Source: an uncultured Gammaproteobacteria bacterium
Lineage (GTDB): Bacteria > Patescibacteriota > Microgenomatia > Levybacterales > GWA1-39-11
Assembly: GCA_964394645.1 (NCBI GenBank)
Contig: CAYMYC010000005.1
Coordinates: 1-63,113, forward strand
Length of the DNA stretch: 63,113 bases
Direction of reading: 5' to 3'
A program made the translations under genes and the position numbers. The notes below the pieces were generated by a model that ran no database searches, was not told the DNA's origin, and was given only the letters and a program-made list of their open reading frames with translations. Positions within the stretch are counted from its first letter, which is position 1, and every line of letters begins with the position of its first letter. Below, one piece after another: positions 1 through 63,113 of this stretch.

Positions 1-214
1 AGACTTATAGTGGTAAAAAAAGGTATAATGAGATATATCTGAATCTAGACCAACTATCATTTTTCTAAGCACATATCCTCCCCGTGAATGCGGGATAGCA
101 ACATTTACGCAAGATTTACTAAAATCGAGTCAAAAACTTCTGGGATCTCTTGTAGAATGCCGCGTTGCTGCTCTTAACTTAACTCCTTTAGACACATATA
201 AGTACCCTAAAGAG

Positions 215-2230
215 GTGGATTGGAAAATAGATCAGAATAACATTAACGATTACCTAAAGCTTGCGGAAAATATAAATAAAAACACAAATGTAACTGGAGT
301 AATAATCCAACATGAATATGGAATATTTGGCGGAACTGAAGGAGAATTACTTCTTGCATTCATGCAAAATTGTCGTAAACCAATGCTTGTGACACTCCAC
401 ACTGTTCTTCCAAACCCTAACCCAAAAATGAGAGAAATTACTGAAAGCATTATAAACCTTGCTAATACAGTTGTAGTGCTCACAAACAACTCAAAAAAAA
501 TTATAGAAACTCTCTACCCTAGATTTAGCAACAAAGTCTTTATGGTTCCTCACGGAATTCACTCTGTATCACAATCAAATCCAAAAAGCCACAAAATGAA
601 ATTACACTTAGAAAACCGTATTATTCTAAGCACATTTGGTCTTTTGGGTAGAGGAAAAGGAATAGAATATGTGCTTCAAGCGCTTCCAGAAGTCATCAAA
701 AAATATCCCTCCGTGCTATATCTTATTCTCGGAGAAACTCACCCAGTTGTAAGAAGGAACGAAGGAGAAAAATATAGAGTGGAACTTGCCAATCTTATAA
801 CAAAACTTAAGATTGAAAACCATGTAAAATTTTATGATCAATACTTTAACCTACCTGATTTATTTGATTTCCTAAAAGCAACTGATATCTACATAGCAAC
901 TTCAACTGACCCAAATCATGCAGTAAGTGGAACCTTCTCTTACGCACTAGGCACCGGACGCGCGGTAATAAGTACTGAATTTGCTCAAGCAAAGGAAATT
1001 ATTACGCCTGAAAATGGCAGGTTAGTACCTATTAAAGATCCTCCAGCGTTGACAAGTGCAATACTCAGCCTATTGGGAGATAAAAAAGGGCTTTCACAGA
1101 TGCATAAAAATGCATATAAAAATACGCGCAGCATGATGTGGAGCAATGTAGCACGAGAATACCTCTCCCTACTTGGTAAATTATCTGTGCCACCCATAAA
1201 AATTGACCACCTCATACATATGACTGATAATTTTGGATTATTTCAGTTCGCACGTCATTCAAATCCAAATAAAGATTCTGGTTACACACTAGATGATAAT
1301 ATTCGTGCTCTTATAGTATGCAGCTGGCTCATTAAAATTGGATATACAAATAAAACGCAACATCTCTTAAAGGTCTATCTTAAATTTGCCAAATATTGTC
1401 AGCAAGAAAACGGCTCTTTCATAAATTATGTAGGATATGATGATAAAAAGCCTACAAAACAAAATAACTCAGAAGACTTAGGAGATGCACAAATGCGTGC
1501 ACTATGGGGATTATCTGAAATAATGACAAATATAAAAATTTCCTCAGCTTTAAGAAACGAGGCAAAGCAAATTTTCCTACTTAATCTGAAGCAAAACACA
1601 AATCTCACACATTTACGTGCAAAAGCGTTGGCAATAAAATCTTTTTCCCTTGCTTTACCAGTACTCCCAGAAATGAAACTTCTGCTCAACGCCAAAATAA
1701 AGGAATATGCAGATTCGCTTCTTTACGCATTAACCAAAAACTCAATTAAATCTTGGAGATGGTTTGAGCATGACTTAAATTATAACAATGCTCTCCTTCC
1801 TGAAAGTTTACTTATAGCGGGTGACACTTTAAAAAATGATGAATATACGAATCAAGGACTTTTAAGCTTACAATTTCTTATTAGTAAAACATTTTCTAAA
1901 ACATACATACCAATAGGACACACAAATTGGTATAAAAATAAGGAAAAAAGAAGCAGCTATGATCAACAACCAGAAGATCCCGCTTCAATGATTCTTGCGT
2001 TAGCTTGCGCATATCGCTACACTGGAAAGGATAATTATAGAAAATTGGCTAATATATGCTTTAGTTGGTTTCTTGGCAATAACAGTTTAAAAAAAGCGCT
2101 TTATGATCATGCAAACGGTGGTTGTTATGATGGGTTACACCCTGACCGAGTCAACCTAAATCAAGGAGCAGAATCACAAGTATCGTATTTAATGTCAAGT
2201 ATTGTAATCACGCAATTAAATGAAAATTAA
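215..2230 (+). CDS. GT4 glycosyltransferase fused to C-terminal glycosidase-like (alpha/alpha toroid) domain; reading frame is open from nt 32
   Basis: GT-B motifs (TFGLLGRGKGIEY, SGTFSYALGTGRAVIST). The C-half has GLFQFA..GYTLDDNIRAL and GGCYDGL..NLNQGAES. The conserved N-terminal STYPPRECGIATF lies upstream of the GTG at 215, in frame. Confidence 0.8.
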   Translation: MDWKIDQNNINDYLKLAENINKNTNVTGVIIQHEYGIFGGTEGELLLAFMQNCRKPMLVTLHTVLPNPNPKMREITESIINLANTVVVLTNNSKKIIETLYPRFSNKVFMVPHGIHSVSQSNPKSHKMKLHLENRIILSTFGLLGRGKGIEYVLQALPEVIKKYPSVLYLILGETHPVVRRNEGEKYRVELANLITKLKIENHVKFYDQYFNLPDLFDFLKATDIYIATSTDPNHAVSGTFSYALGTGRAVISTEFAQAKEIITPENGRLVPIKDPPALTSAILSLLGDKKGLSQMHKNAYKNTRSMMWSNVAREYLSLLGKLSVPPIKIDHLIHMTDNFGLFQFARHSNPNKDSGYTLDDNIRALIVCSWLIKIGYTNKTQHLLKVYLKFAKYCQQENGSFINYVGYDDKKPTKQNNSEDLGDAQMRALWGLSEIMTNIKISSALRNEAKQIFLLNLKQNTNLTHLRAKALAIKSFSLALPVLPEMKLLLNAKIKEYADSLLYALTKNSIKSWRWFEHDLNYNNALLPESLLIAGDTLKNDEYTNQGLLSLQFLISKTFSKTYIPIGHTNWYKNKEKRSSYDQQPEDPASMILALACAYRYTGKDNYRKLANICFSWFLGNNSLKKALYDHANGGCYDGLHPDRVNLNQGAESQVSYLMSSIVITQLNEN

Positions 2231-3167
2231 ACAAATTAAATATATTTTTCCAAATATAGATGTAGCGCGCTACAATCTGGCAGTATGGCAAAAAACAGAT
2301 GATAATTCCGTATGTTTTATAGGTCGTGAGGTAACAAGACCTGGTGAAAATGGTGAACCTGATACTGGAATTCTAAAACTGTTTGAGATAGATCAAAACG
2401 GTATAACTATACACGAACGCATTATATGGAAACCGTTATACGACAATATTAACTTGGAAGACCCACGAGCACTTCTTCTGGACAATGGAAATTTACTAAT
2501 AGGACTCACATCAGTTCTAAGAGGCAAAACTGGAAAACCAGTTCCATTTCCAGCTATTGTTAAAATAGACTCCCTCCTTTCATGGAAACAAGAACTTCCC
2601 CCATTTCTTTTCATAGGTACCTTCGGTCCTGGGAAAAATTTAACTCCGATTGATAACACTACATACCTATTTCGCCCTGAATCTGAGGACTACTACCATA
2701 AACTATTAGTATTCACACTTCACTCACAAGTTCCGGAAAAACTGGGAGACATAGTCTTCCCTGTTAATTTACCATGGGCAACTTGGAGAATGGGAACTAC
2801 CATGCCTCCACTGTGGATTACACCACATGAAGCACTTTTTATTATTCATGGAATTTCAAAAAAAATAATTGACGGTAGCGAAAAATATGTATACAGCATT
2901 GGACGTGCAAAATTAACCCGACAGGAAAATCAATTTCAGGTTACGGTAGCACCAGACCCAATACTCACACCAGATAATTTCCTAGATAAAAACGGCTCTC
3001 CGCTTGTAGAAGAACTACACCCTGAGGAAAGGCGTGTTATTTATTCCTGTGGTGGACTGATAAAAAAAGAGGAAAGAGACACGCTATCTTTGTATGTAAA
3101 TGTTGGTGACAGAACTACTTTTGAGGTTGAATTTTCTTTATCTGAACTTACCCAAGGTCTATTTTAA
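2220..3167 (+). CDS. GH130/DUF377-like glycosidase or phosphorylase (beta-propeller)
   Basis: LEDPR, GPGKN and VIYSCGG motifs; overlaps the GT4 gene stop. Confidence 0.6.
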   Translation: MKIKQIKYIFPNIDVARYNLAVWQKTDDNSVCFIGREVTRPGENGEPDTGILKLFEIDQNGITIHERIIWKPLYDNINLEDPRALLLDNGNLLIGLTSVLRGKTGKPVPFPAIVKIDSLLSWKQELPPFLFIGTFGPGKNLTPIDNTTYLFRPESEDYYHKLLVFTLHSQVPEKLGDIVFPVNLPWATWRMGTTMPPLWITPHEALFIIHGISKKIIDGSEKYVYSIGRAKLTRQENQFQVTVAPDPILTPDNFLDKNGSPLVEELHPEERRVIYSCGGLIKKEERDTLSLYVNVGDRTTFEVEFSLSELTQGLF

Positions 3168-3230
3168 GCTTTATACCAACCTATTTAACTAAAAAAATCT
3201 ACTTAACCTGTTCAGCAACGGCTTGCCTGT

Positions 3231-3893
3231 ATGAATTCCTATCCCACGGGGTTGAATATTTTTTTTGTTTACATTATTCTAAGTATGATAGAATTTATGA
3301 CTGAAGAATTATCTACAAGCGGAAAAAATAATTTACAAGGAGCTGGAGCTGAAAAAAGGTCAAATCCTCTTACGTCTTTTATTCATGATAATTCTCGCGT
3401 CAAAAAATCTCAGGATGATGAGTTGATAGATATACATATTGGAAATCCGCTGCGTAAAATTACAAAACTACTTGAAGATATCAAACAGCAGAAAGCATTT
3501 TCATTTACCCTGAAAGGCTCGCTTGGCATTATGGGAATTGCAGTAGTATTGGGCACATTTGGAATAATGGGCGGAACGCGCGCCTTCTGTGAAAAAGGTA
3601 TTCAAACTAGAATTGGTAAAATTACATCACTCACATACGAAGATTCATTAAGGCCAAATCTTTTCTCCTATTTTCCTTTTTTAGAAGATTTTGCGGGAGG
3701 AAAAACTGAAAAAAGAACAGTTCTTATAGAAGAAGATAGATCAGTACTGAAACTTATATTTAAGAATCATTTTTCAGCAATTGCCTTGTCTTATAATACT
3801 GACTATTTTGTAACTGGTTCGTATGATTCATGTACTCAGTCTATAACTTTAGAAAATCCAAACTCACTTCAACCATATAGTGAGTCGAATTAA
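3231..3893 (+). CDS. hypothetical single-TM membrane protein (likely start 3285 or 3297)
   Basis: ORF with one hydrophobic segment (LGIMGIAVVLGTFGIMGG); TATGAT lies 7 nt before ATG 3297. Confidence 0.55.
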   Translation: MNSYPTGLNIFFVYIILSMIEFMTEELSTSGKNNLQGAGAEKRSNPLTSFIHDNSRVKKSQDDELIDIHIGNPLRKITKLLEDIKQQKAFSFTLKGSLGIMGIAVVLGTFGIMGGTRAFCEKGIQTRIGKITSLTYEDSLRPNLFSYFPFLEDFAGGKTEKRTVLIEEDRSVLKLIFKNHFSAIALSYNTDYFVTGSYDSCTQSITLENPNSLQPYSESN

Positions 3894-4570
3894 AAAGGAA
3901 TATCATCTTCTGAACCTGAATCTATAAAATAAGCCCTGTATTTACAAAGACCACAAGAATCAGAAGGAAGTGGCTTATCTCCATCTAATACTTTTGAAAT
4001 ATCTGCAATAAGTGAATAAAATTTATCCATATTAGTTTTAACTTCATGATATCGGGGAATTGCCGTGAAAACTATTTTCCCGTCTTGTAGTCTCATCTCT
4101 TCTGGATTTACACTTACAATTCCTAATTTTGAGATCTGAACTGGCTCCCCTTTCTCAGGATTTTCTAATGCGAATTTATATGCATGTAATTGGCTTGAGT
4201 ATTTGTCTAATAATTTTTCCTCATCGGGTGGAGTTATCTTAAAATCGATAACCGTATGCGTACCATCCTCTAGTCGAGTAAGAATATCAAACCTTCCCTG
4301 AATGTAACAATTCGTGGCTCCAGGAATTGGTATTGACCTGAGAAATCCTTCCTGCACTGAAATGATTCCTGACGGAAGCCCCGGGTGAATAGAATTTAAG
4401 TTGTTACCCATAATTGAATCCTGAAGCAATTTATTTATGCGTGTAAACATTGAGGGGAAAATACCAGGTAACGCTATCCCATACTTAATCTTATGATAGT
4501 AACAGTGCTTACAGTCATTCCACAAATAACCAAAATCAGAAGGTGATAATTTATATCTTTTGTCCTGCAT
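3890..4570 (-). CDS. PD-(D/E)XK nuclease family protein (Cas4/AddB-like, stand-alone)
   Basis: LSPS..CxxC, GRFD..IDFK, QLHAY and C-terminal CxxC. Confidence 0.75.
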   Translation of the reverse strand: MQDKRYKLSPSDFGYLWNDCKHCYYHKIKYGIALPGIFPSMFTRINKLLQDSIMGNNLNSIHPGLPSGIISVQEGFLRSIPIPGATNCYIQGRFDILTRLEDGTHTVIDFKITPPDEEKLLDKYSSQLHAYKFALENPEKGEPVQISKLGIVSVNPEEMRLQDGKIVFTAIPRYHEVKTNMDKFYSLIADISKVLDGDKPLPSDSCGLCKYRAYFIDSGSEDDIPF

Positions 4571-4683
4571 GCTATGTTTATTATACTGCTGAGCTTCTCA
4601 GATTGCGAATATTGTAAAATAAATATATAAATACTTATCCTCTTATCCCGTATTTTGAGACCACCAGATACAAAGTTGAAACG

Positions 4684-5070
4684 ATGGTAGAATTGTCTTC
4701 CATAAAACATGGTAAAACAGTTGCAGATCTAGGCTCAGGAGATGGAAGAATATCTATTGCTTTTGCAAAAAGAGGGGGAATTGTAACAGGATATGAATTA
4801 GATCCGGAGTTAGTCAAAAAATCAAACATATTAATAAGTCAAGCAAAGATAAATCAAAGCATACATATTTTAAATAAAGATTTTTGGAGCACTAATTTAT
4901 CTAAATTTGACATAGTCACAATTTATCCTATGCCTGATATAATGCTTCCTCTTGAAAAAAAATTATTGAATGAGTTAAAACCAGGAGCACAAGTACTTAC
5001 AAATTATTACCAATTTCCGAAATGGGTAAGTATAGTATGCAAAAATAACATATACCTATACCAGTCATAA
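4684..5070 (+). CDS. class I SAM-dependent methyltransferase; frame open upstream to 4618
   Basis: ADLGSGDGR motif I; a PYFET N-terminal motif lies in frame upstream of the first ATG. Confidence 0.8.
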   Translation: MVELSSIKHGKTVADLGSGDGRISIAFAKRGGIVTGYELDPELVKKSNILISQAKINQSIHILNKDFWSTNLSKFDIVTIYPMPDIMLPLEKKLLNELKPGAQVLTNYYQFPKWVSIVCKNNIYLYQS

Positions 5071-5094
5071 AGTAATCAGGTAGTTATCGCTAAA

Positions 5095-5121
5095 AGTGGC
5101 ACAAAGATTGTTTGTGCCACT
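5095..5121 (-). terminator. intrinsic terminator of the DUF378 gene
   Basis: 11-bp stem AGTGGCACAAA/TTTGTGCCACT, followed by a T-run on the minus strand. Confidence 0.65.
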
Positions 5122-5131
5122 GAAGTAACAA

Positions 5132-5329
5132 TTACTTCATTTGTTTTGGCAGCACTACTACAGCAACATACACTGCAGAAAGACCTACCAAAATATATAC
5201 TATATTTGAAATAAGCGATCCAACTCCAAATATTGCGGCAACTAGATCAAATTGAAATAGTCCAACTAAACCCCAGTTCAAACCGCCTACTATTAAAAGC
5301 ACGAAGGCAACCATTGTTAATACTTTCAT
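5132..5329 (-). CDS. DUF378 family small membrane protein
   Basis: LLIVGGLNWGLVG..IVYILVGLSA; GGAGGTGA lies 5 nt upstream of ATG 5329. Confidence 0.85.
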   Translation of the reverse strand: MKVLTMVAFVLLIVGGLNWGLVGLFQFDLVAAIFGVGSLISNIVYILVGLSAVYVAVVVLPKQMK

Positions 5330-5475
5330 TTTCTTCACCTCCTCTCAAAAATCATATAAAAAGAAAGGGATAGCTTTTCTAGAAGATAAAACGAGGCAAG
5401 AGGTGTATACATAAAAAAACCCTCACTTATATATACAATATCAAGCGTTTTATAACTTGACAAGTAGTAAACCCA

Positions 5476-5829
5476 CTATGGTTTCTTATTTTCTAATACA
5501 TTATGAGTTAAAAATAAAACTGCTATTAAGAATATAGGGAAAGATACGAGCGTAAAATTAATAGGTGAAGTATATGTTCTGAAAAAAATTGTAGCAAATA
5601 AACCCAAAATAAAGAATATTCCTCCACCTAGCCGCTCATGCCTCCAGGCAATAATTAATGCCATAAGGAAAATAATATTTGGAATTAAATGTATCACAAG
5701 ACTTAGTAAAACTTCAGAACCAGATTTTGAAAGAGAAAATACATCAGCTGCGAAAATTCCTAGAAAGCAGATGTATAAAATAGATAACCCCCGTGAAACA
5801 GCAAAGGAAACATCACGCACCTTATTCAT
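5476..5829 (-). CDS. hypothetical membrane protein (about 4 TM)
   Basis: Hydrophobic ORF. Confidence 0.6.
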   Translation of the reverse strand: MNKVRDVSFAVSRGLSILYICFLGIFAADVFSLSKSGSEVLLSLVIHLIPNIIFLMALIIAWRHERLGGGIFFILGLFATIFFRTYTSPINFTLVSFPIFLIAVLFLTHNVLENKKP

Positions 5830-5891
5830 GTTATAAGTGTATCACCAGTTAATAAAAAGTATGTGAGCTAGCTCAAATAGATTTATTGAGA

Positions 5892-7067
5892 CTAAAAAGC
5901 TGAATCTTTCTTCATACCTTTTTGCATTACATTGAAGGAAAGGAAGAAGCATAAGGCTACCAAAAGAGCACCCACAATAAAAGGTAAAGGTATTGCAATT
6001 GTAGCAAGAAGCCCACCTAATATAGGTCCTATGATCATCCCCATGCTTTGATATGAAGCATTTAACCCCATTATAGACCCTTGCGATTTTGCATCAGCCT
6101 CCTGAGATAAAATTGCAGGAATTAGAGTCTGTACGATACTATTAAATAACCCGAGAATAACCATAGCAAAAACAAAAATAGTGACAGAATTAAATAACGG
6201 CATAATAAGCATGGCAAGAGCTGTAAAAACTATTGATACCATAAATGCACGCTTAACCCCTAACCATTTAGAAAATCTTTGAACTAATAATGTTTGAGTT
6301 ATAAGACCCACGACACCAAAAAGAGTAAAGAGCATAGCATTTTGGGATGATGATAGATGCAACACATTCAAAACAAATGGTTGAAACCCATAAATAATTG
6401 AACACGAGAAGGCAAGAAAAAATATAAGTGAGATGAGAAATGTAGGACCAACTTCAGGATTTACAAGCGTTTTTACCATTAGCGGAAAATCAAATAGTTT
6501 TCCATGTCTTACTTCACCCATATGCTTGTTTGTTTCAGGAAGAAAAAGCATGGTTAAAATAGCCGCAATGAGCGTAATTACTCCAGCAATAATAAAGGGT
6601 ACTCCCTCTCCAAAACCTATGGTAAAAGCAGCGACTGCGGGTCCAAACACAAATCCAAAACTAAAAGCTGCTCCGACTAAACCAAACGCGCGCGGACGAT
6701 CCTCAGGTTTTGTGGAATCTGAAATTACAGCAAATACGACAGGAATATTTCCCGCAGTTAATCCGTCAAGTGCTCGGGCAAGAAACAAAAATAACGCATT
6801 TGGAGCAAATGCCATAATAAAAAATGATGCTACTGTCCCCAAAATTGAAGTAACTAATAAAGGGCGTCTTCCATACTTATCAGACAAACGACCTATAATT
6901 GGGGTTGACGCAAATTGACAGATTGAAAAAATAGCAAACAGTAGACCGTTTTCAAAGTCTGATAAGCCAAATTTTTTAGAATAACCGTAAAGGATCGGAA
7001 TAATTATTCCGTATCCAAGCATATTCACCATCGCAATAAGTGCAATTATTAATAAATTCCTGTTCAT
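5892..7067 (-). CDS. MFS transporter, TetA/DHA1-like
   Basis: GRLSDKYGRR motif A, ARALDG, about 12 TM. Confidence 0.9.
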   Translation of the reverse strand: MNRNLLIIALIAMVNMLGYGIIIPILYGYSKKFGLSDFENGLLFAIFSICQFASTPIIGRLSDKYGRRPLLVTSILGTVASFFIMAFAPNALFLFLARALDGLTAGNIPVVFAVISDSTKPEDRPRAFGLVGAAFSFGFVFGPAVAAFTIGFGEGVPFIIAGVITLIAAILTMLFLPETNKHMGEVRHGKLFDFPLMVKTLVNPEVGPTFLISLIFFLAFSCSIIYGFQPFVLNVLHLSSSQNAMLFTLFGVVGLITQTLLVQRFSKWLGVKRAFMVSIVFTALAMLIMPLFNSVTIFVFAMVILGLFNSIVQTLIPAILSQEADAKSQGSIMGLNASYQSMGMIIGPILGGLLATIAIPLPFIVGALLVALCFFLSFNVMQKGMKKDSAF

Positions 7068-7148
7068 GTGTATAAATTATATACGCAAAATTTCCGTACG
7101 CATATCAACTTCTATTCTACCAAAAATCAGGAATTTTCAGAATAGCTT

Positions 7149-7523
7149 TTATTTCTTTACATCATGCTCATGCAGTGCATCTTCACGAGTTTTATGTATA
7201 GTTCCGTCTAGATGCTCAGGTGGTGCGTAAATTGTGTATAATTTTAAATCACCGTCTCCCAAATTTATTATATTATGAACGGTACCTGCTGGGACAAATA
7301 ATACATCGTTCCTCGATACATCTTTTTCTTCCCCATTTAGGATTGCTTTTGCTCTACCATCAACAAAAACCAAAATCTGATCTGTGTTTGGATGCGCCTC
7401 TTCCCCAATTTCACTCCCTTTAAGAACACTCATTATTACAAGCTGAGCTTTTTTCCCCGTATGTAAAACTTTCCGAAAATATGTATTATTCTGCGTAAGA
7501 TTGTAAATATCTTCTTTGAACAT
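7149..7523 (-). CDS. cupin domain protein
   Basis: EIGEEAHPNTDQ and VPAGTVHN cupin motifs; strong SD. Confidence 0.85.
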   Translation of the reverse strand: MFKEDIYNLTQNNTYFRKVLHTGKKAQLVIMSVLKGSEIGEEAHPNTDQILVFVDGRAKAILNGEEKDVSRNDVLFVPAGTVHNIINLGDGDLKLYTIYAPPEHLDGTIHKTREDALHEHDVKK

Positions 7524-7535
7524 GCTTCACCTCCC

Positions 7536-7631
7536 CTACCGTATGCTATGTTTATAAAACCTCCATAAAATCTTTATATCCCTAAAGTAATCTTTAAATT
7601 CACAGATAGTAATCCTTATTATTAACTTCAT
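7536..7631 (-). CDS. putative 31-aa small ORF upstream of the cupin gene (MKLIIRITICEFKDYFRDIKILWRFYKHSIR)
   Basis: ATG-initiated ORF read by hand; its TAG stop abuts the cupin SD; TATAGT lies 8 nt upstream. Confidence 0.3.
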   Translation of the reverse strand: MKLIIRITICEFKDYFRDIKILWRFYKHSIR

Positions 7632-7667
7632 CTTACAAAACTATAAACCTTTTTAGTTACTACTTCA

Positions 7668-8069
7668 TTGATTAGAATCAACGACATGGAACCGTACAGT
7701 TATTACCATATAATGGTGATTAGATTAATTAAAATTGGACACTATGTTCTTTTTGAAACTAAAACAGATACAAAAATACTATGTTTGGATGAGACTAAAT
7801 CCTACGCTTGCATATTTGCTGAAGGTATTGGAAAAATACTCGTTCAAGCAAAAAATATACACGAAATAAACTGCATACTTTCTAGGGGAACTTACCGAAT
7901 GTACGATGTCATAAACGAACCTAATCTTACCGACTTGACCCATTTAGAACTATTTGTAGGAGAAGGTCATTGGCAAGGATATCTATTACCTAATAACATG
8001 CCAGGGGATAAGAAAAAAAGGGCAAGAATAATTCCCACAAGAGAACTAATTACGAGAAGCTCATTTTAA
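7668..8069 (+). CDS. hypothetical protein
   Basis: ORF only. Confidence 0.55.
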   Translation: MIRINDMEPYSYYHIMVIRLIKIGHYVLFETKTDTKILCLDETKSYACIFAEGIGKILVQAKNIHEINCILSRGTYRMYDVINEPNLTDLTHLELFVGEGHWQGYLLPNNMPGDKKKRARIIPTRELITRSSF

Positions 8070-8716
8070 ACTCCACCTAAAACTTCCGCTTTTAAGCGTT
8101 CTATATTCTCTACCACTAAAAAATTTCTATTAAAACTCACCAAATTTTTATCTTTTAAAATTTTCAGCTCACGACTTACAGTCTCTCTAGTCATACCTGT
8201 TAATGCTGCCAAATCTTTCTCTGAAACAGACAGAACGCTTCCTCCGGAGGAATTTTTCTCACCAAACCGCTCCAACTGAATTACTAACTCTGAAATAAGC
8301 CGCTCATATGCACTCCCTCCCATAAGATATGCCATTCGCACCATCATTCCGTCAGTTCCAGAGTATACGCGTGCTAAGAGATCAAACATTACATCAGTAT
8401 TTTGCTTAACAAATGCTAAAACATCATCCTTGGGTGCCCTTCTAAATTGACAATCGGTAAAAGCCTCAAAATAGTATTTGTTGTATGTATTATTTAATGC
8501 GTATGACATGGGGAAAAAAGAATAGGACTTAAAAACATTAACTACCAGCTCCTCTCCTTTTTTAGATATAAGATATTCTTTAACAACTCCAGATGTTAAA
8601 TAAAAGATACCCGTAGGCTCTTCTTCAGCTCTTATAATAATCTCACCTTTCTTCACAACCTGAAGCCTATATTGAGAGAAAAAAATATCAAGTTTTTGAC
8701 GTACTGCAGGTATCAC
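8066..8716 (-). CDS. Crp/Fnr family transcriptional regulator
   Basis: cNMP-binding N-domain plus HTH (LAALTGMTRETVSRELK). Confidence 0.9.
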   Translation of the reverse strand: MIPAVRQKLDIFFSQYRLQVVKKGEIIIRAEEEPTGIFYLTSGVVKEYLISKKGEELVVNVFKSYSFFPMSYALNNTYNKYYFEAFTDCQFRRAPKDDVLAFVKQNTDVMFDLLARVYSGTDGMMVRMAYLMGGSAYERLISELVIQLERFGEKNSSGGSVLSVSEKDLAALTGMTRETVSRELKILKDKNLVSFNRNFLVVENIERLKAEVLGGV

Positions 8717-8749
8717 GAGTATATTGTAGCAAATAAAACTTTAAATAAG

Positions 8750-9220
8750 TTAATTTAGTATGGCGATTGAGATATTCAACAATAAAGCAAAGCTAACCCA
8801 TACAATATAAGGGTACAATAAGTAACCTGAAATTCTTGAAACTTTTGAAAATAACTTTATACACATAAAAATACTTATCCAAAGAAAAATTATTACGAAA
8901 ACTGAGAACCAGGGCATATGAAGATAAAAAAACACATAAGACCAAAGAAAATTTAAAATTAGTTGCGTCATAAAAAACTTTACTGCTAAATTATATATTT
9001 TCTTGTTTTTTGTTTTCTTGTCCCAAATAATATAAAACGCAGTCCCCATCATAAGATATAGAATTGACCAGACTGGAGCAAATACAAATCCTGGGGGAGT
9101 AAAAAATGGCTTTTCAAGTGACGCATACCATGTTGGAATTGAAGGATATGTTACAAGACTTCCAAGTCCAGCAATAATAAAACAAATAGATAGTGCAACT
9201 ATAAACTTAATAAATCTCAT
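8750..9220 (-). CDS. tspO: TspO/MBR tryptophan-rich sensory protein
   Basis: WYASLEKPFFTPPGFVFAPVW, QLILNFLWS, YPYIVWVSFA. Confidence 0.9.
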   Translation of the reverse strand: MRFIKFIVALSICFIIAGLGSLVTYPSIPTWYASLEKPFFTPPGFVFAPVWSILYLMMGTAFYIIWDKKTKNKKIYNLAVKFFMTQLILNFLWSYVFFYLHMPWFSVFVIIFLWISIFMCIKLFSKVSRISGYLLYPYIVWVSFALLLNISIAILN

Positions 9221-9253
9221 ATGATTAGTGTTTGAAAAAATGCATACAAATTT

Positions 9254-9493
9254 CTACAAATTTTTTCCACTAAATGAAGTGAATATTTTTTGTGATATAC
9301 TCTGTCCTTTTATCTTTCCTGGTATAAAATTGTTCCTTCCATCTGTATGGTCTACCAAGTCTATTGCCTGATCTGTTGTACTTTCAAATGATTGCCCAAA
9401 TGTCGCAACAGGTATAAAGAGAAAAAGAACAATTACTGAAACTACAAGAATCATAGATAATGCTTTGAAACTTCTAGAATGGTCATTTTCCAT
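9254..9493 (-). CDS. hypothetical protein with N-terminal TM
   Basis: ORF only. Confidence 0.45.
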   Translation of the reverse strand: MENDHSRSFKALSMILVVSVIVLFLFIPVATFGQSFESTTDQAIDLVDHTDGRNNFIPGKIKGQSISQKIFTSFSGKNL

Positions 9494-9553
9494 ATTGACT
9501 AACTATTTCAAAATTCTATACAAAAAAATACACAATATAAGGATTTATCTATA

Positions 9554-9579
9554 CGGCGCTAAGATTCGGCGCTAAGATT
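9554..9579. repeat. perfect 13-bp tandem duplication (CGGCGCTAAGATT x2)
   Basis: Read directly in intergenic DNA. Confidence 0.9.
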
Positions 9580-9599
9580 TTTTTAGAAGCTGAAAAAAG

Positions 9600-9794
9600 C
9601 TACTTATTTTTTGACCCCATTTGCATTCCAATCCAATTACCAATCCAAACTGCTATAAAAACTACAACACCTAACTCAAAACTTGCTGAAAAGAACCACG
9701 CAATAAGTCCACCAATTGCAGAGGGAATAATAAATATTTTGTATTTATCCCATATTTTTTCTTTTGAATGTGTTTTTATTTTTTTATTTGCCAT
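9600..9794 (-). CDS. small membrane protein
   Basis: Two hydrophobic segments; ATG at 9794. Confidence 0.5.
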   Translation of the reverse strand: MANKKIKTHSKEKIWDKYKIFIIPSAIGGLIAWFFSASFELGVVVFIAVWIGNWIGMQMGSKNK

Positions 9795-9870
9795 ATTACT
9801 ACTATGGAATACTCCCCACACCAATGTCAAGTATTGACTTGCAGTAACATCTCACATAGTATTAAATACT

Positions 9871-10362
9871 ATGACTGATACAACATGCCCCAAGTGCGGA
9901 TCAGAATTATCTCCAGTAACCATTACGACAACAGGCAAAAAACTTCAAAGATGCTCCACTGGAGTATGGGATAAAGATGAAAGAAAAAATATCGGATGTG
10001 ACTATATAAAATGGTTAGAGGTGGAACCTGAAACTCTTCCTGAAGCATGTCCTAAATGCGGAAGTCCGCTTGTTTTATCTACAACGAAAAATGGAAAGAA
10101 AATGAAAAAATGCAGTACAAACGTATGGGATAAGGAAACAAAAAAAGCAACCGGCTGCGACTATATAGAGTGGATAAATGGATCAAGCGAGGACTTAGAC
10201 GAAGATTGCCCTATGTGTGGCAAAAAACTAGTACTATACACTACTGCAACTGGAAAGAGAATGAAAAAATGCCAAACTGCCGGATGGGATAAAGAAAAAC
10301 GGATGGCAACCGGTTGCACATACATTCAATGGTTAAAAATGGGCGAGTACGAAAAGGCTTAA
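9871..10362 (+). CDS. topoisomerase-type C4 zinc-ribbon repeat protein (3 repeats)
   Basis: Three CPxCG..C..C.Y..W units; TTGACT-17-TAGTAT promoter upstream. Confidence 0.75.
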   Translation: MTDTTCPKCGSELSPVTITTTGKKLQRCSTGVWDKDERKNIGCDYIKWLEVEPETLPEACPKCGSPLVLSTTKNGKKMKKCSTNVWDKETKKATGCDYIEWINGSSEDLDEDCPMCGKKLVLYTTATGKRMKKCQTAGWDKEKRMATGCTYIQWLKMGEYEKA

Positions 10363-10401
10363 ACACTTACTCTAAATCTACTCTTTCTATCTTTAATAAA
10401 A

Positions 10402-10962
10402 CTACTTGAAGCCTTCATACTTATCAGTCACCTGCTCATAAGTCTGGGTTGGCAAATTTTCATTTTCTTTTACGCTTGATATATCTACAAATTCTTGATC
10501 TGCGGGAACTATAAAAATATTATCTGAGACAGGAGACTCTATGCAACTATCTCTGTATTCTTCTATCCCTTGCGAAATTTGCTTTTGCATACCTAAACTA
10601 GCTGTCTTGATAAAACTATCCGACAGTGAAATTTTTGTAGCGCTCTCACTGTTCCAGATATATACCGTATTATCCTTATATAAAACAGTGACATTTTCTA
10701 TTGGATTTATTGAAGTAATTTGGGTGTATATTTTTCCGTTTTTTATGTATGTTTGTGTTTTTCTTCCTCTCTTATCTTTATAGTCACATTTTATACTCAT
10801 TTTTTTTGTGAGGATATCTTCAAGTGAAGTAAATAAGGCATCTTGAGAGGAGTTATTTACTGGTAAAAACATTTTTCGTGAATTCTGAACAACCACATAA
10901 CCTCCAACACTCACCAGAAGAGTAATAATAATGAGTAAAATAATTCCTATTTTTGTTCGCAT
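10402..10962 (-). CDS. TM-anchored exported protein, paralogue of 12083-12688
   Basis: N-terminal TM; C..D..GRKT.TYIK.GK and Y..SC....VSD..F..P shared with the paralogue. Confidence 0.6.
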   Translation of the reverse strand: MRTKIGIILLIIITLLVSVGGYVVVQNSRKMFLPVNNSSQDALFTSLEDILTKKMSIKCDYKDKRGRKTQTYIKNGKIYTQITSINPIENVTVLYKDNTVYIWNSESATKISLSDSFIKTASLGMQKQISQGIEEYRDSCIESPVSDNIFIVPADQEFVDISSVKENENLPTQTYEQVTDKYEGFK

Positions 10963-11019
10963 ATATAAATATTACAAAAAAGCCTGTTCATCATTCAAGT
11001 AATACTCTATAATAGGTTG

Positions 11020-12063
11020 ATGACTGATATTGACCTCTTAAAAGATACAAAATTACGATACTCTACGGATAAAAAACCAGGATACACAAGAAAGAAAGTT
11101 AAAAATTCGTTTGAATATTTTGATACTGAAGGGAAAAAAATTACAGATCAAAAAATAACTGACAGAATACAGAAACTAGCTATTCCCCCCGCGTACAAAA
11201 ATGTCTGGATATGCAAGTATGCAAACGGACACCTTCAGGCAACGGGATATGATGCTAAGGGACGAAAACAGTATAGATACCACACACTTTGGAATCAAAT
11301 ATCACAACAGGAAAAATTCTCACATCTTTTGGAATTTGCACAGCATCTTCCTAAGATAAGAGCTACAGTCAAGCGTGACCTAACACTCATAGGCATTCAG
11401 AGAAAAAAAGTAATTTCTGCAGTTGTCTGGCTTCTTGAAAACACCCTTATCAGAATTGGAAATGAGGAATACGAACGCGAAAACAAATCCTATGGGCTTA
11501 CTACACTCAAAAATAGACACGCAAGTATTTCTTATAAATCGAATATTGTTTTTCAGTTCAAAGGAAAATCAGGAGTCTATCACAATGTAAGCATCAAGAA
11601 CAAAAAAGTAGCAAAAATTGTAAGAAGATGCAAAGAGCTTCCGGGTCAAGATCTATTTGAATACAAAGATGATGATGGAATTATCCAGACTATCTCCTCC
11701 CAAGACGTAAACACTTACCTTCGAGAAATTACAGGTGTAGAAATTACCGCAAAGGACTTTAGAACGTGGGGAGGAACGGTTCTTGCAGCTACAGCATTTG
11801 ATAGAGCAGGAATTCCTTCTCAGGAAGACGACTCAAAGAAGAACATAGTTGAGATAGTGAAAAAAGTTGCAACTCACCTAAGAAACAGACCTAATACTTG
11901 CAGAAAATATTACATTCATCCTCATGTTATAGATGCTTATATAAAAGGCTCAGTACTCTCAAATTGGAAAAAGATGGCAAATGCTAAAAAGGTAAAAAAA
12001 ATAGACGGATTAGATGATGAGGAAAACAATGTAGTTGCTATGATCACCGGACTTACGGGCTAA
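11020..12063 (+). CDS. DNA topoisomerase IB (bacterial, poxvirus-like)
   Basis: GYDAKGRKQYRY, IRIGNEEY, FKGKSG, KDFRTW, CRKYYIHP. Confidence 0.9.
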   Translation: MTDIDLLKDTKLRYSTDKKPGYTRKKVKNSFEYFDTEGKKITDQKITDRIQKLAIPPAYKNVWICKYANGHLQATGYDAKGRKQYRYHTLWNQISQQEKFSHLLEFAQHLPKIRATVKRDLTLIGIQRKKVISAVVWLLENTLIRIGNEEYERENKSYGLTTLKNRHASISYKSNIVFQFKGKSGVYHNVSIKNKKVAKIVRRCKELPGQDLFEYKDDDGIIQTISSQDVNTYLREITGVEITAKDFRTWGGTVLAATAFDRAGIPSQEDDSKKNIVEIVKKVATHLRNRPNTCRKYYIHPHVIDAYIKGSVLSNWKKMANAKKVKKIDGLDDEENNVVAMITGLTG

Positions 12064-12082
12064 TTACAAGAAGTTAAGATTA

Positions 12083-12688
12083 TTATTGATACTGCTCCAT
12101 CAATTCTTGGTACTGTGAGGGATCAACGCTCGGAACAACTACACCGCTTGGCATTATTCTCATCATTTCCGATAGATCTTGGAACTTTACATTTGTAGGT
12201 GGGGTAAATAATGAATCTGAGACAACAGCAGAACGACAAGATTGCCTATATTGCTCTATCCCTTGAAGAGTCGCCTGCCCCTGAGCTGCATTCAGGTTTT
12301 GAGCATCACTTCCTGACATTTTTTTCGTATCATATTTCATCATCATACCCTGTGCACCATTCCAAAAATACATTGTGTCCTCTTTTACAATTATAGTTCC
12401 TGAATCAGCAACTTCCCTGCCTGTTATCTCCGCTCTTACTTTTCCGCTTTTAATATAAGTTTTCGTTTTCCTACCTTCACCATCTGTAAACTCACAAGTC
12501 AAACTTAAAGATTTGTTGGTGAATATATCTGAGAGTGATGAAAAAGCTGAGGATTCTTTTGATGAAGGTTTCTTCATCATAGTATCTCTCACTGCCTTAT
12601 TTGTCACGCTTTGCATATACGTGAACCCAAAAAGACCTGCAAATATTATAATTGCTACACCTATAATTACCCAAAGTCTTACGTTCAT
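12083..12688 (-). CDS. TM-anchored exported protein, paralogue of 10402-10962
   Basis: Same shared motifs as the paralogue. Confidence 0.6.
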   Translation of the reverse strand: MNVRLWVIIGVAIIIFAGLFGFTYMQSVTNKAVRDTMMKKPSSKESSAFSSLSDIFTNKSLSLTCEFTDGEGRKTKTYIKSGKVRAEITGREVADSGTIIVKEDTMYFWNGAQGMMMKYDTKKMSGSDAQNLNAAQGQATLQGIEQYRQSCRSAVVSDSLFTPPTNVKFQDLSEMMRIMPSGVVVPSVDPSQYQELMEQYQ

Positions 12689-12739
12689 ACAGTAATGGTA
12701 ACACGAAACCATACGATGTCAAGGAAGTCAATCACAGTA

Positions 12740-13081
12740 CTATTTTTTGTGAAGAATTCTTCTTAATGCATCAGTTGTCCCGTCGGATTGAGGTAAGATT
12801 CCATTTGAAGCCATTGTCCGTAGTCTATCAGAAACGTGCATACCTTGACCAGAAATACCCGTCTTTTCTTCCTGAATAAATTTTGTAACTTCTGCCTGCG
12901 TAGTCATTCCCATGACTCTGACATCTGCTTGAAACGCAAATCTGTTTTTTTTGTGTCCCGAAGTTTCTGTGGGCAAATTACCCGATTTTTTATCCTGAAC
13001 CGATCTTTTTTGCGCCAACTGAACCTTCTCCCTATTTGTTAAAGAATATTCAGAATTATTATATCTTTCTTTTGATGGCAT
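12740..13081 (-). CDS. hypothetical protein
   Basis: ORF only. Confidence 0.5.
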   Translation of the reverse strand: MPSKERYNNSEYSLTNREKVQLAQKRSVQDKKSGNLPTETSGHKKNRFAFQADVRVMGMTTQAEVTKFIQEEKTGISGQGMHVSDRLRTMASNGILPQSDGTTDALRRILHKK

Positions 13082-13185
13082 TTTTCTAATAATAGTACCT
13101 GAAACTTAATTTGTAAAGCAAGAATTAAAAATAATAAAAATATTTGAAAATCGTTTTTTCAGGTGTATAATACCAAAATATACTT

Positions 13186-13839
13186 ATGTTACGAGAAATA
13201 TTACATTCACAGAAGACCTCGGTGGTAGCACTCGATGCAAAGATGGAGGAAGAAATGTTGTTTACTCATGATTTACGATCATTGGGTCATAAAGTAACTT
13301 ATACACAAAACGCTACCGAGGCTATGAACTTTCGCCAAAAGAATGATATCTTTCTTGTCGCAGAGTCTAGTATAAAAGATTTAAAAAATGTATTTCCACG
13401 CGGAACGATTGTAGCAATACCCTCTTCTCAGCTTGCCTATAGAAAAGTTACAGAATATCTAGATAAAGGCGCGGATCATGTGCATATTACTTCTCAATCA
13501 CCTGAAGTATTATCTGCCCATATGCGATCTATACAGAATAGAATGATCAATCCAGATGTGCATAAGCCAGTGAAAAACACACATAGGCTAAAAATAGATT
13601 CTGAAAGATTAATAGTCGAAAACAATGGACAAATTATTCCAGTTACCAAAAATGAATTTGAAATACTCTTTGTACTAGCGCAAAACACAAATTGTGCTAT
13701 CCCCAATCAAGAGCTAATTTCATTAACTAATACAGATGACATAAATAAACTTAATGGAATGATAAGAAGATTACGAAAGAAAATAGACCTAGACATAGTC
13801 TACTCCACCAAAAATAAAGGGTATATGTTATCTTGCTAG
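13186..13839 (+). CDS. OmpR/PhoB-type winged-helix regulator with degenerate receiver domain
   Basis: VTKNEFEILFVLA, IRRLRKKI and KGYML C-terminal domain; the receiver lacks the canonical Asp. Confidence 0.7.
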   Translation: MLREILHSQKTSVVALDAKMEEEMLFTHDLRSLGHKVTYTQNATEAMNFRQKNDIFLVAESSIKDLKNVFPRGTIVAIPSSQLAYRKVTEYLDKGADHVHITSQSPEVLSAHMRSIQNRMINPDVHKPVKNTHRLKIDSERLIVENNGQIIPVTKNEFEILFVLAQNTNCAIPNQELISLTNTDDINKLNGMIRRLRKKIDLDIVYSTKNKGYMLSC

Positions 13840-13898
13840 GTTGCAAGCATATATCAATTTTTTTATTTTTGTTTATTTTTTGGTATAATTTGCCACTT

Positions 13899-14618
13899 AT
13901 GACATCTACTGAAAACCTAAAGAGACCAACAGCTCAAAATGAATTAATGGCTGAACTGAATCCTCATGTTATGTACGCACTCCGTAGAGCTCTGTATGAG
14001 AATTCGCTGGATAGCGTAAGACAGAGCGTTAAATCTTCCCTAGGAACTGAAAAGGAAAACGGTACAACAGGATATGCACTAGGAAAAGTCTTTGAAATAT
14101 TTGCATATAATTATTTGCTCCTTAAAGAAAAACAAAATCTAAGAACCATACTCTCACCTCAATCTACAGCAAGATTCTTCTTAGCACTTCATCCTGAGGC
14201 AAAGTCTAAAAATCCTACGAGAGGTATGAAAAAAATATGGCACCCTCGTGGCATGCTTATTGAACATTCAAGTGATAAAAAAATAACAGAAGTAAAAAAA
14301 TTATACCAATATAGCTTAAAGCTTAGACCTGAAAAAATAGCTCTATCTATGAATGCAGATTCCTACATAACAGAGGTTAACACAAAACTTCTTGCGGAAA
14401 ATGATGAACCATTTAAGCGAGCTCGCAATTTTTTAAGTGTAAAATTCCATGAAAATGATCTAATATTAAAGCCTTCACAGGACCTATCGCTTATATTTAT
14501 TTTACCATCAGATAGCCAAAATAACGGTATCCCTGATGAAATGGTACAACGAATTCCTATTAAAAATCTTCAATTTAAAGAATTTTATAAGACAATTTTT
14601 GTTCCTTCGATACGTTAA
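13899..14618 (+). CDS. hypothetical protein, possibly a degenerate PD-(D/E)XK fold
   Basis: GKVFEIFAYNYL motif-I-like segment. Confidence 0.5.
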   Translation: MTSTENLKRPTAQNELMAELNPHVMYALRRALYENSLDSVRQSVKSSLGTEKENGTTGYALGKVFEIFAYNYLLLKEKQNLRTILSPQSTARFFLALHPEAKSKNPTRGMKKIWHPRGMLIEHSSDKKITEVKKLYQYSLKLRPEKIALSMNADSYITEVNTKLLAENDEPFKRARNFLSVKFHENDLILKPSQDLSLIFILPSDSQNNGIPDEMVQRIPIKNLQFKEFYKTIFVPSIR

Positions 14619-14644
14619 AAATATCTCTGGTATACTTATACCAT

Positions 14645-15031
14645 ATGAGACTTAATGCCCTTACATCCGACGAGAAACATATAATGCTCGATAAAGGCAC
14701 TGAGCCTCCTTTCAGCGGAGAGTATGACAATTTCTATAAAGACGGATTGTTTATTTGCCGCCAATGTAATACTCCACTATTTTCTTCTAAATCCAAATTT
14801 AATGCAGGCTGTGGATGGCCATCCTTTGATGACAATTACCCAGGAGCTGTAAAGCAAGTACCCGACTCGGATAACATACGTACAGAAATCCAATGCGCTG
14901 CCTGCAACGCACATTTGGGGCATGTTTTTATAGGCGAAAATCTTACACCTCAGAACACTAGACACTGTGTCAACTCTCTTTCGATTCGCTTTGTACCCAA
15001 AGACAGACTTAAAGAATTTAATATTTCCTAG
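14645..15031 (+). CDS. msrB: peptide-methionine (R)-S-oxide reductase
   Basis: GTEPPFSGEY, CxxC, GCGWPSF, HLGHVF, RHCVNS. Confidence 0.95.
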   Translation: MRLNALTSDEKHIMLDKGTEPPFSGEYDNFYKDGLFICRQCNTPLFSSKSKFNAGCGWPSFDDNYPGAVKQVPDSDNIRTEIQCAACNAHLGHVFIGENLTPQNTRHCVNSLSIRFVPKDRLKEFNIS

Positions 15032-15039
15032 AATGAGTC

Positions 15040-15363
15040 TTAATTAATTGCAGTAGGAACTTTAGCATTATTTTTTGCAGCATTCTTTATTTCAACTGCC
15101 CTTTTACTCACCTTCTTTACTGTTTTTTTTCCTTGCTTCTTTAACGCTACACTCTTTTTCCCATCGTATACCACTTGTGGTATCTTATCAATTGCCTGAT
15201 TTTTAACAATCTCAAGGGTATGAAGCACTTTCTCTTTTGTTTTAGGATTTTTGAGTGCTTCTGAGGCTGCAATCGCAACACTTGCACCAATTACTGCACC
15301 AATTCCTGCAGCAGCTACTGAATTTGTTCCCGTACTCTTTCTTTTTTTATTCACTTTCATCAT
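15040..15363 (-). CDS. YtxH-like / general stress Lys-rich protein
   Basis: AAAGIGAVIGASVAIAA followed by a basic tail; strong SD. Confidence 0.55.
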   Translation of the reverse strand: MMKVNKKRKSTGTNSVAAAGIGAVIGASVAIAASEALKNPKTKEKVLHTLEIVKNQAIDKIPQVVYDGKKSVALKKQGKKTVKKVSKRAVEIKNAAKNNAKVPTAIN

Positions 15364-15451
15364 AATTTACGTCACCTCCTTACTTTTTAGATTTTTAAAG
15401 TCTATAGAAAGCAGGTAAGAGGAGAATAAAAAAAGCGTAAGAAGTATGTAA

Positions 15452-16048
15452 TCACAAGTAAAACAGTGTATATAATACAAGCCCAAGAAATGCCATGCCA
15501 AAATTTTCAACTAAGGACACTTTTGTCAAAGGTACTTTTAAAAAAGTACCAAGACATACACACTTAAATTTTTCATGCTTAATAAGTTTTAAAGCAACTC
15601 CTAATCCTGAAAATGTCATAATCATTATCTCAAATATTAGCACTTCACGCCCAAGAAATCCTAAAATCATCACTAACCCAAGTGAAAATTCAATAAAGGG
15701 ATATAAGTAACTATAAAAGTTAACCTTTTTAGCAAGAAGATCGTATGTCCTATACCCTTGAGCAAAACCCTTAAGATCAATTAGCTTAAATGAAGCAAAT
15801 ACAAGAAAAAATCCAATCATAAAATTCTGAATGATAAATGTAATTTCAAAATTGGGGTAAGTAGTAAATAGTGATGAAATAAATATTATTCCGATTATAA
15901 TTAGTAAAGGTTTATAACTAGAACGTTCTACTACCTCATTGCCTGCCGTTTTTGTTTTCCCACGGTTTTGTATAAGTTCCATTCCGCATTTGGGGCAATT
16001 TCCCGGTTTATCTGAAATCACTTCAGGATGCATTGGGCATAGAAACAT
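15452..16048 (-). CDS. heavy-metal-binding domain (CPMHP..CPKCGM) plus MauE/DoxX-like membrane domain
   Basis: Motifs visible; CVCLG near the C-terminus. Confidence 0.8.
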   Translation of the reverse strand: MFLCPMHPEVISDKPGNCPKCGMELIQNRGKTKTAGNEVVERSSYKPLLIIIGIIFISSLFTTYPNFEITFIIQNFMIGFFLVFASFKLIDLKGFAQGYRTYDLLAKKVNFYSYLYPFIEFSLGLVMILGFLGREVLIFEIMIMTFSGLGVALKLIKHEKFKCVCLGTFLKVPLTKVSLVENFGMAFLGLVLYTLFYL

Positions 16049-16099
16049 ATTACCATTATACATCTTTCTTTTTTCTCAAATTTTTGTAATTATTAATAT

Positions 16100-16768
16100 A
16101 TGCCAAAGATCGGTGGGAAAAATATTCTTTCAGTTGAATTTAAAATATTTGCTGTAATTCTGACAATTGCAATTCTTAACAACATACTGCTTGCTAATCT
16201 TTCTGATAAAAGTGAAAACATTTATACTTTCTTCACTAGTATCCCTCTTTCTTTTTGCGTATATATTCTTTATATCATTACTAGCTGTTTCGGGATAATT
16301 TTTAAAAAAGGTAAGTTTCTGCGGTGGATTTTTATGGGACTTCTTGCCTTTATGACATACCACATTTTTGTAAACTTAATTGAGCTTATCTTAGATAAGC
16401 AGATAAGTCAAAACGGGGAAGCAATTTTATTAGATGCATTAATTATTTGGCTTTCAAGCCTACTGGTTTTTTCGCTATGGTACTGGATTATAGATAGGAA
16501 CGGACCCGTTGCCCGTGAATTAGCACAAAATGAAACAAGATATGACCTTCTTTTCCCTCAGTATCAGTCAAAAATTCCCGGCTGGGAAAATTTTAAGCCA
16601 AAATTTTTAGATTATATATTTTTTTCGTTTTTTACAAGTACAGGATTCTCTCCTGCAGATACTTTACCACTGACAAAACGCGTGAAAATGCTTATGATGA
16701 TGGAAGCAACAATATCACTTATTATTATTGGAATGGTCGCCTCCCGCGCTATTTCTCTCATTCAGTAA
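16100..16768 (+). CDS. DUF1345-like membrane protein
   Basis: DLLFPQ and FLDYIFFSFFTSTGFSPADTLPLT. Confidence 0.65.
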   Translation: MPKIGGKNILSVEFKIFAVILTIAILNNILLANLSDKSENIYTFFTSIPLSFCVYILYIITSCFGIIFKKGKFLRWIFMGLLAFMTYHIFVNLIELILDKQISQNGEAILLDALIIWLSSLLVFSLWYWIIDRNGPVARELAQNETRYDLLFPQYQSKIPGWENFKPKFLDYIFFSFFTSTGFSPADTLPLTKRVKMLMMMEATISLIIIGMVASRAISLIQ

Positions 16769-16770
16769 AT

Positions 16771-17442
16771 TCAAACTCCAGTGCCTATTGAGGATTTATA
16801 GGAAAATTTCTTGTTAAGAAAAAATACGCCTAAAATAATAAATATCCATGATGCCTGAGCCATAATCGGATGAAAATAAACAAGAGGGATAGATAACGTA
16901 AAGACAACAGGAGCAACCAATATTTTTGCCGTAACAAATGATATTCTCCTCTTAGTCATTTCAGGGGCTATTAGCCTGTTACTCATAGAGGCATACCACC
17001 AAATAATAGCAAGCATGTACCCAACCAAAGCAAGACTCGCTGAATAAAAAACAACCACTGCAGGAACGGTATAAAAATCTCCATATAAGTCAACTGGAAA
17101 AGGAACAAAGGAAACAAGAATAAGAAATACAATATTTAACCAAACTACTGTTCTATCAAATTTTTTTAATAACCCAAAAACAGTGTGATGGGTTAGCCAA
17201 TAATACCCAATTATTAGAAATGAAATAATATTCGCAAGATACTGTGGCCATAAGTTAATTAGTGAACTAGCAAGCTGTGCCTCTACGAAACCAGAATTTA
17301 TTTGTGGTATATCAATTTTTAATACAAGGAGTGTTGCAGCAAACGCAAATACTGCATCGGAAAAATTAACTACTCTATTTTCATCTATTATATTCTCGAC
17401 ATCTTCTTCTATCTTTCGCTCCTCAACAACTACTTGTGACAT
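16771..17442 (-). CDS. TMEM175 family (DUF1211) K+ channel-like protein
   Basis: RVVNFSDAVFAFAATLLVL and YWLTHH. Confidence 0.85.
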   Translation of the reverse strand: MSQVVVEERKIEEDVENIIDENRVVNFSDAVFAFAATLLVLKIDIPQINSGFVEAQLASSLINLWPQYLANIISFLIIGYYWLTHHTVFGLLKKFDRTVVWLNIVFLILVSFVPFPVDLYGDFYTVPAVVVFYSASLALVGYMLAIIWWYASMSNRLIAPEMTKRRISFVTAKILVAPVVFTLSIPLVYFHPIMAQASWIFIILGVFFLNKKFSYKSSIGTGV

Positions 17443-17557
17443 ACATAGATCATAAATGAAACGTAAATAAATAATCAAGAAGACACAAGATATGATATTT
17501 CATAGAGTAAATTATAAAAGCGTTGCATCAATAACGTTTTTATGTATAAATTAATAT

Positions 17558-19210
17558 ATGGATGAAAACTTGATAAGTGAGCTCAGAAAAAATTTCAGTG
17601 GAGATATAGAAAATGATCCGTCTACTCTCGCTGAATACTCACATGACGCAAGTCTATTTGAGGTAAAACCGCAAATTGTCGTTTTTCCTAAAAATGAAAA
17701 GGATGTTGCGAGCCTGGTAAAATTTACTGAGAGTAATAAAAAAAATCATCCCACTCTATCACTGACCGCAAGATCTGGTGGAACTGATATGGGTGGAGGA
17801 AGCATAAATGATTCTATAATTGTTGCATTTGGAAGATATTTTAACCACACACCTATAATAGATGACAGAATGGCAATTACAGAACCAGGAGTTTTTTATA
17901 GAGACTTTGAAAAAGAGACAATAAGGGAAGGGCTTATTTTCCCATCATATCCTGCATCCCGTGAAATTTGCGCTATGGGGGGTATAGTAAATAATAACTC
18001 TGGTGGAGAAAAATCATTATATTACGGAAAAACTGAAAAATATGTACACAACGTAAAAGTAGTTCTCAGAGACGGAAACATTTATAACTTCCACAAGATA
18101 TCAGAAGAAGTCCTCAAGAAGAAAATACAACAAAAAAATTTAGAGGGAGAGATATATAAAAAAATGTTTCATTTGATAGATAAAAATTATAAAGAGATAG
18201 AAGAAGCAAAACCTAGAGTTTCAAAAAATTCTGCTGGCTATAATTTATGGGATGTTTACAATAAAGTGGAGAAAACATTTGATCTTTCCAAGCTTTGGGT
18301 TGGCGCTCAAGGAACGCTCGGAATGTTGCTTGAAGCAAAAATTGATCTGGTTCCTCTTCATATGCATCGAGAGATGATGATTATCTTCTTGCATGATCTT
18401 TCACATCTAGGGGAGATTATAAAAATCGTAATGTCTGAGCATCCTGAAAGTTTTGAGTCGTATGATGACAACACTTTAAAACTTGCATTAAAGTATTTCC
18501 CGGAATTCGCAAAAAAACTAGGAGCAAAAGGCATTCTGGGCACGGGGATTGCATTTTTACCGGAGTTTATGATGGTTGCCCGCGGAGGACTTCCTAAATT
18601 AGTTTTACAAATTGACTTTACTGGAAATGATGCAGAAGAATTGAAGCAGAAAATTGTCTCATTAAAACAAAAGCTTGCGCCGCTTCACCCTAAATCAAAA
18701 ATAGCAATTGAAAATCAAGAACAGAAGTATTGGCTTATAAGACGTGAAAGCTTTAATCTCCTACGACAGAAAATAAAAAATAAACATACAGCACCATTCA
18801 TTGACGACTTCGTAATTCGTCCAGAATATATTGCAGAAGTAATCCCAAAGGTTGTTAGTATCTTAAAAAAACACAAAGAATTTGTTTTTACTGTTGCAGG
18901 ACATGTGGGAGATGGTAATTTTCATATTATTCCTTTAGTTGATATTACAAAACCATCAGTAAGGCGTGCAATTCCTGAGATCTCCCGACAAGTATATGAT
19001 GTCGTAATTTCGTACCACGGATCTATTACAGGAGAACATAATGATGGATTGGTAAGAACTCCCTACTTAAAACAAATGTATGGAGAAAAAATATATAACC
19101 TATTTTCCGAAACAAAAAATATATTTGACCCTCATAATATTTTTAACCCAAGGAAAAAAATAGGCGGAACCTTATCCTATGCTATGGATCATCTAAGAAC
19201 TAACTGGTAA
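17558..19210 (+). CDS. FAD-binding oxidoreductase (GlcD/D-lactate dehydrogenase family)
   Basis: RSGGTDMGG, GAQGTLG, GHVGDGNFH, GEHNDG, NIFNP. Confidence 0.85.
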   Translation: MDENLISELRKNFSGDIENDPSTLAEYSHDASLFEVKPQIVVFPKNEKDVASLVKFTESNKKNHPTLSLTARSGGTDMGGGSINDSIIVAFGRYFNHTPIIDDRMAITEPGVFYRDFEKETIREGLIFPSYPASREICAMGGIVNNNSGGEKSLYYGKTEKYVHNVKVVLRDGNIYNFHKISEEVLKKKIQQKNLEGEIYKKMFHLIDKNYKEIEEAKPRVSKNSAGYNLWDVYNKVEKTFDLSKLWVGAQGTLGMLLEAKIDLVPLHMHREMMIIFLHDLSHLGEIIKIVMSEHPESFESYDDNTLKLALKYFPEFAKKLGAKGILGTGIAFLPEFMMVARGGLPKLVLQIDFTGNDAEELKQKIVSLKQKLAPLHPKSKIAIENQEQKYWLIRRESFNLLRQKIKNKHTAPFIDDFVIRPEYIAEVIPKVVSILKKHKEFVFTVAGHVGDGNFHIIPLVDITKPSVRRAIPEISRQVYDVVISYHGSITGEHNDGLVRTPYLKQMYGEKIYNLFSETKNIFDPHNIFNPRKKIGGTLSYAMDHLRTNW

Positions 19211-19275
19211 TTTTCACAAAAAAAGTGTGAGATAGATCATTTAATCTAAGCTTTAGTTCTGAAATACTAAATAAT

Positions 19276-19824
19276 ATGTCAACTACAATACCGGAGCCAA
19301 TGCTTTCTAAATTTCTATTCTCGGATACAAAAATGTCATGGGTCTGGTTTATTGTTCGGGTGTATGTAGGTTGGGAATGGTTCCTTGCAGGCTGGGCAAA
19401 AATAAATAGTCCTTTATGGGTTGGTCAACAAGCGGGAAAACCCCTTAATGGATTCCTCATGGGGTCTTTGGACAAAGCATCTGGCATACACCCTGATGTT
19501 AGCGAGTGGTATGCTTCCTTCCTCAAGGTAATTGTGCTTCCCAACACTGTAGCATTTTCAAATACAATAGCGGTAGGTGAACTACTTGTGGGGCTAGCAC
19601 TTATAATAGGAGCATTTACCGGAATTGCTGCGTTTTTTGGAGCCTTCATGAATATGAATTATTTATTTGCAGGTACAATAAGCATAAACCCCCTTCTATT
19701 TCTGCTTCAATTATTTTTAATTCTTGCTTGGCGTATTGCAGGATTTTATGGACTTGATAGGTTTATTCTTCCTCTTCTGGGAACCCCCTGGCAAAAAGGG
19801 AAACTCTTTGTAAAAAAACGCTAA
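19276..19824 (+). CDS. DoxX/DoxD family membrane protein
   Basis: RVYVGWEWFLAGWAK, GELLVGLALIIG, AGFYGLD. Confidence 0.8.
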   Translation: MSTTIPEPMLSKFLFSDTKMSWVWFIVRVYVGWEWFLAGWAKINSPLWVGQQAGKPLNGFLMGSLDKASGIHPDVSEWYASFLKVIVLPNTVAFSNTIAVGELLVGLALIIGAFTGIAAFFGAFMNMNYLFAGTISINPLLFLLQLFLILAWRIAGFYGLDRFILPLLGTPWQKGKLFVKKR

Positions 19825-20282
19825 ATTAACCTCCTACTTTTCTTTGACTTTGTATTAACTAAAATACTACACGCAAGTGCAATTAATACAAGGTTCTTAA
19901 TCATATATTGACCCTCTATGGTAGGTATAAATACACTTTGCCATGAATACGCAGGCAAAACAAAAAGCGGCATCATTGTGGTTGCAATATGGACAATAAA
20001 TAAAATAAACACTAACTTAGTTGCTCGGGGAAATAGGAATAACACTCCAATCAACATCTCAAAAAGCGAAAAAGATAAGTAAAATGTATTGAATGGAATA
20101 AACGGAAGAGTCTGACGTTCGAGCGCGTATACAAGTGGTCCTGCTGACGAATTCCCAATTAACTTAACGAGTCCGAAATAAAAATAAATAATAAAAAAGG
20201 AAACTCTTGCAAAAAAAAGATACCATGAAGATATAAATGGTATAATTTTCTTATCCCAAATTCCATCAATTATCTTTGCCAT
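19821..20282 (-). CDS. DoxX/YkgB-like membrane protein
   Basis: FGLVK, FEMLIG, EGQYMIKNLV. Confidence 0.7.
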   Translation of the reverse strand: MAKIIDGIWDKKIIPFISSWYLFFARVSFFIIYFYFGLVKLIGNSSAGPLVYALERQTLPFIPFNTFYLSFSLFEMLIGVLFLFPRATKLVFILFIVHIATTMMPLFVLPAYSWQSVFIPTIEGQYMIKNLVLIALACSILVNTKSKKSRRLI

Positions 20283-20353
20283 ATAATTATTCTATATACC
20301 GTAAAAAAAAGTTCAAGGACTAATTTATTAATTTAATGATGTACGGTTCTAAT

Positions 20354-21925
20354 TTATTCATTTTTATTTTCTTTGCTTGGAGGTAAACTAAAAAAGCCAT
20401 CATTTGCTGTTTTCCATTGGGCAGGACTTATTTTTTTCATTTTTTCTTCTCTGACATAAAGACAGCTAGGTTTCCCGTTATAAAGAAGCTGGACATATGA
20501 AGGTTTTATAAAAGACGGAATTTGACTATTGTAAGGGGCATTGGGTGAACAAAAGTCATAGAAAAAGTCAGGAGGATCAGATCTAAACATAGCGATCCTT
20601 GCATTTTTATATAATGGTATCTGCGGCATCACTCCTGTATACAGACTGTATCTATACGGCGAATTTCTTTTAGAAACCCAATAAATCATATCATCTCCCC
20701 CATCTAAAAATAACGTGTCAGATGATTCTGATAAATGATTAATAACGTTTCCTATGTTCATATCATTCCCAAAATTCGTAAGCAGCTGCTCCTGAAGATC
20801 TATTTTATTGTATAGATATGATCCCGGAAAAAAAACTAGATACAACCATGAAGCAAAAACCATGACAGAAAGTCCAATACTCAATCTTTTATATTTAATA
20901 AATAAGTCCTTAAGAAGTGCAAATGTAATAAAGGTAAACATGCCATACCAAACAAGCATATGATACGCTTCGTAGTATGCTGTTCCAGGAGGTGTTACCC
21001 GTATATTCGCAAGTGCCAGTGAGAATACTAGGAGGAAAACTAACAATTTTTTCCGTTTTTTAAAATATGTAAAAGCAATTCCAAAAAGAAACGTTATACT
21101 TAACGCAATTTCAAAAAAACGCAAAGCGTTAAGTTTACCATAAAAAAATGTAAATACGGGGTATGTAAAAACCTGAATGATTCCTATCCCAAACGTATTA
21201 TTCTTACCGATTTCTCCCTTAATCGCTGTCTGCATGTTTACAGTAAAATCATTGAAAATAAAATCGGCAAGTTGCGTGTTCACTAAAACAGCAAGGATCA
21301 GAAATAAAAATATCAGAATAGACATAGTCTTTTCTCTCTTATATTGTTTCCCGAATAAGATTGCCAAGTACAAAAACAGTGCTAGCGGGATATAAGGTTC
21401 ACGTAAAAATATAATAAGAAACGTTAAAAAACCAGAAAAAATTAAATCAAATGTGGTTTGCTTATTATACTGATATTTATAAAATAGTACGCCTAGTAAA
21501 TATGACGCTGCAAATACAACTATCGATTCAGCTAGAAATCTATCGCCAAAAAAATAAAATTTACTCAATTCATAAACGACGACAAAAAATAATCCCAACC
21601 ATCCAAATCTTTTTATAAAAAAAATACTAAACAAAAAGGAAATAAAAAGTATCACCTGACGATGAACGAGAACTAGATCATAAATATTTATTGAATTATG
21701 AAATTTTTGAATAAAATATGATAACCACGCTGCTCCCATAATATGGTTATAGAATATTTCCGAATACAAGGTTTTACCCTGATTCATGAAATATCCAGCC
21801 ATATAATTCCCACAGTCATCAAAACACCCAAATGATAAGGCTCTTACTGAGAAAATTTTATAAAGAAAGAAATAGAAAGGAAGTAAAACCAAAGTGATCC
21901 CAAATAGTTGAATGAGGTTCTTCAT
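20354..21925 (-). CDS. polytopic membrane protein, GT-C (ArnT/PMT-like) glycosyltransferase candidate
   Basis: N-terminal DD motif after TM1, many TMs, soluble C-terminal domain. Confidence 0.55.
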   Translation of the reverse strand: MKNLIQLFGITLVLLPFYFFLYKIFSVRALSFGCFDDCGNYMAGYFMNQGKTLYSEIFYNHIMGAAWLSYFIQKFHNSINIYDLVLVHRQVILFISFLFSIFFIKRFGWLGLFFVVVYELSKFYFFGDRFLAESIVVFAASYLLGVLFYKYQYNKQTTFDLIFSGFLTFLIIFLREPYIPLALFLYLAILFGKQYKREKTMSILIFLFLILAVLVNTQLADFIFNDFTVNMQTAIKGEIGKNNTFGIGIIQVFTYPVFTFFYGKLNALRFFEIALSITFLFGIAFTYFKKRKKLLVFLLVFSLALANIRVTPPGTAYYEAYHMLVWYGMFTFITFALLKDLFIKYKRLSIGLSVMVFASWLYLVFFPGSYLYNKIDLQEQLLTNFGNDMNIGNVINHLSESSDTLFLDGGDDMIYWVSKRNSPYRYSLYTGVMPQIPLYKNARIAMFRSDPPDFFYDFCSPNAPYNSQIPSFIKPSYVQLLYNGKPSCLYVREEKMKKISPAQWKTANDGFFSLPPSKENKNE

Positions 21926-21959
21926 CTCAATATATTTAATCAAAAATGAAGTCGCTAAA

Positions 21960-22487
21960 CTAGACCACTTTATATACTAATTGGACCGTGCCATTATTAT
22001 TTAATTTTTTCACACTCTCAAGCCTCAACCTGCTATACGCTCCAATTTCTTCCATGAGTGTCTTTCCCTTACCGAATACAACGGGCTCTATTGTGAGATG
22101 AATCTCAGAAATTAATTTTTTTTCTAAAAATAAAGAATTGATCTCTCCTCCTCCAACAAGTAACGCCTGTTTTACTCCTTTTTTTCTATATTTTGCAATA
22201 ATCTTTCCAGGCGCTTCAGAGGTGAATTCAAGCACTCCAGGAATTTTTTCTTTTTCATATCGTTTTTCGTTCTTCGTAAAAATAACTCTCACTCGCCCTT
22301 TCTTGTGTACCATAATATGTTTTGCTATATCATAAGTTTTTGATCCCATGAATATTAATTTGGCTCTATCAATATGTGAAAAAAATATTTGTTGATCTTC
22401 TTTACTAGTCCACGTATAAATATTGGGGCTTACTCCAGATGTTATTTTTCCGTTTATACTGGAAACAGCTAGTAGAATAATATTCAT
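21960..22487 (-). CDS. RibD C-terminal / dihydrofolate reductase family protein
   Basis: SINGKI, MGSKTY, LVGGGEIN, IEPVVFGKG. Confidence 0.85.
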   Translation of the reverse strand: MNIILLAVSSINGKITSGVSPNIYTWTSKEDQQIFFSHIDRAKLIFMGSKTYDIAKHIMVHKKGRVRVIFTKNEKRYEKEKIPGVLEFTSEAPGKIIAKYRKKGVKQALLVGGGEINSLFLEKKLISEIHLTIEPVVFGKGKTLMEEIGAYSRLRLESVKKLNNNGTVQLVYKVV

Positions 22488-22498
22488 GCACGGTGAGT

Positions 22499-23161
22499 TT
22501 ACTTTTTTCCCCTTAACCATTTAACACCCAGATAAACAAATGGAGTCTCAATTGCTGATGCGAAACATTTTAATAACCAGTATGGGAGTATTACGCTTGA
22601 GAGAAATATCAGATTATCATAAACTGGCTTATCTAATGCGTAAAAAGCTAAAGTTATAAATAAAATCGTATCAAATAATTGAGCTATACCATTTGATAAG
22701 TTATTTCGAAACCAGAGCGCTTTGCTTCCTAGTTTTTTCTTGATTTTTAAAAACACATATATGTCTGCAAATTCAGAAATTATAAGCGCAATAAGCGATG
22801 CTGCTGCGAGCCTTGTTGAGAAGCCAAAAATTGTATCATACGCATTCTCACTCTTTGTAAATCTCATAGAAGGAGGGAGAGATGTCGCAAGGATTGTAAA
22901 AAGAAAGAGAATAAATACAACAATAATTCCTGATCTTACTACGCTTCTTGCACGCGCTCTTCCATAAACCTCTGCAACCATATCATTTATTGTAAAAACA
23001 AAAGGAAATAAAAAGATTGCAATACTTGCATTGAGTTGATATCCCAAAATGTTTATAAGGGGAAATGTTTTTGCTCCCATTAATTCAGACGCGACAATAC
23101 AGAAGATATACGCAGATATAAGTAAATCCATTTTTTCCGCTGGTAAAATTGCCCTTATCAT
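22499..23161 (-). CDS. queuosine precursor transporter (YhhQ/VUT family)
   Basis: FPFVFTINDMVAEVYG, RNNLSNGIAQLFDT, ETPFVY. Confidence 0.85.
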   Translation of the reverse strand: MIRAILPAEKMDLLISAYIFCIVASELMGAKTFPLINILGYQLNASIAIFLFPFVFTINDMVAEVYGRARARSVVRSGIIVVFILFLFTILATSLPPSMRFTKSENAYDTIFGFSTRLAAASLIALIISEFADIYVFLKIKKKLGSKALWFRNNLSNGIAQLFDTILFITLAFYALDKPVYDNLIFLSSVILPYWLLKCFASAIETPFVYLGVKWLRGKK

Positions 23162-23206
23162 GTGAAGGATTGTATCACAGGCAAACTAGTTAAGTATAGA
23201 GGAAAA

Positions 23207-23761
23207 TTATTTACTGAATACGTTAGATGGGGAAATAAGAATTGCTCCTATAATAGTTCCTTTGGAATCTTTCAGCTGAACTATCTCCAATATAATTCCA
23301 TCTGGATAAGCAGTACTCTTCTCTATGAAAGAACGTGGTGTACCATCAAACATGGTTTTTGCAATTTCTCCGCTAGTATCAAAATTATACGTTTGTCCAA
23401 CTTCAGCAGGATTAGTATCGGCAATTATTTTTTTATTTTTATCTACTACAACTATGTCTCTTCCTGTTTTTTCACCAATTGACTCTATGTATGATTGCAA
23501 TTGACCAGGAATTTTAATAAGCGGGATAACAGGCGGGAATGAAGTTACAGTAGTACCAATAATATTTGCCTCTTCTATGGATTCCAAGTCTTGATATTTT
23601 TGAATTCCTCCTTGAAGTTGAACAGCATGACCACGCCATTCTTTTTTTACAGTTAAATATTTAAAAGCTAAAATTCCAAGAATTACAAATAAAGCAAGTA
23701 TGCAAAGAAGTAATAAATTATGGTGATGACGTAAAGTTTCGTGTGTTGCGGTTTTTGGCAT
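23207..23761 (-). CDS. TM-anchored hypothetical protein with Cache-like extracellular domain
   Basis: IVVVDKNKKIIADTNP. Confidence 0.5.
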   Translation of the reverse strand: MPKTATHETLRHHHNLLLLCILALFVILGILAFKYLTVKKEWRGHAVQLQGGIQKYQDLESIEEANIIGTTVTSFPPVIPLIKIPGQLQSYIESIGEKTGRDIVVVDKNKKIIADTNPAEVGQTYNFDTSGEIAKTMFDGTPRSFIEKSTAYPDGIILEIVQLKDSKGTIIGAILISPSNVFSK

Positions 23762-23853
23762 ATCTTCATTATTGCCAATCTTTAAGTTACTTGTCAATAG
23801 ACATTTTAAATGTACACTTGACAAATAACCCTGACAAATCATACGCTTAATTC

Positions 23854-25527
23854 ATGGTGAAAGTTATCCAAAAGAAAAAGAAAAAATTCTTATTTCACCC
23901 GCTTATTCGCAATCCCTACTTCCCTATCATCGCCTTAGCAATTTTAGGTATAGGAGCATATGCTCTCTTAAAAACGAATCATCTCTTTGACTTTCGAGCT
24001 CCAGCACAAAGCAGCATACCATACACAATGACCTTAGGAACAGAGGAAGCTGGTCTTCCAAACATTCCAAATGAATTACTTGGAAGCTGGCCGGACACAA
24101 CTCTTTCAATGGTAAGAGATCCAAATGGAATAAAACTATGGCTTACTTCGGAAGTAAGATCTTATAGATATAGCGGGCAAGATTTAAATAATTTATCCCC
24201 CCAAGCAAGAACATCAGGGGGGAACCCTATTCCTGTTTTTCTACCGAGTAATCCAGGAGGTACTGAGTTTGACGCAGATTATGTGGGATTCGGAAGCGTT
24301 CTCCCGGGGTCAAATCCTGGAGAACTCATCGGAATTTACCATGCAGAACATCACTGTCCAGGAAAACCAAATAATCCATATACAGCAACCATAGGGGTAG
24401 CAACATCAACAGACGGAGGAATATCATGGAATCGAAAAGGCGCAATAATTACAGGAAGAACACATGATACAAGCTGCGATAAACCGCGGGTAAGCGGTGC
24501 AGGACAACCTTCAGCTATAAAAATAGGAGATTATCTCTATGTATATTACACTGATTGGAGCGCTGGTTATCCAGATCAAATTTATCTTGCCCGCGCGTCT
24601 TTCAATTTAGCTACTACACCTGGAAGTTACAAAAAATGGCACAACGGTACCTTCTCTACTCCTGGTTTAGGAGGGGAAAGTACTCCTATAATATCTCGTC
24701 CTGAACCTGTTTCTGAAAGTGTATTTGTTTCTCTTGCAAACATCAGTTTTAATACGTACCTAAATAGATACCTACTTTTATTTCAGGCATCAAACGGTTT
24801 CTATACAGCACTATCTACTGATGGAATTTTTTTTGATACGCCTCAAATGATTCCAATTACATTTCCTAGAAATCTTGGGAATTTGACTACGGGAGATGTA
24901 TGGTATTACTATGCTACCCTCATCTCTCCGAATGCACCCGGCGCGTGGGAAACTAACCAAACTGGATATTTATATTATTCAAAAGGACAACATAACGCAG
25001 CCTATCACACAATGTATAGAAGACCGTTTACGCTCAATTTATTGTTCCCGTCTCCCACGGCTACAAATATCCCAACGGTAACCATACAAACTCCTTCTCC
25101 TACCATCACGAAAACTCCCCAGGCGGCTTCTACCCCAACTCCAACTGTAACGCCTAGACCACCTACAGCAACAGCCAAACCCCCAATACCAACTGTGACA
25201 CCAACTGTTATCGCAGTTGATATACAAGCACCTAATGTAGTAATTCTGAACCCAGGAAACAACTTTTTAATATCTAAAAATACAACTACAATCCAAACAG
25301 AGGCTACGGATAATAGAAAAGTTTCAGCAGTTGAGTTTTATATAGATGGAAAATTAAACAGAATTGATGCTCAATATCCATATACTTACTCCTGGAATAC
25401 AAAAAACCTATCTAAGGGTGAACATAAAATCAAAGTAGTCGCATATGATCAGAATAATAACTCAGCGGCAGATGAAATCATCGTCAACAAATCAAAAAGC
25501 ACGCCATTTTATTATTTCTGGAGATAG
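23854..25527 (+). CDS. exported beta-propeller (GH32/43-like) + Pro/Thr linker + Ig-like (Big_7-type) domain
   Basis: STDGGISW Asp-box; PT-rich linker; VEFYIDG..APY-like..WNT. Confidence 0.65.
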   Translation: MVKVIQKKKKKFLFHPLIRNPYFPIIALAILGIGAYALLKTNHLFDFRAPAQSSIPYTMTLGTEEAGLPNIPNELLGSWPDTTLSMVRDPNGIKLWLTSEVRSYRYSGQDLNNLSPQARTSGGNPIPVFLPSNPGGTEFDADYVGFGSVLPGSNPGELIGIYHAEHHCPGKPNNPYTATIGVATSTDGGISWNRKGAIITGRTHDTSCDKPRVSGAGQPSAIKIGDYLYVYYTDWSAGYPDQIYLARASFNLATTPGSYKKWHNGTFSTPGLGGESTPIISRPEPVSESVFVSLANISFNTYLNRYLLLFQASNGFYTALSTDGIFFDTPQMIPITFPRNLGNLTTGDVWYYYATLISPNAPGAWETNQTGYLYYSKGQHNAAYHTMYRRPFTLNLLFPSPTATNIPTVTIQTPSPTITKTPQAASTPTPTVTPRPPTATAKPPIPTVTPTVIAVDIQAPNVVILNPGNNFLISKNTTTIQTEATDNRKVSAVEFYIDGKLNRIDAQYPYTYSWNTKNLSKGEHKIKVVAYDQNNNSAADEIIVNKSKSTPFYYFWR

Positions 25528-25532
25528 ATACG

Positions 25533-26189
25533 TTAACGATTTCTATATAACATCTTAGTTACGATGATTATAAAAAGATCAATTCCTATAGGTACTAGTA
25601 AGTAGTAGGATCCAATTTTAAATAAGTGGTTAAATAGAGATAAAAAATTCCAGTTGATTGTATCAAATCGTAAGCCAAGAATATAAAATACTAGTAGAAA
25701 AACAGTTACCAGTATAAAAAACTCAATTGCCCCCTCCATATCCTTTTTTGATGAAAACATGGTATTTGCAATAGCAAAAACAGAATAAAGACTGAGAATT
25801 ATTATTCCAAACGACGCGATTAGCGAAAATGATAATATCAGATAGATTATAATTAAAAGAAGTATTGTTCCGCTTATAAATGGTGCTATACCAATAAAAA
25901 AATTGCGTATAATATCTGTCTTGCCCACTTGAACACTACCTAGTCTTAACCCACCCTGGATATATTCTGGCATTAATTCCATTTTTCCGACTCGAACCCC
26001 TAAAATAGAGGCTGCGATAGCATGTGACAATTCGTGTATGATTGTTCCAGGAAGAAACAAAAATGCAAAGAAAAATATTGTTATTTTTTGATTTCTTGTG
26101 ATTTTGTAAAAGGCATAGGCAATGCTTTGAGTTGTTTTTTGGGAAATAAAAAAAAGAAATAGTAGCTCTAGAAAAAATAGTATTACCAT
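25533..26189 (-). CDS. M50-like membrane metallopeptidase
   Basis: PGTIIHELSH and IGIAPF. Confidence 0.7.
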   Translation of the reverse strand: MVILFFLELLFLFFISQKTTQSIAYAFYKITRNQKITIFFFAFLFLPGTIIHELSHAIAASILGVRVGKMELMPEYIQGGLRLGSVQVGKTDIIRNFFIGIAPFISGTILLLIIIYLILSFSLIASFGIIILSLYSVFAIANTMFSSKKDMEGAIEFFILVTVFLLVFYILGLRFDTINWNFLSLFNHLFKIGSYYLLVPIGIDLFIIIVTKMLYRNR

Positions 26190-26228
26190 GTAATAACTAT
26201 ACCAATTATTTTTTTCTAAACAAAATAG

Positions 26229-26714
26229 CTATGTTCCTTTCCTAATGTAAGTAACTAAATACCATGGAACTCTCTCCTCCCAAGATTTTTTTTCCTTTAT
26301 ATTCTTCCTTATTTCAGTACCTGTTAGTATGTTTCTTTTTAAATATCCAATGTTGACAACCGGAATCTTCCTTTTCTCAAAAATTCCATTTACCCAATCA
26401 TTATCACCTACCACAACATCTATATCTTTTACTTTTTTCTCAATAATCCCAAACCATTCATCATCATCTGGAACATCTTCAATTGAAATAATATCTAGAA
26501 CTTTTGAATTTAATTTTTCATGTATTATAAACTCTTGCACAAAGCTCTTTCTTGTCTTAAAACTATATGGATTTTTATCATCTTTAATATTTGAACTTCC
26601 TACGGCTATTATGACCGTATCGGCAAACTCAAGCGCTTTATCAATTAAGTATTTATGTCCCAAATGAAATGGCTGAAATCTTCCTACAATCAGCGCTTTT
26701 TTATATTTTGCCAT
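26229..26714 (-). CDS. nicotinamide-nucleotide adenylyltransferase (NadM-like)
   Basis: GRFQPFHLGH, NPYS, TGTEIR. Confidence 0.85.
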   Translation of the reverse strand: MAKYKKALIVGRFQPFHLGHKYLIDKALEFADTVIIAVGSSNIKDDKNPYSFKTRKSFVQEFIIHEKLNSKVLDIISIEDVPDDDEWFGIIEKKVKDIDVVVGDNDWVNGIFEKRKIPVVNIGYLKRNILTGTEIRKNIKEKKSWEERVPWYLVTYIRKGT

Positions 26715-27411
26715 ATAAATATTTTCTCCTTACATCCTCATCAAATCTTTCGATTGCATAGCGCAGAGCAGTTCTCCCCATGCTTTTATAGTACTTCTTT
26801 AAATATTCCTTCTCTCTTTTTTCAGATATTCGCTTTCCTACTTCTCGCAACATCCACCCTACTGCCTTTTGAATAAGATCATTCTTGTCTGATATTAAAA
26901 TCGTAGCAATTTCAAATGTAGTAACACAATTACTGTCCTTTATTATAAACTGAAAAGTTGCAAGCATAGCAATGCGCTTATCCCACATGTTTTCAGATTT
27001 TGCTAATTTTATAAGAATAGATTTATCTTTTTGACTCCTCAAATACTCACCTACTATTTTAGGTGCTGATAAATCTACTAGATCCCAATTATTGACGTAC
27101 TGTCTGTTGTTCAAATAATATGCGTAAATCTCTTGCCTTACGTTTTCGTCACCCTTTTGAAAATTATTAACTAACATAAGTAATGCGATTAATCGTTCTT
27201 CGTGATTTTTTGACTGTAATAGTATAGTAATATCAGCAATTGGCAAATCTGAATATTCTATAGCTAACTTTCTTGAAGCTGGTACTGTAAGACCTATGAA
27301 TATGTCTCCTTCACCATATTCTCCTTTTCCGGTCTTGAAAAAACGGGAAGATGCACTTGCTCTATCGGGGTTTTTCTGATTTTGTAATGAAGTATAAAAA
27401 TTATTTAGCAT
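26701..27411 (-). CDS. DNA alkylation repair protein (AlkD-like)
   Basis: FFKTGKGEYGEGD, NNWDLVD, KAVGWMLRE. Confidence 0.9.
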   Translation of the reverse strand: MLNNFYTSLQNQKNPDRASASSRFFKTGKGEYGEGDIFIGLTVPASRKLAIEYSDLPIADITILLQSKNHEERLIALLMLVNNFQKGDENVRQEIYAYYLNNRQYVNNWDLVDLSAPKIVGEYLRSQKDKSILIKLAKSENMWDKRIAMLATFQFIIKDSNCVTTFEIATILISDKNDLIQKAVGWMLREVGKRISEKREKEYLKKYYKSMGRTALRYAIERFDEDVRRKYLYGKI

Positions 27412-27778
27412 CAGATAACTCATCTACGCGGCTTTTAATTTTACCTATCAACTCATCAAGATTTGTTTCAGACTTTATAAATACCTCAAGATCGTCTGCA
27501 TCCTGAGTTCCTGCCATATTTGTAAGTATTACTGTAGGAATATTTTTTCTCATATCATGTTTCAGTATATGATAAAAAGTGTATCCATCCATTTCAGGCA
27601 TAACAAAATCAAGCACAATAAAGGAAACTTCATGTTCCGTTAGATAATCAAGTGCTTCCTTGCCTGTAACTGCGACTATAGCATGCAAACCCGCTGCTTC
27701 TACACGCTCTGAAAAGCGATTTGTAAACTCTACATCATCATCTACGATAAGAATTTTTTTCTTTGTGTCGTCATTCAT
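27401..27778 (-). CDS. single-domain response regulator (REC)
   Basis: IVDDD, LDFVMPEMDG, ILTN, FIKS. Confidence 0.85.
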   Translation of the reverse strand: MNDDTKKKILIVDDDVEFTNRFSERVEAAGLHAIVAVTGKEALDYLTEHEVSFIVLDFVMPEMDGYTFYHILKHDMRKNIPTVILTNMAGTQDADDLEVFIKSETNLDELIGKIKSRVDELSDAK

Positions 27779-27779
27779 A

Positions 27780-28148
27780 TTAGCTTAAGCTTAGTTTTGC
27801 TTTAATTTTCTCAATTAACGTATCAAGATTTGTTTCAGACTTTACAAATATATCAAGATCTTGTGGCATATTTTTTGCATTTGGAAAATTGGTTAAAATT
27901 ATTGTAGGAATATTTTTTCTCATGTCCCTATTTATAATGTGGTGCACAGAGTATCCATCCATTTCAGGCATAACAAAATCAAGTATTAAAAAATCAACTT
28001 CGTTTTGAGTAATATAGTCAAGTGCTTCTTTTGGCGTAAATGCACTATGAACACGCAATCCCTGTGCTTCAATCTTATGTGAAAACTCTTTTACAAATTC
28101 AGTATCATCGTCTACTATTAATATTCTCTTGTCCGTTTTCTCTTCCAC
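27780..28148 (-). CDS. single-domain response regulator (REC), tandem paralogue
   Basis: Same motifs; identical DNA blocks shared with the neighbour. Confidence 0.85.
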   Translation of the reverse strand: MEEKTDKRILIVDDDTEFVKEFSHKIEAQGLRVHSAFTPKEALDYITQNEVDFLILDFVMPEMDGYSVHHIINRDMRKNIPTIILTNFPNAKNMPQDLDIFVKSETNLDTLIEKIKAKLSLS

Positions 28149-28261
28149 TAGCTAACTATAATACCTGCTCTTTCAAATGTCAAACAAAATAGTTAAATAT
28201 TTACTCAGTATTTTCTCTAAATTTCCATTTTTTTATTACACAAATGGTATAATTCCATGAT

Positions 28262-29218
28262 ATGAAAACTGTTTGGGAAAAACTTATTTCTCCATTCTTT
28301 GTTCAAGCGCCCATGGAAGATGTGACTGATACCGTCTTCAGACAGGTACTCGCCTCTGTAGGAAAACCTGATTTATACTTTACTGAATTTACAAACGCTG
28401 ATGGGATAATAAAAGGTGGAGAAAGGTATATTCACCAACGCCTTAAATATACAGATTTTGAACGCCCTTTGATTGCTCAAATTTGGGGAAAAAATCCGGA
28501 TCACTATTTTAAGGCAGCAAAAATACTAAAAGACTTAAACTATGATGGAATTGACATAAATATGGGGTGTCCAGATAGAAAAATAGTGAAAAATGGATGC
28601 TGTGCGGGTCTTATTAATAACCCCAAACTTGCTCAGGAACTTTATCTTGCCGCAAAAGAAGGCGCAGAAAACAGTATGCCTGTATCCGTGAAAACAAGAA
28701 TTGGATATAACAAAATCGCAACTGAGGAATGGATCGGCTTTTTACTCACTCTTAAACCTGCAGCCATAACGGTTCACGCAAGAACTGCCTCTGAGATGTC
28801 TAAAGTTCCAGCCCACTTTGAGGAACTCGGAAAAGCAGTACTTTTAAGAAATAAGATTAATAAAAAAACAACTATAGTGGCGAATGGAGATATTTTAAAT
28901 AAAGATATGGGAAAACAAATTGTAAAAACTTACGGTGTTGATGGGATAATGATTGGTCGTGGAATGTTACACAACCCATGGGTATTTTCAGGTAAAAAAA
29001 CTGAAGATATCTCTATCTCTGACAGATTAAACCTTCTAAAAAAGCACATTTCACTTTTTGATGTCACATGGAAAGACACTAAAAATTTTGAGATTATGAA
29101 AAAGTTTTACAAGGCATATCTTGCCGGATTTGAAGGTGCTTCCGAAATGAGACAAAGACTTATGGAACTTCATACGGGAAAAGACACAATTTTAGAAATT
29201 GATCGTATGCTAAAATAA
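28262..29218 (+). CDS. dus: tRNA-dihydrouridine synthase
   Basis: APMEDVTD, DINMGCP, VSVKTRIG, VHART, NGDI, MIGRG. Confidence 0.9.
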   Translation: MKTVWEKLISPFFVQAPMEDVTDTVFRQVLASVGKPDLYFTEFTNADGIIKGGERYIHQRLKYTDFERPLIAQIWGKNPDHYFKAAKILKDLNYDGIDINMGCPDRKIVKNGCCAGLINNPKLAQELYLAAKEGAENSMPVSVKTRIGYNKIATEEWIGFLLTLKPAAITVHARTASEMSKVPAHFEELGKAVLLRNKINKKTTIVANGDILNKDMGKQIVKTYGVDGIMIGRGMLHNPWVFSGKKTEDISISDRLNLLKKHISLFDVTWKDTKNFEIMKKFYKAYLAGFEGASEMRQRLMELHTGKDTILEIDRMLK

Positions 29219-29235
29219 AATTAATTTATGAATTA

Positions 29236-29457
29236 CTACTTTTTCTTTTTGGAATAAGACCTTCCCACCCCACGTGCTATCATAATGTCATAAATTGCAG
29301 ATGCTCCCACTAGGATATAAATAATTTTTTCAACTACAGGTGATCCTGCAAGTAAAACGTTTATAAAATTTACACCTAATATTCCGATTATTCCCCAGTT
29401 TAACGCTCCAATAATTACCAAAACGTATGTAGCTATTCTTAATGCTCTGTGATTAAT
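29236..29457 (-). CDS. DUF378 family protein (second copy; probable ATT start at 29457)
   Basis: IIGALNWGIIG..IIYILVGASA; AAGGAGGTGA lies 6 nt before an in-frame ATT; no in-frame ATG upstream. Confidence 0.75.
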   Translation of the reverse strand: MNHRALRIATYVLVIIGALNWGIIGILGVNFINVLLAGSPVVEKIIYILVGASAIYDIMIARGVGRSYSKKKK

Positions 29458-29528
29458 ATATATTCACCTCCTTATATAATTTCTTACAATTCTAGTGTAG
29501 CTGAATTTTTAAAAAAAAGTCAAGTAGA

Positions 29529-30806
29529 TTATGCCTCAGCCTGAGCAAGTATAGGCTCCGGAACCTCCTGAAGTCGGGACTTATTATATTTTTCCTGATG
29601 AAAATTTCTTTGCTTACGAGAAAAATAGAACCAAACAGCTGCAAAAAAAACAATTGCCGCTCCTATTCTTATTGCGTTTTCGGGACCTAAATATTCTGAT
29701 ACAAATCCTATTTGGAAATTTCCAAAAGGTAATAATCCAATAAATGAAAGAATGTAGATACTCAATACGCGTCCTCTAAATTTATCCTCAACTGAGTGCT
29801 GAACCGAAGCATTTATATTCGCAAAAGCGGATAACAACCCTACTCCTGATAAAAAAAGAAATGGTAATGCAAACAAAAAACTTTTAGCAAAGGTGAAGCC
29901 AAAAATTGATACCGCATACAATAGTGTCCCCCCCACAATAAATGCTGTTCCGCTTATCTTTTTACTCAACGCTGAAATTAAGAATGTAGCTATTAGCGCT
30001 CCTACCCCTGCAACTGCATATAAATATCCCAATGTTGCTGCGTTTGCATGCAATGTGTTTTTTGCAATATACGGCATAATAGTTGTATATGACCATCCGA
30101 ATATAGAAATTATAGCTGCTAAGGTGATAAGTGTTCGTATCGTTGGATGAGAAAATGTATAAAAAAGTCCTTCTTTGATTGCTTGAATAGGATGAGGATG
30201 TTCAATTTTTTTCTTAGCCTCTGTTTTTATCAAATAAGTACTAATAATTGCTGCTATGTATGTGATTGAATTTACCAGGAATGCTCCACCTGATCCAAAG
30301 AGCGCTATAAGAACTCCCGCAACTCCTGGACCTATTATTCTAGCTGCATTAAAAATACCTGCATTTAACGCAATTGCTGAAGATAAATTCTCACGCTCAA
30401 CTAGTTCTACTGTAAATGCCTGTCTTGCTGGAAAATCAATTGCAGAAACAACTCCCAATAAAAATGCTAGAAGCATAATTGACCAAATATCAATAATATG
30501 AAGTACCGTTAATACTCCATATATACCAGCTAAAACCATTGCCGCAAATTGTGTTATCAGTAAAATTTTTTTGGTTGAAAATCTATCAATTATCACCCCA
30601 CCAAATAGAGAAAAGAAAAGGGTTGGAAGTGTTGCACAGGCTGCTACAACTCCTATGAGAAAGGCGGAGTTGGTAAGAGTTAATACGAGCCACCCCTCCG
30701 CCACAACCTGAAGCCATGTTCCAGCAAGAGATATTAACTGTCCTATAAAATAGTATCTGTAATTTTTACTTTTAAATGCAGGGAAAAGAATAAGCACTTT
30801 TTTCAT
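29529..30806 (-). CDS. MFS transporter (EntS/MFS_3-like)
   Basis: GQLISLAGTWLQ, FNAARIIGP, FRGRVLS. Confidence 0.9.
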   Translation of the reverse strand: MKKVLILFPAFKSKNYRYYFIGQLISLAGTWLQVVAEGWLVLTLTNSAFLIGVVAACATLPTLFFSLFGGVIIDRFSTKKILLITQFAAMVLAGIYGVLTVLHIIDIWSIMLLAFLLGVVSAIDFPARQAFTVELVERENLSSAIALNAGIFNAARIIGPGVAGVLIALFGSGGAFLVNSITYIAAIISTYLIKTEAKKKIEHPHPIQAIKEGLFYTFSHPTIRTLITLAAIISIFGWSYTTIMPYIAKNTLHANAATLGYLYAVAGVGALIATFLISALSKKISGTAFIVGGTLLYAVSIFGFTFAKSFLFALPFLFLSGVGLLSAFANINASVQHSVEDKFRGRVLSIYILSFIGLLPFGNFQIGFVSEYLGPENAIRIGAAIVFFAAVWFYFSRKQRNFHQEKYNKSRLQEVPEPILAQAEA

Positions 30807-30861
30807 GAAGAAAATATTGTATCATGTTTTTTTATATTCGATCCACTGGTATAATATACTT

Positions 30862-31392
30862 ATGGCTGAAAACTATCAAAAAATATATTTTAAACCAACT
30901 CCATTTGAAAACGCTCCACCTAAACACGCTCCTTTAGTGCACTTATTAAAAGACACGGTGTATGATTTTTTTGATGAACTTCCAGATGGAATTAAGGAAA
31001 GAATTAATATTATCGAAAAACAGGACGTAAAAAAAAGAGGGATACAGGAAAAGGCATTTTACATAGACATTGATAAAAACACAAATGATAAGACCTACAA
31101 ATTAGCTTATCAAAACTCTGATGCACCATTTTCTCTCTTTCATCCAAATACGTTTATTCGAGTAGGAGTTGCTATACAAAAAGATCAATCTGTACTCTCA
31201 CTTCGTATCCATGGAAAACTTGAAAATACAGAAGATTTTACGGAAATAGACGATTACAAAACTGTAGGGCAACGTGGAAATGAAATTACTACGCTTACTA
31301 TAAAAACCAATAATAAACCGTTGGAAGAATTAGGGAAAAAACTAACAAGCACTTTGGGGAATCTTGTACCCTACCTTGCTAAATCACGATAA
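30862..31392 (+). CDS. hypothetical protein
   Basis: ORF; TATAAT lies 6 nt before the ATG. Confidence 0.55.
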   Translation: MAENYQKIYFKPTPFENAPPKHAPLVHLLKDTVYDFFDELPDGIKERINIIEKQDVKKRGIQEKAFYIDIDKNTNDKTYKLAYQNSDAPFSLFHPNTFIRVGVAIQKDQSVLSLRIHGKLENTEDFTEIDDYKTVGQRGNEITTLTIKTNNKPLEELGKKLTSTLGNLVPYLAKSR

Positions 31393-32136
31393 TTACTCTG
31401 CAGGAGTTTCTCCATATACTTCAACTTCTGTACCTTGATTTGCCTCTGTAGTCTTTGAATTCCATCCTGTTGTTTGTGGATCTGCCCATGCAAATAGTTG
31501 TCCTGCATCAGCGATTCTCATATTTACACAACCGTGACTCATTGGGTGTCCAAAATTGTTATGCCAATATGCCCCATGGATACTATAGCCTGCTCCCCGC
31601 GGAACTTCTGCGTTTGAATAAAACATGGTATAGGGAACATTTGGCAAATTATAGTAATCTGCTCCACTACCTCCCGCCATCCGCGTGTATAATAATTTCA
31701 CCCAAATATTAAATGTGCCTGTTGGTGTTTTATTCCATTTTCCTGTCGAAACAGGAAAATCCATGATGATCTGATCTCCTTCATACGCATACAATCGCTG
31801 ACTTGACAGATCAACTTTAATCTTTTTCTCTCCACTTGTCTCACCCAATACGTTTTTTGAGGGATTTGTGTAGGCAAGGGCAACTTGAACCGGAACCATA
31901 AATTTTCTACCAGAAAAAACTCCTGTCGTAGCATTTTTATCATATTTTCCCGATAAATCATGAATGCAGGAAATGGAGTTAGCACAAAATTTTTCCTGAG
32001 TAAAAAAAGTGAGACTTAAAACACCAAACAACAGTACAAGTGCCCCTCCTAAAAACAAAACAATCACTTTTCGAGTTCTTAAAATTTTTTTCTTAGATTT
32101 ATGGATTGTTTTTTTGTGAGAGGATTTTTTAGACAT
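31393..32136 (-). CDS. L,D-transpeptidase (YkuD family)
   Basis: VDLSSQRL, VSTG..TPTG, HGAYWH..SHGCVN. Confidence 0.9.
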   Translation of the reverse strand: MSKKSSHKKTIHKSKKKILRTRKVIVLFLGGALVLLFGVLSLTFFTQEKFCANSISCIHDLSGKYDKNATTGVFSGRKFMVPVQVALAYTNPSKNVLGETSGEKKIKVDLSSQRLYAYEGDQIIMDFPVSTGKWNKTPTGTFNIWVKLLYTRMAGGSGADYYNLPNVPYTMFYSNAEVPRGAGYSIHGAYWHNNFGHPMSHGCVNMRIADAGQLFAWADPQTTGWNSKTTEANQGTEVEVYGETPAE

Positions 32137-32315
32137 AATTTATAATATGGAAAAAACACTAGGATTGTAAAGATGCAATTTTTAACGTAACCACAACTTG
32201 ACTTTCGCTCAATTTTATGCTATATTATAGGTCTACTATCTAGCCTCACTTGAGGCTTTTTCAGCCTCATATATATCGTATATTCCAACCGGTGTGAGAA
32301 TACTTCTTACAACGT

Positions 32316-33014
32316 TTGAAATATATGAAAAATGCACTAACTATACTTACTGCCTTTCTCTTTGTGGGTAACACCCTGTTTACAAGCGTGCCTGCGCTAG
32401 AACCGCTTAAGGCTGAGGCTGTTGCTAGTCGTAGTATAAGCCTTGAAAATAGAGCTGCTCCTAAATCCCTCATGAATGAGGTTATGAAGGATAATATTTT
32501 GCTTACTCTTTCTTACATGCGTGGAATGCCTGTTTCAGCTTCACCAGACTGGGAAGCCGTGCGTAAGCCTTTTGATTTTAGTTTTGAGCTTAAACCTGGG
32601 GAGACCTACGCTTTCCAAAAAGATTCACTTCCCGAGTATAAAAACTCCGTAGCAAAAACTATTGATGTTAACTTTGCAGAGCAAGATGGCTATAAGCATG
32701 ACGGGTATCTTATGGGGGACGGAGTGTGTCATTTGGCATCACTTATCTACTGGACCGCAAAAGACGCAGGTCTTAAATCTACAGCTCCTACCAACCATGA
32801 TTTTATGGCTATACCTGAAATTCCACGCGAATACGGTGTTTCTATCTATTCTATGCCTGGAAATCCTGAGGCTAACTCTCAACAAAACTTGTATGTGAAA
32901 AACAACGAACCAGACACAATTAAGCTTGGGTTTAAATATGATGGTAAAAAAATTGAAGTAAGGGTAATCTCAGAAAAAACTGCCAGCTCTATTTTAACCC
33001 AGACAATAATCTAA
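32316..33014 (+). CDS. VanW family exported protein
   Basis: GDGVCHLASLIY and NL..KNN. Confidence 0.7.
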   Translation: MKYMKNALTILTAFLFVGNTLFTSVPALEPLKAEAVASRSISLENRAAPKSLMNEVMKDNILLTLSYMRGMPVSASPDWEAVRKPFDFSFELKPGETYAFQKDSLPEYKNSVAKTIDVNFAEQDGYKHDGYLMGDGVCHLASLIYWTAKDAGLKSTAPTNHDFMAIPEIPREYGVSIYSMPGNPEANSQQNLYVKNNEPDTIKLGFKYDGKKIEVRVISEKTASSILTQTII

Positions 33015-33037
33015 TCATATCCCAAATTTGGAGAAAA

Positions 33038-33688
33038 TTATCTAACCCGCCTCGTAGGTCGTGACACTTCTTTCTTCTCAACATCTGGTCGAGTTAACCT
33101 ATCTAATAATGCATCGAAGTGTCTATAGTCCTCCATGGTCACTTCCCTCCTCCATTCTGCCCAAGACTTTGCCGGTACACCATCTGAATCGTATATCAAA
33201 CGTGACCTGCTACTTCTTTCTATAGATTCTACACGAGCATTATTTGATCTATCAGGTAAAATTAATTGTATTCCTAAAACAGGAATTATTACTGTGAGAT
33301 CATCATTTTTATAACCTTGTTCCCTGCCTAATCCTTTACACACCTGCACCGTAACAGAATTATCAGCTGAAGAACCTGGGATAACATAACGGTTGTAGAA
33401 ATAAACCGAATCATCCTTCATATCAAGCCTCATCTCATTCATAATCTTCCCCATGTCAAGATTGATTGGGTCGGTTTTAAACGCTTTCTCTATCTGTTCC
33501 TGTGTCCTATTAACTTTTGGTTGAACAGGGGGAATACCCAAGAGATCTTCAACTCTTACTTTTAATTCAGGGATATGGGTACGAGCTTCATCAATACTCG
33601 CTTTTAAATCAAATTGCTCCTGTTTCTTTTTACGAGCCGCTTCAAGAAGAAATACTTGCTCTTGCGTATGTTTTGGTTTTTCTGACAT
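33038..33688 (-). CDS. hypothetical protein
   Basis: ORF only. Confidence 0.55.
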   Translation of the reverse strand: MSEKPKHTQEQVFLLEAARKKKQEQFDLKASIDEARTHIPELKVRVEDLLGIPPVQPKVNRTQEQIEKAFKTDPINLDMGKIMNEMRLDMKDDSVYFYNRYVIPGSSADNSVTVQVCKGLGREQGYKNDDLTVIIPVLGIQLILPDRSNNARVESIERSSRSRLIYDSDGVPAKSWAEWRREVTMEDYRHFDALLDRLTRPDVEKKEVSRPTRRVR

Positions 33689-33795
33689 ATCTTTGGGGCA
33701 AGATATGCTGATAATACAATTCCATCTATTCCTTGTCAAGAGAAAAAAACAATACTAACTGCAAAACCAGTATAGTTTTCAGGATTAAGAAAGCT

Positions 33796-33816
33796 AATTG
33801 AGGTTCAACCTCAATT
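33796..33816 (-). terminator. hairpin downstream of purB
   Basis: AATTGAGG-TTCAA-CCTCAATT stem. Confidence 0.45.
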
Positions 33817-33882
33817 GAGGCTGAAAAAATGTCACTTCAATACCTCATGTATTTGTTGTGGAGCAATTTGATACACAAACTT

Positions 33883-35349
33883 TTATATTTTTTTTGGAAC
33901 ACCCTTTGCCAACTCTACAGCATAACCAAGATAAGTCTCCGGTGTTAGTTTTTTCAAGTAATCCTTATGATCCTTACTAACTGGTAGATTATCAATTAAT
34001 TCATGCCATTGCTCTTGCCCCATATGATTACCTCTCACTAATTGCTTCATTAATTCATAAGGATCTGCAACATCAGTAAATGCTCGTAAATAAACCTGCA
34101 CTGGCTCGCTCAATATGGTCCAATCATTTTTAAGAACATCTTTCATTACCGAAGCGTTTATCGCAGTTTTTGGAAAGCCTTCAAGTATTGAAGCATAACC
34201 TACAGTTGCAAGCCCTAAAGCCAAACCAACGTTTCTTATCTGAGTACTATCTCTCAAATCTCTTTGAAATCGGGATCTAGGAAGTCTACGCGCGAATCCC
34301 TCCATGAGGTCAGTTGCCTCCTCCAAATTTCCCTCACTCTTTTCAAAATCAATTGGATTAACTTTTTGTGGCATTGCAGAAGATCCTGCCTCGCCTGATT
34401 TTGGTATCTGAACAATCCAATTATCCGAAATGTAGTGCCACATATCATCGTCTAAACCTACAAGTATGTTATTAATTCTAGTATAGTTTTGCAGATACTC
34501 TGCAACATCATCATAGGGGTTTATCTGCGTTGTCATGTCATTTGGAGTAAGCCCAAGAGACTCTACAAAATCCCTTGAAAAGTTAATCCAGTCTTTTTCA
34601 GGATGAACATACCTCATAGAACTCCAATTCCCCACTGCACCATTCAGCTTTCCAGTCAAACGTTGCTCTGCTAACTTTTTCACCTGCTTCCTTAGCCGTT
34701 CTTGGAAAACACCAAACTCTTTTCCAGCTGTAGTAGGTCCGGCAGCCTGACCATGCGTTCGTGCCTCCTCAACAGTTTCTGCGTGCTCTTGTCTCACGTT
34801 CCCAATGTTAGAGTCAAGATTATCCAAGATTGGAAGAATGACTGCATGGGTTGCCCGCATCAAGTTAAGTCTGAAAGTGAGATTATTTTTATCATCTGAG
34901 GTCAAAAAAATATCATTAAATTCTGAAAGATCCGCTAGTGAGGTCTTACTGAATTTTTTCTTCATATGTAAGCGCAGTGCCACAACGTCATGATTAGTCT
35001 TCCTTTCAAAAGCCTTAACATCTTCCACATCAGCCTCAGTCATCTTCTCGCCAAAAGTATTTAGCGTTTCTATTTCTTCCGCTGTTAATGCGCGAGGAAG
35101 CACTCCGCCCAATTTATCTAACGCAATAAGATATTTCCCTGATATTTCTGCCCTAGTGGTGAATGTAGCAAACTCTGAAAAATAAGGAGCTATTGATTTG
35201 GTTAAACGACGATCCCGCCCATCAACCGTTGACAGGGCGAATAATTTATTGTCAGGAATCTGATCTACATGCGGAGATGGTGGAATATAGAGTCCTGGTA
35301 GTCTTTCAGAGGTTGCCATTTTTTCTTTACTTTTTTGGGCGGGTTTCAT
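33883..35349 (-). CDS. purB: adenylosuccinate lyase
   Basis: TNHDV, ARTHGQ, GSSAMPQKVNPIDFE, RFQRDLRDST. Confidence 0.92.
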   Translation of the reverse strand: MKPAQKSKEKMATSERLPGLYIPPSPHVDQIPDNKLFALSTVDGRDRRLTKSIAPYFSEFATFTTRAEISGKYLIALDKLGGVLPRALTAEEIETLNTFGEKMTEADVEDVKAFERKTNHDVVALRLHMKKKFSKTSLADLSEFNDIFLTSDDKNNLTFRLNLMRATHAVILPILDNLDSNIGNVRQEHAETVEEARTHGQAAGPTTAGKEFGVFQERLRKQVKKLAEQRLTGKLNGAVGNWSSMRYVHPEKDWINFSRDFVESLGLTPNDMTTQINPYDDVAEYLQNYTRINNILVGLDDDMWHYISDNWIVQIPKSGEAGSSAMPQKVNPIDFEKSEGNLEEATDLMEGFARRLPRSRFQRDLRDSTQIRNVGLALGLATVGYASILEGFPKTAINASVMKDVLKNDWTILSEPVQVYLRAFTDVADPYELMKQLVRGNHMGQEQWHELIDNLPVSKDHKDYLKKLTPETYLGYAVELAKGVPKKI

Positions 35350-35431
35350 TTGTGATTATACTGAATTGTTAACTTTTGTCAATATTTAATGTTATTAGAG
35401 CTAACCGATAACTACCTTACTGAAAGTTGGA

Positions 35432-36040
35432 CTAATACTCTCTTCTTCCTTCAAGTGCGCGGTCAAGCGTTGTCTCGTCAGCATATTCTATATCCGCTCC
35501 TATAGGAAGTCCGTGACCTATGCGCGTGAGTTTTATCCCGTCAACCCTTTCCTTTAATTTTCTTACTATATACATGGCAGTGGCTTCTCCTTCCATGGTG
35601 GGATTTGTTGCAAAAATAATCTCCTCAAGCTCATTTCCTAATGTTTTTACTCTGCTTAATAACTGCGGGATGTATATGTCATCCGGACCTATACTGTTGA
35701 GCGGATCTACAACACCATGGAGAACGTGATACACACCTCTATATTTTCCGCTTCGTTCAATTGCCAAGACGTCCAGTGCGTCCTCAACTACACAAATAGT
35801 TCCTTTATCCCGTCCCGGATCGGAACAAATAAAACACGGGTCTATATCTCCAATGTTATAGCACAATGAACATAAAACTGTTTCTTTCTTTAGATGTACT
35901 AAATCATTAGCAAACTGTTCCAAGTTGCTCTGGGGAACATGAAGCAAATAAAACGCGAGTCTTTGGGCAGATTTTGGTCCAACGCCAGGCAGGCGCTCAA
36001 AATCTTCTATAACGCGCGAAAGAGCTTTAGGTAGTCTCAT
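35432..36040 (-). CDS. recR: recombination protein RecR
   Basis: LPGVGPKSAQRLA, C4 zinc finger, YHVLHG, EGEATA, EYADETTL. Confidence 0.95.
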   Translation of the reverse strand: MRLPKALSRVIEDFERLPGVGPKSAQRLAFYLLHVPQSNLEQFANDLVHLKKETVLCSLCYNIGDIDPCFICSDPGRDKGTICVVEDALDVLAIERSGKYRGVYHVLHGVVDPLNSIGPDDIYIPQLLSRVKTLGNELEEIIFATNPTMEGEATAMYIVRKLKERVDGIKLTRIGHGLPIGADIEYADETTLDRALEGRREY

Positions 36041-36146
36041 AACGGTAACCATTATATAACAAATAACCAACACATATATTCCATTAAAATTAAATCAAGA
36101 GTTCACAAACTCACATTCCTAAAAACTCATCACTTCCCTCCCCTTG

Positions 36147-36170
36147 AAACCGTGGACTAGTCCACGGACA
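36147..36170. promoter_or_regulatory. 24-bp site with perfect 18-bp palindrome CCGTGGACTAGTCCACGG (copy 1)
   Basis: Exact reverse complement of 37312-37335. Confidence 0.7.
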
Positions 36171-36216
36171 TTTATGAAATTAATAGGCAAATATAGGAGA
36201 TTAACGAGGGGAAAAA

Positions 36217-36774
36217 TTATACTTTCATAAGCTCTTCTTCTTTTTGAAATGCGAGATCATCAATTTCTTTTATATAGTGGTCAGTTAAGCGCTGTATCTC
36301 TTTTTCAACACGTACTATCTCGTCCTCTGAAATCTCTTGTTTCTCCAGTTTTTTTGCGTCTTCCATACCGTCATGTCTTATTTGCCTCATCATGACTTTC
36401 CCCTGCTCTCCTTTTTGTTTTATCATTTTGACAAATTCACGTCGCCTATCCTCAGACAATGGAGGTAGATTTATCCGAAGAAAATTTCCATCTATTATTG
36501 GATTTATTCCAATCTTTGCGTCTTGTATCCCGTGTTCAATCTCACCGATAACACTGTGATCAAAAGGTGTAAGTACGAGTGTATGTGCATCCTGTACATG
36601 AATTGTTGCAAGCTCCATCACTCTAAGAGGCGTCGCTCCGCCATATGCTTTAATAATTATATTCTCAACAAGAGATGGAGACGCCTTTCCCGTTCTAACG
36701 CTAGCAAAATCCATCCTGACGGAATCCAATGCTTTTTGCATTTTTTGCTTCACCTCGGGGGTAATTATATCCAT
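36217..36774 (-). CDS. frr: ribosome recycling factor
   Basis: VRTGKASPSL, YGGATPL, LPPLSEDRR, IRQ/IRHD. Confidence 0.95.
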   Translation of the reverse strand: MDIITPEVKQKMQKALDSVRMDFASVRTGKASPSLVENIIIKAYGGATPLRVMELATIHVQDAHTLVLTPFDHSVIGEIEHGIQDAKIGINPIIDGNFLRINLPPLSEDRRREFVKMIKQKGEQGKVMMRQIRHDGMEDAKKLEKQEISEDEIVRVEKEIQRLTDHYIKEIDDLAFQKEEELMKV

Positions 36775-36897
36775 AATAATATCTATGAGGATAACAAAAC
36801 ATCATCTAATAATCAATCATCACTTCCCTATTCAAGCATATTTGGCTACCCTCCTGATGTAGACTAGTCAATAGGCACATACGACATAGTGCAAGAA

Positions 36898-37308
36898 TTA
36901 TCTTTCTATGTCTTTTTTTGTAATCCCTGTATATACCTTTTTCTTCCAAATTAGCGTAGATCCACCCACCTCTTTATATTTCTTTTTTTCATACTCTGTC
37001 TTAACCCTTTTTCCCCTTCTTTCAATGAGCATAAATCCATTTGGATACTTCTCTACTCTTCTCAGTATGTGAGTAACCGTACTCCTACCTACTTTTAACA
37101 GATCGCATATCTCAATATTTGTCATCGAATCTTTGATGCATTCAGCAATCATTATCCTTCTTCCTAATTGAAATTTCTCTTCATCAGTAAATAAAGATTT
37201 CATGATTTCCTCAACCTCATGCCCATCCTTTGCAGCAAGCAAAGCATCCCTCAGCTTATTCCAAGCTGAAAAAATATCGTCTTGTGATATGTCTTTATAT
37301 CTTTTCAT
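36898..37308 (-). CDS. TrpR/YerC-YecD family transcriptional regulator
   Basis: LFTDEEKFQLGRRIMIA..EICDLLKVGRSTVTHI HTH. Confidence 0.75.
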   Translation of the reverse strand: MKRYKDISQDDIFSAWNKLRDALLAAKDGHEVEEIMKSLFTDEEKFQLGRRIMIAECIKDSMTNIEICDLLKVGRSTVTHILRRVEKYPNGFMLIERRGKRVKTEYEKKKYKEVGGSTLIWKKKVYTGITKKDIER

Positions 37309-37311
37309 TAG

Positions 37312-37335
37312 TGTCCGTGGACTAGTCCACGGTTT
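37312..37335. promoter_or_regulatory. 24-bp palindromic site (copy 2), candidate operator of the TrpR-like gene
   Basis: Palindrome 37315-37332 lies 6 nt upstream of the ATG. Confidence 0.7.
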
Positions 37336-37495
37336 GGAATGGAAAAAATGATAAATATTTGGATATTAGTTATTATACTGAAATTATTCTAAGTCGATAA
37401 TGAATTTATACCGAATTTTAAGCGTTCATAGCAAATCCATAAATATATGATCTAGAAATAGCTGCTGAGAACGAAAAATAATAAGTTTTTTGTAT

Positions 37496-38605
37496 TTATT
37501 TAGGAAGTAGACTTTGCCCAGATGCGATACGGATAATATCAAAGAGCGTGATTACAAGCATAAGACCTAAAAGCACCACAAGTCCTGCAGCGTGCGCATA
37601 TGATTCATACTTTGGATTTACTTTCTTGCGAGTTATAGCCTCTATTATGATAAAGAAAAGCCTTCCTCCATCTAGTGCCGGAATGGGTAAAACATTTAAA
37701 ACCGCAAGATTTATAGATAATAACGCGGTAAACCATAAAGTTGCTGTAACACCATATGAAACTGCTTTACCTGTAAGCTGAGCAACGCCAATTGGTCCTG
37801 CAACTCCTTCAGGCTTGTGCCCTTCAAAAACAAGCGTGGATACCATTTGACCTAAACCCGCAACTATCATCCATGAAAATTTAAACGCTTCAATTGTTCC
37901 AAAAAAAGGAGCTTGATACCATGGATATTTTTTAACTTCTATATCCGTTATTCCAACTCCCACTGGACCTTGACCCTTTGGATACTTACTTCTTGGGGTC
38001 AATTGAATATCTCGTAACATTTCACCCCTCTTTATTGTAAGCGCGACTTCTTTCCCTTCGTTTTTTTGAATTGTTTGGATAAATTCTTTTGTAGATAAAA
38101 TCCTTTCATTATTTACTGCTTCCACCACATCTCCAGATAAAAGCCCGCTAGATGCTGCGGGACTATTTTTTAGGACCTCAGTAATTCTGACAGTTGAGGA
38201 AGGAATTGCAACTCCGGTAGTACTAAAGACATAGGAAATAAGCACTACAGCTAAAACAAAATTCATGACTACACCCGCAACAACTACCAAAAATCGCTGC
38301 CATACAGGACGCGCATAAAACGCACGCCCTATATCTTTTGTTAGCAAGTCTTTCCCTGTAGCCTTTTTTACACTTCCACCACCTGCAGCATCTTCACCGT
38401 ATAACTTCACAAATCCTCCAACAGGAAGAAGATTTATGGAATACATAGTCTCTCCTTTTTTTATTCCAAAAACTCTTGGTGGAAATCCAAATCCAAACTC
38501 CTCAACCTTAATTCCAAACTTTTTCGCAGTTAAAAAATGACCGAGCTCATGGATGAGCACTAGAATTGAAAGAATAATAACAAACGCAATGATAGTAATT
38601 AGCAT
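37496..38605 (-). CDS. rseP: RIP metalloprotease RseP (M50, PDZ)
   Basis: HELGH, PDZ domain, NVLPIPALDGG. Confidence 0.92.
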   Translation of the reverse strand: MLITIIAFVIILSILVLIHELGHFLTAKKFGIKVEEFGFGFPPRVFGIKKGETMYSINLLPVGGFVKLYGEDAAGGGSVKKATGKDLLTKDIGRAFYARPVWQRFLVVVAGVVMNFVLAVVLISYVFSTTGVAIPSSTVRITEVLKNSPAASSGLLSGDVVEAVNNERILSTKEFIQTIQKNEGKEVALTIKRGEMLRDIQLTPRSKYPKGQGPVGVGITDIEVKKYPWYQAPFFGTIEAFKFSWMIVAGLGQMVSTLVFEGHKPEGVAGPIGVAQLTGKAVSYGVTATLWFTALLSINLAVLNVLPIPALDGGRLFFIIIEAITRKKVNPKYESYAHAAGLVVLLGLMLVITLFDIIRIASGQSLLPK

Positions 38606-38649
38606 TATTGAAATATTATACACAAGAAATAAAACGTAAAGAAGAGGTA

Positions 38650-38892
38650 TTAATGATTGTTGGTAAAATCAATCTTACCGTTTGGCTGAATGGTAAATTC
38701 TGGAACATCTAACAGGATTTCATGTGGTTGAGCTTCTTTTGACTGCTCAGGTTTTTTTCCAATTCTCTTCTGTTGCATCTTAATTAACTTCCTGTTTCTC
38801 TTCATTTCTTCAATTACACCTTTACTGTGAGAAGCACTAAGTTCACTTTTAAAACCCATGTATGAACTAATTTGTTCGTTGCGCTTTCCCAT
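38650..38892 (-). CDS. hypothetical protein
   Basis: ORF only. Confidence 0.5.
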   Translation of the reverse strand: MGKRNEQISSYMGFKSELSASHSKGVIEEMKRNRKLIKMQQKRIGKKPEQSKEAQPHEILLDVPEFTIQPNGKIDFTNNH

Positions 38893-38896
38893 ATAT

Positions 38897-39355
38897 CTAT
38901 TCCCTCCCCAACTCTACGCGAGAGAAACGACCAAGAATAATATTTTCGCCTAATTTTGCTACAGCCTCTTTTATTAGAACTTCTATAGTTTTTGAGGAAT
39001 CTCTTATATACTCCTGCTCAAGTAATTCATTCGTGTTCTTCGGATTCATGGAAGATATTTGAAGGGCAATCTCATGTGACAATGTCTTAAATTCATCAGT
39101 GCGTGCAACAAAGTCAGTCTCGCAAAGAAGTTCCACTAAAACTCCAATTCTTCCTGCATGTACATAAGAATCTATCAGTCCTGAATTGGTTGCACGATCA
39201 CCTTTTTTTGCTGCCTTTTCAAAACCTTTTTTCTGAAGAATCTCTTCTGCTTTTTTCAGATCTCCCTTGGACTCCTCAATAGCCTCTCTACAGTCCGCAA
39301 TGCCTGCGCCTGTTTTTTCACGTAATTCTTTTATAAGTTTTGTATCAACAGCCAT
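38897..39355 (-). CDS. tsf: elongation factor Ts (short form)
   Basis: IKELREKTGAG..C, ELLCETDFVAR, KLGENI. Confidence 0.95.
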   Translation of the reverse strand: MAVDTKLIKELREKTGAGIADCREAIEESKGDLKKAEEILQKKGFEKAAKKGDRATNSGLIDSYVHAGRIGVLVELLCETDFVARTDEFKTLSHEIALQISSMNPKNTNELLEQEYIRDSSKTIEVLIKEAVAKLGENIILGRFSRVELGRE

Positions 39356-39373
39356 AGTATAGGTATAAAATGA

Positions 39374-40189
39374 TTATTCTTTTGATTTCTTAGTGGTTTT
39401 TTTAACTTTTACTTCTTTTTCAGAATCTTCTACTGCTATCTCTTCTTTTTTCTTTTCCTCACTTAACTCATCTGCGTGCTTCTTTGCTGCATTCTTCTTC
39501 CCCTCTATCCACGCGTCCATAATATAGCTTGTGATAAGTTTTATTGAGCCCACAGCATCATCATTTGCAGGAATTGGGTAATCTATTACGGATGGGTCAG
39601 CATTTGTATCAACTATTCCCACAATCTCTGAATCCATTCTCCTGGCCTCGTTCACTGCTATCCCTTCCGATTGAGTACCCACAATAAACAATGCGTCAGG
39701 AATGTCAGTCATTTCAGAAATTCCACCATAAAAATCTGATAGTTTTTGACGTTCACGCTCAAAAAGTACCTGTTCGCGCTTAGTATATGCATCTTTCTTA
39801 CTTGTTGAAAGTAACTCCTCAAGATTTTTCAGTTTTTTAATATTCTTTGCAACTTCAGTAAAGTTAGTAAGTGTTCCACCAACCCATCTTGCGGTTATTG
39901 TATACAATTTACCAGGAGCTTCTTTCCTAGCTCTTTCAACTTCCTCTTTAACAATTTGTTTTGCTTGTCGTTTTGTTCCAACAATAATTAATGACCCATC
40001 ACGAGCCGATAATTCTTTTATATATTTTGCTGCTGCAAGGAGTCCTTCACGAGTCTTCTCAAGGTTTATAATATGCACATTTGAACGGGCTTCAAATATA
40101 TATTCGTCTGCTTTTGGATTGCGGCGATTTACTTGGTGACCAAAATGGCAACCTGCTGTAAGTAATTCTTCAAGGGTTATATCTTTCAT
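39374..40189 (-). CDS. rpsB: 30S ribosomal protein S2
   Basis: LLTAGCHFGH, RWVGGTLTN, IVDTNADP, IPANDD. Confidence 0.97.
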   Translation of the reverse strand: MKDITLEELLTAGCHFGHQVNRRNPKADEYIFEARSNVHIINLEKTREGLLAAAKYIKELSARDGSLIIVGTKRQAKQIVKEEVERARKEAPGKLYTITARWVGGTLTNFTEVAKNIKKLKNLEELLSTSKKDAYTKREQVLFERERQKLSDFYGGISEMTDIPDALFIVGTQSEGIAVNEARRMDSEIVGIVDTNADPSVIDYPIPANDDAVGSIKLITSYIMDAWIEGKKNAAKKHADELSEEKKKEEIAVEDSEKEVKVKKTTKKSKE

Positions 40190-40194
40190 AGTTC

Positions 40195-40305
40195 TTTTTA
40201 TCAACCATGCTTATTCTGAGATGGTTGATCCTCCATTCGGGTCTGAGGATTCCTCAGAACTATATTCATCCCGAATGTGTGAATTTTCGGTTTATTTCCC
40301 GAATA
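40195..40305 (-). promoter_or_regulatory. rpsB 5' leader (candidate S2 autoregulatory RNA)
   Basis: TATAAT at 40310-40315; leader has CACAC, UUCGGG/CCCGAA pairing, a CUGAGG/CCUCAG hairpin and GGAGG. Confidence 0.55.
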
Positions 40306-40402
40306 ATGCATTATAGCAAACAAGCTTACAAATTACAATAATTCCCTTTTTACCTTGAAACTAATTATTGACTAATAAAACTACATATATATACAATAAA
40401 AT

Positions 40403-41443
40403 GTGAAGAAAAAATCCTTTAACCGTAATGCTTCAAAGAAAAAAACATCCCCTACATCATCAAGGCGCAAGACAAAAAAAAGTTTTCTCTTCTGGCAACG
40501 TGGAGAAATTGCACTCTATTTACTGCTTGGAATTATAATTTTTGGAGCTTTTCTTCTGGCTTCTGGTGGTCCTCAATTTAAACTATCTGAATCTGGAGAA
40601 GAGGCGATAGGTGAGCCTATTCGCGAAAACTCAACACAAAAAGATGCTCTACAGTTAAAAACTATAAGATTTGCAGCTTGCAGTAATCGTGCTGCCGTTG
40701 ATTTTCTGGTTGACACATCAGGGTCAATGGAAAAAGGCAACAAAATTCAAATAATTAAATCCGCTCTCATGGACTTTGCAGGCAATTTCACAAATGATTC
40801 TATTACAGGTCTTAGACGTTATAGCTCAAACGATACGGGCACAACGGCAACCTCCAGACCTGTAGGAATTGATTTTTATAAGAATAACAAAACACAATTT
40901 AATACTGCAGTAAGCAGATTGGTCGCAAGCGGTGGTACTAATACTCGCACAGCATTTGCAGCAGAACTTGAGGATTTAACCCAGGCAGTAACCGATCCTA
41001 AATTTAAAGATAACTCATTTAACTTAGTATTTATTTCAGACGGTATTCCAGAAGGAAAAGCTTTTCCACCAAGTAGTGGAGACTGTCAAGAACATGTAAG
41101 CCCTGAATTTCCAGTTTGCGCACCATATAATCAAGACCGTAATGTCTGTAGATGTTTTGACTCGAATCAAGATCCTACGTTTAACCCTCAAATTGCCCAA
41201 CAAATACAAGCACTAAAAAATATAAATGGAAAGAATATTAGAATATTCTCCATCCTTGTATTTGATCCTGCAACAGATGGACCATTTGAAAGTAAACTTA
41301 CTACCATGATGCAGGCTATTGCCTCACCTAATTCATTTTATAAGACAACAAAACCTGAAGATATTAAATCAATTTATGGGCAAATAGCGGACAAAATATG
41401 CGAAGAAACAGGAGGCGGTACAAATATCACTCCCACCCCATGA
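40403..41443 (+). CDS. TM-anchored von Willebrand factor A domain protein
   Basis: MIDAS DTSGS, GGTNT, FISDG; N-terminal RG|EI followed by a hydrophobic helix. Confidence 0.8.
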   Translation: MKKKSFNRNASKKKTSPTSSRRKTKKSFLFWQRGEIALYLLLGIIIFGAFLLASGGPQFKLSESGEEAIGEPIRENSTQKDALQLKTIRFAACSNRAAVDFLVDTSGSMEKGNKIQIIKSALMDFAGNFTNDSITGLRRYSSNDTGTTATSRPVGIDFYKNNKTQFNTAVSRLVASGGTNTRTAFAAELEDLTQAVTDPKFKDNSFNLVFISDGIPEGKAFPPSSGDCQEHVSPEFPVCAPYNQDRNVCRCFDSNQDPTFNPQIAQQIQALKNINGKNIRIFSILVFDPATDGPFESKLTTMMQAIASPNSFYKTTKPEDIKSIYGQIADKICEETGGGTNITPTP

Positions 41444-41949
41444 AGCAATTATTAAAAATCACGAAAGGCGAAGCTGAATTTATTATAATATTTGTAATTA
41501 TTGTAGGAGCTTTCTTACTAATAGGTGGGCAATTTCTGTTTCAAGCAGACAACAATAAGAATAGTAATGCAAATAATACCACCTCTCCAAAGACACCACC
41601 TGCTGACAGCTGGAAAATAGAACTTCCCTCTGACGTACTGTGTGATAACACAAATAATACCTCAAACGTTAGCCTTGCATTTCATGGCACTGCCCCAGGA
41701 TATTACAAAATAGAAGTCAAAAACGGAGAAGTTTTCACGCCTGTTACCTTGAATACTAACACTTACAACAAGTTTGAACCAAATCAGCAAAATATTCAGG
41801 TAAATGATTTAGTTTTGGACAACACTGATGGATTTAATACCAAATCCTGGCGGGCAGTACTTTTTGAAGGAGGAACACTAACAGGAAATGATTTGACGGG
41901 GGGAACCCAAAGAGCAGAAAAGGAGTTTGAAAAAACAAACTGCACCTAA
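41440..41949 (+). CDS. TM-anchored exported protein
   Basis: KG|EA followed by a hydrophobic helix; ATGA overlap with the vWA gene. Confidence 0.6.
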   Translation: MKQLLKITKGEAEFIIIFVIIVGAFLLIGGQFLFQADNNKNSNANNTTSPKTPPADSWKIELPSDVLCDNTNNTSNVSLAFHGTAPGYYKIEVKNGEVFTPVTLNTNTYNKFEPNQQNIQVNDLVLDNTDGFNTKSWRAVLFEGGTLTGNDLTGGTQRAEKEFEKTNCT

Positions 41950-42027
41950 AATCTGTTGACTTATGCACTACACATGGTAATGTAATAATATGTTGTCTTA
42001 TAAGATTTATTTGAGTATTGTAAAAAA

Positions 42028-42231
42028 ATGAAAAAACTCTACTTAACATTTACTAATATACCTACCGCTCATGGAAAATTTATACCTAGATTAGTTTTTA
42101 AATATATTTTCTCAAAATCTACAAATAGGTCTTACGGCTTCCTGTCTCTGGTTACTCTTATTATTATTGCTACGGCAATTCTTGTTCCACTTGGAAGACT
42201 TCCTTTTCAAAAAAAATTTCTGAAGATTTAA
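42028..42231 (+). pseudogene. N-terminal (TM/signal) fragment of the downstream metallopeptidase, out of frame at an A8 tract
   Basis: Adding one A to 42209-42216 fuses it to the open frame leading into 42351. Confidence 0.6.
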
Positions 42232-42350
42232 ATCAAACTAAAAGTACTGCTTCTCGCATAGCAGACACAAGTTTTTCTATTCAACCAATAGTTTTTTTCC
42301 CAAATGACTACCCAATAGATGGTGCTGTAATCAACCATTTCGATCAAAAA

Positions 42351-44177
42351 ATGAACGAAATACGCGCGTACTATGGCAAACAATTAGATGGGAAGACATT
42401 TGCCTTGCAGCCTGTAAAAACAGTTATTGGAACAAATAAGGCAACTTGGTACTGGTGTAATGATGGAGAAACAGGATGTTCTCAGAAAGATAGTTTTAAC
42501 AATATCATAAATGAACTAGGACGACCTCAATTTGGAATAATTAATGTTGTTGTATTTATGGGAGGAGGAGGAATAGCGGGTGGAAATAATGAGTTGGCTA
42601 CAGCTGTTATTGGCGATGTCTCTATTTATCCAGAGTTAGATAAAAACTGCAGTAGGGTAAAAAAATACTATTACAAGGATGATCCTATTAATTCACTTGA
42701 TAGGTGCACTAATGAAAGTATGCCTTCAACTAGACAAGGAACTGGGGCCATTGCACATGAACTCGGACACGCCTTTGGACTTTCACATCCGGATGCTGTA
42801 GGATATCCCGTCAACTCCCCAGAATATAAAAATTCCATAATGGGTAATCAGGGTATTTTCCCGGAAGGGACTTTTAACCTGAGAGAAAAAAGTATACTTA
42901 AAAAAAGTGCATATTTTGAAGGAGAAGGTAATAATTTTCAACAAAATCCAGGCACCGGTAAATCCTTTACTAAAGTCATCTGTAAAGAAGGACAAGGGGT
43001 TAATACAGAGGCTTACCCCAACGGATATTTTGCACCCATATGCATGACAACACCACCTACAAATGAGAATTACAGCATGGGTCAATTTGTAGATCGAAAA
43101 GCAAAATCAAACCCAAATCCGTATGCAAATGGAAAGTATTACGATGTATATCTATGCGTAAAACAAAACACATATGAGTTTGTTCCTAAAGACGGCATTA
43201 AGGATGTATGCAGTAAATATCCCTGGGTACAAGACAGTTCAAATACCCTTCCTCAACCTCCTGCGGGGAAAACATGTAAAGACCCTACTCCTTATTGGGA
43301 TGGGGATAAGTGCACGTTCCGTCCGGATGCATGCAACAATATAGGTCCGTCTGCAAAAGTGAATACCTGTCAGGCTAGCAAATGTGGTTCCGGATTTAGT
43401 CCTGATACAAATGCTACGCAAGAGGAGGCAAATTTAGCATGCGCAAACGCGTATGGCAGTTCTCGTTCTGTTTGCTGCCTTGAAAATACAGGGAATAATA
43501 GTCCTCCTAAAAATGGAGACACAAAAAGAGAAAACCCTTCTACGGATACAGGAGATAAAAAAAACAATATTGACCAAACAGGTCAATCCTGCACAAATCA
43601 GGGAAGCTCTTGCGGTGGAAGCTCTGATAACGCATGCTACCCCGGATGGAAAGATGCAAATAATTCCTCAAATCAAACATACTGTTGTAGATTTACCGAA
43701 CGGTATTGCGAGGCACAAGGAAAGTGTATGGCTAGTAAATCTAATTGCGTTGCACCCTCATCTGGTGGAGGAGGAAATAATACGGGAGGCTCAGGAAGAG
43801 AAAACGATCACTGCTATAATGGGCATAGCGACTGTGCTCCTGAATTTAAGTGTACAAGCAGTACGGGAACTGCAACATCATATTGTGTATACAAAGACCC
43901 TTCAGAGTCTGGCGCGTACTGTAACTCTGGCACATACCACTGCGAGTCAGGAAACACATGCAAATCAGGAAACCCTGCGTCTCCTTTAGGACATAATTAC
44001 TCCTGTCAAAAATCAGGAAAAGGCAACATCTGCTGCACTGGTACGACAAGTAATACCGCGTCTACCGATTCTGAAGTAAGTGTCATGAGTTGCACTAGAA
44101 ATAGTCAATGCATACAGACAAAAATAGGTACCGCTTGTGTGTTTACAAATAATCCTGGTGTAGGAATGTGCAGATGA
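42351..44177 (+). CDS. metzincin-type zinc metallopeptidase with Cys-rich repeats
   Basis: HELGHAFGLSH, Met-turn SIMG, multiple Cys-rich modules. Confidence 0.8.
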   Translation: MNEIRAYYGKQLDGKTFALQPVKTVIGTNKATWYWCNDGETGCSQKDSFNNIINELGRPQFGIINVVVFMGGGGIAGGNNELATAVIGDVSIYPELDKNCSRVKKYYYKDDPINSLDRCTNESMPSTRQGTGAIAHELGHAFGLSHPDAVGYPVNSPEYKNSIMGNQGIFPEGTFNLREKSILKKSAYFEGEGNNFQQNPGTGKSFTKVICKEGQGVNTEAYPNGYFAPICMTTPPTNENYSMGQFVDRKAKSNPNPYANGKYYDVYLCVKQNTYEFVPKDGIKDVCSKYPWVQDSSNTLPQPPAGKTCKDPTPYWDGDKCTFRPDACNNIGPSAKVNTCQASKCGSGFSPDTNATQEEANLACANAYGSSRSVCCLENTGNNSPPKNGDTKRENPSTDTGDKKNNIDQTGQSCTNQGSSCGGSSDNACYPGWKDANNSSNQTYCCRFTERYCEAQGKCMASKSNCVAPSSGGGGNNTGGSGRENDHCYNGHSDCAPEFKCTSSTGTATSYCVYKDPSESGAYCNSGTYHCESGNTCKSGNPASPLGHNYSCQKSGKGNICCTGTTSNTASTDSEVSVMSCTRNSQCIQTKIGTACVFTNNPGVGMCR

Positions 44178-44192
44178 TATAAGATATAAAAT

Positions 44193-44789
44193 ATGACTAA
44201 AGTATTTAAGAAAAAATGGGTGCTTATTTTCTTTGGAGTATTTGTAATTCTTGTTATTCTTCCTTCTTTTCTTCTTCTCCTTAATAAAAACGCAACTCCT
44301 GATTTTGTTTCTCAAAATGTATTACCTACTCCCACTACCAAACTAGAAAACCCTACCATGATGGTTTCATTTTCACCTAATATTATCAGCGCAAAACAAC
44401 AATCCACGTTCAGCTCAGACATAACACTTGATACCTATGGTGTCCCTGTTTCGAAAATAAAAATTGATCTGTCATACGATCCACTTCAAATAACTACTGT
44501 TAAAATTATGTCAGTAAATGATCCCTCATCAGCCCTGTCCTATGCACTTAATCTTACTGCAGGAGTTAAACAGAGCAATCAGAAACAGGGAACAATTAGT
44601 CAATTGTATATTATTCCAACGACAATACCATATCCAAAAGGAAAAGGAGTAATTGCAAAAGTAACAGGTAAACTTACTCCCGGAACAACTTCCGCTATAA
44701 TAAAGATAGATCAAACATCCTTTGCATCTTCACCACAAACCAAAAATGTAGTCCTGGGAAAAGTGAATCTGGAAATTAATACAAAGTAA
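44193..44789 (+). CDS. TM-anchored cohesin-like domain protein
   Basis: VSFSP, DITLDT, IDLSYDP, G.G.IAKV. Confidence 0.55.
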   Translation: MTKVFKKKWVLIFFGVFVILVILPSFLLLLNKNATPDFVSQNVLPTPTTKLENPTMMVSFSPNIISAKQQSTFSSDITLDTYGVPVSKIKIDLSYDPLQITTVKIMSVNDPSSALSYALNLTAGVKQSNQKQGTISQLYIIPTTIPYPKGKGVIAKVTGKLTPGTTSAIIKIDQTSFASSPQTKNVVLGKVNLEINTK

Positions 44790-45791
44790 ATGAAAAGGAA
44801 AAAAAACTTCAATCAAAAAGCGCATAGAATATCATTTATTAAAATAGGAGTTTTGCTTCTTATAATATGCGTAGTTTTTGCAGCAATACTAGTTTCAAAA
44901 ACTCCTAAAGATTCAAAAATTGCATCAAATACCTCACGCGCAAATATACAAATAGATGCCTTCAACCCTAAGCTTACACAAACCACTGCTCCTACAATCA
45001 CTGAATCAAGACCTACTCCTGGCAATATACCTCTCTGCCCTATTGACTCGGCAAAACCAATTACTCTCCCATGTGTATGCAAAGGGCACCAGGGCATATT
45101 CACATGTCAAAACAGGAAATGTGTAGTCAAGAACCCCTTTGACACACAAGCCTTGGCTGATTTTTGCAATCAATATATCCTCTGCGAAACTTCTCTAGAT
45201 CATGGAGACGGAACATACTGCGTAGGAAAACCCGTTATATATCTATATCCAACTACTGACACATATGTGGATGTAACTATTAAAACACAAGGAAAAATTG
45301 TTATAAGCGATCCTCTTTATCCATCTGATGGATGGAAAAATGTACTGGCTCATCCTAACGGAAAACTTGAATATATGGGGAAAACATACAAAGAATTATT
45401 TTATGAAATTGAATCAGGAAAAGTTAGCCGCCCTAAAAAAGGAATCGTGCTTTCAAAAAACAATTTAAGTAATAACTTAAGAGAAAAAATCATATTATTA
45501 GGTCTTACAAAAAAAGATGAACAGGATGAATTTTTGGAGTTTTGGATTCCACGACTAATAAAAATTGATACCCCCTACATCTTCTTTTCTGTTTTGGAAG
45601 AAGAAGAAAAGGAACGTTTGGATAGCGTTTTGATAACACCTAAACCTGATACCTTTATAGAGTTTATCGCTTATTTTGCCCCCCTCACAAACCTAGAAAG
45701 CATTACACCACTCACCATCACTCCTGCACCTAAAAGAAATGGGTTCACAGCAGTTGAATGGGGAGGAGTAATAGGAGATGAATTACCCTAA
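44790..45791 (+). CDS. exported protein with Cys-rich segment and C-terminal KPVIYLYP domain
   Basis: KPVIYLYP, LFYE, AVEWGG. Confidence 0.65.
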   Translation: MKRKKNFNQKAHRISFIKIGVLLLIICVVFAAILVSKTPKDSKIASNTSRANIQIDAFNPKLTQTTAPTITESRPTPGNIPLCPIDSAKPITLPCVCKGHQGIFTCQNRKCVVKNPFDTQALADFCNQYILCETSLDHGDGTYCVGKPVIYLYPTTDTYVDVTIKTQGKIVISDPLYPSDGWKNVLAHPNGKLEYMGKTYKELFYEIESGKVSRPKKGIVLSKNNLSNNLREKIILLGLTKKDEQDEFLEFWIPRLIKIDTPYIFFSVLEEEEKERLDSVLITPKPDTFIEFIAYFAPLTNLESITPLTITPAPKRNGFTAVEWGGVIGDELP

Positions 45792-46369
45792 AGAAATTTG
45801 ATGGTTGAGGAAACATTCCTGAATTCTTCGTCTAATAGTTCTTTCCTTTCCTCAGAGACATACGACATTTGTATTTTATAGGCATATCCATTATGACTTA
45901 GAAGAATTACATTTTGTTGTATTACCCCCTGCAATGATGGAATTGCTCCCGTAAAGTAAGTTGCCCGAATTCTATTCTGACCTAAGATAATATCTTTTTG
46001 CGATAGTTTAGAGTCACTAAAATACTCCTTTAGAGAAGGTAGCCCCACCTTATCTACAGGGTATTTTTCCACAATAAACGACCCCTTATTCTTCTCAAGC
46101 TCCTCAGAATTTAAAGTAAGCACTACACCTTCACCACCTGATAGTAATTGCTCTGAAGCGATGAAAGACTTGGGAAAAGAGATAGAAAATTGCGCTAAAT
46201 TAGTAGATTCAAAATTACTTTTATCCAAATTGTTACTACTTAACTCTGTCAAGGATCCTACAGATGTCTCATTTTTTTGTAACCTTGAATCTCTCACTAG
46301 AAAAAAAGCAACTACTCCCGAAAGAATTAATATACCAATAACGATTATTAATATTTTCTTCTGGCTCAT
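45788..46369 (-). CDS. TM-anchored PsbP-like exported protein
   Basis: FSISFPK and F..VSSTIKF terminus. Confidence 0.5.
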   Translation of the reverse strand: MSQKKILIIVIGILILSGVVAFFLVRDSRLQKNETSVGSLTELSSNNLDKSNFESTNLAQFSISFPKSFIASEQLLSGGEGVVLTLNSEELEKNKGSFIVEKYPVDKVGLPSLKEYFSDSKLSQKDIILGQNRIRATYFTGAIPSLQGVIQQNVILLSHNGYAYKIQMSYVSEERKELLDEEFRNVSSTIKFL

Positions 46370-46449
46370 ATACTTACAGTATTTCAAAGCTTTATCCCTC
46401 TGTCAAATACGAGTTGTTTGTAAAGGTTTTTTTTAGTATATTGAACAGT

Positions 46450-47769
46450 ATGAATCTAAAGCAACAAGATCCTGAAATTTTTAAACTTATAAAGGCTGAG
46501 GAGAAACGTCAGAAAGAAGTTTTAGAGATGGTTCCCTCAGAAAACTATACTTCCACCGCTGTTTTAGAAACGCTTGGAACAGTACTGAATAACAAATATT
46601 CTGAAGGTTATCCTAAAAAAAGATACTATCAGGGAAACGCAGTTGTAGACAGTGTTGAACAGCTAGCGATTGATAGAGCAAAAAAACTGTTTGGTGTACC
46701 CTATGTCAACGTTCAAGCCCTTTCAGGAAGTGTCATGAATTTAGCTGTATACTTTGCAATTCTTGAACCTATGAAAGGGAAAATAATGGGTCTATCACTT
46801 GCATTTGGTGGACACTTAACACATGGCGCTCCGCTAACTGCATCAAGTAAATTTTTTAAGTCTGTACAGTATGAATTAGATAAAGACGGAAAACTTGATT
46901 ACGCAGCTATTGAAAAAAGGGCAATTGCTGAAAAACCGGATGTTATAGTATGCGGATTTACCGCATATCCCCGAGTTATCGATTTTGAAAAATTTGCAAA
47001 AATTGCAAAAAAAGTAAACGCATATTTGCTCGCGGATATTTCACATATTGCAGGGCTTGTTGTGGGGGGAACACACCCATCTCCTGCTCCTTACGCAGAT
47101 ATTATCACAACTACAACTCACAAAACGTTAAGAGGACCAAGGGGTGCGCTTATCATGGTAACTGAAAAAGGGCTTAAAAAAGATCCAGATTTGGGTTCAA
47201 AAATTGATAAAGCAATAATCCCTGGACTTCAAGGCGGACCACATGATAACCAAACAGCAGCCATTGCAGTAGCTTTAGAGGAAGCAAGCAAACCGGCATT
47301 TAAAAAATACGCAGACCAGATTGTTAAAAACTCTCAAGCCCTTGCAGCAGAACTTACTAAGTATGGGTTTAATTTAGTAAGTGGTGGGTCAGATAACCAC
47401 TTAATACTCATTGATTTGAGAAACAAAAAAGTTAGTGGAAATGTGGCAGCATTAGCTTTAGAACAGGCAGGTATAGTTTTAAATAAAAACGGTGTTCCAT
47501 TTGATACTAACCCACCTTTTTACCCTTCCGGAATTAGAATGGGAACTCCTGCCATAACCACACGCGGACTCAAAGAGCGGGATATGAAAAAAGTTGCGAA
47601 ATGGATAAATGAAGCAATAAATGAAGTATTAGGACAAGAAGTACCAAAAGAGAAAGAGAAAAGGTCTGAATGGTGGAAAGAGAAAAGACGCGAAATAATG
47701 AATAATAACAATTTACAAAAAATAGGACTTGAGGTTAAAGAATTCGTAATAAAATTCCCCCTCCCTTAA
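46450..47769 (+). CDS. glyA: serine hydroxymethyltransferase
   Basis: SENY, NKYSEGYP, TTTHKTLRGPRG, SGIRMGT. Confidence 0.97.
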   Translation: MNLKQQDPEIFKLIKAEEKRQKEVLEMVPSENYTSTAVLETLGTVLNNKYSEGYPKKRYYQGNAVVDSVEQLAIDRAKKLFGVPYVNVQALSGSVMNLAVYFAILEPMKGKIMGLSLAFGGHLTHGAPLTASSKFFKSVQYELDKDGKLDYAAIEKRAIAEKPDVIVCGFTAYPRVIDFEKFAKIAKKVNAYLLADISHIAGLVVGGTHPSPAPYADIITTTTHKTLRGPRGALIMVTEKGLKKDPDLGSKIDKAIIPGLQGGPHDNQTAAIAVALEEASKPAFKKYADQIVKNSQALAAELTKYGFNLVSGGSDNHLILIDLRNKKVSGNVAALALEQAGIVLNKNGVPFDTNPPFYPSGIRMGTPAITTRGLKERDMKKVAKWINEAINEVLGQEVPKEKEKRSEWWKEKRREIMNNNNLQKIGLEVKEFVIKFPLP

Positions 47770-47776
47770 TTCTAGA

Positions 47777-49018
47777 TTAAGCTCGAGCAACAATTGTCAT
47801 CCATTCTGAGGAAACTGAATCGAAAGGTTTTACTAGGGACATTTGACCATACTGCCCATCTTCCTCACCCTTATTCCCGCTAATTGAAATGTCTGTAAAA
47901 CCAGCAGTTTTCAAAATGGGAAGAACTTCTTTGTTTTTTATATAGTTTATATCAATTGAGTTTATTCCTTTATAAGCCCATATTTTCCCATCAGAAGTAA
48001 GACTTACTATATGCTGGGTTAGTGTTTTTTCGTTTTTTTTGTCAAAAAACTCTACATACAGCTCTTCTTTTTCTTTCGGAGATTTCGCCTTTTTAATTTT
48101 TGAATATAAAAATCTGTGCTTTTGCTCTATTACTCTTTCAAGGTTTAGGAGCTGTAAAACCAAGACTCCATCTTTCTTAATAACACTCCTTACCTGCTTT
48201 AAGACATCGACCGAATTCTTTGAGAGATAGGGAAATACACCACCTATACAAATCGCCCCATCAAATGATCCTTTTGTAAATTTTTTGTCTAAATTCTTAA
48301 ATTCTTTATCGCATAACTCAAAATTAACTTTCTTCTTAATGTTATCTGGCAATTTTGAAGCTTTTGATTTAGAAAAATTAATCAATTGAGGAGTATCATC
48401 TATACCAGTTACCATCATTCCCTCTTTCGCAAGCCCTATTGAGTACTGACCAGTCCAACTACCAACGTCCAAAACATGATTTACGTCATGTCTCTTGAAT
48501 ATTCTGAATAACGTGGGGAATTCGAAATCAAACCTCTTCTCCCAATCAATCATATGATCATAATTTGTTGCAATAAATGATTTAAACTCACTCTCTTCAA
48601 GACTAGGCATTTCTTTCTCGATTACATACCTAAAGACATCTCCTCTACCAAGAATCCCAACAAGCATACCTCTTTCATCTACAACAGGGAGCTGAAAAAA
48701 ATTGTGTTTATACAATAGCGTCTGAGCATCAACAATTGAATCATCTGGGCGAATAGTAACTGCATCTTTAACCATATAATCTTTTACCTTCTTATCAAGG
48801 ATGTCATTCAGCATATTCTTTCCATTCAGCTTTTTACTGTGAATATTGTAAATTTTATAAAAGATATCTTCTTCTGCAATAAATCCGATAACTTTTCCGT
48901 TCTTTACGACTGGAAAACCTGGTCTATTGGTAGTAAAAATGAGGCGAGTAAGTTTCTTAATCGAAAAGTCCTCTTCAACCCAAAGAGGAGATGTAGTCAT
49001 AACATCCTTTACCTTCAT
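47777..49018 (-). CDS. CBS-pair + class I SAM methyltransferase fusion
   Basis: Two CBS repeats followed by VLDVGSWTG. Confidence 0.8.
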   Translation of the reverse strand: MKVKDVMTTSPLWVEEDFSIKKLTRLIFTTNRPGFPVVKNGKVIGFIAEEDIFYKIYNIHSKKLNGKNMLNDILDKKVKDYMVKDAVTIRPDDSIVDAQTLLYKHNFFQLPVVDERGMLVGILGRGDVFRYVIEKEMPSLEESEFKSFIATNYDHMIDWEKRFDFEFPTLFRIFKRHDVNHVLDVGSWTGQYSIGLAKEGMMVTGIDDTPQLINFSKSKASKLPDNIKKKVNFELCDKEFKNLDKKFTKGSFDGAICIGGVFPYLSKNSVDVLKQVRSVIKKDGVLVLQLLNLERVIEQKHRFLYSKIKKAKSPKEKEELYVEFFDKKNEKTLTQHIVSLTSDGKIWAYKGINSIDINYIKNKEVLPILKTAGFTDISISGNKGEEDGQYGQMSLVKPFDSVSSEWMTIVARA

Positions 49019-49061
49019 GTGGCTATTGTATCATAAACAATTCTTGATTCCTATTCCAATT

Positions 49062-49961
49062 CTATACGGCAGCCAATTCCACTGGGCTAACATTCCATTT
49101 CTTGCCGATCCTAGTGTAGACATCAGATCTACATTTTTTCCATGCATCAGCAGTCAATATCTCTCTTCTTCCAATAACCCTGTTTCCCTCTCCATCAATG
49201 TATGAGTACGCGCTACTTTTCCTAAAATCATCCCTAAACCCCAAACTTAATAAAAAATCAACATTTGCTGACCAGTTGCCTGCCTGGTCAATACAGGCAG
49301 TAACCTGGTCATATCCAGCAGCAAATATCTCATCGTTTGACTTTGCAAAAAGATAAGATCCAATTTCTGTTCGTCTTGCACTGCGTTTTATCATCATTAC
49401 ATGACCGTATGCCATTTTTAAAGGTTGCTCATTAGGTTTTTCAGGATCCAAAGGTCTTTCAGCTCTTTCTCTGTCACTTTTTGGAGCATAAGGATCATCA
49501 TTTAAAGCACTATATACACCTACCACCTCTCCATCCCTCATTGCAACCCAAGATTTCCTTTCAACCTTAACAGACTCTCCTGTTTTAGGAGCTATTACTT
49601 CAAATTCTCCATTCGGAAAATAAAATTTTCTTGCAACACTTTCAAATCTGGAAACAGCCTCTTGATCTTTCCAGTTTCGGGGAGTATAAAGCGTTAAGTT
49701 CTCATGATGAACATGAAGCGAATCTCTTTCAAGCATACCATCTGGTGTTTCAACCGGTCGATCATAGTCCTTGAATAGATTGACAACGCCTGATAAATGG
49801 TAAGGTGCCATCTCTGAAACATCCCAGGTATGCCTCTCTTCAACTTTTCGTGAAACCTCTTTGGATTCCTGCTTTTTTCCAGGATCTTCCGATTGAGTAG
49901 ATCTTCCAGATGTAGCTCTGAAAAAATTAGGTCTATATAAACTATGTTCTAGTTCTGCCAT
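49062..49961 (-). CDS. hypothetical protein with C-terminal GNAT-like domain
   Basis: GHVMMIKRSARRTEIGSYL and FLLSLGF. Confidence 0.5.
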   Translation of the reverse strand: MAELEHSLYRPNFFRATSGRSTQSEDPGKKQESKEVSRKVEERHTWDVSEMAPYHLSGVVNLFKDYDRPVETPDGMLERDSLHVHHENLTLYTPRNWKDQEAVSRFESVARKFYFPNGEFEVIAPKTGESVKVERKSWVAMRDGEVVGVYSALNDDPYAPKSDRERAERPLDPEKPNEQPLKMAYGHVMMIKRSARRTEIGSYLFAKSNDEIFAAGYDQVTACIDQAGNWSANVDFLLSLGFRDDFRKSSAYSYIDGEGNRVIGRREILTADAWKKCRSDVYTRIGKKWNVSPVELAAV

Positions 49962-50152
49962 ACACAAAATCCCTTCTTTAAAGGGTGATAAGTATTTTAT
50001 AACAAACATAGACCAAATGCAAAGCTCAACAGGCACAAAATAATCGCTTACATATTATGATAAACAATATAAAATGCATCACAGTAACTTCTAAAGTTTC
50101 TGACCATTTCTTGTTGATTTCAATCTACTAAGGTAGTACTATTGTTTCTCCC

Positions 50153-51037
50153 ATGAATTTTCGAGAAATATACTCATACAATTTGCTGAAACGCGATCTG
50201 GATAAAAAAAAGTGGATAGACCTTGCCTATAAGATAAACTTTAGGCATTCCCCAGAGCTAAGAAACCTTAAGGATGAGGAATTTCCAACTTCAGTTCTTA
50301 TCATTCCAGATGGTCAAAGAAGGTTTGGTAACGATGCCAAAATAGAAACCTCTAGGGCATACCAAATGGGGGCAGATAATTTGCTACTCCACTTAAAAAC
50401 ATTGTCTAATACGGATATCCCCACACAAACAGCTATTGCATGGGGATTCTCAACTGATAACTGGTCAAGACCACCAAAAGAAATTGATGGACTTATGACG
50501 CTTATGAATAATGCAATTCCCAAAATTGAAGAACATTTGGATTTGACTGAGGGAAGATTTATTCATTTAGGAAGAAGGCAAATTCGCAAAAATATGGCTA
50601 CAATATACAAAGATTATCCTAAATTAATTGAAAATATGCACGCTCTTGAGAAAAAGACATATAATAATTCGGGAAAAGTAATAGCATTAGCCGTTGACTT
50701 TGGTGGGCTTGATCAAGATAAAAGAACACACGAAGATGCATTAAATACAGGAACAATCTTTAAGCCCGACACAAAGGTACATTTATCTCCAGAGGATATC
50801 TGGAGATGGAGAGATTCAGCAGGACTTATAAGAACTGTTGATCTTGCTATTAGAACAGGCGAACAAATAACTGTGGGGAAAGGTATCGGAACGTTTCATT
50901 CGTCGGACATAGGATGGCTAAATGGAAAAAACACACAATGGGTAACCTACGAAAAGCGCTTCCCACAACTTACACTCAGAGATACAGCGCAGGCAATCAT
51001 CACCTATGCAAATGCTCGAAAAAAACATGGTAGCTAG
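50153..51037 (+). CDS. uppS: cis-prenyltransferase (UppS-like)
   Basis: IIPDGQRR, FSTDNWSRP, DLAIRTG. Confidence 0.75.
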   Translation: MNFREIYSYNLLKRDLDKKKWIDLAYKINFRHSPELRNLKDEEFPTSVLIIPDGQRRFGNDAKIETSRAYQMGADNLLLHLKTLSNTDIPTQTAIAWGFSTDNWSRPPKEIDGLMTLMNNAIPKIEEHLDLTEGRFIHLGRRQIRKNMATIYKDYPKLIENMHALEKKTYNNSGKVIALAVDFGGLDQDKRTHEDALNTGTIFKPDTKVHLSPEDIWRWRDSAGLIRTVDLAIRTGEQITVGKGIGTFHSSDIGWLNGKNTQWVTYEKRFPQLTLRDTAQAIITYANARKKHGS

Positions 51038-51085
51038 TTACCTATCCTCTTGCAATTTTTACGACCTTGTGCCCATAATAAATAC

Positions 51086-51682
51086 ATGAGTAGTATTCCT
51101 GGGAAAACATTAATTCTCATCTCTTTTTTAGTCACTCTAACTGTCGCCCTACTTGGACTTTCCATTTGGATTGGGTCCCAAAATAAACCAGCAGTAACTG
51201 TTGCGACAGTTACCCCTACTCCAACCGTTATGAAAACCGCTACCGTTTCTTTTTCACCTGCCATACTAGATCTTTCAACCGCCACTACACCATCAGCAAC
51301 AGTTGATATAGTTGTTGAAACAGCAGGCACTCCCATAACGGGCGTTCAAGCAGAGCTTCTTTACGATCCAAATCTAATAACAAATGTTAAGATTCTTCCC
51401 CCCGACCCTGCTAATTCTATCTTTGGAAATAATCCTGCCTCACACATGAATCTTTTTACGGACAGATCAACTTCTGGGAAATTAACATTTGCTGAAGTTA
51501 TAACTACAAATAGCACACCGGTCAGCGGAACAGGAAGCATTGGGAAATTAGTATTTAGCATAGTCAAGGGCACAAGTGCTTCAGCAAACATTACCTTTGG
51601 GAAAGAAACAAAGGTTACAACAAATACTACTCAAGAATCAATTATTAAAGATACTAAACCTCTTATAATCACCCTTCGGTAA
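51086..51682 (+). CDS. TM-anchored cohesin domain protein
   Basis: VDIVVET..ITGVQAELLYDP, GTGSIGKLVF. Confidence 0.7.
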   Translation: MSSIPGKTLILISFLVTLTVALLGLSIWIGSQNKPAVTVATVTPTPTVMKTATVSFSPAILDLSTATTPSATVDIVVETAGTPITGVQAELLYDPNLITNVKILPPDPANSIFGNNPASHMNLFTDRSTSGKLTFAEVITTNSTPVSGTGSIGKLVFSIVKGTSASANITFGKETKVTTNTTQESIIKDTKPLIITLR

Positions 51683-52124
51683 AAATTCCTCTTTCTCTTA
51701 ATTTCTTCGATTTCTTTAAAGAACAATTTTCACATCTAAATTCTGGGTTTATATCTTTTACTCTATCATATTTTGGTGTTTTAACTAATCTATAACCACG
51801 AGCAATTTTCCGACAATCCGCACATCTGATGTTTTCCTTAATCTCCCATTGTGTAGCCAGCGACTGAGACTTGAATATAAAAAGATCAACCCAAAAGAAA
51901 ATAAGACCGCCTATGAGATTTGCGATTGTTGCCGCGTACCAATCTTCAGGGGTACCAAGAATAGATGGTGAATGTTTTACCCACGCAACAATGGGCGCAA
52001 GAATTGGGGTAGAAAGTTGCCAACGGATTAAATACAGAAAATAACGCTTATATTCAATCCGCTGAAGAAAACGCCTTAGGCGTTTTTGAGGTGGAGAAAA
52101 TTCATACTTCTTCAATATCCTCAT
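51669..52124 (-). CDS. hypothetical membrane protein with C-terminal CxxC..CxxC
   Basis: CADC..CENC. Confidence 0.55.
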   Translation of the reverse strand: MRILKKYEFSPPQKRLRRFLQRIEYKRYFLYLIRWQLSTPILAPIVAWVKHSPSILGTPEDWYAATIANLIGGLIFFWVDLFIFKSQSLATQWEIKENIRCADCRKIARGYRLVKTPKYDRVKDINPEFRCENCSLKKSKKLRERGIFTEG

Positions 52125-52188
52125 ATAACTACTAGGGTTTTGTAATAATAACCTTGAAGAAGTCTATAATTAATTCTTTTAAAAAATG

Positions 52189-52755
52189 TCATCCTCGTTC
52201 TAGAGTCTTAAATGTATAAGTATATCCATTCCCTGAACTTTTTTTCTCCTCTATTACTCTTGTAAATTCTGGAAATTCAGGGAAAAAAGCATCCGCGTCA
52301 GAAAATTCACCATCTACAAAGGTCAAATATAACCTGTCTGCAAACGGAAGTCCAAGCGTAAAAATCTGCCCTCCACCTATGTCATATACTTCTGCCCCCT
52401 CTGATCTTGGATCGCGCGCACCCCTATAGTCTTCCACTTCAGAGATCTCAAGCTCTTTTCTCTTGGCAAACGCTATAGCCTCTTTCATATCCGTAAAAAC
52501 AAATACACCATCTGCTGCTTTATATTCTGGATCACGTGTCACAACTACACTTACTCTTTTTGGCATAGGTTTTCCCTTGTAGTAATGCAGTAAAGATTCA
52601 TAGGTTTTCCTCCCCATAATGTTTACATGCCCACGGGTCATGTCTCGAAAAAACTTTGCATCTTCTGGAATTTCCCAGAGCAACTTATCATCTTTTCCAA
52701 GCTCACGGTTTTTCCCGACAGCAGCAATTAGTGATACCCTTGGTTGATTATTCAT
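52189..52755 (-). CDS. folA: dihydrofolate reductase
   Basis: LIAAV, LLWEIPED, IMGRKTYES, IGGGQIF, DAFFP. Confidence 0.92.
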   Translation of the reverse strand: MNNQPRVSLIAAVGKNRELGKDDKLLWEIPEDAKFFRDMTRGHVNIMGRKTYESLLHYYKGKPMPKRVSVVVTRDPEYKAADGVFVFTDMKEAIAFAKRKELEISEVEDYRGARDPRSEGAEVYDIGGGQIFTLGLPFADRLYLTFVDGEFSDADAFFPEFPEFTRVIEEKKSSGNGYTYTFKTLERG

Positions 52756-53177
52756 TATGTCTTATTTAACAATTGATACGCATCTTCTATAACCTCTTTT
52801 GTATTTACTAGTAAATTTAGTTTAGATAAGGTTTTAACATAGACCCATTCAGGCTCAGTCTCATCACTTTTAATAAGCTCTCCTGAAGCCTCTTTTACTA
52901 AGTATACATTCCACGAGGTGGAAAGTATTTCCCCGTTTTTTCTTGGAATTTCTGCTTCATAAATTTTTGGTATCTTTATCATTGAATTTTTGTTTACTGA
53001 AAGTCCTGTTTCTTCTTCAAATTCTCTAGCAGCACCATCAAGAAGGCTCTCTCCTTCGTCAAGTCTTCCACCAGGTAATCCATATACTCCCGTGACATGA
53101 TGGGCACCCTCACCGTGTTTCACCAATAATACTTGCTCCCCTCGAATCAATAAGCCTGCAACAGTATTTACTCTCAT
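52755..53177 (-). CDS. NUDIX hydrolase
   Basis: GGRLDEGESLLDGAAREFEEETG Nudix box. Confidence 0.9.
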   Translation of the reverse strand: MRVNTVAGLLIRGEQVLLVKHGEGAHHVTGVYGLPGGRLDEGESLLDGAAREFEEETGLSVNKNSMIKIPKIYEAEIPRKNGEILSTSWNVYLVKEASGELIKSDETEPEWVYVKTLSKLNLLVNTKEVIEDAYQLLNKT

Positions 53178-53184
53178 ATATACA

Positions 53185-54201
53185 TTAACCTGACATCTTA
53201 CCAGTTTTCTTGTCATATAGACCACCTGCAACGGTCAACTCTGCTTTCATCATTGGATATGGATCATAATCTAAGAGCTCTACATCTTCCACTTTAAAAT
53301 CATCAATTGATTTAATTTTTCGTTTTATTTTAATCTTTGGAAATGGTCTTGGTTTTCTTTCTAACTGTTCTTTCACTTGTGGAATATGATTCTCATAAAT
53401 ATGAGCGTCTCCAAAGGTGTGCACAAATTCTCCCGGCTCAAGATCCATAATATTTGCCAAAATAATGGTAAGGAGTGAGTAAGATGCGATGTTAAACGGA
53501 ACACCCAGGAAAAGATCAGCACTTCTTTGATATAGCTGAAGTGATAATTTATTTCCGCGCCTGCTTACTTGATACATATTGTGGCAAATTGGAAATCTGT
53601 TGGCTTCTTTCTTAAGAGCCATTGTATACATGTATTCCGGGTTCCAAGAGGTCACAATTGCGTTTTTTGCATCCGGATCTTCTTTTAATTCCTGCATAAC
53701 CCAGGACAGCTGGTCAATAGTCCGAGGTTTCTTGGCTTGCCCTGCCTGCCCCGAGGAACGAGGGGAGCTTGCCGAATGGGTGGGCCAAGCTCTCCACATT
53801 TCCCCGTATATATGAGGTAAATTCCCCCATTTTTTAGCAAACTTTTCATTTGTCTTTATTTCATCAATAAATTCCTCTTTCGTGTATTTATTTTTTGGAT
53901 TTCTTGTTTTGAAAATCTTGTATGGGTAATCATCCCAAATGTGGACATTATTATCTACCAAATATTTAATGTTTGTATCCCCGCGCATAAACCATGCAAG
54001 TTCATGGATAACGCCTCTCCAATACACTTTTTTTGTAGTAAGAAGTGGAAATCCCTGAGAAAGATCGTATCTATTCTGACGACCAAACAAACTATAAAGT
54101 TTTATGTCTGTCCCACGATCTACCTTACGCTCCCCATGTTCCAAAGCCTCTTTTAAAAGATCTAAGTATTGGTATTCAGGATGTCTATTCGTTCTACTCA
54201 T
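53185..54201 (-). CDS. thyA: thymidylate synthase
   Basis: DRGT, FPLLTTK, PICH, QRSADLFLGVPFNIASY, HIYENH. Confidence 0.95.
   Translation of the reverse strand: MSRTNRHPEYQYLDLLKEALEHGERKVDRGTDIKLYSLFGRQNRYDLSQGFPLLTTKKVYWRGVIHELAWFMRGDTNIKYLVDNNVHIWDDYPYKIFKTRNPKNKYTKEEFIDEIKTNEKFAKKWGNLPHIYGEMWRAWPTHSASSPRSSGQAGQAKKPRTIDQLSWVMQELKEDPDAKNAIVTSWNPEYMYTMALKKEANRFPICHNMYQVSRRGNKLSLQLYQRSADLFLGVPFNIASYSLLTIILANIMDLEPGEFVHTFGDAHIYENHIPQVKEQLERKPRPFPKIKIKRKIKSIDDFKVEDVELLDYDPYPMMKAELTVAGGLYDKKTGKMSG
53734..53781 (-). repeat. nested REP-like in-frame insertion in thyA
   Basis: A 27-nt ACCCATTCGGCAAGCTC|AGGGCAAGCC unit is interrupted by a 21-nt GC-rich unit; encodes THSASSPRSSGQAGQA. Confidence 0.65.
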
Positions 54202-54211
54202 AATACTTACC

Positions 54212-54649
54212 AATACTACCAATTACAAATAAACAAATCAATGAATGGATCACTTCTTTTTTGTATTTAAAATAATAGTGCTAACAATTTTTATAATTTC
54301 TTTATTCTCTTGCATCAAGCCTTCCATTCTTGGTTTAAACGTAGGATTAGTATCAGCAATTATGCGCAGCCAATAATATGTTTCTTTCCCTTCTTTTCTG
54401 ACAATTGTATATTTTGAAATAAAATCCTTTTTGCTATCCGTACCATCTGCCTCCTGATCATTTGCGCCCATAGATGTGGAAGAGCGAGTAATTTGATTAA
54501 TTAAAATTAAATTCTCCTGATTCTTAGGTAATTTTTTCACAAGATTAATTACTCGGATTACAAACTGATAGATTCTTTCGTGAATATCAACTACTTTCTC
54601 CCCATTTTGCATTTTACTTTGATTGGTAGTATTTGATTATTTGTTTATT
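54212..54649. repeat. complementary repeats bracketing the four-helix-bundle gene
   Basis: AATACTACCAAT 54212-54223 vs ATTGGTAGTATT 54622-54633; AATAAACAAAT 54228-54238 vs ATTTGTTTATT 54639-54649. Confidence 0.75.
54250..54612 (-). CDS. four helix bundle protein (23S rRNA IVS protein family)
   Basis: QITRSSTSMGAN..EA..SKKDF..KEGKETYYWL. Confidence 0.85.
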   Translation of the reverse strand: MQNGEKVVDIHERIYQFVIRVINLVKKLPKNQENLILINQITRSSTSMGANDQEADGTDSKKDFISKYTIVRKEGKETYYWLRIIADTNPTFKPRMEGLMQENKEIIKIVSTIILNTKKK

Positions 54650-54656
54650 GGGTTAT

Positions 54657-55217
54657 TCAAATCTGACGTTCTTTTTTTGTTGCGGCGACTCGCCCCCCTT
54701 GCCATTGCCCCCTATACATATTTCCTCCACCGGCAACTTCTGAAAATTGAATATGTACAAAACGTGCACCCATCTCAATTGTGACAGTTACAGGTCCTGC
54801 ATTGTACAAGCCAAACGTAAGTCCTCCACAATATCCCGGCGGAACATTCCCGGTTCTTAACATAAGACCCGAACGATATGTTGTGGATCGAGGAGTAATG
54901 CTTGCAGTTAGATCTTCCGGCATATTTACGTCTTCTATAGTTTTTACTAAATAAAAATCTCCTGGCTTTATAATAAGAGAGCTTTTTTTCACGTGCTCTG
55001 AGCCTGTCGCAGGGTCATACTTTCTAACAAGCTTTACATCAGCCGTATGTCTTTCCGTAACTCCTAAAAACGCTTTTTTACCTATAATTTTAAATGCTTC
55101 ACCAAGACGCAAATCAAACCCTGCTCCTTCTGGGTTTGTTAATTCACGTTCTGAGAGATTTTCAACAAGTTTTTTTTTCTTAACTAGTTCAAGAAGTGTT
55201 TTTGGTCCAAGTATCAT
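54657..55217 (-). CDS. dCTP deaminase/dUTPase-family paralogue
   Basis: GFDLRLG, PRST, PGY.G, GARF. Confidence 0.75.
   Translation of the reverse strand: MILGPKTLLELVKKKKLVENLSERELTNPEGAGFDLRLGEAFKIIGKKAFLGVTERHTADVKLVRKYDPATGSEHVKKSSLIIKPGDFYLVKTIEDVNMPEDLTASITPRSTTYRSGLMLRTGNVPPGYCGGLTFGLYNAGPVTVTIEMGARFVHIQFSEVAGGGNMYRGQWQGGRVAATKKERQI
54994..55015 (-). repeat. second, degenerate copy of the thyA REP-like unit, in frame
   Basis: ACCCTGCGACAGGCTCAGAGCA matches the thyA outer unit at 18 of 22 aligned positions plus one gap. Confidence 0.55.
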
Positions 55218-55252
55218 ACCATAGATCCTTTCTGGGCAAGAGCTGTCAACTA

Positions 55253-55933
55253 CTATTTAAGTTTTATTTGAGAGATAAGTTTTTTTGTCACTTCGTCTAT
55301 ATTTCCTTCACCGTCAACTATTGTTATTTCCTCAGGAAATTTTTTTTGTACAAATTCATACCCCGTGATCAACTTTTCAAGCTTATTTTCATCTTCATAT
55401 ATCTCTTTTTCATCATCTTTTGTAGTGATCCTACCCATCGCTGTTTTCAAACCTATCCGTAAGTAAATAGAATAATCTGGAACTGTAAACTGATGGTACA
55501 TAGAAAGAATAGATTGTGTTATTAAAAGCAAATCGGCATCATTTTTATCATATTCTCCCCCACTCCTATCAAGGATTCCATACACAATAGCTGACCAAAA
55601 ACACCTATCAGTGATAACTACTTTCCCAGCTTGCAGGGAAGGCAAAACAAGCTCTTCATGATGAGCTGACCTATCAGCAGAAAAAAGATATTGCAGGGAA
55701 ACAGAGGGTAACTTTTCTGTTCCTAAAAGTACCTTCTGAACTAAATCTCCAATAAGACCTTCTTTTCTTGGCTCGCGCGTTGTCACTACTTCTTTCCCCT
55801 GTGATCTGTAGTACGCTGCGAGTTTTTCAACCTGAGTAGTTTTTCCCGATCCATCAATTCCCTCTAATGCAATATATGTGCCACGGTAAGGATTTTTTTT
55901 GAGTTCTATGTCAAAATTAATATTGTATTTCAT
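55253..55933 (-). CDS. tmk: thymidylate kinase
   Basis: EGIDGSGKTTQ, TREP, LFSADR, DRCFWS. Confidence 0.93.
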   Translation of the reverse strand: MKYNINFDIELKKNPYRGTYIALEGIDGSGKTTQVEKLAAYYRSQGKEVVTTREPRKEGLIGDLVQKVLLGTEKLPSVSLQYLFSADRSAHHEELVLPSLQAGKVVITDRCFWSAIVYGILDRSGGEYDKNDADLLLITQSILSMYHQFTVPDYSIYLRIGLKTAMGRITTKDDEKEIYEDENKLEKLITGYEFVQKKFPEEITIVDGEGNIDEVTKKLISQIKLK

Positions 55934-56023
55934 AAAAAAATATTACACTTTACTTGCTACTAGCTGCTCTCTTACGCGATCTTACTTTTCGAACTTTAGT
56001 GAGAACAAGGAAGATTTATGTCT

Positions 56024-56593
56024 TCACTTTTCCACATGAATCTTACTCTCAATCGGTCCTTCTTGCATGACGTATTTTGCATCCTGGCGTTTGTTATAGG
56101 GGTTTTCCGAGGAAGAACTTAATTCCTCAAAAGTCATTGCGCAAATTCTCATCCCAGGCGTAAGAGCTACTGCCATACGACCTAAGTTTCCAAGCTCTAA
56201 TACGCACTTCCCATTCCACCCGGGATCAAAAATAGAAGCAGTCGAGTGAACAACTATTCCCATTCTCCCCAAAGATGAACGCCCCTCCAGTCTCCCCATG
56301 AGGTTGTCAGGAATTGTTATTTTTTCCATAGTCACGGCAAGCACAAAATCCCCTGGCTGCATAATAAACTGGTCAGCACCTTTCAACTCTACTTCTCGTG
56401 TTATATCTGCACCATAATCCTTTTTGTATGGATCGATAAATGGATATTTACTGTGATCAAAAATCCTAAACAGGTTCCCTAATCGTAAATCTATAGAGCA
56501 AGATCCTAATTGTGTTGAAATATCAGGCTGTGGCGAAATAATAATTCTCTTATCCTCTAGCGCCTTTTTTATATCCCTATCTGAAAGTACCAT
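56024..56593 (-). CDS. dcd: dCTP deaminase
   Basis: SIDLRLG, EGRSSLGR, DPGWNG..VLEL. Confidence 0.9.
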   Translation of the reverse strand: MVLSDRDIKKALEDKRIIISPQPDISTQLGSCSIDLRLGNLFRIFDHSKYPFIDPYKKDYGADITREVELKGADQFIMQPGDFVLAVTMEKITIPDNLMGRLEGRSSLGRMGIVVHSTASIFDPGWNGKCVLELGNLGRMAVALTPGMRICAMTFEELSSSSENPYNKRQDAKYVMQEGPIESKIHVEK

Positions 56594-56709
56594 AATTGAA
56601 AAAAACTGATCCTATTAAAAGTTAACGGTATGGAACAATACTATCCAAATCCCAATAATTTCGCAAGTAACATTTTCTGCTTGCAAAATAAAAAAAACGT
56701 TACTATGAT

Positions 56710-57156
56710 ATGTATGGAATGAAAATTGTAGAAAAACACTCAATCGGATATGTGCTCGGAAAAGCACTTTTTTCCTCTCCTCAAAGAACTATCAGTGTTT
56801 TTTTTGTATTGTTTGTATTAGGTGCTGTTCCCTTAACATTTTATCTTGCAAACCAACAGCAGGATATACGACAACAAGCAGCAGATAGTACTCCCGCATG
56901 CATCTTTACACCGGGAACTATAAGACCAGGGGAAACATCCGAATTGCTAGTAGTCTCATATCCATATGCGCCTGAACCATACATGGAACCTGCTGACGGA
57001 TACTCAATTGTTGAAAAAAGGGGGGACACAATAATCTACAAATTGGATAAACCTGGAACTACCTGGAAAATATCATTACTAGATCCATCAAACCCTATGA
57101 AAAATAACTTGCCAAATGCGTTGGCATCCTGCACTGTTTCAACAACTGAATACTAA
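56710..57156 (+). CDS. TM-anchored exported protein with QQQDIRQQAA motif
   Basis: TM helix followed by NQQQDIRQQAA. Confidence 0.6.
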   Translation: MYGMKIVEKHSIGYVLGKALFSSPQRTISVFFVLFVLGAVPLTFYLANQQQDIRQQAADSTPACIFTPGTIRPGETSELLVVSYPYAPEPYMEPADGYSIVEKRGDTIIYKLDKPGTTWKISLLDPSNPMKNNLPNALASCTVSTTEY

Positions 57157-57236
57157 GTGTAGAATTCCGTGCTTGTGTTTAAATATACCCAGGTCATGCT
57201 CTTGCAAATAGAAAAAAATCTTCCTATGATTAGTAT

Positions 57237-58196
57237 ATGAATCCGAGCACTGTTGGAAATATTATTGAAGAGCTTTTTCTCTCATCAAAAAAAAGAATCA
57301 TAGGATCTATAGTGATTACAATTCTTATTCTTTCTATTCCAGTAACGGTTATGCTCACAAATCAGCAACAAGATATACGTCAGCGCGCGGCTTCCGTAGA
57401 TTTCACATCAGTAAGTTCAGATTCAGAAAATCCATCCCCAAGCCCGACGCTAGTTAAGTACTGCGGAGGAGATGATCATGTCTCTTGCGAAGTCGGACAA
57501 TATTCTTGCTGGCAGTATATTCCATCTGGTCCCTATCAGGGAACTTTTGCAAAATCATGTCAAGTATCCCAGGACGCGCCAAATCAGATTAACTGCATCC
57601 AATGCATTATGGTTACTCCTAGTCCTACAAGAAAACCTTCACCATCCCCTGCTCTAAGCGCAACCCCATCCATATCACAAGGAACAACGGTCGCTCTTGC
57701 CATTACACTCCCTGGGATTGGTCCTAATACCACATTAGGAGAAAATAATGAACCTCAGCACCTCTCTAGATCATTTGATGTATACGCATATGACGGGGAG
57801 AATCACGAAGCAGAAAAAACTACAACTACTCTTACCTATAACAATGGCGTATATAGCGGAAACGCCACATTTAACACTATTGCAAGCGGACCATATACCA
57901 TAAAGGTAAACGCTACAAATTCACTCATAAAAGCAGTTCCTGGAATTCATCAACTGTCGCAGGGAGCAACTGTAAATATACCTCCTGTTGTACTCGTCTC
58001 AGGTGATATCAGATCTAATGGCTCTTCAAAAAATCTATTAGACATAGATGACTATTCTATTCTTTTATCATGCTATGCTAAAACAGATTGCACAAACGAA
58101 TATAAAATACTTTCTGACTTAAATGATAACGGCGTTATGGATCCTCGGGATTTAAATATACTCCTTCGCGGCTTCGCGACCAGAAAAGGCGACTAA
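57237..58196 (+). CDS. exported protein with QQQDIRQRAA motif and C-terminal dockerin-like domain
   Basis: GDIRSNG..IDDYSIL and SDLNDNGVMDPRDLNILL duplicated Ca-binding motifs. Confidence 0.7.
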   Translation: MNPSTVGNIIEELFLSSKKRIIGSIVITILILSIPVTVMLTNQQQDIRQRAASVDFTSVSSDSENPSPSPTLVKYCGGDDHVSCEVGQYSCWQYIPSGPYQGTFAKSCQVSQDAPNQINCIQCIMVTPSPTRKPSPSPALSATPSISQGTTVALAITLPGIGPNTTLGENNEPQHLSRSFDVYAYDGENHEAEKTTTTLTYNNGVYSGNATFNTIASGPYTIKVNATNSLIKAVPGIHQLSQGATVNIPPVVLVSGDIRSNGSSKNLLDIDDYSILLSCYAKTDCTNEYKILSDLNDNGVMDPRDLNILLRGFATRKGD

Positions 58197-58267
58197 TTTC
58201 TTCTTGACTCTTTTTACCTTTCTCTCTACTATAAAGGTGTACCCGAATTTATCGGTTTTATATCTTT

Positions 58268-59119
58268 ATGGATCCACAAAGTCAATTTAAAGACAGATAC
58301 GAAAAATACGTTCAGCAAAGGAACTCCCAGATGCTAAACACTGTAAACATTCCCCCATCTTCTAAAAAATTTTCCCCTAATAAATTTTATGTCCTAGGAA
58401 TTATACTAGGAATTCTTGTTATTGCTCCCATTGGTGCATTTTTGTTTTTATCAGATCAACTGAATAATCCAACACAAAATACAGTAAGCGTTGAAGAAAA
58501 ATCTCTTACATCACTTTCATCAAACGATGAAATAGATCGCGAAATGCAAAAAATATGGGGTCCTTATTACGAGCAGGCAAAAAACGATCCAAAACTAAGA
58601 GCTGCAGCATCAGAAAATATTCAACTTAGACAAGCCGCGCTTAAGGCAGGCGTTTCAAATTCTAAGATTTCCTCCGCCGAAAATACTAGCTACCAAGAGG
58701 TTCAAAATAAAACAGAGGAGAACTTAGAAAAACAAGTTGTTAACTCAAGAACTATAGACTTTGTAAGTGTTTTTAAAAACCCGCTTAGCACCAACTATGA
58801 ACAAGAAGCAAGTAAAGCAGTAGATACATTAAATCAAATACGCGCACAAACTACGCAGGGAAAAAACTTAGAAGAAGCCTATGCCCAAGTAAAAAATTCA
58901 GCCAGCTTTGACCCTACTATAAAACTTTTCACAAACGAATATATAACAAAAAATTCAGGCTGGAATCCATTATTTAAGGATGCTATCTTCATGCTCAAAC
59001 CCGGTCAAACATCTCAAGTTTTAGTTTCGCCTGGTGGTGCAATCATACTAGCCTACGTTAAAGAAGCAAATGATTCAAAATATGATACCGTAAATCAGTA
59101 TATCAATAATTCAAAATAA
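58268..59119 (+). CDS. TM-anchored PrsA/PpiC-like foldase candidate
   Basis: FKDAIFMLKPGQTSQV..GAIILAYV. Confidence 0.5.
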   Translation: MDPQSQFKDRYEKYVQQRNSQMLNTVNIPPSSKKFSPNKFYVLGIILGILVIAPIGAFLFLSDQLNNPTQNTVSVEEKSLTSLSSNDEIDREMQKIWGPYYEQAKNDPKLRAAASENIQLRQAALKAGVSNSKISSAENTSYQEVQNKTEENLEKQVVNSRTIDFVSVFKNPLSTNYEQEASKAVDTLNQIRAQTTQGKNLEEAYAQVKNSASFDPTIKLFTNEYITKNSGWNPLFKDAIFMLKPGQTSQVLVSPGGAIILAYVKEANDSKYDTVNQYINNSK

Positions 59120-59120
59120 T

Positions 59121-60122
59121 ATGAATCAAATAACAAAAATATTTATAGGAGTTGTATTTTTTATAGCACTCTATCTTATTGGCACAACTACTTCCGAAAA
59201 CGTTGCGTGCGCAAGAAGCTGGGATACCTGTCCAGGAGCAGGAAACGTACCTGTCTCAGAGATTTATCCCGGGCAAAACTATGTAGATTCAGTAGGTCTT
59301 AATTTTAAGATAACCGGTAAGAATATTCCCCCAAATCAGGTCTTCCGAATAGATGTCGGAGCAGCTGCCTGCACCAGTGAAGTAAAATGCTTGAAAAGAT
59401 CTGATTCGACTACAACCTCTCCATTTAACGGAACCGCATCATATGGAAATATCCAAACAATTGGCTGCAGCTCAGGAGGCTGTGATGACAATCTTCAGGT
59501 AAATGCTTATTTTTCAGGCGGATCATTTAACGGCACATGTAAGGTATATGCAGGTGATGGAACACCTGATGTACTTCTTCCAGACGCAACACAGTCAGAA
59601 AATATTAAAAGTAGAAATGGAACGGAAATGTCTTTCTTCTTTTATTTTGATTGCGATGCTCCTTTAGAGCCGACTCCTACTATAACTCCTACTCCTGGCG
59701 TTACCGTAACACCCAAAATCACCATAACTCCTACCGTAGGAGTAACTCAGCCACCTGGAAACACTCCACCACCAACAAATACACCTGGAACCCCTACTCC
59801 TACGCTAGCGTGTCCTATTCCCGCAACCCCTGTTAAAGTAACGGTAACATGCATTGGGTGTGATGGCGGTTCAAACCCGATACCTACTCTTACCCCGACA
59901 CCTATTACAAGCGAACCAACTCCTACGGGAAGTGGAGAATCGGTAACACCAACAGGGAATCAGCCTACAACTACCCCAAGAGTCCCTACACCTACTATTG
60001 ACAATAGCAATCCTAAAGGAAAGCCGGGAGAGGCATGCAATCTTCCTACAGATTGTATAAGTGGTATTTGTAAACAAATTAGCCTGCCAGGCTTACCGAT
60101 AATACAAAAAGTTTGTCAATAA
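59121..60122 (+). CDS. exported Pro/Thr-rich protein with Cys-rich modules
   Basis: Signal peptide, PT linkers, terminal GEAC..C.SG.C module. Confidence 0.65.
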   Translation: MNQITKIFIGVVFFIALYLIGTTTSENVACARSWDTCPGAGNVPVSEIYPGQNYVDSVGLNFKITGKNIPPNQVFRIDVGAAACTSEVKCLKRSDSTTTSPFNGTASYGNIQTIGCSSGGCDDNLQVNAYFSGGSFNGTCKVYAGDGTPDVLLPDATQSENIKSRNGTEMSFFFYFDCDAPLEPTPTITPTPGVTVTPKITITPTVGVTQPPGNTPPPTNTPGTPTPTLACPIPATPVKVTVTCIGCDGGSNPIPTLTPTPITSEPTPTGSGESVTPTGNQPTTTPRVPTPTIDNSNPKGKPGEACNLPTDCISGICKQISLPGLPIIQKVCQ

Positions 60123-60123
60123 T

Positions 60124-60834
60124 ATGAACACAAAACTTAAGAAAAAAATACTTATTATAGGAATTCTTGCATTAGTGATTCTTATTCCAACACTAATCTT
60201 TCTTATTCAAAAACTAACCACACCTCAACCTCCCCAAAGAATCTCACAAGCTCCCAACGCATGCCCAATAGATGGTGGAAAATGCTCATGGAGCACTGTA
60301 TCAGGTGCAACTTCATATGACTATAAAATTATAGATCTTTCAACAAATACTCAATTACTTGCAGGCAACACAACGTCAACCTTTATTACATTTCAACCGG
60401 AAGATGGAAAAAACTACAGATGTGAAGTTATAGCAAAAAATACATGCGGATCCAGTGGTGTAGGCGTTGGTACGGGATCTTGCACTATTCTACCTCCAAC
60501 TGTCACTCCTACACCTACCGTTCCTACACCTACACCAACACCTACTCCTACACCTTCGCCCACACCAACAAAAATACCTACACCTACACCAACACCTACT
60601 CCTACACCTTCGCCCACACCAACAAAAATACCTACACCTACACCAACACGACCTCCTGTTGTGGTCAATCCACCGGTAAATAACCCGCCTCCAATTGTAA
60701 ATAATCCGGTTATTCCAACTACTCCACCTATTCAACCTACTATCCCGCCAAGTGGATCCATAGGTGCAACCGTAGGAATTGTAGGTGGAATTATAATTAC
60801 TGTTATAGGTGGAATCATTATCTTTCTCCTCTAA
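60124..60834 (+). CDS. exported FN3-like + Pro/Thr repeat protein with C-terminal IPPSG + TM tail
   Basis: WSTVSGATSYDY..Y.CEV.A.N.CG; PT repeats; hydrophobic C-terminus. Confidence 0.7.
   Translation: MNTKLKKKILIIGILALVILIPTLIFLIQKLTTPQPPQRISQAPNACPIDGGKCSWSTVSGATSYDYKIIDLSTNTQLLAGNTTSTFITFQPEDGKNYRCEVIAKNTCGSSGVGVGTGSCTILPPTVTPTPTVPTPTPTPTPTPSPTPTKIPTPTPTPTPTPSPTPTKIPTPTPTRPPVVVNPPVNNPPPIVNNPVIPTTPPIQPTIPPSGSIGATVGIVGGIIITVIGGIIIFLL
60523..60649 (+). repeat. perfect 54-bp coding tandem repeat (about 2.3 copies)
   Basis: The unit encodes PTPTPTPTPTPSPTPTKI. Confidence 0.9.
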
Positions 60835-60955
60835 ATACGCGGTGTTGTCTTCATGCGTACTTTTTTGTTAAAATATCAGATCAAGTAATTATGTCGGGGA
60901 TTTTTATCTCAACGTAAACAAAACTTGCGATGGTCATCCCTTTAATAGGATGCGC

Positions 60956-62722
60956 CTAAAAACTCTTTACTTGTGGACTTTGTCCACGAAAATGAACTTT
61001 TACAATTAAATTTTTCTTGAAATCGTTAATACCGAGGGTCGTTAGTTCAGCGGTAGAACGCTTTCCTGTTCTAATTTTTTGGGCGCATGGCTCAGGGGTA
61101 GAGCACGTTCCTGATAAGAACGGGGTCCTTGGTTCGAATCCAAGTGCGCCCACCAACAACGAACTAATCGGCTTTTTTGAAGCCAACATGCGGGACGCGC
61201 GAAGCGCGTCCCAATGGTTTCTGCCTGAATTTCGCCCAGAATCCAAAGGGGAATTCGCCAAAAATGAATCCAAATCCGGCGCGCTTGCGCGCACCTGTTT
61301 TTCGCCGAGGAGGAGGTTCGAGCCAAAGATTTCTTTGGCACAGACCTTTTTCGCAAAAAGGTCTGAATCAGAAGCAATTTTGTCTATATTTTGTGCGACT
61401 TCTATCCAGTTTTGGAAAGGTTCGAGCCAATCATTTTGCTTGTGTGAAAGATTGTAGATTTCTTCTTCGAGTGACTTCTTTTCGGATAACAGTTTTCCTT
61501 TCTGTAAACGATAATCTTCGCGGTCAATATCTTGCTCCAAGTAGCCAGTAAGAAGTCGCTCTAACTTTTGCGACAAAGAAGAAATCTTTTCTTGCTTCTC
61601 TTTTACACAAGCAGTTAAAGACTGGGCGGATTTTCCGTGGTCTTGCAAAGCAAGACGATTGAGTTCCACCGCCCAGTCTTTGGGCAAAGAAACTTTTTTG
61701 ATTAGGGATGATAACTGGTTGTCTAATTCCTCTTGACGAATACAAGGTTCTTCACACTTTATGTTTTTATTTTTCTTGGTGCAGTGGTAATATACATACT
61801 CGTGGACATTTCCGTTCTGCTGTTTCTTAACCTTGTATTCGCCAGTTATCATCATTCCGCATGAGGCGCAGGAAATTAGGCCACAAAAAGGTTGAGGGTC
61901 ATTTATGGGCTTTCTGTCAGGTTTACCGCGAAGTTTCAACATTTCCTGCGCCTGATCAAAAAGTTTCTTTGAAATGATTGGCTCGTACTTTCCTTCGTGG
62001 AGTTCGCCACCATAGCGAAATAGTCCTGTATAAAACGGGTTGGAGAGAATTGAAGTTGCACGGGATTTATGGATTCTCTTTCCGGTTTTTGAAAATAGAT
62101 TGTGCTTCGCCAAAAAGTTTGAGACATCTTCCAGTCTATTGCCGCCTTTTACATAGAACTCAAATGCTTGCTTGATAACCTTGGCTTTCTTTCTGTCAAC
62201 AACCACAGTTTTTGTTCGTGAGTCGTTGATATATCCGACAGGAGCAAGCGTTGGATAATCTCCGTTACGAACTTTTTGGCGTAAACCTCTTTTGGTATTT
62301 TCGGAAAGAGAATCTACATAGTATTTGCTTTGACCGAAAGCCACATTCAACATAAATTTTCCTTGCGAGGTGCTATCGCACCAGAAAGTTGGAAATTTAA
62401 GGCTCACAAGTTTCCCTGTGTCGAGGAGGTAGATTACCTTTCCACCGTCAATACTATTTCTTGCGAGACGATCCGGATGCCAAGAGAGGATAGAATCTGC
62501 ATCGCCCTTTTCAATACACTTCATCATTTCGTTAAATATGGGACGACCTGGAATTTTGGCAGATTGTTTTTCTATAAACTCTTGGGCGATGTTCAGATTT
62601 TCTCTCTTGGCATAGTCTCGCAATTCTTGGAGCTGTGCCTCAATACTCAAAACCTGCTTGTCCTCGACATCAGTGGACTTGCGAGCATACAAAAAGAATT
62701 TTTGCGAAGATATATTATTCAT
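60956..62722 (-). CDS. large serine recombinase (resolvase + recombinase + zinc-ribbon domains); last 64 aa are a read-through of antisense tRNA and host DNA
   Basis: YARKST, DRLARN, APVGY, ILSNPFYTG, CASCG..YYHC; the tail GALGFEPRT is the antisense of a tRNA T-arm. Confidence 0.93.
   Translation of the reverse strand: MNNISSQKFFLYARKSTDVEDKQVLSIEAQLQELRDYAKRENLNIAQEFIEKQSAKIPGRPIFNEMMKCIEKGDADSILSWHPDRLARNSIDGGKVIYLLDTGKLVSLKFPTFWCDSTSQGKFMLNVAFGQSKYYVDSLSENTKRGLRQKVRNGDYPTLAPVGYINDSRTKTVVVDRKKAKVIKQAFEFYVKGGNRLEDVSNFLAKHNLFSKTGKRIHKSRATSILSNPFYTGLFRYGGELHEGKYEPIISKKLFDQAQEMLKLRGKPDRKPINDPQPFCGLISCASCGMMITGEYKVKKQQNGNVHEYVYYHCTKKNKNIKCEEPCIRQEELDNQLSSLIKKVSLPKDWAVELNRLALQDHGKSAQSLTACVKEKQEKISSLSQKLERLLTGYLEQDIDREDYRLQKGKLLSEKKSLEEEIYNLSHKQNDWLEPFQNWIEVAQNIDKIASDSDLFAKKVCAKEIFGSNLLLGEKQVRASAPDLDSFLANSPLDSGRNSGRNHWDALRASRMLASKKPISSLLVGALGFEPRTPFLSGTCSTPEPCAQKIRTGKRSTAELTTLGINDFKKNLIVKVHFRGQSPQVKSF
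61036..61067 (+). pseudogene. 5'-half tRNA relic (Val-like, identity uncertain)
   Basis: GGGTCGT-TA-GTTC-AGCGGTA-GAAC gives the acceptor 5' strand and a complete D-arm, then breaks off. Confidence 0.65.
61081..61155 (+). tRNA. tRNA-Ile(GAU)
   Basis: Full cloverleaf: GGGCGCA/TGCGCCC, D-arm GCTC/GAGC, anticodon arm CGTTC-CTGATAA-GAACG, T-arm CTTGG-TTCGAAT-CCAAG, encoded CCA. Confidence 0.95.
61151..61322 (+). repeat. inverted repeat copy A (172 bp)
   Basis: 100% identical to the reverse complement of 62891-63062 (compared base by base). Confidence 0.95.
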
Positions 62723-62740
62723 ATAAATTTTGAAAACTTA

Positions 62741-62824
62741 AATGGCCGCTCTTGGGGCGCCCACAATGATTGCTCAAAGTGGCCCAAAAACGGCCATTAA
62801 AATAAGCAATCACTATGTGGGCGC
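62741..62824 (-). ncRNA. structured 5' leader of the recombinase (long stem + pseudoknot)
   Basis: 9+8 bp stem (62757-62774 with 62805-62824); an 8-bp loop pairing (62791-62798 with 62741-62748). Confidence 0.5.
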
Positions 62825-62830
62825 GAATTT

Positions 62831-62858
62831 AGTATAGCAAAAATTCTTTTTATATCAA
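62831..62858 (-). promoter_or_regulatory. sigma70-type promoter of the recombinase
   Basis: TTGATA-16-TATACT. Confidence 0.6.
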
Positions 62859-62874
62859 AGCAAATACTATGAGT

Positions 62875-63062
62875 CAAAATTGCTTCTGATCTCGAACCTC
62901 CTCCTCGGCGAAAAACAGGTGCGCGCAAGCGCGCCGGATTTGGATTCATTTTTGGCGAATTCCCCTTTGGATTCTGGGCGAAATTCAGGCAGAAACCATT
63001 GGGACGCGCTTCGCGCGTCCCGCATGTTGGCTTCAAAAAAGCCGATTAGTTCGTTGTTGGTG
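62875..63062 (-). repeat. inverted repeat copy B (172 bp plus a 16-bp block, lacking 44 bp present in copy A)
   Basis: 62875-62890 matches 61367-61382; 61323-61366 is absent; followed by the alternative tail YLLYQVRTHFQNR* ending at 63104. Confidence 0.9.
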
Positions 63063-63113
63063 TATTTATTGTACCAAGTTAGAACCCATTTCCAAAATCG
63101 GTAATGTGGCACG

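Follow-up and report, generated by a model that had tools for sequence, protein, structure and literature searches.

The Escherichia coli tryptophan repressor (TrpR) represses its own gene, and at the trp operator (trpO), in which two CTAG motifs are spaced 8 bp apart, each helix-turn-helix of the protein reads a CTAG. For HisR (YerC), another protein of the TrpR family, lineage-specific 20-bp palindromic operators have been described by comparative genomics (PMC9413887). Transcription control in the CPR/Patescibacteria is almost uncharted, and our literature search found no paper linking TrpR-family proteins to these bacteria. The locus described here lies in a stretch of 63,113 bp from an uncultured member of the Levybacteria (CPR), analyzed at its full length and referred to from here on as the window. 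It contains a gene for a regulator of the TrpR family with a CTAG-centered palindrome directly before its start codon, and its architecture is unusual in that this predicted operator is repeated after the stop codon of the gene, an arrangement conserved in most of the relatives examined.

The regulator and the palindromic sites at its locus

The window neighbors of the regulator are rpsB, tsf, rseP, frr, recR, and a lyase gene, and the features relevant here are collected in Table 1. The regulator scores 36.1 bits against the Pfam family PF01371 (Trp_repressor; cutoff 27), with residues 15-94 matching positions 2-82 of the 88-position profile, and no other Pfam domain was found in its 136 residues. 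A PDB profile search with the regulator returned 3g1c at E=1.4e-7. The AF2 model (pLDDT 92.8) consists of six helices, and the top 27 Foldseek PDB matches to it were all TrpR-like proteins or TrpR (probability 0.98-1.0, target-normalized TM 0.57-0.78), in the order 3frw, 3kor, and 3g1c, followed by E. coli TrpR. Judged by the Pfam score, the structure-profile search, and the predicted fold, the regulator is a member of the TrpR family, and the original prediction of a TrpR-like helix-turn-helix protein is thereby borne out. It is neither a TrpR nor a YerC/HisR equivalog, as it reaches 20.4 bits with the TrpR equivalog model TIGR01321 and 18.9 bits with the YerC/YecD (HisR) model TIGR02531, below the respective cutoffs of 67.25 and 42.2. 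The TrpR-like helical domain spans residues ~9-109, with the helix-turn-helix at 64-87, and is followed by a conserved C-terminal beta-hairpin at 111-126. Residues T41, E44, G49, R51, G74, and T77 are the counterparts of the conserved TrpR residues T44, E47, G52, R54, G78, and T81. The tryptophan-pocket equivalents among them (T41, R51, and T77, corresponding to TrpR T44, R54, and T81) show little or no variation among the relatives, and residue 80, the equivalent of the corepressor-pocket residue R84, varies (H, S, F, A, T, W, and others). Since the regulator is nearer to YerC/HisR-type structures than to TrpR, nothing ties it to tryptophan; further, no trp genes were found near the regulator in any locus examined. 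We found no second paralogue of the regulator within the window.

Table 1. Features of the regulator locus (positions in the 63,113-bp window)
Feature	Position	Strand	Basis or remarks
TrpR-family regulator, 136 aa	36898-37308	minus	Pfam PF01371, predicted fold, profile search
S_up, proximal operator (predicted)	37312-37335		24 bp; perfect 18-bp palindromic core 37315-37332
S_dn, decayed distal operator (predicted)	36854-36877		core 36857-36874, ATGTAGACTAGTCAATAG on the plus strand
S3, third site	36147-36170		perfect 18-bp core 36150-36167; inverted copy of S_up
Inverted-repeat arm	36147-36179 (partner 37303-37335)		reaches 12 nt past the operator; copies the regulator's ACAnTnATGAAA
frr (ribosome recycling factor)	36217-36774	minus	Pfam RRF 9.8e-54; TIGR00496 185 bits
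recR	35432-36040	minus	TIGR00615 240 bits; downstream of S3
Candidate regulator -10 hexamers	TATCAT 37353-37348; TATAAT 37377-37372	minus	consensus match only

The palindrome CCGTGGACTAGTCCACGG occurs in the window as two exact copies, the cores of S_up and S3, which are in inverted orientation (AAACCGTGGACTAGTCCACGGACA versus TGTCCGTGGACTAGTCCACGGTTT), and no further match was found in the window at up to three mismatches. Two such matches were obtained in none of 100 dinucleotide-preserving shuffles of the window, the chance expectation being none. The core edge of S_up lies 6 nt upstream of the regulator ATG (37308), and S3 lies between frr and recR, 50 nt after the frr stop codon (36217) and 110 nt before the recR ATG; the inverted pair, the 6-nt distance, and the location between frr and recR agree with what had been noted originally. 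The inverted repeat is longer than had been stated: it comprises 33 nt with 94% complementarity and includes the sequence ATG AAA, i.e. the start and second codon of the regulator. In the arm beyond frr, the copied ACAnTnATGAAA creates an 18-codon ORF (36175-36231, plus strand) that is antisense to the 3' end of frr. Further, we detected a degenerate third copy, S_dn, that had been missed: it matches at 12 of the 18 core bases, and its center lies 32 nt after the regulator stop codon and 458 bp from the center of S_up. The counterpart of S_dn in the sister species, CTATGGACTAGTCCACGG, matches at 16 of 18 bases. A scan of the window for weaker sites (up to six mismatches) gave seven matches compared with 4.1 expected; beyond the three sites of the locus, the only one to stand out was a perfect right half-site at 22398-22415, inside a coding region.

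With the two candidate -10 hexamers, the operator in its entirety would fall at about +6 to +29 or deeper in the leader. They are not significant in a promoter and terminator scan of the window, the counts of which were at chance level. Family-wide, -10-like hexamers are overrepresented at 10-19 nt on the 5' side of the upstream site's center, and a position matrix anchored on the site center revealed no fixed -35/-10 elements in the relatives. On homologue comparison, recR most likely starts at ATG 36040 and not at GTG 36073 of the ORF list. A TATAAT is located ~12 nt before this ATG, and S3 lies clear of the likely recR promoter. Metatranscriptome contigs (X25-X28, unstranded) cover both perfect sites, with depth lower over the regulator than over frr.

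Layout and covariation in the relatives

We scanned 74 distinct related loci for which both flanks were available (37-93% identity to the regulator) for GTNNNCTAGNNNAC, allowing up to one mismatch, within 50 nt before the ATG and 65 nt after the stop codon. The CTAG-centered GTnnnCTAGnnnAC palindrome was found before the ATG in 56 of the 74 loci, after the stop codon in 54, and on both sides in 46; about a quarter of the loci have no recognizable site on one side. The rest of these loci (~303 kb) contained only 53 GTNNNCTAGNNNAC matches. In most loci, the center of the upstream site is located ~15 nt before the ATG, and the distal site usually follows the stop codon at a distance of about 25 nt. 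The layout is kept whatever the neighbors (rseP/frr, CCA-adding enzyme/YqeY, recA/RecX, and others), the palindrome flanks orthologues as well as paralogues of the regulator in unrelated gene contexts, and the distal site is retained in 16 of 18 loci in which the next gene is convergent. No single functional theme emerged among the regulator's neighbors in the examined loci; a DNA-repair theme was considered (recA, RecX, UvrB, recR, and RecJ occur) but rejected, as the CCA-adding enzyme/YqeY and rseP/frr contexts dominate.

In this species, frr sits inside the pair of perfect sites, as the original prediction had it. However, the sister species, the regulator of which is 93% identical, has no site between frr and recR, and in the relatives L001, L002, L005, and L017 this spacer lacks S3. 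This comparison indicates that the general and ancestral bracket encloses the regulator alone and that the bracket including frr is derived and species-specific.

The exact 18-mer is rare, being confined to 10 stretches in a set of 185,579 representative genomes and present at one to two copies per related genome. Five of these stretches belong to Levybacteria, and in three of the five (L013, L017, and L021) the 18-mer stands directly before a regulator homologue; three exact copies occur in unrelated phyla. Lone extra copies are found in related genomes (L018 and L019), L018 coming from the same MAG as L017. The TrpR-family regulon that had been proposed is, beyond the regulator's own flanks, only hinted at by the lone extra sites in related MAGs. 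The counts do not show the abundant REP unconnected with TrpR-like genes that, according to the original prediction, would have told against it.

The two copies in a genome often share asymmetric bases and flanks beyond the binding consensus: 33 nt here, 28 nt (identical) in L006, about 30 nt in L009, and 24 nt in L010. This suggests that one copy was duplicated or converted from the other, and counts against selection for binding alone. The distances between the paired operators form a continuum between 436 and 461 bp that tails off to 500 bp, and no helical phasing was detected (Rayleigh z <1.5 for periods of 8-12.75 bp). Looping therefore gains nothing from the spacing, which is neutral with regard to a loop of ~450 bp.

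The half-site of the family reads kTwCmGTnGwCT, and AAACCGTGGACT in this species. Most sites have CTAG on the dyad and the specificity bases at positions 3-5 on either side, and conservation reaches position 9 on each side, well past ACTAGT. The likeness to E. coli operators that had been drawn from CTAG thus stands as far as the presence of the motif is concerned and fails in its position, which is mostly on the dyad here. Some family members have no CTAG at all, namely L089 (GTCAATC/GATTGAC) and L064 and L078, which have CTGT or CTGG centers.

A test for covariation between the palindrome and the helix-turn-helix had been suggested originally, and the inner bases of the site indeed covary with residues of the recognition helix. 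Of the 53 loci with K or R at residue 75, 47 have a G at position -4; of the 21 loci with another residue there, 19 have a base other than G. The mutual information of 0.83 bits was reached by none of 2000 shuffles, in a test that ignores kinship. Residues other than K/R at position 75 occur in perhaps six to eight independent lineages. Residues 79 and 80 also covary with the inner bases, and residues 73, 78, and 81 do not; residues 75, 79, and 80 align with I79, T83, and R84 of E. coli TrpR. Further, doubled sites with CTAGs exactly 8 bp apart occur 12 times in 12 kb of flanks versus 3 times in 317 kb elsewhere. PDB 1TRR, by its title a tandem-binding complex of TrpR, is included in the Foldseek list for the regulator.

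A probable operator of the regulator and competing explanations

The analysis establishes the sequence facts, the place of the protein in the TrpR family (by score and fold), the conserved layout, and the covariation; from these we infer that the protein binds and represses, its oligomeric state, and what the distal site does. In view of the rarity of the site, its position on both flanks of orthologues and paralogues, and its covariation with the regulator, the palindrome is best read as the operator of a TrpR-like protein that controls its own gene. We consider it probable that the palindrome is the operator of the regulator, that the pair of sites brackets an autorepressed unit, and that, in this species, the distal copy has decayed and been replaced beyond frr. 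The 18-24-bp CTAG-centered palindrome would serve as the operator of the adjacent 136-aa protein, which most likely binds as a dimer centered on CTAG, a mode of binding with which the palindromic form of the sites and the covariation agree. The start of the recognition helix (residues 75, 79, and 80) would read the variable bases 3-5 bp from the dyad on each side. The site before the ATG would overlap the transcription start or the early leader, and we therefore propose that autoregulation is negative. The second site, ~25 nt past the stop codon, would close a bracket around the transcription unit of the regulator, and might act either as the second anchor of a repression loop or as a roadblock that insulates the unit from neighboring transcription. 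In this species, the distal site (S_dn) appears to have decayed and an inverted duplicate of S_up to have arisen beyond frr, so that the bracket would now hold the regulator and frr and end upstream of recR.

A more far-reaching version, which we regard as possible but doubtful, treats the bracket of operator, gene, and operator as an independent functional module. Protein at both ends of the bracket would loop or roadblock the DNA, and the unit would thus be autoregulated and insulated from transcription of its neighbors; the family would have diversified into orthogonal paralogues with a readable recognition code, and duplication of a site could redraw the bracket, as in this species, where it would take in the housekeeping gene frr. 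The setting of such modules would be gene-dense CPR genomes, and K/R75 with G at -4 would be an example of the code.

It is improbable that the palindromes instead function as stem-loops in the regulator mRNA, one at its 5' and one at its 3' end, where they would mask the ribosome-binding site or provide protection or termination independently of DNA binding. As RNA, both perfect copies are able to fold into a hairpin of 7 bp (-12.6 and -10.9 kcal/mol; z -2.6 and -1.9), S_up abuts a start codon for which we see no clear Shine-Dalgarno sequence, and metatranscriptome contigs span both sites. However, orthologous sites fold no better than shuffles (z -0.01 for L005 and -0.47 for L009), and, in 136 sites, the non-Watson-Crick pairs comprise 261 unpairable, 84 G-U, and 66 A-C pairs, with pair 3 being non-complementary in about half of the sites. 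G-U pairs are thus barely more frequent than A-C pairs, which indicates that there is no strand-specific RNA signature. Further, the sites are not followed by a T-run, and the terminator scan of the window called neither perfect site, which speaks against the terminator-type hairpin that had been raised as an alternative. The -10-like hexamers located 10-19 nt from the site center would start transcription within the left arm, and the covariation with recognition-helix residues would be left unexplained.

Equally, there is little to recommend the view that the site-gene-site arrangement is a small mobile or formerly mobile cassette, with the sites serving as its terminal repeats or att-type cores and the protein as its DNA-binding component. 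The many different gene contexts, the likeness of flanking copies beyond the binding consensus, and the lone copies in related genomes would fit such a cassette, as would a weak match of the regulator to the N-terminal helix-turn-helix of IS630 transposase (18 bits versus a cutoff of 100). Yet the locus encodes no catalytic domain or transposase, only the TrpR-fold protein, and we saw no target-site duplications. The contexts are stable over deep divergence (rseP-regulator-frr persists over the whole range between 100% and 50% identity, and cca-regulator-yqeY is found in 11-14 of the loci examined), and the regulator is present as one copy per contig, with a single genome having two diverged paralogues. 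An IS200-like element, with hairpins at both ends of a gene of ~140 aa, was also considered and is ruled out by the TrpR fold and the lack of an HUH motif.

The original prediction had further offered inversion as an alternative, in which the inverted copies would be recombination sites and flipping of the 1.1-kb regulator-frr block would switch expression. This we consider very unlikely. The 33-nt inverted repeat does bound the block, and the site, an imperfect palindrome of about 24 bp, is comparable in size to hix-type recombination sites, which are also imperfect palindromes. However, no recombinase gene is found among the window neighbors, and four independent DNA assemblies are collinear and show no joints; as contigs drop rare variants, an inversion at low frequency would escape this comparison. 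Every sampled word of the stretch was present in 19 runs and 0.99 of the words in a 20th, pairs of asymmetric sites in the relatives are direct about as often as inverted, and the orientation of the regulator relative to cca/yqeY or rseP/frr is constant across the relatives.

Finally, that the palindrome is a generic REP-like or terminator repeat, or the site of another protein such as a restriction-modification enzyme, and adjoins the regulator by coincidence, has hardly any probability and is largely refuted by the copy counts: CTAG is scarce in the window (118 observed versus 208 expected), as genomes with CTAG-directed systems also show, SpeI recognizes ACTAGT, and the exact 18-mer recurs in unrelated phyla, but related genomes hold only the one or two exact copies given above, all three occurrences of GACTAGTC in the 63 kb are at the regulator locus, conservation extends beyond ACTAGT while some members have no CTAG, and the site is both linked to the regulator and covaries with it.

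The recurrence of the site-gene-site arrangement in most relatives points to an undescribed, mechanistically familiar family of self-regulating repressors. Sequence alone thus yields a compact, lineage-restricted regulator family, a probable 24-bp operator, and a candidate amino acid-to-base rule, and a synthetic gene plus oligonucleotides would suffice to test all of these, with no need to culture the organism. In this species, a bracket that holds frr and abuts recR may couple ribosome recycling or recombination repair to the signal of the regulator.

Comparison with described repressor systems

The regulator shares with E. coli TrpR its Pfam family, its fold, and the aligned positions of the helix-turn-helix. 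The E. coli operators (trp, aroH, and trpR) are, like the sites described here, palindromic and contain CTAG, and the doubled sites have the 8-bp CTAG-CTAG register in common with the trp operator. Unlike E. coli TrpR, the regulator has 136 aa with an extra conserved beta-hairpin tail and a variable equivalent of R84, most of its sites have CTAG on the dyad, a second site follows the stop codon of its gene, and no trp genes are nearby.

The nearest solved structures are those of HisR/YerC-YecD proteins (3G1C, 3FRW, and 3KOR; E=1.4e-7 to 3.7e-7, target TM 0.74-0.78). HisR has fewer than 100 aa, compared with 136 aa here, and controls his genes from sites upstream of its targets. In contrast, the conserved sites described here are the two flanks of the regulator's own gene, the neighbors of which are translation or DNA repair genes.

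With respect to layout, the locus resembles the lac O1-O2 and gal OE-OI pairs, in which one palindromic operator also occurs twice, at the promoter and downstream of it; the likeness is a functional analogy with an unrelated protein family. Unlike in lac and gal, the distal site here is situated past the end of the entire gene and is retained even where the next gene is convergent, and no helical phasing with its partner was detected. The distance between lac O1 and O2 is of the same order of a few hundred base pairs, and the analogy suggests that the operator pair described here may likewise support cooperative looping.

Copies of the palindrome in the window

The TrpR-family regulator gene lies in a minus-strand housekeeping cluster. 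As originally predicted, an identical palindrome occurs twice in inverted orientation and brackets frr and the regulator: the 18-mer CCGTGGACTAGTCCACGG is present in two perfect copies in the 63,113-nt window, the proximal site before the regulator ATG and S3 between frr and recR, with no further copies at up to three mismatches, and two matches were seen in none of the shuffles. The inverted pair thus stood, but the repeat is longer than had been claimed, extending to 33 nt with two mismatches (36147-36179 versus 37303-37335), and there is a degenerate third copy (12/18 bases), centred 32 nt past the regulator stop; GACTAGTC occurs three times in 63 kb, always at the regulator locus. The S3 arm includes a copy of the regulator's ACAnTnATGAAA, with the start codon. 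Outside the palindromic core, the proximal copy and S3 agree at 13 of 15 positions, so S3 is a duplicate of the proximal site rather than a product of convergence.

Features of the window and of other loci (L numbers denote DNA loci of other genomes; L001 is from the sister species)
Feature	Coordinates	Strand	Remarks
rpsB	39374-40204	minus	first in cluster
tsf	38897-39355	minus	after rpsB
80-aa ORF	38650-38892		between tsf and rseP; no Pfam match
rseP	37496-38623	minus	precedes regulator gene
Proximal site	37315-37332		perfect
Regulator gene (136 aa)	36898-37308	minus	between rseP and frr
Distal site	36857-36874		degenerate
AGGGAAGTGATGA motif	36810-36829; 36120-36139	minus	after distal site; after S3
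frr	36217-36774	minus	after regulator gene
18-codon ORF	36175-36231	plus	MKLIGKYRRLTRGKIILS
S3	36150-36167		perfect, inverted
recR	35432-36040	minus	after frr
Adenylosuccinate-lyase-like gene	33883-35349	minus	after recR
TTCTTTACTAGTCCACGT	22398-22415		within ORF 21960-22520 (minus)
Tandem array	L001 3475-3631		regulator-frr spacer
Lyase gene	L001 5133-6411		sister species
Lone 18-mers	L018 5483-5500; L019 1372-1389		Levybacteria MAGs
18-mers in longer palindromes	L015 7535-7564; L016 6285-6326; L020 736-765		other phyla
Paralogous regulator genes	L102 4001-4411; L017 4382-4795		one genome
Doubled operators (e.g. GTCGTCTAGTCGACTAGACGAC)	L102 4425-4450		also in flanks of L037, L031, L050, L065 and L027

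In the sister species (L001, L002 and L021), whose regulator is 93% identical to that of the window, the proximal site is accompanied by a good distal site, CTATGGACTAGTCCACGG (16/18), right after the stop, and no site was found in the frr-recR spacer. In the window, the distal site has decayed, and the perfect inverted duplicate of the proximal site and its flanks stands 50 nt past the frr stop. The bracket around frr and the regulator is present, as claimed, but is derived, the family-typical bracket having been re-drawn to enclose frr; its far end is now ~95 nt before the likely -10 element of recR. Because every sampled word of the stretch was found in 19 public runs (and 0.99 in a 20th; wastewater, freshwater, groundwater and sludge) and four DNA assemblies are collinear across it, the arrangement is fixed to the extent that contigs can show it, with no sign of a switching population, which argues against the inversion sites raised as an alternative.

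The 18-codon ORF, opened by the ATG AAA of the duplicated 33-nt arm, runs antisense to the frr 3' end. Probably a by-product of the duplication, it did not turn up in the sister species, where S3 is missing. In place of the AGGGAAGTGATGA motif, the sister species has a purine-rich tandem array of ~150 nt with units of the GGATGAGGAT / GGAGTGAGGA type (TRF periods 11-38). The perfect right half-site (ACTAGTCCACG) of TTCTTTACTAGTCCACGT, in a coding region, is probably due to chance. Gene calling in the sister species (L001-L004) also gives the 80-aa ORF, with position and length unchanged. For recR, the ORF list gives GTG 36073, and homologues open with MRLPKA at ATG 36040; since TATAAT lies just ~12 nt upstream of that ATG, recR may be leaderless or nearly so, and an obvious Shine-Dalgarno sequence is likewise absent from frr. 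The lyase has 488 aa and Pfam ASL_C (PF08328) in the window, but 443 aa and ADSL_C (PF10397) in the sister species, at ~32% identity; such a difference at one position between close relatives suggests non-orthologous replacement.

Layout and site-protein covariation in relatives

We gathered loci for regulator homologues of 37-93% identity, and nearly all had a palindrome of the same type just before the ATG (centre ~15 nt upstream) and a second one 15-30 nt past the stop. Both flanks were available for 74 distinct loci; of these, 56 have GTNNNCTAGNNNAC with at most one mismatch upstream, 54 have it downstream and 46 have it at both ends. The rest of these loci (~303 kb) contained 53 matches, mostly single-mismatch chance matches or just outside the search windows. 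Beyond the positions used for selection, the folded half-site (consensus kTwCmGTnGwCT; 272 half-sites) is conserved at -9 (C, 71%), -4 (G, 68%) and -3 (A or T, 99%), counted from the CTAG dyad. Gene contexts differ among loci: the upstream neighbor is the CCA-adding enzyme in 14/57 and rseP in 5/57, the downstream neighbor YqeY in 11/61, frr in 6/61 and RecX in 3/61, with many others on either side. Further, the distal site is kept in 16 of 18 loci with a convergent next gene; lying there between two stop codons, it is not a promoter operator of that gene and belongs to the regulator gene.

The exact 18-mer occurs in only 10 stretches among 185,579 species-representative genomes, five of them in Levybacteria (three directly before a homologue ATG and two lone sites), which does not agree with an abundant REP. 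The lone sites, with no regulator nearby, are candidate regulon members: one, in the MAG that also contains regulator locus L017, overlaps TTGACA ~90 nt upstream of an ATP-cone and Mrr-like nuclease gene, and the other separates a HAD hydrolase gene from a MliC-like gene. In other phyla, the 18-mer sits within perfect palindromes of at least 30 nt (e.g. ATGGAACCGTGGACTAGTCCACGGTTCCAT) at gene ends, and these look like unrelated hairpins.

The inner triplet (-5 to -3) varies by lineage (GGA, GCA, GTA, TGA/TGT, AGA, AAT, GCT and others) and is usually common to both copies within a genome. Covariation between palindrome and helix-turn-helix, proposed as a check, was found: with K or R at residue 75 (53 loci), base -4 is G in 47, and with any other residue (21 loci) it is non-G in 19. 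The mutual information, 0.83 bits, was reached by 0 of 2000 shuffles, in statistics that ignore phylogeny, with an estimated 6-8 independent lineages having a non-K/R residue 75. Residues 79 and 80 co-vary with the site as well, and the equivalents of 75, 79 and 80 are DNA-contacting positions in TrpR; the same test found no covariation for the buried or backbone residues 73, 78 and 81. Layout and covariation together support the core of the original prediction, a TrpR-family regulator with its own palindromic operator. Two paralogues assigned to one Levybacteria genome by names and locus tags (A3C27_01765 and A3C27_01090) have GGA beside rseP/frr and TGA/TGT beside cca/yqeY, consistent with orthogonal specificities. 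Doubling was seen at twelve flanking sites, each with two overlapping 14-bp units and CTAGs exactly 8 bp apart, the register known from the E. coli trp operator and from tandem TrpR binding; the 317 kb elsewhere contain just three pairs of this kind, and no other CTAG-CTAG spacing is enriched.

In E. coli trpO, the CTAG read by each helix-turn-helix is ~4.5 bp away from the dyad, whereas here a single CTAG forms the dyad and the specificity bases lie ~4 bp either side, where the recognition helices of a TrpR-like dimer would fall. The likeness to trpO thus lies in spacing and family rather than in which bases are read. A tandem mode, in which two dimers have the central CTAG in common, fits less well, as it agrees more poorly with the covariation at -4.

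Proposed operator function

Across 136 sites, complementarity is kept almost without exception at pairs 1, 2, 4, 6 and 7, is lost in about half of the sites at pair 3 (A/A or T/T) and is often missing at pairs 8 and 10. The perfect copies of the window could fold as RNA stems (-11 to -12.6 kcal/mol), but shuffled sequences fold as well as the orthologous sites at L005 and L009, and unpairable combinations (261) far exceed G-U (84), itself barely above A-C (66), which is no RNA signature. Further, -10-like hexamers are over-represented at 10-19 nt 5' of the upstream-site centre, with no such excess at the downstream site, so that the transcription start would fall in the left arm. We therefore consider RNA stems very improbable; on sequence grounds the palindrome is probably a DNA operator. 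The suggested hairpin or terminator likewise finds no support, since no T-run follows the sites.

Acting at the proximal operator, the regulator most likely represses its own transcription. The position of the distal operator relative to the stop, conserved whatever the neighbor, suggests that it works together with the proximal one. The two might be joined in a loop of the lac O1-O2 kind, or the distal operator could be a roadblock insulating the regulator's unit. No helical periodicity was seen in the operator-operator spacing, a result that says little at 450 bp.

The regulator family and known relatives

The regulator scores above the Pfam Trp_repressor threshold (36.1 versus 27 bits) and below the NCBIfam equivalog cutoffs of TrpR (20.4 versus 67.25) and YerC/YecD (18.9 versus 42.2). 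Its AF2 model (120-sequence alignment; pLDDT 92.8) has six helices and a C-terminal beta-hairpin (residues 111-126); Foldseek placed TrpR-like 3FRW, 3KOR and 3G1C first in the PDB and E. coli TrpR next, and a profile search of PDB sequences gave the same order (1.4e-7 versus 6e-4). By hhalign, G74-R75-S76-T77-V78-T79-H80 corresponds to TrpR G78-I79-A80-T81-I82-T83-R84, and T41/E44/G49/R51 to T44/E47/G52/R54. The TrpR pocket is conserved in part and the R84 equivalent varies. The regulator is closer to YerC/HisR-type structures than to TrpR, and a link to tryptophan is unsupported. The C-terminal tail (VGGSxLVFKKKxYTG...RKDIxR) equals the helix-turn-helix in conservation and may serve in oligomerisation or provide extra DNA contacts. 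The family is compact, with 15 members at ≤1e-30 and 52 at ≤1e-10 among 1.84 billion representatives clustered at 50% identity; those named come from Candidatus Levybacteria or Patescibacteria, nearly all with a length of exactly 136 aa.

A literature search found no description of this subfamily or its layout. TrpR autoregulates and binds a palindromic operator of roughly 20 bp. The HisR/YerC operators are also palindromes of roughly 20 bp (PMC9413887). Compared with both, the regulator described here has an added tail and a distinctive operator-gene-operator layout, and we propose that it represents a new CPR-restricted subfamily of the TrpR family.

Follow-up and report, generated by a model that had tools for sequence, protein, structure and literature searches.

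A putative cargo-carrying element of Patescibacteria with the attachment core inside the reading frame of its large serine recombinase

The window analysed here, a stretch of 63,113 nucleotides (contig CAYMYC010000005.1) from an ultra-small bacterium of the Patescibacteria, contains a recombinase ORF that continues for 64 codons beyond ..SSLLV and reads antisense through an entire tRNA-Ile(GAT) gene and a tRNA relic. This raises the question of whether the extended C-terminus is a part of the protein in its own right or a by-product of the position at which the gene is joined to the tRNA. The first-pass annotation had recognized this frame, which the ORF list, ARAGORN and Rfam confirm, and had placed the junction at the terminal CACCA of the tRNA, where it indeed lies (61151-61155).

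The ORF (60956..62722, minus strand) encodes a large serine recombinase (LSR) of 588 aa as read in the window orientation. Pfam domains were assigned to residues 10-155 (Resolvase, the catalytic domain with the serine nucleophile; PF00239, E = 3.2e-22), 178-264 (Recombinase; PF07508) and 278-338 (Zn_ribbon_recom; PF13408), and the Recombinase domain is thus accompanied by a zinc ribbon that has a coiled-coil insertion. The nucleophile motif YARKST (S16) and the DRLAR motif are present in the translation and invariant in the homologue alignment (A1), and the catalytic motifs and domain architecture are intact. The conserved part of the protein, which contains these LSR domains, comprises 524 aa. 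In an AF2 model computed with 27 close homologues as input, long helices were predicted at residues 327-450 (pLDDT 63-89). This model is weak overall (mean pLDDT 51), with values of 25-28 over residues 523-588, which are without predicted structure; so weak a model supports no more than this. A promoter-like site, TTGATA-16-TATACT, was found at 62831..62858 (minus strand) by consensus match only.

The ORF has its stop codon at 60956-60958, and its codons 525-588, complementary to 60959-61150 (minus strand), span the whole tRNA-Ile(GAT) gene (61081..61155, plus strand; Rfam tRNA, 67.4 bits), a 12-nt spacer (61069-61080) and the relic (61036..61068, plus strand). A search of positions 60700-63113 against Rfam at a permissive threshold matched the tRNA alone. 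Two further ORFs across the tRNA (61017..61457, plus strand, and 61042..61377, minus strand) were rejected as by-products of the GC-rich repeat sequence. The tRNA gene is intact, supplies the B half of attL and is the sole tRNA-Ile(GAT) of the assembly. It shares 93% identity with tRNA-Ile genes from other genera (G018 and G020), and same-genus genomes carry a different tRNA-Ile at the same synteny; the gene adjoining the recombinase is therefore foreign to the genus and, by this comparison, imported. The relic corresponds to the first 33 nt of the native tRNA-Ile(GAT) of the genus, cut after CCTG in the anticodon loop; in genome G004, the intact tRNA-Ile found at the same synteny begins with an identical 5' part. 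The native 3' half continues from position 61068 in a unitig of runs X2 and X7. As the tRNA-Ile arrived with the insertion, the history of the insertion includes at least two layers.

The recombinase gene is bracketed by a perfect inverted repeat of 172 nt, which occurs in the genome in these two copies and no more. The left copy, the X arm (61151..61322), encodes aa 467-524 and is 100% complementary to the right copy, the X' arm (62891..63062), which lies upstream of the recombinase promoter-like site and is covered by unitigs from four studies; the promoter-like site is itself inside the invertible segment. The repeat extends by a further 19 nt (61367-61385 with 62872-62890) beyond a 44-nt stretch confined to the gene copy (61323..61366, minus strand; encoding ..SDLFAKKVCAKEIFG), and locus L003 is arranged alike. 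To the right of X' is the P end (63063..63113, plus strand), a conserved pseudo-tRNA-like arm that contains an inward-facing promoter consensus match (63095-63068, minus strand) and that, read in frame with X', encodes the conserved tail YLLYQVRTHFQNR followed by TAA (63063-63104). The contig ends here, 51 nt past the X' repeat and 55 nt into the P-end repeat. The X'/P junction is covered by a specific unitig (63033-63088) in runs X1, X2 and X6, and the pieces shown for X7 end at 63062. An exact search of the P end of the window against JGI metagenome contigs gave 0 matches. Unitigs in runs from three studies also cover the attR-type flank/P junction of the element's own P end. The attL and attP of the element are thus in the window, and its attR and cargo are off the contig, the former known from a 30-nt unitig consensus only. 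The 172-nt repeat exceeds the word length of the Logan unitigs (k = 31), so that linkage of a flank to a unique segment across the repeat is impossible with them.

Comparison of the junction types delimits a short core. The sequence common to the tRNA/X and X'/P junctions ends at TGGTG, and that common to the flank/P and X'/P junctions begins at GTG; the common core is therefore GTG, and the three junctions have nothing in common except this GTG/CAC. At the tRNA junction, the core (61151..61153) reads CAC, corresponding to C72-A73-C74 of the tRNA and to codon GTG of V524, and in the intact attP-type X'/P junction it is located at 63060..63062. In locus L091, a GAG core is found beside a tRNA-Thr with U73, and the core thus covaries with the discriminator base. 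Protein similarity ends exactly at V524 in sets of 27, 67 and 129 homologues. V524 coincides with the core, and what follows it is either an antisense tRNA tail or a P-encoded peptide, depending on the junction partner. These junction comparisons show a predicted crossover core inside the reading frame of the recombinase itself, with the junction partner setting the C-terminal residues. The earlier proposal that the att site resides within the recombinase gene and that joining to a tRNA swaps the C-terminus is thus supported, and it is not refuted by the homologues, among which the tail is unconserved. A dyad placing X and P in symmetry around the core was looked for and not found; the GTTC..GAAC dyad at X'/P is imperfect and off-centre, lying ~5 nt from the core defined by the junctions. 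It does not fit a simple symmetric attP and counts against the explanation favoured below.

The tails of relatives indicate how the extension arises. Among 54 tRNA-facing relatives, tail length ranges from 8 to 76 codons (median, 19.5) and reaches at least 60 codons in four, so that a length of 64 codons appears to be nothing special. Identical tRNAs are accompanied by identical tails (e.g. tRNA-Phe in L084 and L090), and at least eight different tRNA tails plus a P tail occur within a single cluster of recombinases with 90% identity, in which the X-encoded peptide is identical between the tRNA-tailed and P-tailed states. Since the tail is unconserved and dictated by the adjoining tRNA, it is best regarded as read-through and not as a selected domain. 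At attP-type junctions, the frame enters the P arm and stops after 13-19 codons, yielding the tail x-L-L-Y-Q-V-R-T-Y-F-Q-N-R/K, which shows synonymous changes among Arg codons (AGA/CGA/CGC). P-type tails were found in 20-25 of the 129 homologues from metagenomes, 87 of which are in the tRNA-facing state. The frame of the ORF through the X arm contains stops in none of 64 loci (the other five frames contain stops in 26-54 of the 64 loci each), and the read-through is therefore systematic, the frame ahead of the core being free of stops in every family member. The codon periodicity of the X arm is weak (ratio of position 3 to positions 1-2 of 1.29, compared with 2.61 in the catalytic part), so that X evolves mostly under nucleic-acid constraints, a point that also counts against the explanation favoured below. 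X also carries GC-rich hairpins, the sequences of which covary between elements, and terminator-like sites on the strand that is read inward from the tRNA.

Evidence for integration comes from the same genome (G000), which holds a paralogous element of ~7.0 kb (C1:159252-166285) in the middle of a 550-kb contig. In two same-genus genomes with empty sites (G003 and G004), a tRNA-Pro is followed directly by the gene that lies ~7.0 kb further on in G000. The insert has the layout X / X'/P / P', or in full tRNA/X-gene-X'/P-cargo-P'/flank, and its attR restores the native flank. The attB (from the empty sites), attL, attR and internal attP of this element share the core CGAC, a configuration consistent with an attP × attB exchange that yields attL and attR with a short identical core and without target duplication. 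At the level of sequence, the empty-site comparison proves that the paralogous element is integrated at the tRNA's 3' end. Its cargo includes an ABC transporter, a NUDIX protein and an MBL fold protein, and a replication gene was absent among the Pfam matches in this cargo. Searches for empty sites near L072 gave no clean comparison, the relatives of G040 being too divergent and the tRNA-Leu of G040 being inverted relative to them; the relatives of G085 (L090) were likewise too divergent. An apparent tRNA-Lys relic at the flank/P junction of L072 proved to be the end of a 94-aa ORF.

The same organization recurs throughout the family, of which literature searches found no description. The recombinase tail faces a convergent tRNA, of various isotypes, in 60 of 82 genome loci. 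Both arms were identified in 36 loci, with identities of 79-100% (mostly at least 95%), and the P end is kept beside the tRNA-distal arm in 28 of these; it is also kept in L003, which is flipped relative to the window. Near-identical elements occur in both orientations, ~78% being tRNA-facing, and elements with >90% identity are found at no fewer than eight different tRNAs. The integrated form tRNA/X-U1-X'/P-U2-P'/flank, in which two inverted recombination-site repeats separate two unique segments, was found in G000 (C1:159244-166285) and in L072, L076, L077, L080, L047 and L090. In this module the recombinase gene stands alone, and the cargo is unrelated from locus to locus.

Taken together, these arrangements suggest, with a probability of about 0.8, that the window contains the attL junction of an integrative, cargo-carrying LSR element with its core in the recombinase ORF and with inverted X arms. 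The last 58 conserved codons are encoded by the X arm, which ends at the core. When X is joined to a tRNA 3' end, the frame enters the antisense strand and continues until the first chance stop, which in the window takes 64 codons. The recombinase segment is bracketed by perfect inverted repeats because X is present twice in inverted orientation, with the second copy still joined to P. The free form may be a small circular molecule that carries an attP on each of two inverted repeats, resembling the yeast 2-micron plasmid, and flipping, through the recombinase or homologous exchange, would toggle between the natural and the read-through tail. The recognition element may be the shared motif CGAACC/AGAACC. 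In tRNAs this motif is the T-loop read in antisense, and in P its position is moved outward by 4 bp, a shift seen in two subfamilies. A further feature counts against the explanation, in that the polymorphic left boundary of the insertion in this genome cuts the native tRNA-Ile at its anticodon loop (between 61068 and 61069) and not at its CCA end.

The first-pass annotation had gone further and considered the 588-aa form to be the integrated-state protein, with an mRNA that would be antisense to the tRNA. In the functional version of this idea, the form with the antisense-tRNA tail would be a selected isoform whose tail controls stability or directionality. The 64 codons are open, the C-terminus does differ by state, and the tRNA-facing state predominates both in genome loci and among metagenomic proteins, but tail length and sequence vary with each tRNA and are dictated by it, and pLDDT is 25-28 there in the (weak) AF2 model, which makes a selected isoform improbable. 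Conservation of the 64-aa tail among homologues, which would have spoken against an att site in the gene, was not seen. Nor can integration be the sole decider of the tail, since an intact inverted attP-type junction is kept and the gene occurs in either orientation. A generic effect, in which any junk tail or the loss of the P tail inactivates the recombinase, is possible. It might also be argued that the protein truly ends near aa 466 and that X is a non-coding att arm or a set of terminators, open by chance, as its weak codon periodicity, covarying GC-rich hairpins and inward-strand terminator-like sites would allow. This is very unlikely, because none of the 64 loci has a stop from aa 466 onwards, although the other five frames mostly contain stops, and because the P-facing frame runs on into a conserved peptide that is closed by a stop and in which the Arg codon changes are synonymous.

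Two other readings deny that the element is mobile or that it is real. If the gene encoded the resident invertase belonging to a phase-variation switch, in only incidental contact with the tRNA, this would account for a gene and promoter lying, as in hin, within a segment flanked by inverted repeats, and for the occurrence of both orientations. The presence of highly similar elements at many different tRNAs, the existence of empty sites and the variable cargo between the P arms leave little room for it; moreover, the protein is of the large serine integrase type, and the features of a small invertase (~190 aa, a C-terminal HTH, 26-bp sites and an enhancer) are not those of a 524-aa LSR with 172-nt arms. 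Least credible of all is that the inverted repeat and the odd gene end arose as an artefact during assembly or amplification, for example as a fold-back chimera. Palindromic ends do come from metagenome assemblers, and here the repeat is perfect and the contig ends shortly after it, but dozens of independent MAGs, which come from different projects and were built with different assemblers, show the same layout. In addition, the right copy differs by the 44-nt gap and runs into a different, family-conserved P end, junction-specific unitigs are present in runs of several studies, and a second such element with empty-site comparators lies well inside a long contig.

If the integrative element with its core in the ORF is accepted, the recombinase may further act as a self-limiting bistable switch that is active when P-facing and silenced when tRNA-facing, a proposal that we offer only tentatively and consider rather doubtful. 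The P-facing recombinase would be made with the conserved 13-19-aa tail and be active. Upon flipping or integration it would become tRNA-facing, and the antisense-tRNA read-through would replace the P tail. The recombinase transcript would then collide with, and be complementary to, tRNA read-through RNA terminating in X, leading to silencing, and at the other junction this antisense RNA would come from the inward promoter-like site of the P arm. Such a switch would explain why approximately four in five copies are tRNA-facing.

Patescibacteria have tiny genomes with few recognized mobile elements. The elements described here appear to be a major way in which this group gains genes and turns over its tRNA loci, and in the window genome one of them came with a foreign tRNA-Ile, which has taken the place of the native gene. 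For annotation, the apparent recombinase C-termini beyond the core should not count as protein sequence in these genomes. Unidirectional genome engineering relies heavily on large serine integrases. If it is true that the enzyme uses a site in its own ORF, that a tRNA-mimicking arm lets it accept almost all tRNA 3' ends and that a spare inverted attP is retained for gene and cargo flips, the family would extend the known abilities of LSRs and would offer a compact, naturally multi-target integrase.

The closest known enzymes are the LSRs of phages and integrative elements (Listeria A118/LI Int, phiC31, Bxb1 and SPbeta SprA), which share the Resolvase-Recombinase-Zn-ribbon/coiled-coil architecture and a conservative attP × attB exchange with a short shared core and no target duplication. 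LI integrase shows a 5-bp register shift between attB and attP (PMC3783163), and, as in that system, the putative recognition motif lies further out in the element half-site than in the host half-site, by 4 bp in the present family. Unlike those LSRs, the present enzyme has the core within its own ORF and targets not one locus but, in nearly any tRNA, the discriminator/CCA end, and an RDF gene is not evident. The element also retains a second, inverted and intact attP-type junction, as a result of which long inverted repeats bracket the gene and likewise the cargo.

An attP inside a gene is known from the integration-dependent immunity of mycobacteriophages and from the SSV1 integrase, which is split by integration. 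In these systems, as here, the attachment site lies in coding sequence and the encoded C-terminus differs between the integrated state and the free state. However, they use tyrosine integrases, and the mycobacteriophages truncate a repressor, whereas the present family alters the recombinase itself, and its inverted spare copy would let the natural end return without excision. The position of the recombinase gene (hin) within an invertible segment flanked by inverted repeats is shared with the Hin/Gin systems, but these are immobile and rely on small serine invertases, 26-bp sites and a Fis-dependent enhancer, unlike the mobile, tRNA-linked LSR element with arms of 100-185 nt. The yeast 2-micron plasmid (FLP/FRT) likewise has two long site-bearing inverted repeats between which unique segments flip, an arrangement that the putative free form would share; it is, however, an autonomously replicating eukaryotic plasmid with a tyrosine recombinase, whereas the present element integrates and no replication gene was seen in the cargo of its paralogue. 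Finally, the tycheposons of Prochlorococcus, as far as described in the portion of the report consulted, resemble the present family in being cargo-carrying integrative elements that target tRNAs and leave partial tRNAs behind. They mostly encode tyrosine recombinases (an LSR in 27 of 937), and many carry replication genes; in that portion, neither an inverted spare attP nor an att site within an ORF, both characteristic of the present family, is reported (bioRxiv 10.1101/2020.12.28.424599).

An ORF search placed the recombinase gene, encoding 588 aa, at 62722 to 60956 on the minus strand of the window, which is the entire contig C5 of a Patescibacteria-type genome of 1.06 Mb in 9 contigs. The protein carries the complete Pfam set of large serine recombinases (Resolvase, aa 10-155; Recombinase, aa 178-264; Zn_ribbon_recom, aa 278-338) and the catalytic motifs YARKST and DRLAR, and by all features testable here it is a large serine integrase. 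The tRNA-Ile(GAT) at 61081-61155 on the plus strand (Rfam, 67.4 bits) is the sole tRNA found in the window by ARAGORN. Beyond V524 (complement of 61151-61153), which ends ..SSLLV, 64 open codons (60959-61150) span the whole tRNA-Ile, a 12-nt spacer, and a tRNA fragment (61036-61068); the antisense frame through the tRNA and its relic described in the first-pass annotation is thus borne out to the exact base by the ORF and ARAGORN coordinates.

Thousands of homologues emerged from a database search, many of them on contigs of 1.7-2.2 kb; wherever an inspected source name or record title specified a lineage, it was patescibacterial, except in a few MAG titles labelled otherwise. Conservation reaches V524 and ends exactly there when 27 proteins or 67 genome-derived ORFs are aligned. 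Past this residue most homologues share only G-[FIL]-E-P at a constant distance, the translated antisense T-arm of any tRNA. Tail lengths among 54 tRNA-facing relatives range from 8 to 76 codons (median, 19.5; at least 60 in four), and relatives with an identical tRNA have an identical tail. Because the tail is unconserved and set by the tRNA, the 64 residues form no conserved domain and their length is unremarkable. The first-pass annotation was right in its core inference, an att site within the gene itself; the 64-aa tail is accidental read-through. Across the last 58 conserved codons, the frame of the ORF is stop-free in 64 of 64 loci and the remaining five frames contain stops in 26-54 of the 64; the absence of a stop before the junction is a systematic property of the element. 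The third-position excess in these codons is 1.29, compared with 2.61 in the catalytic part, and amino-acid constraint is thus weak despite the open frame.

The gene lies between the arms of a 172-nt inverted repeat present in two copies in the whole genome: X (61151-61322), which adjoins the tRNA-Ile, and X' (62891-63062), a perfect inverted copy located just upstream of the recombinase promoter-like site. X' adjoins the element end P (63063 onward), which reads YLLYQVRTHFQNR in frame with X', followed by TAA. A 44-nt segment at 61323-61366, without counterpart in the upstream repeat copy, encodes the family-invariant ..SDLFAKKVCAKEIFG and contains two hairpins; the same gap occurs in locus L003, and it is therefore old and no artefact of the window's assembly. 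In a survey of 80 species-representative genomes, the arms flanking the gene were mostly 110-185 nt long and mostly 95-100% identical. The tail-side arm overlaps the final 3-5 nt of a convergent tRNA (targets include Arg, Leu, Gly, Val, Glu, Met, Lys, Thr, Ala, Phe, Tyr, and Ile), and the far arm adjoins one conserved P end of ~45 nt. P looks like a tRNA 3' end, with AGAACC/CGAACC in place of the antisense T-loop CGAACC but shifted outward by 4 bp relative to the core, an offset that also holds in a 44%-identical paralogue. Among the sites of the Listeria LI integrase, attB has the zinc-ribbon motif 5 bp nearer the centre than attP does (PMC3783163), and the offset in P may be comparable.

The tRNA-X and X'-P junctions match up to TGGTG. 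The flank-P junctions of five loci (L047, L072, L076, L080, and L090) are the same as X'-P from GTG onward; that of L077 shares TTGGTG, and that of L048 matches only partially. The GTG common to all junction types corresponds to CAC, i.e. C72-A73-C74 of the tRNA, and in L091, whose neighbouring tRNA-Thr carries U73, the sequence at both junctions is GAG. These comparisons place the crossover within the V524 codon, and the claim that the att site resides inside the recombinase's own gene holds.

The genome contains seven recombinases of this clade, five of which run directly into an antisense tRNA. The 44%-identical paralogue on contig C1 (L145, L005; region C1:159180-166335) has 109-nt arms and is located at tRNA-Pro(GGG). 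In two genomes of the same genus (G003 and G004), the same tRNA-Pro is followed at once by the gene located ~7.0 kb further on in the window's genome, and these clean empty sites define an insert at C1:159252-166285. The empty-site comparison is proof of integration. From the tRNA-Pro end (C1:159251), the order is X (C1:159244-159351), recombinase gene, X' (C1:160784-160892), P (61 nt; C1:160885-160945), a 5.3-kb cargo, and P' (61 nt; C1:166225-166285), past which the native flank is restored. Within attB, attL, attR, and the attP inside the insert, the sole shared sequence is TC(C/T)CGAC. An ABC exporter, a NUDIX hydrolase, and an MBL-fold protein are among the cargo, which also gives a weak ART-like match. 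This two-module layout was also found at other loci with unrelated cargo, and we infer a circle bearing two X-P repeats in inverted orientation as the simplest free form. Three more distant paralogues (L006, L009, and L011, at C2:99679, C3:73745, and C1:316193; 29-31% identity) run straight into antisense tRNAs (Asn, Pro-CGG, and Glu-CTC), and no inverted repeat of at least 30 nt was detected at these loci. An att site within the ORF may be general for the clade.

The tail faces a tRNA in 60 of 82 genome loci and in 87 of 129 database proteins; about 9 and 20-25, respectively, are flipped or P-type. In two of the 82 loci each arm adjoins a tRNA, and in one each arm adjoins P (L029, L074, and L056; Arg+Leu and Arg+Tyr for the tRNA pairs). 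Recombination of the spare attP with a second tRNA gene would be expected to produce such modules and would mean that the elements rearrange the chromosome. The 90%-identity cluster containing the window's protein comprises at least eight different tRNA tails and a P-tailed member; the X-encoded peptide is the same in this member and in the tRNA-tailed ones. L003 is flipped relative to the window. This pattern shows recent movement among tRNAs and recent flipping. The arms are perfect within but divergent between elements, which implies gene conversion or homologous exchange as well. In relatives of genome G040 (L120-L128), rplS and the tRNA-Leu(GAG) that comes after it share a strand; in G040 itself (L072), the element follows rplS and the tRNA-Leu lies at its far side on the opposite strand, so that this gene appears to be inverted. 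A displaced copy of the tRNA-Leu(GAG) 3' end, ~150 nt downstream of the intact gene in L121 (2080-2240), is another remnant of past integration.

At the syntenic position, genomes of the same genus have another tRNA-Ile(GAT). The relic consists of the first 33 nt of this native gene, with the cut in the anticodon loop directly behind CCTG. The intact tRNA-Ile beside the recombinase, the only tRNA-Ile(GAT) in the assembly, is 93% identical to that of other genera and encodes CCA, whereas the native gene does not. The combination of a foreign intact tRNA and a native relic indicates that the element resides in an imported tRNA-Ile locus that replaced the native gene. In sequencing runs X2 and X7, a unitig joins 61068 directly to the 3' half of the native gene; a strain that retains this gene intact thus coexists, the polymorphic boundary being 61068/61069. 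Several relatives also contain tRNA-Ile fragments, 5' as well as 3', whose break falls at this position of the loop. At the tRNA-Ile(GAT) loci concerned (L094, L096, L100-L104, and the window, 61036-61080), the 5' fragments end at CCTG (CCT in L096), the 3' fragments begin at AAGAA of the anticodon loop, and the distance to the intact gene is a few tens of nt for both. The breakpoint is recurrent and loop-specific. A 16S rRNA 3' end forms the end of contig C3 (102979-103358), in synteny with the sequence that follows tRNA-Ile in G004. No tRNA-Cys was found in the assembly; the probable place of this gene is the gap between C5 and C3, together with the cargo of the element.

Four studies, on wastewater, sludge, and aquatic samples, supplied the Logan unitigs that cover the stretch; the repeat exceeds their word size, and they speak to junctions, not to orientation in the population. 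A junction-specific unitig (63033-63088) was found in runs X1, X2, and X6, and the displayed X7 pieces end at 63062. In three studies another sequence meets the P end at 63059, forming a flank-P (attR-type) junction, and its flank resembles the region downstream of the foreign-type tRNA-Ile. The MAG contig stops 55 nt into the shared P sequence, as expected for a repeat node.

Regulatory hints are weak. Terminator-like hairpins in X occur on the strand that is read away from the tRNA into the element (61192-61222 and 61279-61302, plus strand), not on the mRNA strand; X might thus terminate the tRNA transcript, and the resulting RNA would be antisense to the 3' end of the recombinase gene. The two best-conserved P blocks match an inward-facing sigma-70-like promoter, TTGAAA-16/17-TACAAT (63068-63095, minus strand), and this predicted promoter could, with the hairpins in X, yield short RNAs antisense to the same 3' end. 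R-T of the P tail is kept through synonymous Arg codon changes, suggesting that the P-tail peptide may matter too.

Literature searches found no published description of this element family. The element differs from described large-serine-integrase elements in that the core lies inside the recombinase ORF, many different tRNAs are targeted, a spare inverted attP is kept, and the gene and the cargo are each placed between long inverted repeats.

Follow-up and report, generated by a model that had tools for sequence, protein, structure and literature searches.

What arrangement places an inverted copy of a recombinase gene's own 3′ end upstream of that gene, and does it allow the gene to be turned around? 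The window analysed here, an entire contig of 63,113 bp, raises this question at its very end, the true contig end lying 51 nt past the upstream copy. The features concerned are these.

60956..62722, minus strand: open reading frame of a large serine recombinase, 588 aa, reading antisense through tRNA-Ile
61081..61155, plus strand: tRNA-Ile(GAT) (ARAGORN; Rfam tRNA, 67.4 bits), the putative integration target and B side of attL
61151..61322, unstranded: copy A, or arm q; the last 57 recombinase codons before the core and the putative P′ side of attL
61323..61366, unstranded: stretch missing from the upstream copy; 44 nt of the recombinase 3′ region, with palindromes CCAAAGAtttCTTTGG and CAGACCTTTTTcgcAAAAAGGTCTG
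62723..62890, minus strand: region U, which separates copy B from the recombinase start and includes 62868–62890, homologous to 61367–61388
62891..63062, unstranded: copy B, or arm q-bar; putative P′ side, inverted, of a second attP that is still intact, with core GTG at 63060–63062
63063..63113, unstranded: start of arm p, the putative P side of the inverted attP, cut by the contig end

A repeat finder and BLAST agree that 61151–61322 and 62891–63062 are the arms of an inverted repeat, 172 nt long, 100% complementary and 1568 nt apart, just as the earlier note had claimed. Because the match is perfect over 172 nt, chance can be dismissed. The repeat begins at the last five bases of tRNA-Ile, CACCA; the tRNA is intact and takes its CCA from the element, as in an insertion at the tRNA 3′ end that restores the tRNA. 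The inner boundary, placed in the earlier note at 62874/62875, lies instead at 62890/62891. Similarity runs beyond it: the reverse complement of 62868–62890 matches 61367–61388 at 21 of 23 positions (BLAST), and copy B is without the 44 nt (61323–61366) that are present at the 3′ end of the gene. Since the start of region U, ATCAGAAGCAATTTTG, is also found in other family members, this gap is ancestral and not the product of local decay. Rfam searches of the window end and of four full loci returned nothing but tRNAs.

The protein has the complete domain set of a large serine recombinase, with a catalytic domain (PF00239, Resolvase, residues 10–155, E = 3e-22; serine nucleophile motif YARKSTDVEDKQ, read in translation) followed by a recombinase domain (PF07508, residues 178–264, E = 8e-15) and a zinc β-ribbon (PF13408, Zn_ribbon_recom, residues 278–338, E = 2e-8). 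It aligns weakly but significantly to SPbeta SprA/YokA (9dxh, E = 7e-9) and to A118 integrase (4kis, E = 8e-7). Being a 524-aa large serine recombinase core with a zinc ribbon, it is neither a small serine invertase of the Hin/Gin type (~190 aa) nor a tyrosine invertase. Residues 1–524 (61151–62722) constitute the family protein; residues 525–588 (60956–61150) are read-through, encoded by the antisense of tRNA-Ile and the sequence beyond it.

Arm p encodes a different ending. The open reading frame at 62880..63104 on the plus strand finishes in SSLLVYLLYQVRTHFQNR before its stop, and the portion contributed by p (63063–63104, plus strand) is the alternative tail YLLYQVRTHFQNR. Joined in silico to residues 1–524, this element-encoded tail gives a protein of 537 aa; that exact flipped protein is absent from a collection of 15 billion proteins. 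Homologs number 7971 at E ≤ 1e-10, and the best 120 are 63–95% identical to the window protein. At least 21 of these 120 carry a tail of the form xL(L/F)YQxRTYFQN(K/R), and about 71 end in the antisense of various tRNAs; the 90%-identity cluster of the window protein itself contains both tail types. The recurrence of the tail bears out the suggestion, made when the sequence was first read, that the outer end of copy B is an attP-type junction.

Is the repeat peculiar to this genome? A search for other genomes with an inverted copy of the recombinase 3′ end, proposed as a check in the earlier note, was positive: of 86 related loci, drawn from assemblies made independently, 64 carry the same repeat, some of them imperfectly (76–97%). 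It is missing from L013, L014, L069 and L070, all with ample upstream sequence. The loci of the family involve different tRNAs (more than 20 isoacceptors are targeted), different cargo and different phylum-level bins, and some genomes hold several copies of the element. The median identity of the arms within a locus is 99.3%, compared with about 24% identical positions between loci; the arms are evolving in concert. Contigs frequently break off 55, 77, 99, 119 or 141 nt inside the arm, which is the behaviour expected of an assembly graph on meeting a true repeat, and the window contig stops exactly 55 nt into GGTG plus p.

The integration site can be defined from a genome 99.99% identical to this one, L001, which carries the empty site. 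It diverges from the window exactly after 61154, and its empty site breaks exactly at the tRNA 3′ end. Identity to L001 extends to 61154 and identity to copy B begins at 61151, and their overlap gives one further feature.

61151..61154, plus strand: predicted attL core, CACC

The GGTG plus p at the contig end is also the expected content of the attR predicted from L001. Downstream of the empty site the L001-type sequence reads CAAAAATTAGCGGGC, which has no exact match in JGI metagenomes. A homolog search for this genome's attR, made with the L001 gene beside the empty site, found as relatives only proteins of ≤81% identity, and neither the L001 downstream region nor the cargo of L085 is present elsewhere in the window.

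Nine fuller loci display all three junction types. Their attR, internal attP and attL have only a core of 3–10 nt in common, the minimal core being GTG, and attB, when rebuilt, consists in each case of the 3′ end of a tRNA with its terminator behind it. Identity restricted to a short central core, here and in the CACC overlap of L001 and the window, is the mark of attP × attB integration. From these sequences the crossover appears to lie within CAC, tRNA positions 72–74. In the fuller loci attR is formed by a recurrence of arm p, inverted, past 1.4–2.8 kb of variable cargo (~3.8 kb in L085). The cargo of the nine loci is enclosed by a second repeat pair, 150–405 nt long, that directly adjoins the first. 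In L085 a p arm nearly identical to that of the window runs into cargo and then into an inverted second p arm; in L054 a second p arm was not found within 4 kb. The cargo, which includes genes for Zeta toxin, SocA/Panacea, NYN, HD and methyltransferase proteins, is different at each locus, and the elements share no conserved second gene. No replication genes were recognised in the cargo examined and no directionality factor was identified in the elements. IMG/VR yielded no close relatives, so a phage origin is unsupported.

On this evidence the locus is probably one end, the one with the integrase, of a small integrative element with twin inverted copies of attP. Judging by its relatives, the complete element would measure ~3.5–6 kb; the large serine recombinase would have inserted it behind tRNA-Ile, at the 3′ end of that gene, with attP situated inside the 3′ end of the recombinase gene. 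Integration would have used one attP, whose halves would now lie in attL (copy A, tRNA | q) and, past the contig end, in an attR (p | host DNA); the other would remain intact as copy B followed by the p arm, just upstream of the gene. Drawn so that the recombinase reads along the top strand, the order after integration would be host B′ | p – cargo – p(inv) q(inv) – U – int – q | tRNA. After excision, a circle would comprise an integrase segment and a cargo segment parted by inverted repeats of roughly 320–570 bp, with an attP core central in each. Such a circle is implied by the integrated maps of the nine loci, and L085 is compatible with it; the layout is known from integrated forms alone. 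The “minimal two-state switch” of the earlier note was thus drawn too small, since its repeat is one of two adjoining pairs and the element has cargo and an attR as well.

Because the integrase segment sits between inverted arms that include the core, at the outer ends of the 172-nt arms as in an inverton, exchange between the arms would flip it. The gene would become co-directional with the tRNA and its product would end in the element-encoded tail (537 aa) instead of tRNA antisense (588 aa). This geometry, with the tRNA left intact, had been predicted correctly, and the flipped state is seen in L054: tRNA-Leu stands at the upstream arm, the integrase is co-directional with it, and the protein has its native LLYQ-type tail, SLFYQARTFFQNR. 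In L012 and L059 the flipped state is visible in part. The state of the window, with the inverted attP on the left and the tRNA on the right (state 1), is matched by 29 loci. Where both sides of a locus can be read, state 1 is roughly ten times as frequent as state 2, and flipping, if it occurs, is therefore away from equilibrium. The two orientations were found only in different genomes, and a segment between repeats that exceed k can be placed the wrong way round by short-read assembly. The switch first proposed stands to the extent that both orientations exist, but its agent need not be the recombinase itself. To our knowledge, characterised large serine recombinases join attP only to attB, or attL to attR with a directionality factor, and not attP to attL or to a second attP. 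The agent of the flip may be the recombinase, RecA-type homologous recombination, or the choice of attP at integration, and the two protein tails may differ in function.

Simpler accounts of the repeat must be weighed against a twin-attP element. A fold-back or chimeric assembly, of which the earlier note had warned, would suit a repeat at the very end of a MAG contig. However, 1568 nt of unique sequence with an intact gene lie between the arms, and the same layout occurs in assemblies made with different assemblers, including mid-contig positions in contigs of 100–200 kb (L041, L054, L066 and L067). Its recurrence in 64 of 86 loci, imperfect repeats included, refutes an artefact, to which we give virtually no credence. 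Equally, copy B might be the decaying remnant of a second, head-to-head element or recombinase gene, as had also been suggested, and the loss of 44 nt and the fading of similarity after 23 nt more would agree with decay. A remnant would decay, however, rather than evolve in concert, and the truncated arrangement, ATCAGAAGCAATTTTG included, is kept across members whose recombinases are only 65–95% identical. Arms that are ~99–100% identical within loci while differing between them, in loci that are not one clonal sequence, and a junction with p in which attP is intact and a promoter-like site is conserved place the repeat in a conserved element; a remnant second copy was rejected as extremely improbable. 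It is also very unlikely that q(inv)–U–int–q (61151–63062, 1912 bp) is an IS-like element with 172-bp terminal inverted repeats and the serine recombinase as its transposase. Many homologs do sit on contigs of 1.7–2.1 kb, and tRNA sequence flanks the unit on both sides in L019 and probably L043, but contigs of that size are what a de Bruijn assembler puts out for a segment between repeats. What lies outside the upstream arm, in 29 loci and the window, is a conserved p arm and not target DNA; no target-site duplication was seen, the enzyme is an integrase, and the logic of the three junctions agrees with attP × attB integration. Between inverted sites, moreover, a serine recombinase produces an inversion and not an excision. 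A stand-alone insertion sequence was rejected for these reasons.

It is conceivable, and we suggest it tentatively, that the duplication is mainly regulatory, the upstream p and q making an antisense RNA to the recombinase and inversion being incidental. The elements that bear on this possibility are the following.

63095..63068, minus strand: promoter-like site in the p arm, TTGGAA-16-TGG-TACAAT, reading into copy B
62858..62831, minus strand: candidate recombinase promoter in region U, TTGATA-16-TATACT
62757..62824, minus strand: hairpin in the 5′ UTR, region U (−43 kcal/mol, z = −5.3)
62911..63062, minus strand: predicted transcription unit of ~150 nt, starting at the core and ending in hairpin H1 and a T-run (62934–62911)
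61170–61184, 61192–61212 and 61279–61292: hairpins H3, H2 and H1, respectively, in copy A

The p promoter would drive a structured RNA of ~150 nt from the core through q, perfectly complementary to the last 150–170 nt of the mRNA. The intact upstream p and q would preserve this RNA once integration had split the other copy, a recombinase-binding site would lie over a promoter, and the tRNA trailer from copy A would provide the same RNA. The predicted unit would run antisense to the 3′ end of the recombinase, to which it is complementary, and its sequence is found again behind tRNA-Ile on the plus strand (61151–61302). Both copies have terminator-like hairpins downstream. The pattern TTG(G/A)AA-16-TGG-TAnnnT is kept in 74 of 91 distinct p arms, 30 of which were retrieved by a pattern overlapping the promoter motif; it varies only at positions 3–5 of the −10 element, which stops 5 nt short of the core. 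In hairpin H2 pairing reaches 98.6%, five of its nine pairs show compensatory changes, and none of 500 shuffles was as good. On the strand antisense to the recombinase, H1 frequently has a cUUCGg loop and H3 shows 37 G·U cells as against six A·C, an excess that points to RNA-level selection on that strand. RNAalifold applied to the whole arm recovers H2 alone; MAFFT misaligns H1, which was therefore judged by eye.

Other observations weaken the regulatory account. As a single sequence, the 160-nt RNA of the antisense strand folds no better than shuffles (z = −1.4). The T-run after H1, about 6 nt from the stem, also codes for a conserved GEK motif, and the conservation of q is in part protein-coding, since its reading frame stays open and indels are in-frame only. 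A regulatory role also leaves the second repeat pair, around the cargo, unexplained. Antisense control and twin attP sites are compatible with each other.

Literature searches found no description of a layout with an inverted second attP, and the Patescibacteria apparently harbor an undescribed, widespread family of tiny tRNA-adjacent mobile elements. A bolder proposal, which we consider possible rather than likely, is that this family is united throughout the Patescibacteria by twin inverted attP sites, with an integrase that recognises the universal T-loop/acceptor end of tRNA, a promoter placed exactly at the crossover point, whose output recombination rewires, and segments that flip or are exchanged as cassettes. 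The promoter would be directed into antisense RNA to the integrase in attP and into host DNA in attR. Integrase or cargo segments would be swapped into convergent tRNA pairs, a natural counterpart of recombinase-mediated cassette exchange. Cassette exchange would explain both p-flanked cargo that lacks an integrase and integrase modules between two tRNAs.

The synthetic form of that reaction likewise uses a cassette flanked by two inverted attP sites. Convergent tRNA pairs with a common terminator would supply paired inverted attB sites; in L019 two tRNAs enclose the integrase segment, and in L088 and L098 cargo without an integrase is enclosed by inverted p arms. Synthetic cassette exchange is engineered, whereas its natural use by an element family is a possibility suggested by these three loci.

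If confirmed, the twin-attP element would represent a naturally occurring design in which a serine integrase has two inverted attP sites and an attP embedded in its own reading frame, and the C-terminus of the integrase, antisense transcription and gene orientation would all be tied to the state of recombination. Chromosomal rearrangements between tRNA genes, both inversions and deletions, could be driven in these very small genomes by an intact attP that stays within the integrated element. Patescibacteria carry members of the family very commonly, and these systematically break the assemblies at tRNA genes; recognition of the family would help in finishing MAGs and in annotating variable cargo such as toxin–antitoxin and nuclease-type genes. 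An integrase for the conserved 3′ end of tRNAs of many isoacceptors, with small, well-delimited att sites, would also be of interest for genome engineering.

Parallels to parts of this arrangement exist elsewhere. In the segments inverted by serine invertases (Salmonella Hin, Mu Gin, P1 Cin, PinQ) the recombinase gene is found inside, or next to, a segment that inverted repeats delimit, and hin sits inside its own invertible segment; there, too, two orientations give different expression outputs. Those enzymes, however, are small invertases that act on short hix or gix sites with an enhancer, whereas the element described here has a 524-aa integrase and arms of 150–170 nt. Its repeat, moreover, extends into the 3′ coding end of the enzyme itself, with one of the arms forming an integration junction.

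A likeness to the yeast 2-micron plasmid (FLP/FRT, 599-bp inverted repeats) lies in the putative circle, with two unique segments, a target in each repeat, the recombinase encoded in one unique segment, and repeats that evolve in concert; the flip-flop of the chloroplast inverted repeat is a likeness of the same kind. Unlike the plasmid, the element has a serine rather than a tyrosine recombinase and is seen integrated, without recognisable replication genes. A role in amplification of the 2-micron style is unlikely.

Placement of attP also ties the 3′ end or expression of a gene to the state of integration in lambda sib retroregulation and in the integration-dependent immunity of mycobacteriophage BPs, where attP lies inside the repressor gene and integration alters the C-terminus of the repressor (PMC4557955, PMC3694055). 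Unlike the present case, those systems use tyrosine integrases, affect the repressor gene in BPs and, in lambda, an RNA site past int, and have no inverted second attP.

Small elements at tRNA genes with variable accessory or defence-type cargo are familiar from small tRNA cargo islands and from the tycheposons of Prochlorococcus, a minority of which have a large serine recombinase (bioRxiv 10.1101/2020.12.28.424599). Tycheposons differ in that most use tyrosine recombinases and many have replication genes, and that text describes neither an inverted attP nor cargo flanked by inverted repeats. Where a typical tycheposon has a tyrosine integrase and, at its far end, the 3′ part of the tRNA as a long direct repeat, the present element has a serine recombinase and repeats only a core of 3–10 nt.

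In domain set, and in the limitation of attP/attB identity to a few bases, it resembles the serine integrases (A118, SPbeta SprA, Bxb1 and phiC31, and also the transposon recombinases TnpX and TndX). Unlike these, it has its attP inside the recombinase's own coding region, targets the 3′ ends of at least 20 tRNA isoacceptors, and keeps a second, intact and inverted attP within the element. In the attP and attB sites of large serine recombinases the zinc-ribbon motifs are shifted relative to each other by roughly 5 bp. On the p side of the present sites a GAAC motif lies ~4 nt farther from the core than does the tRNA T-loop GAAC on the B side, an offset that recalls this shift.

The inverted repeat reported in the earlier note is confirmed by a repeat finder and by BLAST: its two arms are 172 nt long, 100% complementary and 1568 nt apart. 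The features on which the argument depends are the following.

61081-61155, plus strand: tRNA-Ile(GAT), by Rfam and tRNA search
61151-61322: copy A of the repeat
60956..62722, minus strand: recombinase ORF of 588 aa, between the arms
62891-63062: copy B of the repeat
63095-63068, minus strand: promoter-like site TTGGAA-16-TGG-TACAAT in the arm beyond copy B

Because tRNA-Ile ends at 61155, the repeat starts with the last CACCA of the tRNA. The 588-aa protein has Resolvase, Recombinase and Zn_ribbon_recom domains, and is thus a large serine recombinase (LSR). Its frame runs across copy A and then on as the antisense of tRNA-Ile. On the opposite side, the frame through copy B terminates as YLLYQVRTHFQNR at 63104; residues 1–524 of the recombinase plus this tail make 537 aa. 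Similarity to copy B outlasts the perfect 172 nt, with the reverse complement of 62868-62890 matching 61367-61388 at 21 of 23 positions, beyond a 44-nt gap that corresponds to 61323-61366. That block holds two perfect palindromes, CCAAAGAtttCTTTGG and the 11-bp stem CAGACCTTTTTcgcAAAAAGGTCTG, within the highly conserved coding stretch SDLFAKKVCAKEIFG, and is exactly the piece missing from the upstream copy. Since the window is the entire 63,113-bp NCBI contig, the sequence truly stops 51 nt beyond copy B.

The earlier note had entertained a fold-back or chimeric assembly. An artefact peculiar to this contig is rejected because in 64 of 86 loci (80 GTDB loci, five found by protein look-up, and the window) the gene's own 3′ end is repeated, inverted, upstream of the recombinase, typically over 147–185 nt at 76–100% identity. 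The repeat is missing despite ample upstream sequence in only four of the 86 (L013, L014, L069 and L070). In most MAGs the recombinase starts 130–500 nt from a contig end, where the repeat is often 55, 77, 99, 119 or 141 nt long, which is the outcome expected of a de Bruijn graph at a genuine repeat. A head-to-head remnant of a second copy, the other alternative offered, is likewise rejected.

An ENA contig of 36,961 bp (L001) provides the empty site. It is 99.991% identical to window positions 50124-61154 and diverges completely beyond them; the window from about 61155 to its right end has thus been inserted at the 3′ end of the tRNA. After its tRNA-Ile, L001 has CAAAAATTAGCGGGCACGAAAGTGCCC, then a hairpin and, further on, tRNA-Cys and a 16S rRNA gene. 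The contig was found through the gene at 60124-60834 (plus strand). Its 236-aa product, probably a surface protein, has a membrane segment at the N-terminus, then a long stretch rich in Pro and Thr from tandem 54-nt repeats (60523-60654), and a hydrophobic anchor at the C-terminus. The 16S rRNA gene of L001 (12130-13770, minus strand) lies about 1 kb from the empty site and has an AT-rich block at about 12860-12990 that, by eye only, looks like an insertion. Just upstream of tRNA-Ile, in the occupied and the empty genome alike (window 61030-61075, plus strand; L001 10906-10950), the sequence GGGTCGTTAGTTCAGCGGTAGAACGCTTTCCTG... resembles a tRNA 5′ half (acceptor, D-arm and anticodon stem) lacking its 3′ half. 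It may be what is left of an earlier rearrangement in the tRNA cluster.

Nine loci with the gene in mid-contig, among them L020, L030, L041, L065–L067, L071 and L080, reveal a larger architecture. A second inverted-repeat pair of 150–405 nt immediately adjoins the first and surrounds 1.4–2.8 kb of cargo, different in each locus. We denote by q the arm at the recombinase 3′ end (copy A), by p the other att arm, the first part of which is 63063-63113, and by U the region between copy B and the recombinase start (62723-62890). With the recombinase (int) on the top strand, the integrated map is host B′ / p – cargo – p(inv) q(inv) – U – int – q / tRNA(−). The junctions B′/p, q/p (inverted) and q/tRNA have only 3–10 nt in common, minimally GTG, the CAC of tRNA positions 72–74, and with B′ joined to the tRNA an ordinary tRNA 3′ end is restored, with its terminator behind it in L041, for example. 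Thus B′/p is attR, q/p is an intact inverted attP and q/tRNA is attL. Copy A of the window is attL, and copy B with 63063-63113 is the inverted attP; CACC (61151-61154) is common to the empty site, attL and copy B. The earlier reading of the repeat had the correct geometry but was incomplete, since the arms belong to attL and to the spare inverted attP of a twin-repeat element.

A JGI scan for the p-arm motif yielded 30 further loci, with p joined to q in 8 and, in about 20, to unrelated host DNA always ending (G)GTG. L089 has the window layout again, at tRNA-Ile(GAT). In L085, a p arm nearly identical to the last 51 nt of the window runs on into a 1256-aa ORF and then an inverted second p arm; by this resemblance, a similar ORF and arm probably lie beyond 63113. 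The window contig ends exactly 55 nt into GGTG+p (63059-63113), a stretch that would recur exactly in the attR that L001 predicts (...TTTTTGGGTG + p). A stop after 55 shared nt would match a branching vertex at an assumed k of 55.

More than 20 tRNA isoacceptors are targeted across the loci, and the att core is C72-A73-C74 of the tRNA. GAAC of the universal T-loop lies 15 nt from the core on the tRNA side, and the conserved (T)TAGAACC of the p side is 19 nt away from it. Zinc-ribbon motifs are shifted outward in attP relative to attB, and these spacings fit such a shift. From the observed correspondence of the GAAC motifs we infer an arrangement that would account for the targeting of many tRNAs.

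Database searches return 7971 relatives of the recombinase at E ≤ 1e-10; studied LSRs are only distantly related (SPbeta SprA, E = 7e-9). The best 120 of the 7971 are 63–95% identical over essentially full length, come from bins that are almost all Patescibacteria (CPR), and are alike up to ...KKPxSSxLV, where two classes of tail begin. In about 71 of these 120 the tail is the antisense of assorted tRNA T-arms (GIEP, GFEP, GLEP and similar); in at least 21 it is xL(L/F)YQxRTYFQN(K/R), as encoded by the flank of copy B. Both classes occur inside the 90%-identity cluster of the window protein. The family is multi-copy within genomes, since several single MAGs in GTDB have the element twice, each time at another tRNA gene (L035/L038, L055/L065, L037/L057 and L053/L063). 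It also turns up in some bins labelled Gammaproteobacteria, Planctomycetales or archaeon, probably through binning contamination.

In 29 of the loci readable on both sides, and in the window, the inverted attP is upstream of the gene and a tRNA is at its 3′ end (state 1). The flipped arrangement that the earlier note predicted, state 2, is about ten times rarer and is seen in L054, on a 149-kb contig. There a tRNA-Leu(+) ending ...GGGCACCA is joined straight to the upstream arm, and the recombinase, in the same direction as the tRNA, has the terminus SLFYQARTFFQNR followed by the p arm; the 147-nt arms are 100% identical. L012 and L059 start in the same way but end inside the gene. The proposal of a two-state switch is supported in part, in its geometry, in the existence of both states in nature and in the identity of the arms, but it gives an incomplete picture, and its key claim, that the recombinase itself would catalyse the inversion and that the tail swap would be functional, is a hypothesis.

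The two arms of one locus are identical at a median of 99.3% of positions, perfectly so in 18 of 38, whereas between loci the same 140 nt have a median of about 24% identical positions; the arms are therefore being homogenised, which requires continuing exchange between them. The duplication itself is old, since even in distant members U opens with one and the same remnant of the KIASD codons of the gene. The excised element would be a circle of an integrase segment and a cargo segment, set apart by two inverted q+p repeats that are each centred on an attP core, the same layout as in the yeast 2-micron plasmid. Integration through one attP would split that repeat into attL and attR and leave the other intact. 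Exchange between the arms around the integrase segment would then flip it, converting one attL and attP pair into another and exchanging a tRNA-antisense protein tail for the LLYQ... ending encoded by the element, or the reverse. Both integrated states would also result if the second attP were used for integration, or if the element integrated from the other circle isomer. Characterised LSRs are known to recombine only attP with attB, or attL with attR in the presence of a directionality factor; host homologous recombination over the 150–170 identical bases is therefore the conservative candidate for the flip agent, with the caveat that this enzyme is far from the studied LSRs.

Other arrangements also occur. 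L045 and L084 have p on both sides of the recombinase; in L084 (9600-11755) both junctions are of the attP type and the p arms are unlike, TGTTTATTAAACCATATCAGAACC... upstream and TGTCTTTACGACTTTGCTCGAACC... downstream, which suggests tandem or nested elements. L019 (3695-5610), L043 and L070 have tRNA genes on both sides of the recombinase module, the expected product of the internal attP recombining with a second tRNA gene; in L019 these are tRNA-Arg(+) upstream and tRNA-Leu(−) downstream, and the arms are only 87.6% identical. Three loci have p arms joined to host DNA and look, from their sequences, like integrase-less cassettes or scars: L088 (4804-9281), where inverted p arms enclose about 4 kb of cargo and no recombinase is nearby; L098 (11967-13891), with purD between inverted p-like arms beside another p arm, again with no recombinase nearby; and L090 (852 onwards), with a solitary B′/p junction and then 12 kb without a recombinase.

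Among the elements examined no gene besides the recombinase is conserved. The cargo includes Zeta-toxin-like kinase, SocA/Panacea, NYN, HD, methyltransferase and bPH_2 proteins and, by eye, an XRE-type regulator; replication or transfer functions were not found in it. IMG/VR held no close relatives, and Rfam detected only tRNAs in the window end and four full loci. Full-text literature searches turned up no account of a natural LSR element that has a second, inverted attP, nor of this Patescibacteria family. LSR integration, tRNA targeting, segments bounded by inverted repeats and attP inside a gene are all known; their combination is new.

The q arm is both coding and structured. Its frame is open to the core in 64 sequences, and its length variants, 129–195 nt, are all multiples of three. 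It forms three GC-rich hairpins. H2 (61192-61212) is 98.6% paired, with compensatory changes in 5 of 9 pairs and none ever broken; none of 500 shuffles was as good. In H3 (61170-61184), 37 G·U against 6 A·C cells on the tRNA-sense, recombinase-antisense strand point to selection at the RNA level on that strand. In the p arm, TTG(G/A)AA-16-TGG-TAnnnT is kept in 74 of 91 distinct sequences, a count partly biased because the search pattern for 30 of the 91 overlapped the motif. Only −10 positions 3–5 vary, and 5 nt separate the end of the −10 element from the core. A transcript from this site would have its 5′ end at the crossover point and extend across q as far as H1 and a T-run, giving a predicted RNA of about 150 nt complementary to the recombinase 3′ end; the same sequence also trails tRNA-Ile. 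The single-sequence fold of this RNA is unremarkable (z = −1.4). We infer that p promoter and q RNA may provide antisense control that is rewired by recombination, resembling lambda sib retroregulation and the integration-dependent immunity of phage BPs (PMC4557955, PMC3694055).

The recombinase 5′UTR (62757-62824, minus strand) folds into a long and very stable hairpin (−43 kcal/mol, z = −5.3), in which the sequence varies among relatives and the pairing is kept. By eye, a second pairing is also kept, between AATGGCCG in the loop and CGGCCATT just upstream of the start codon, and the two together suggest an interleaved or pseudoknot-like regulatory structure.
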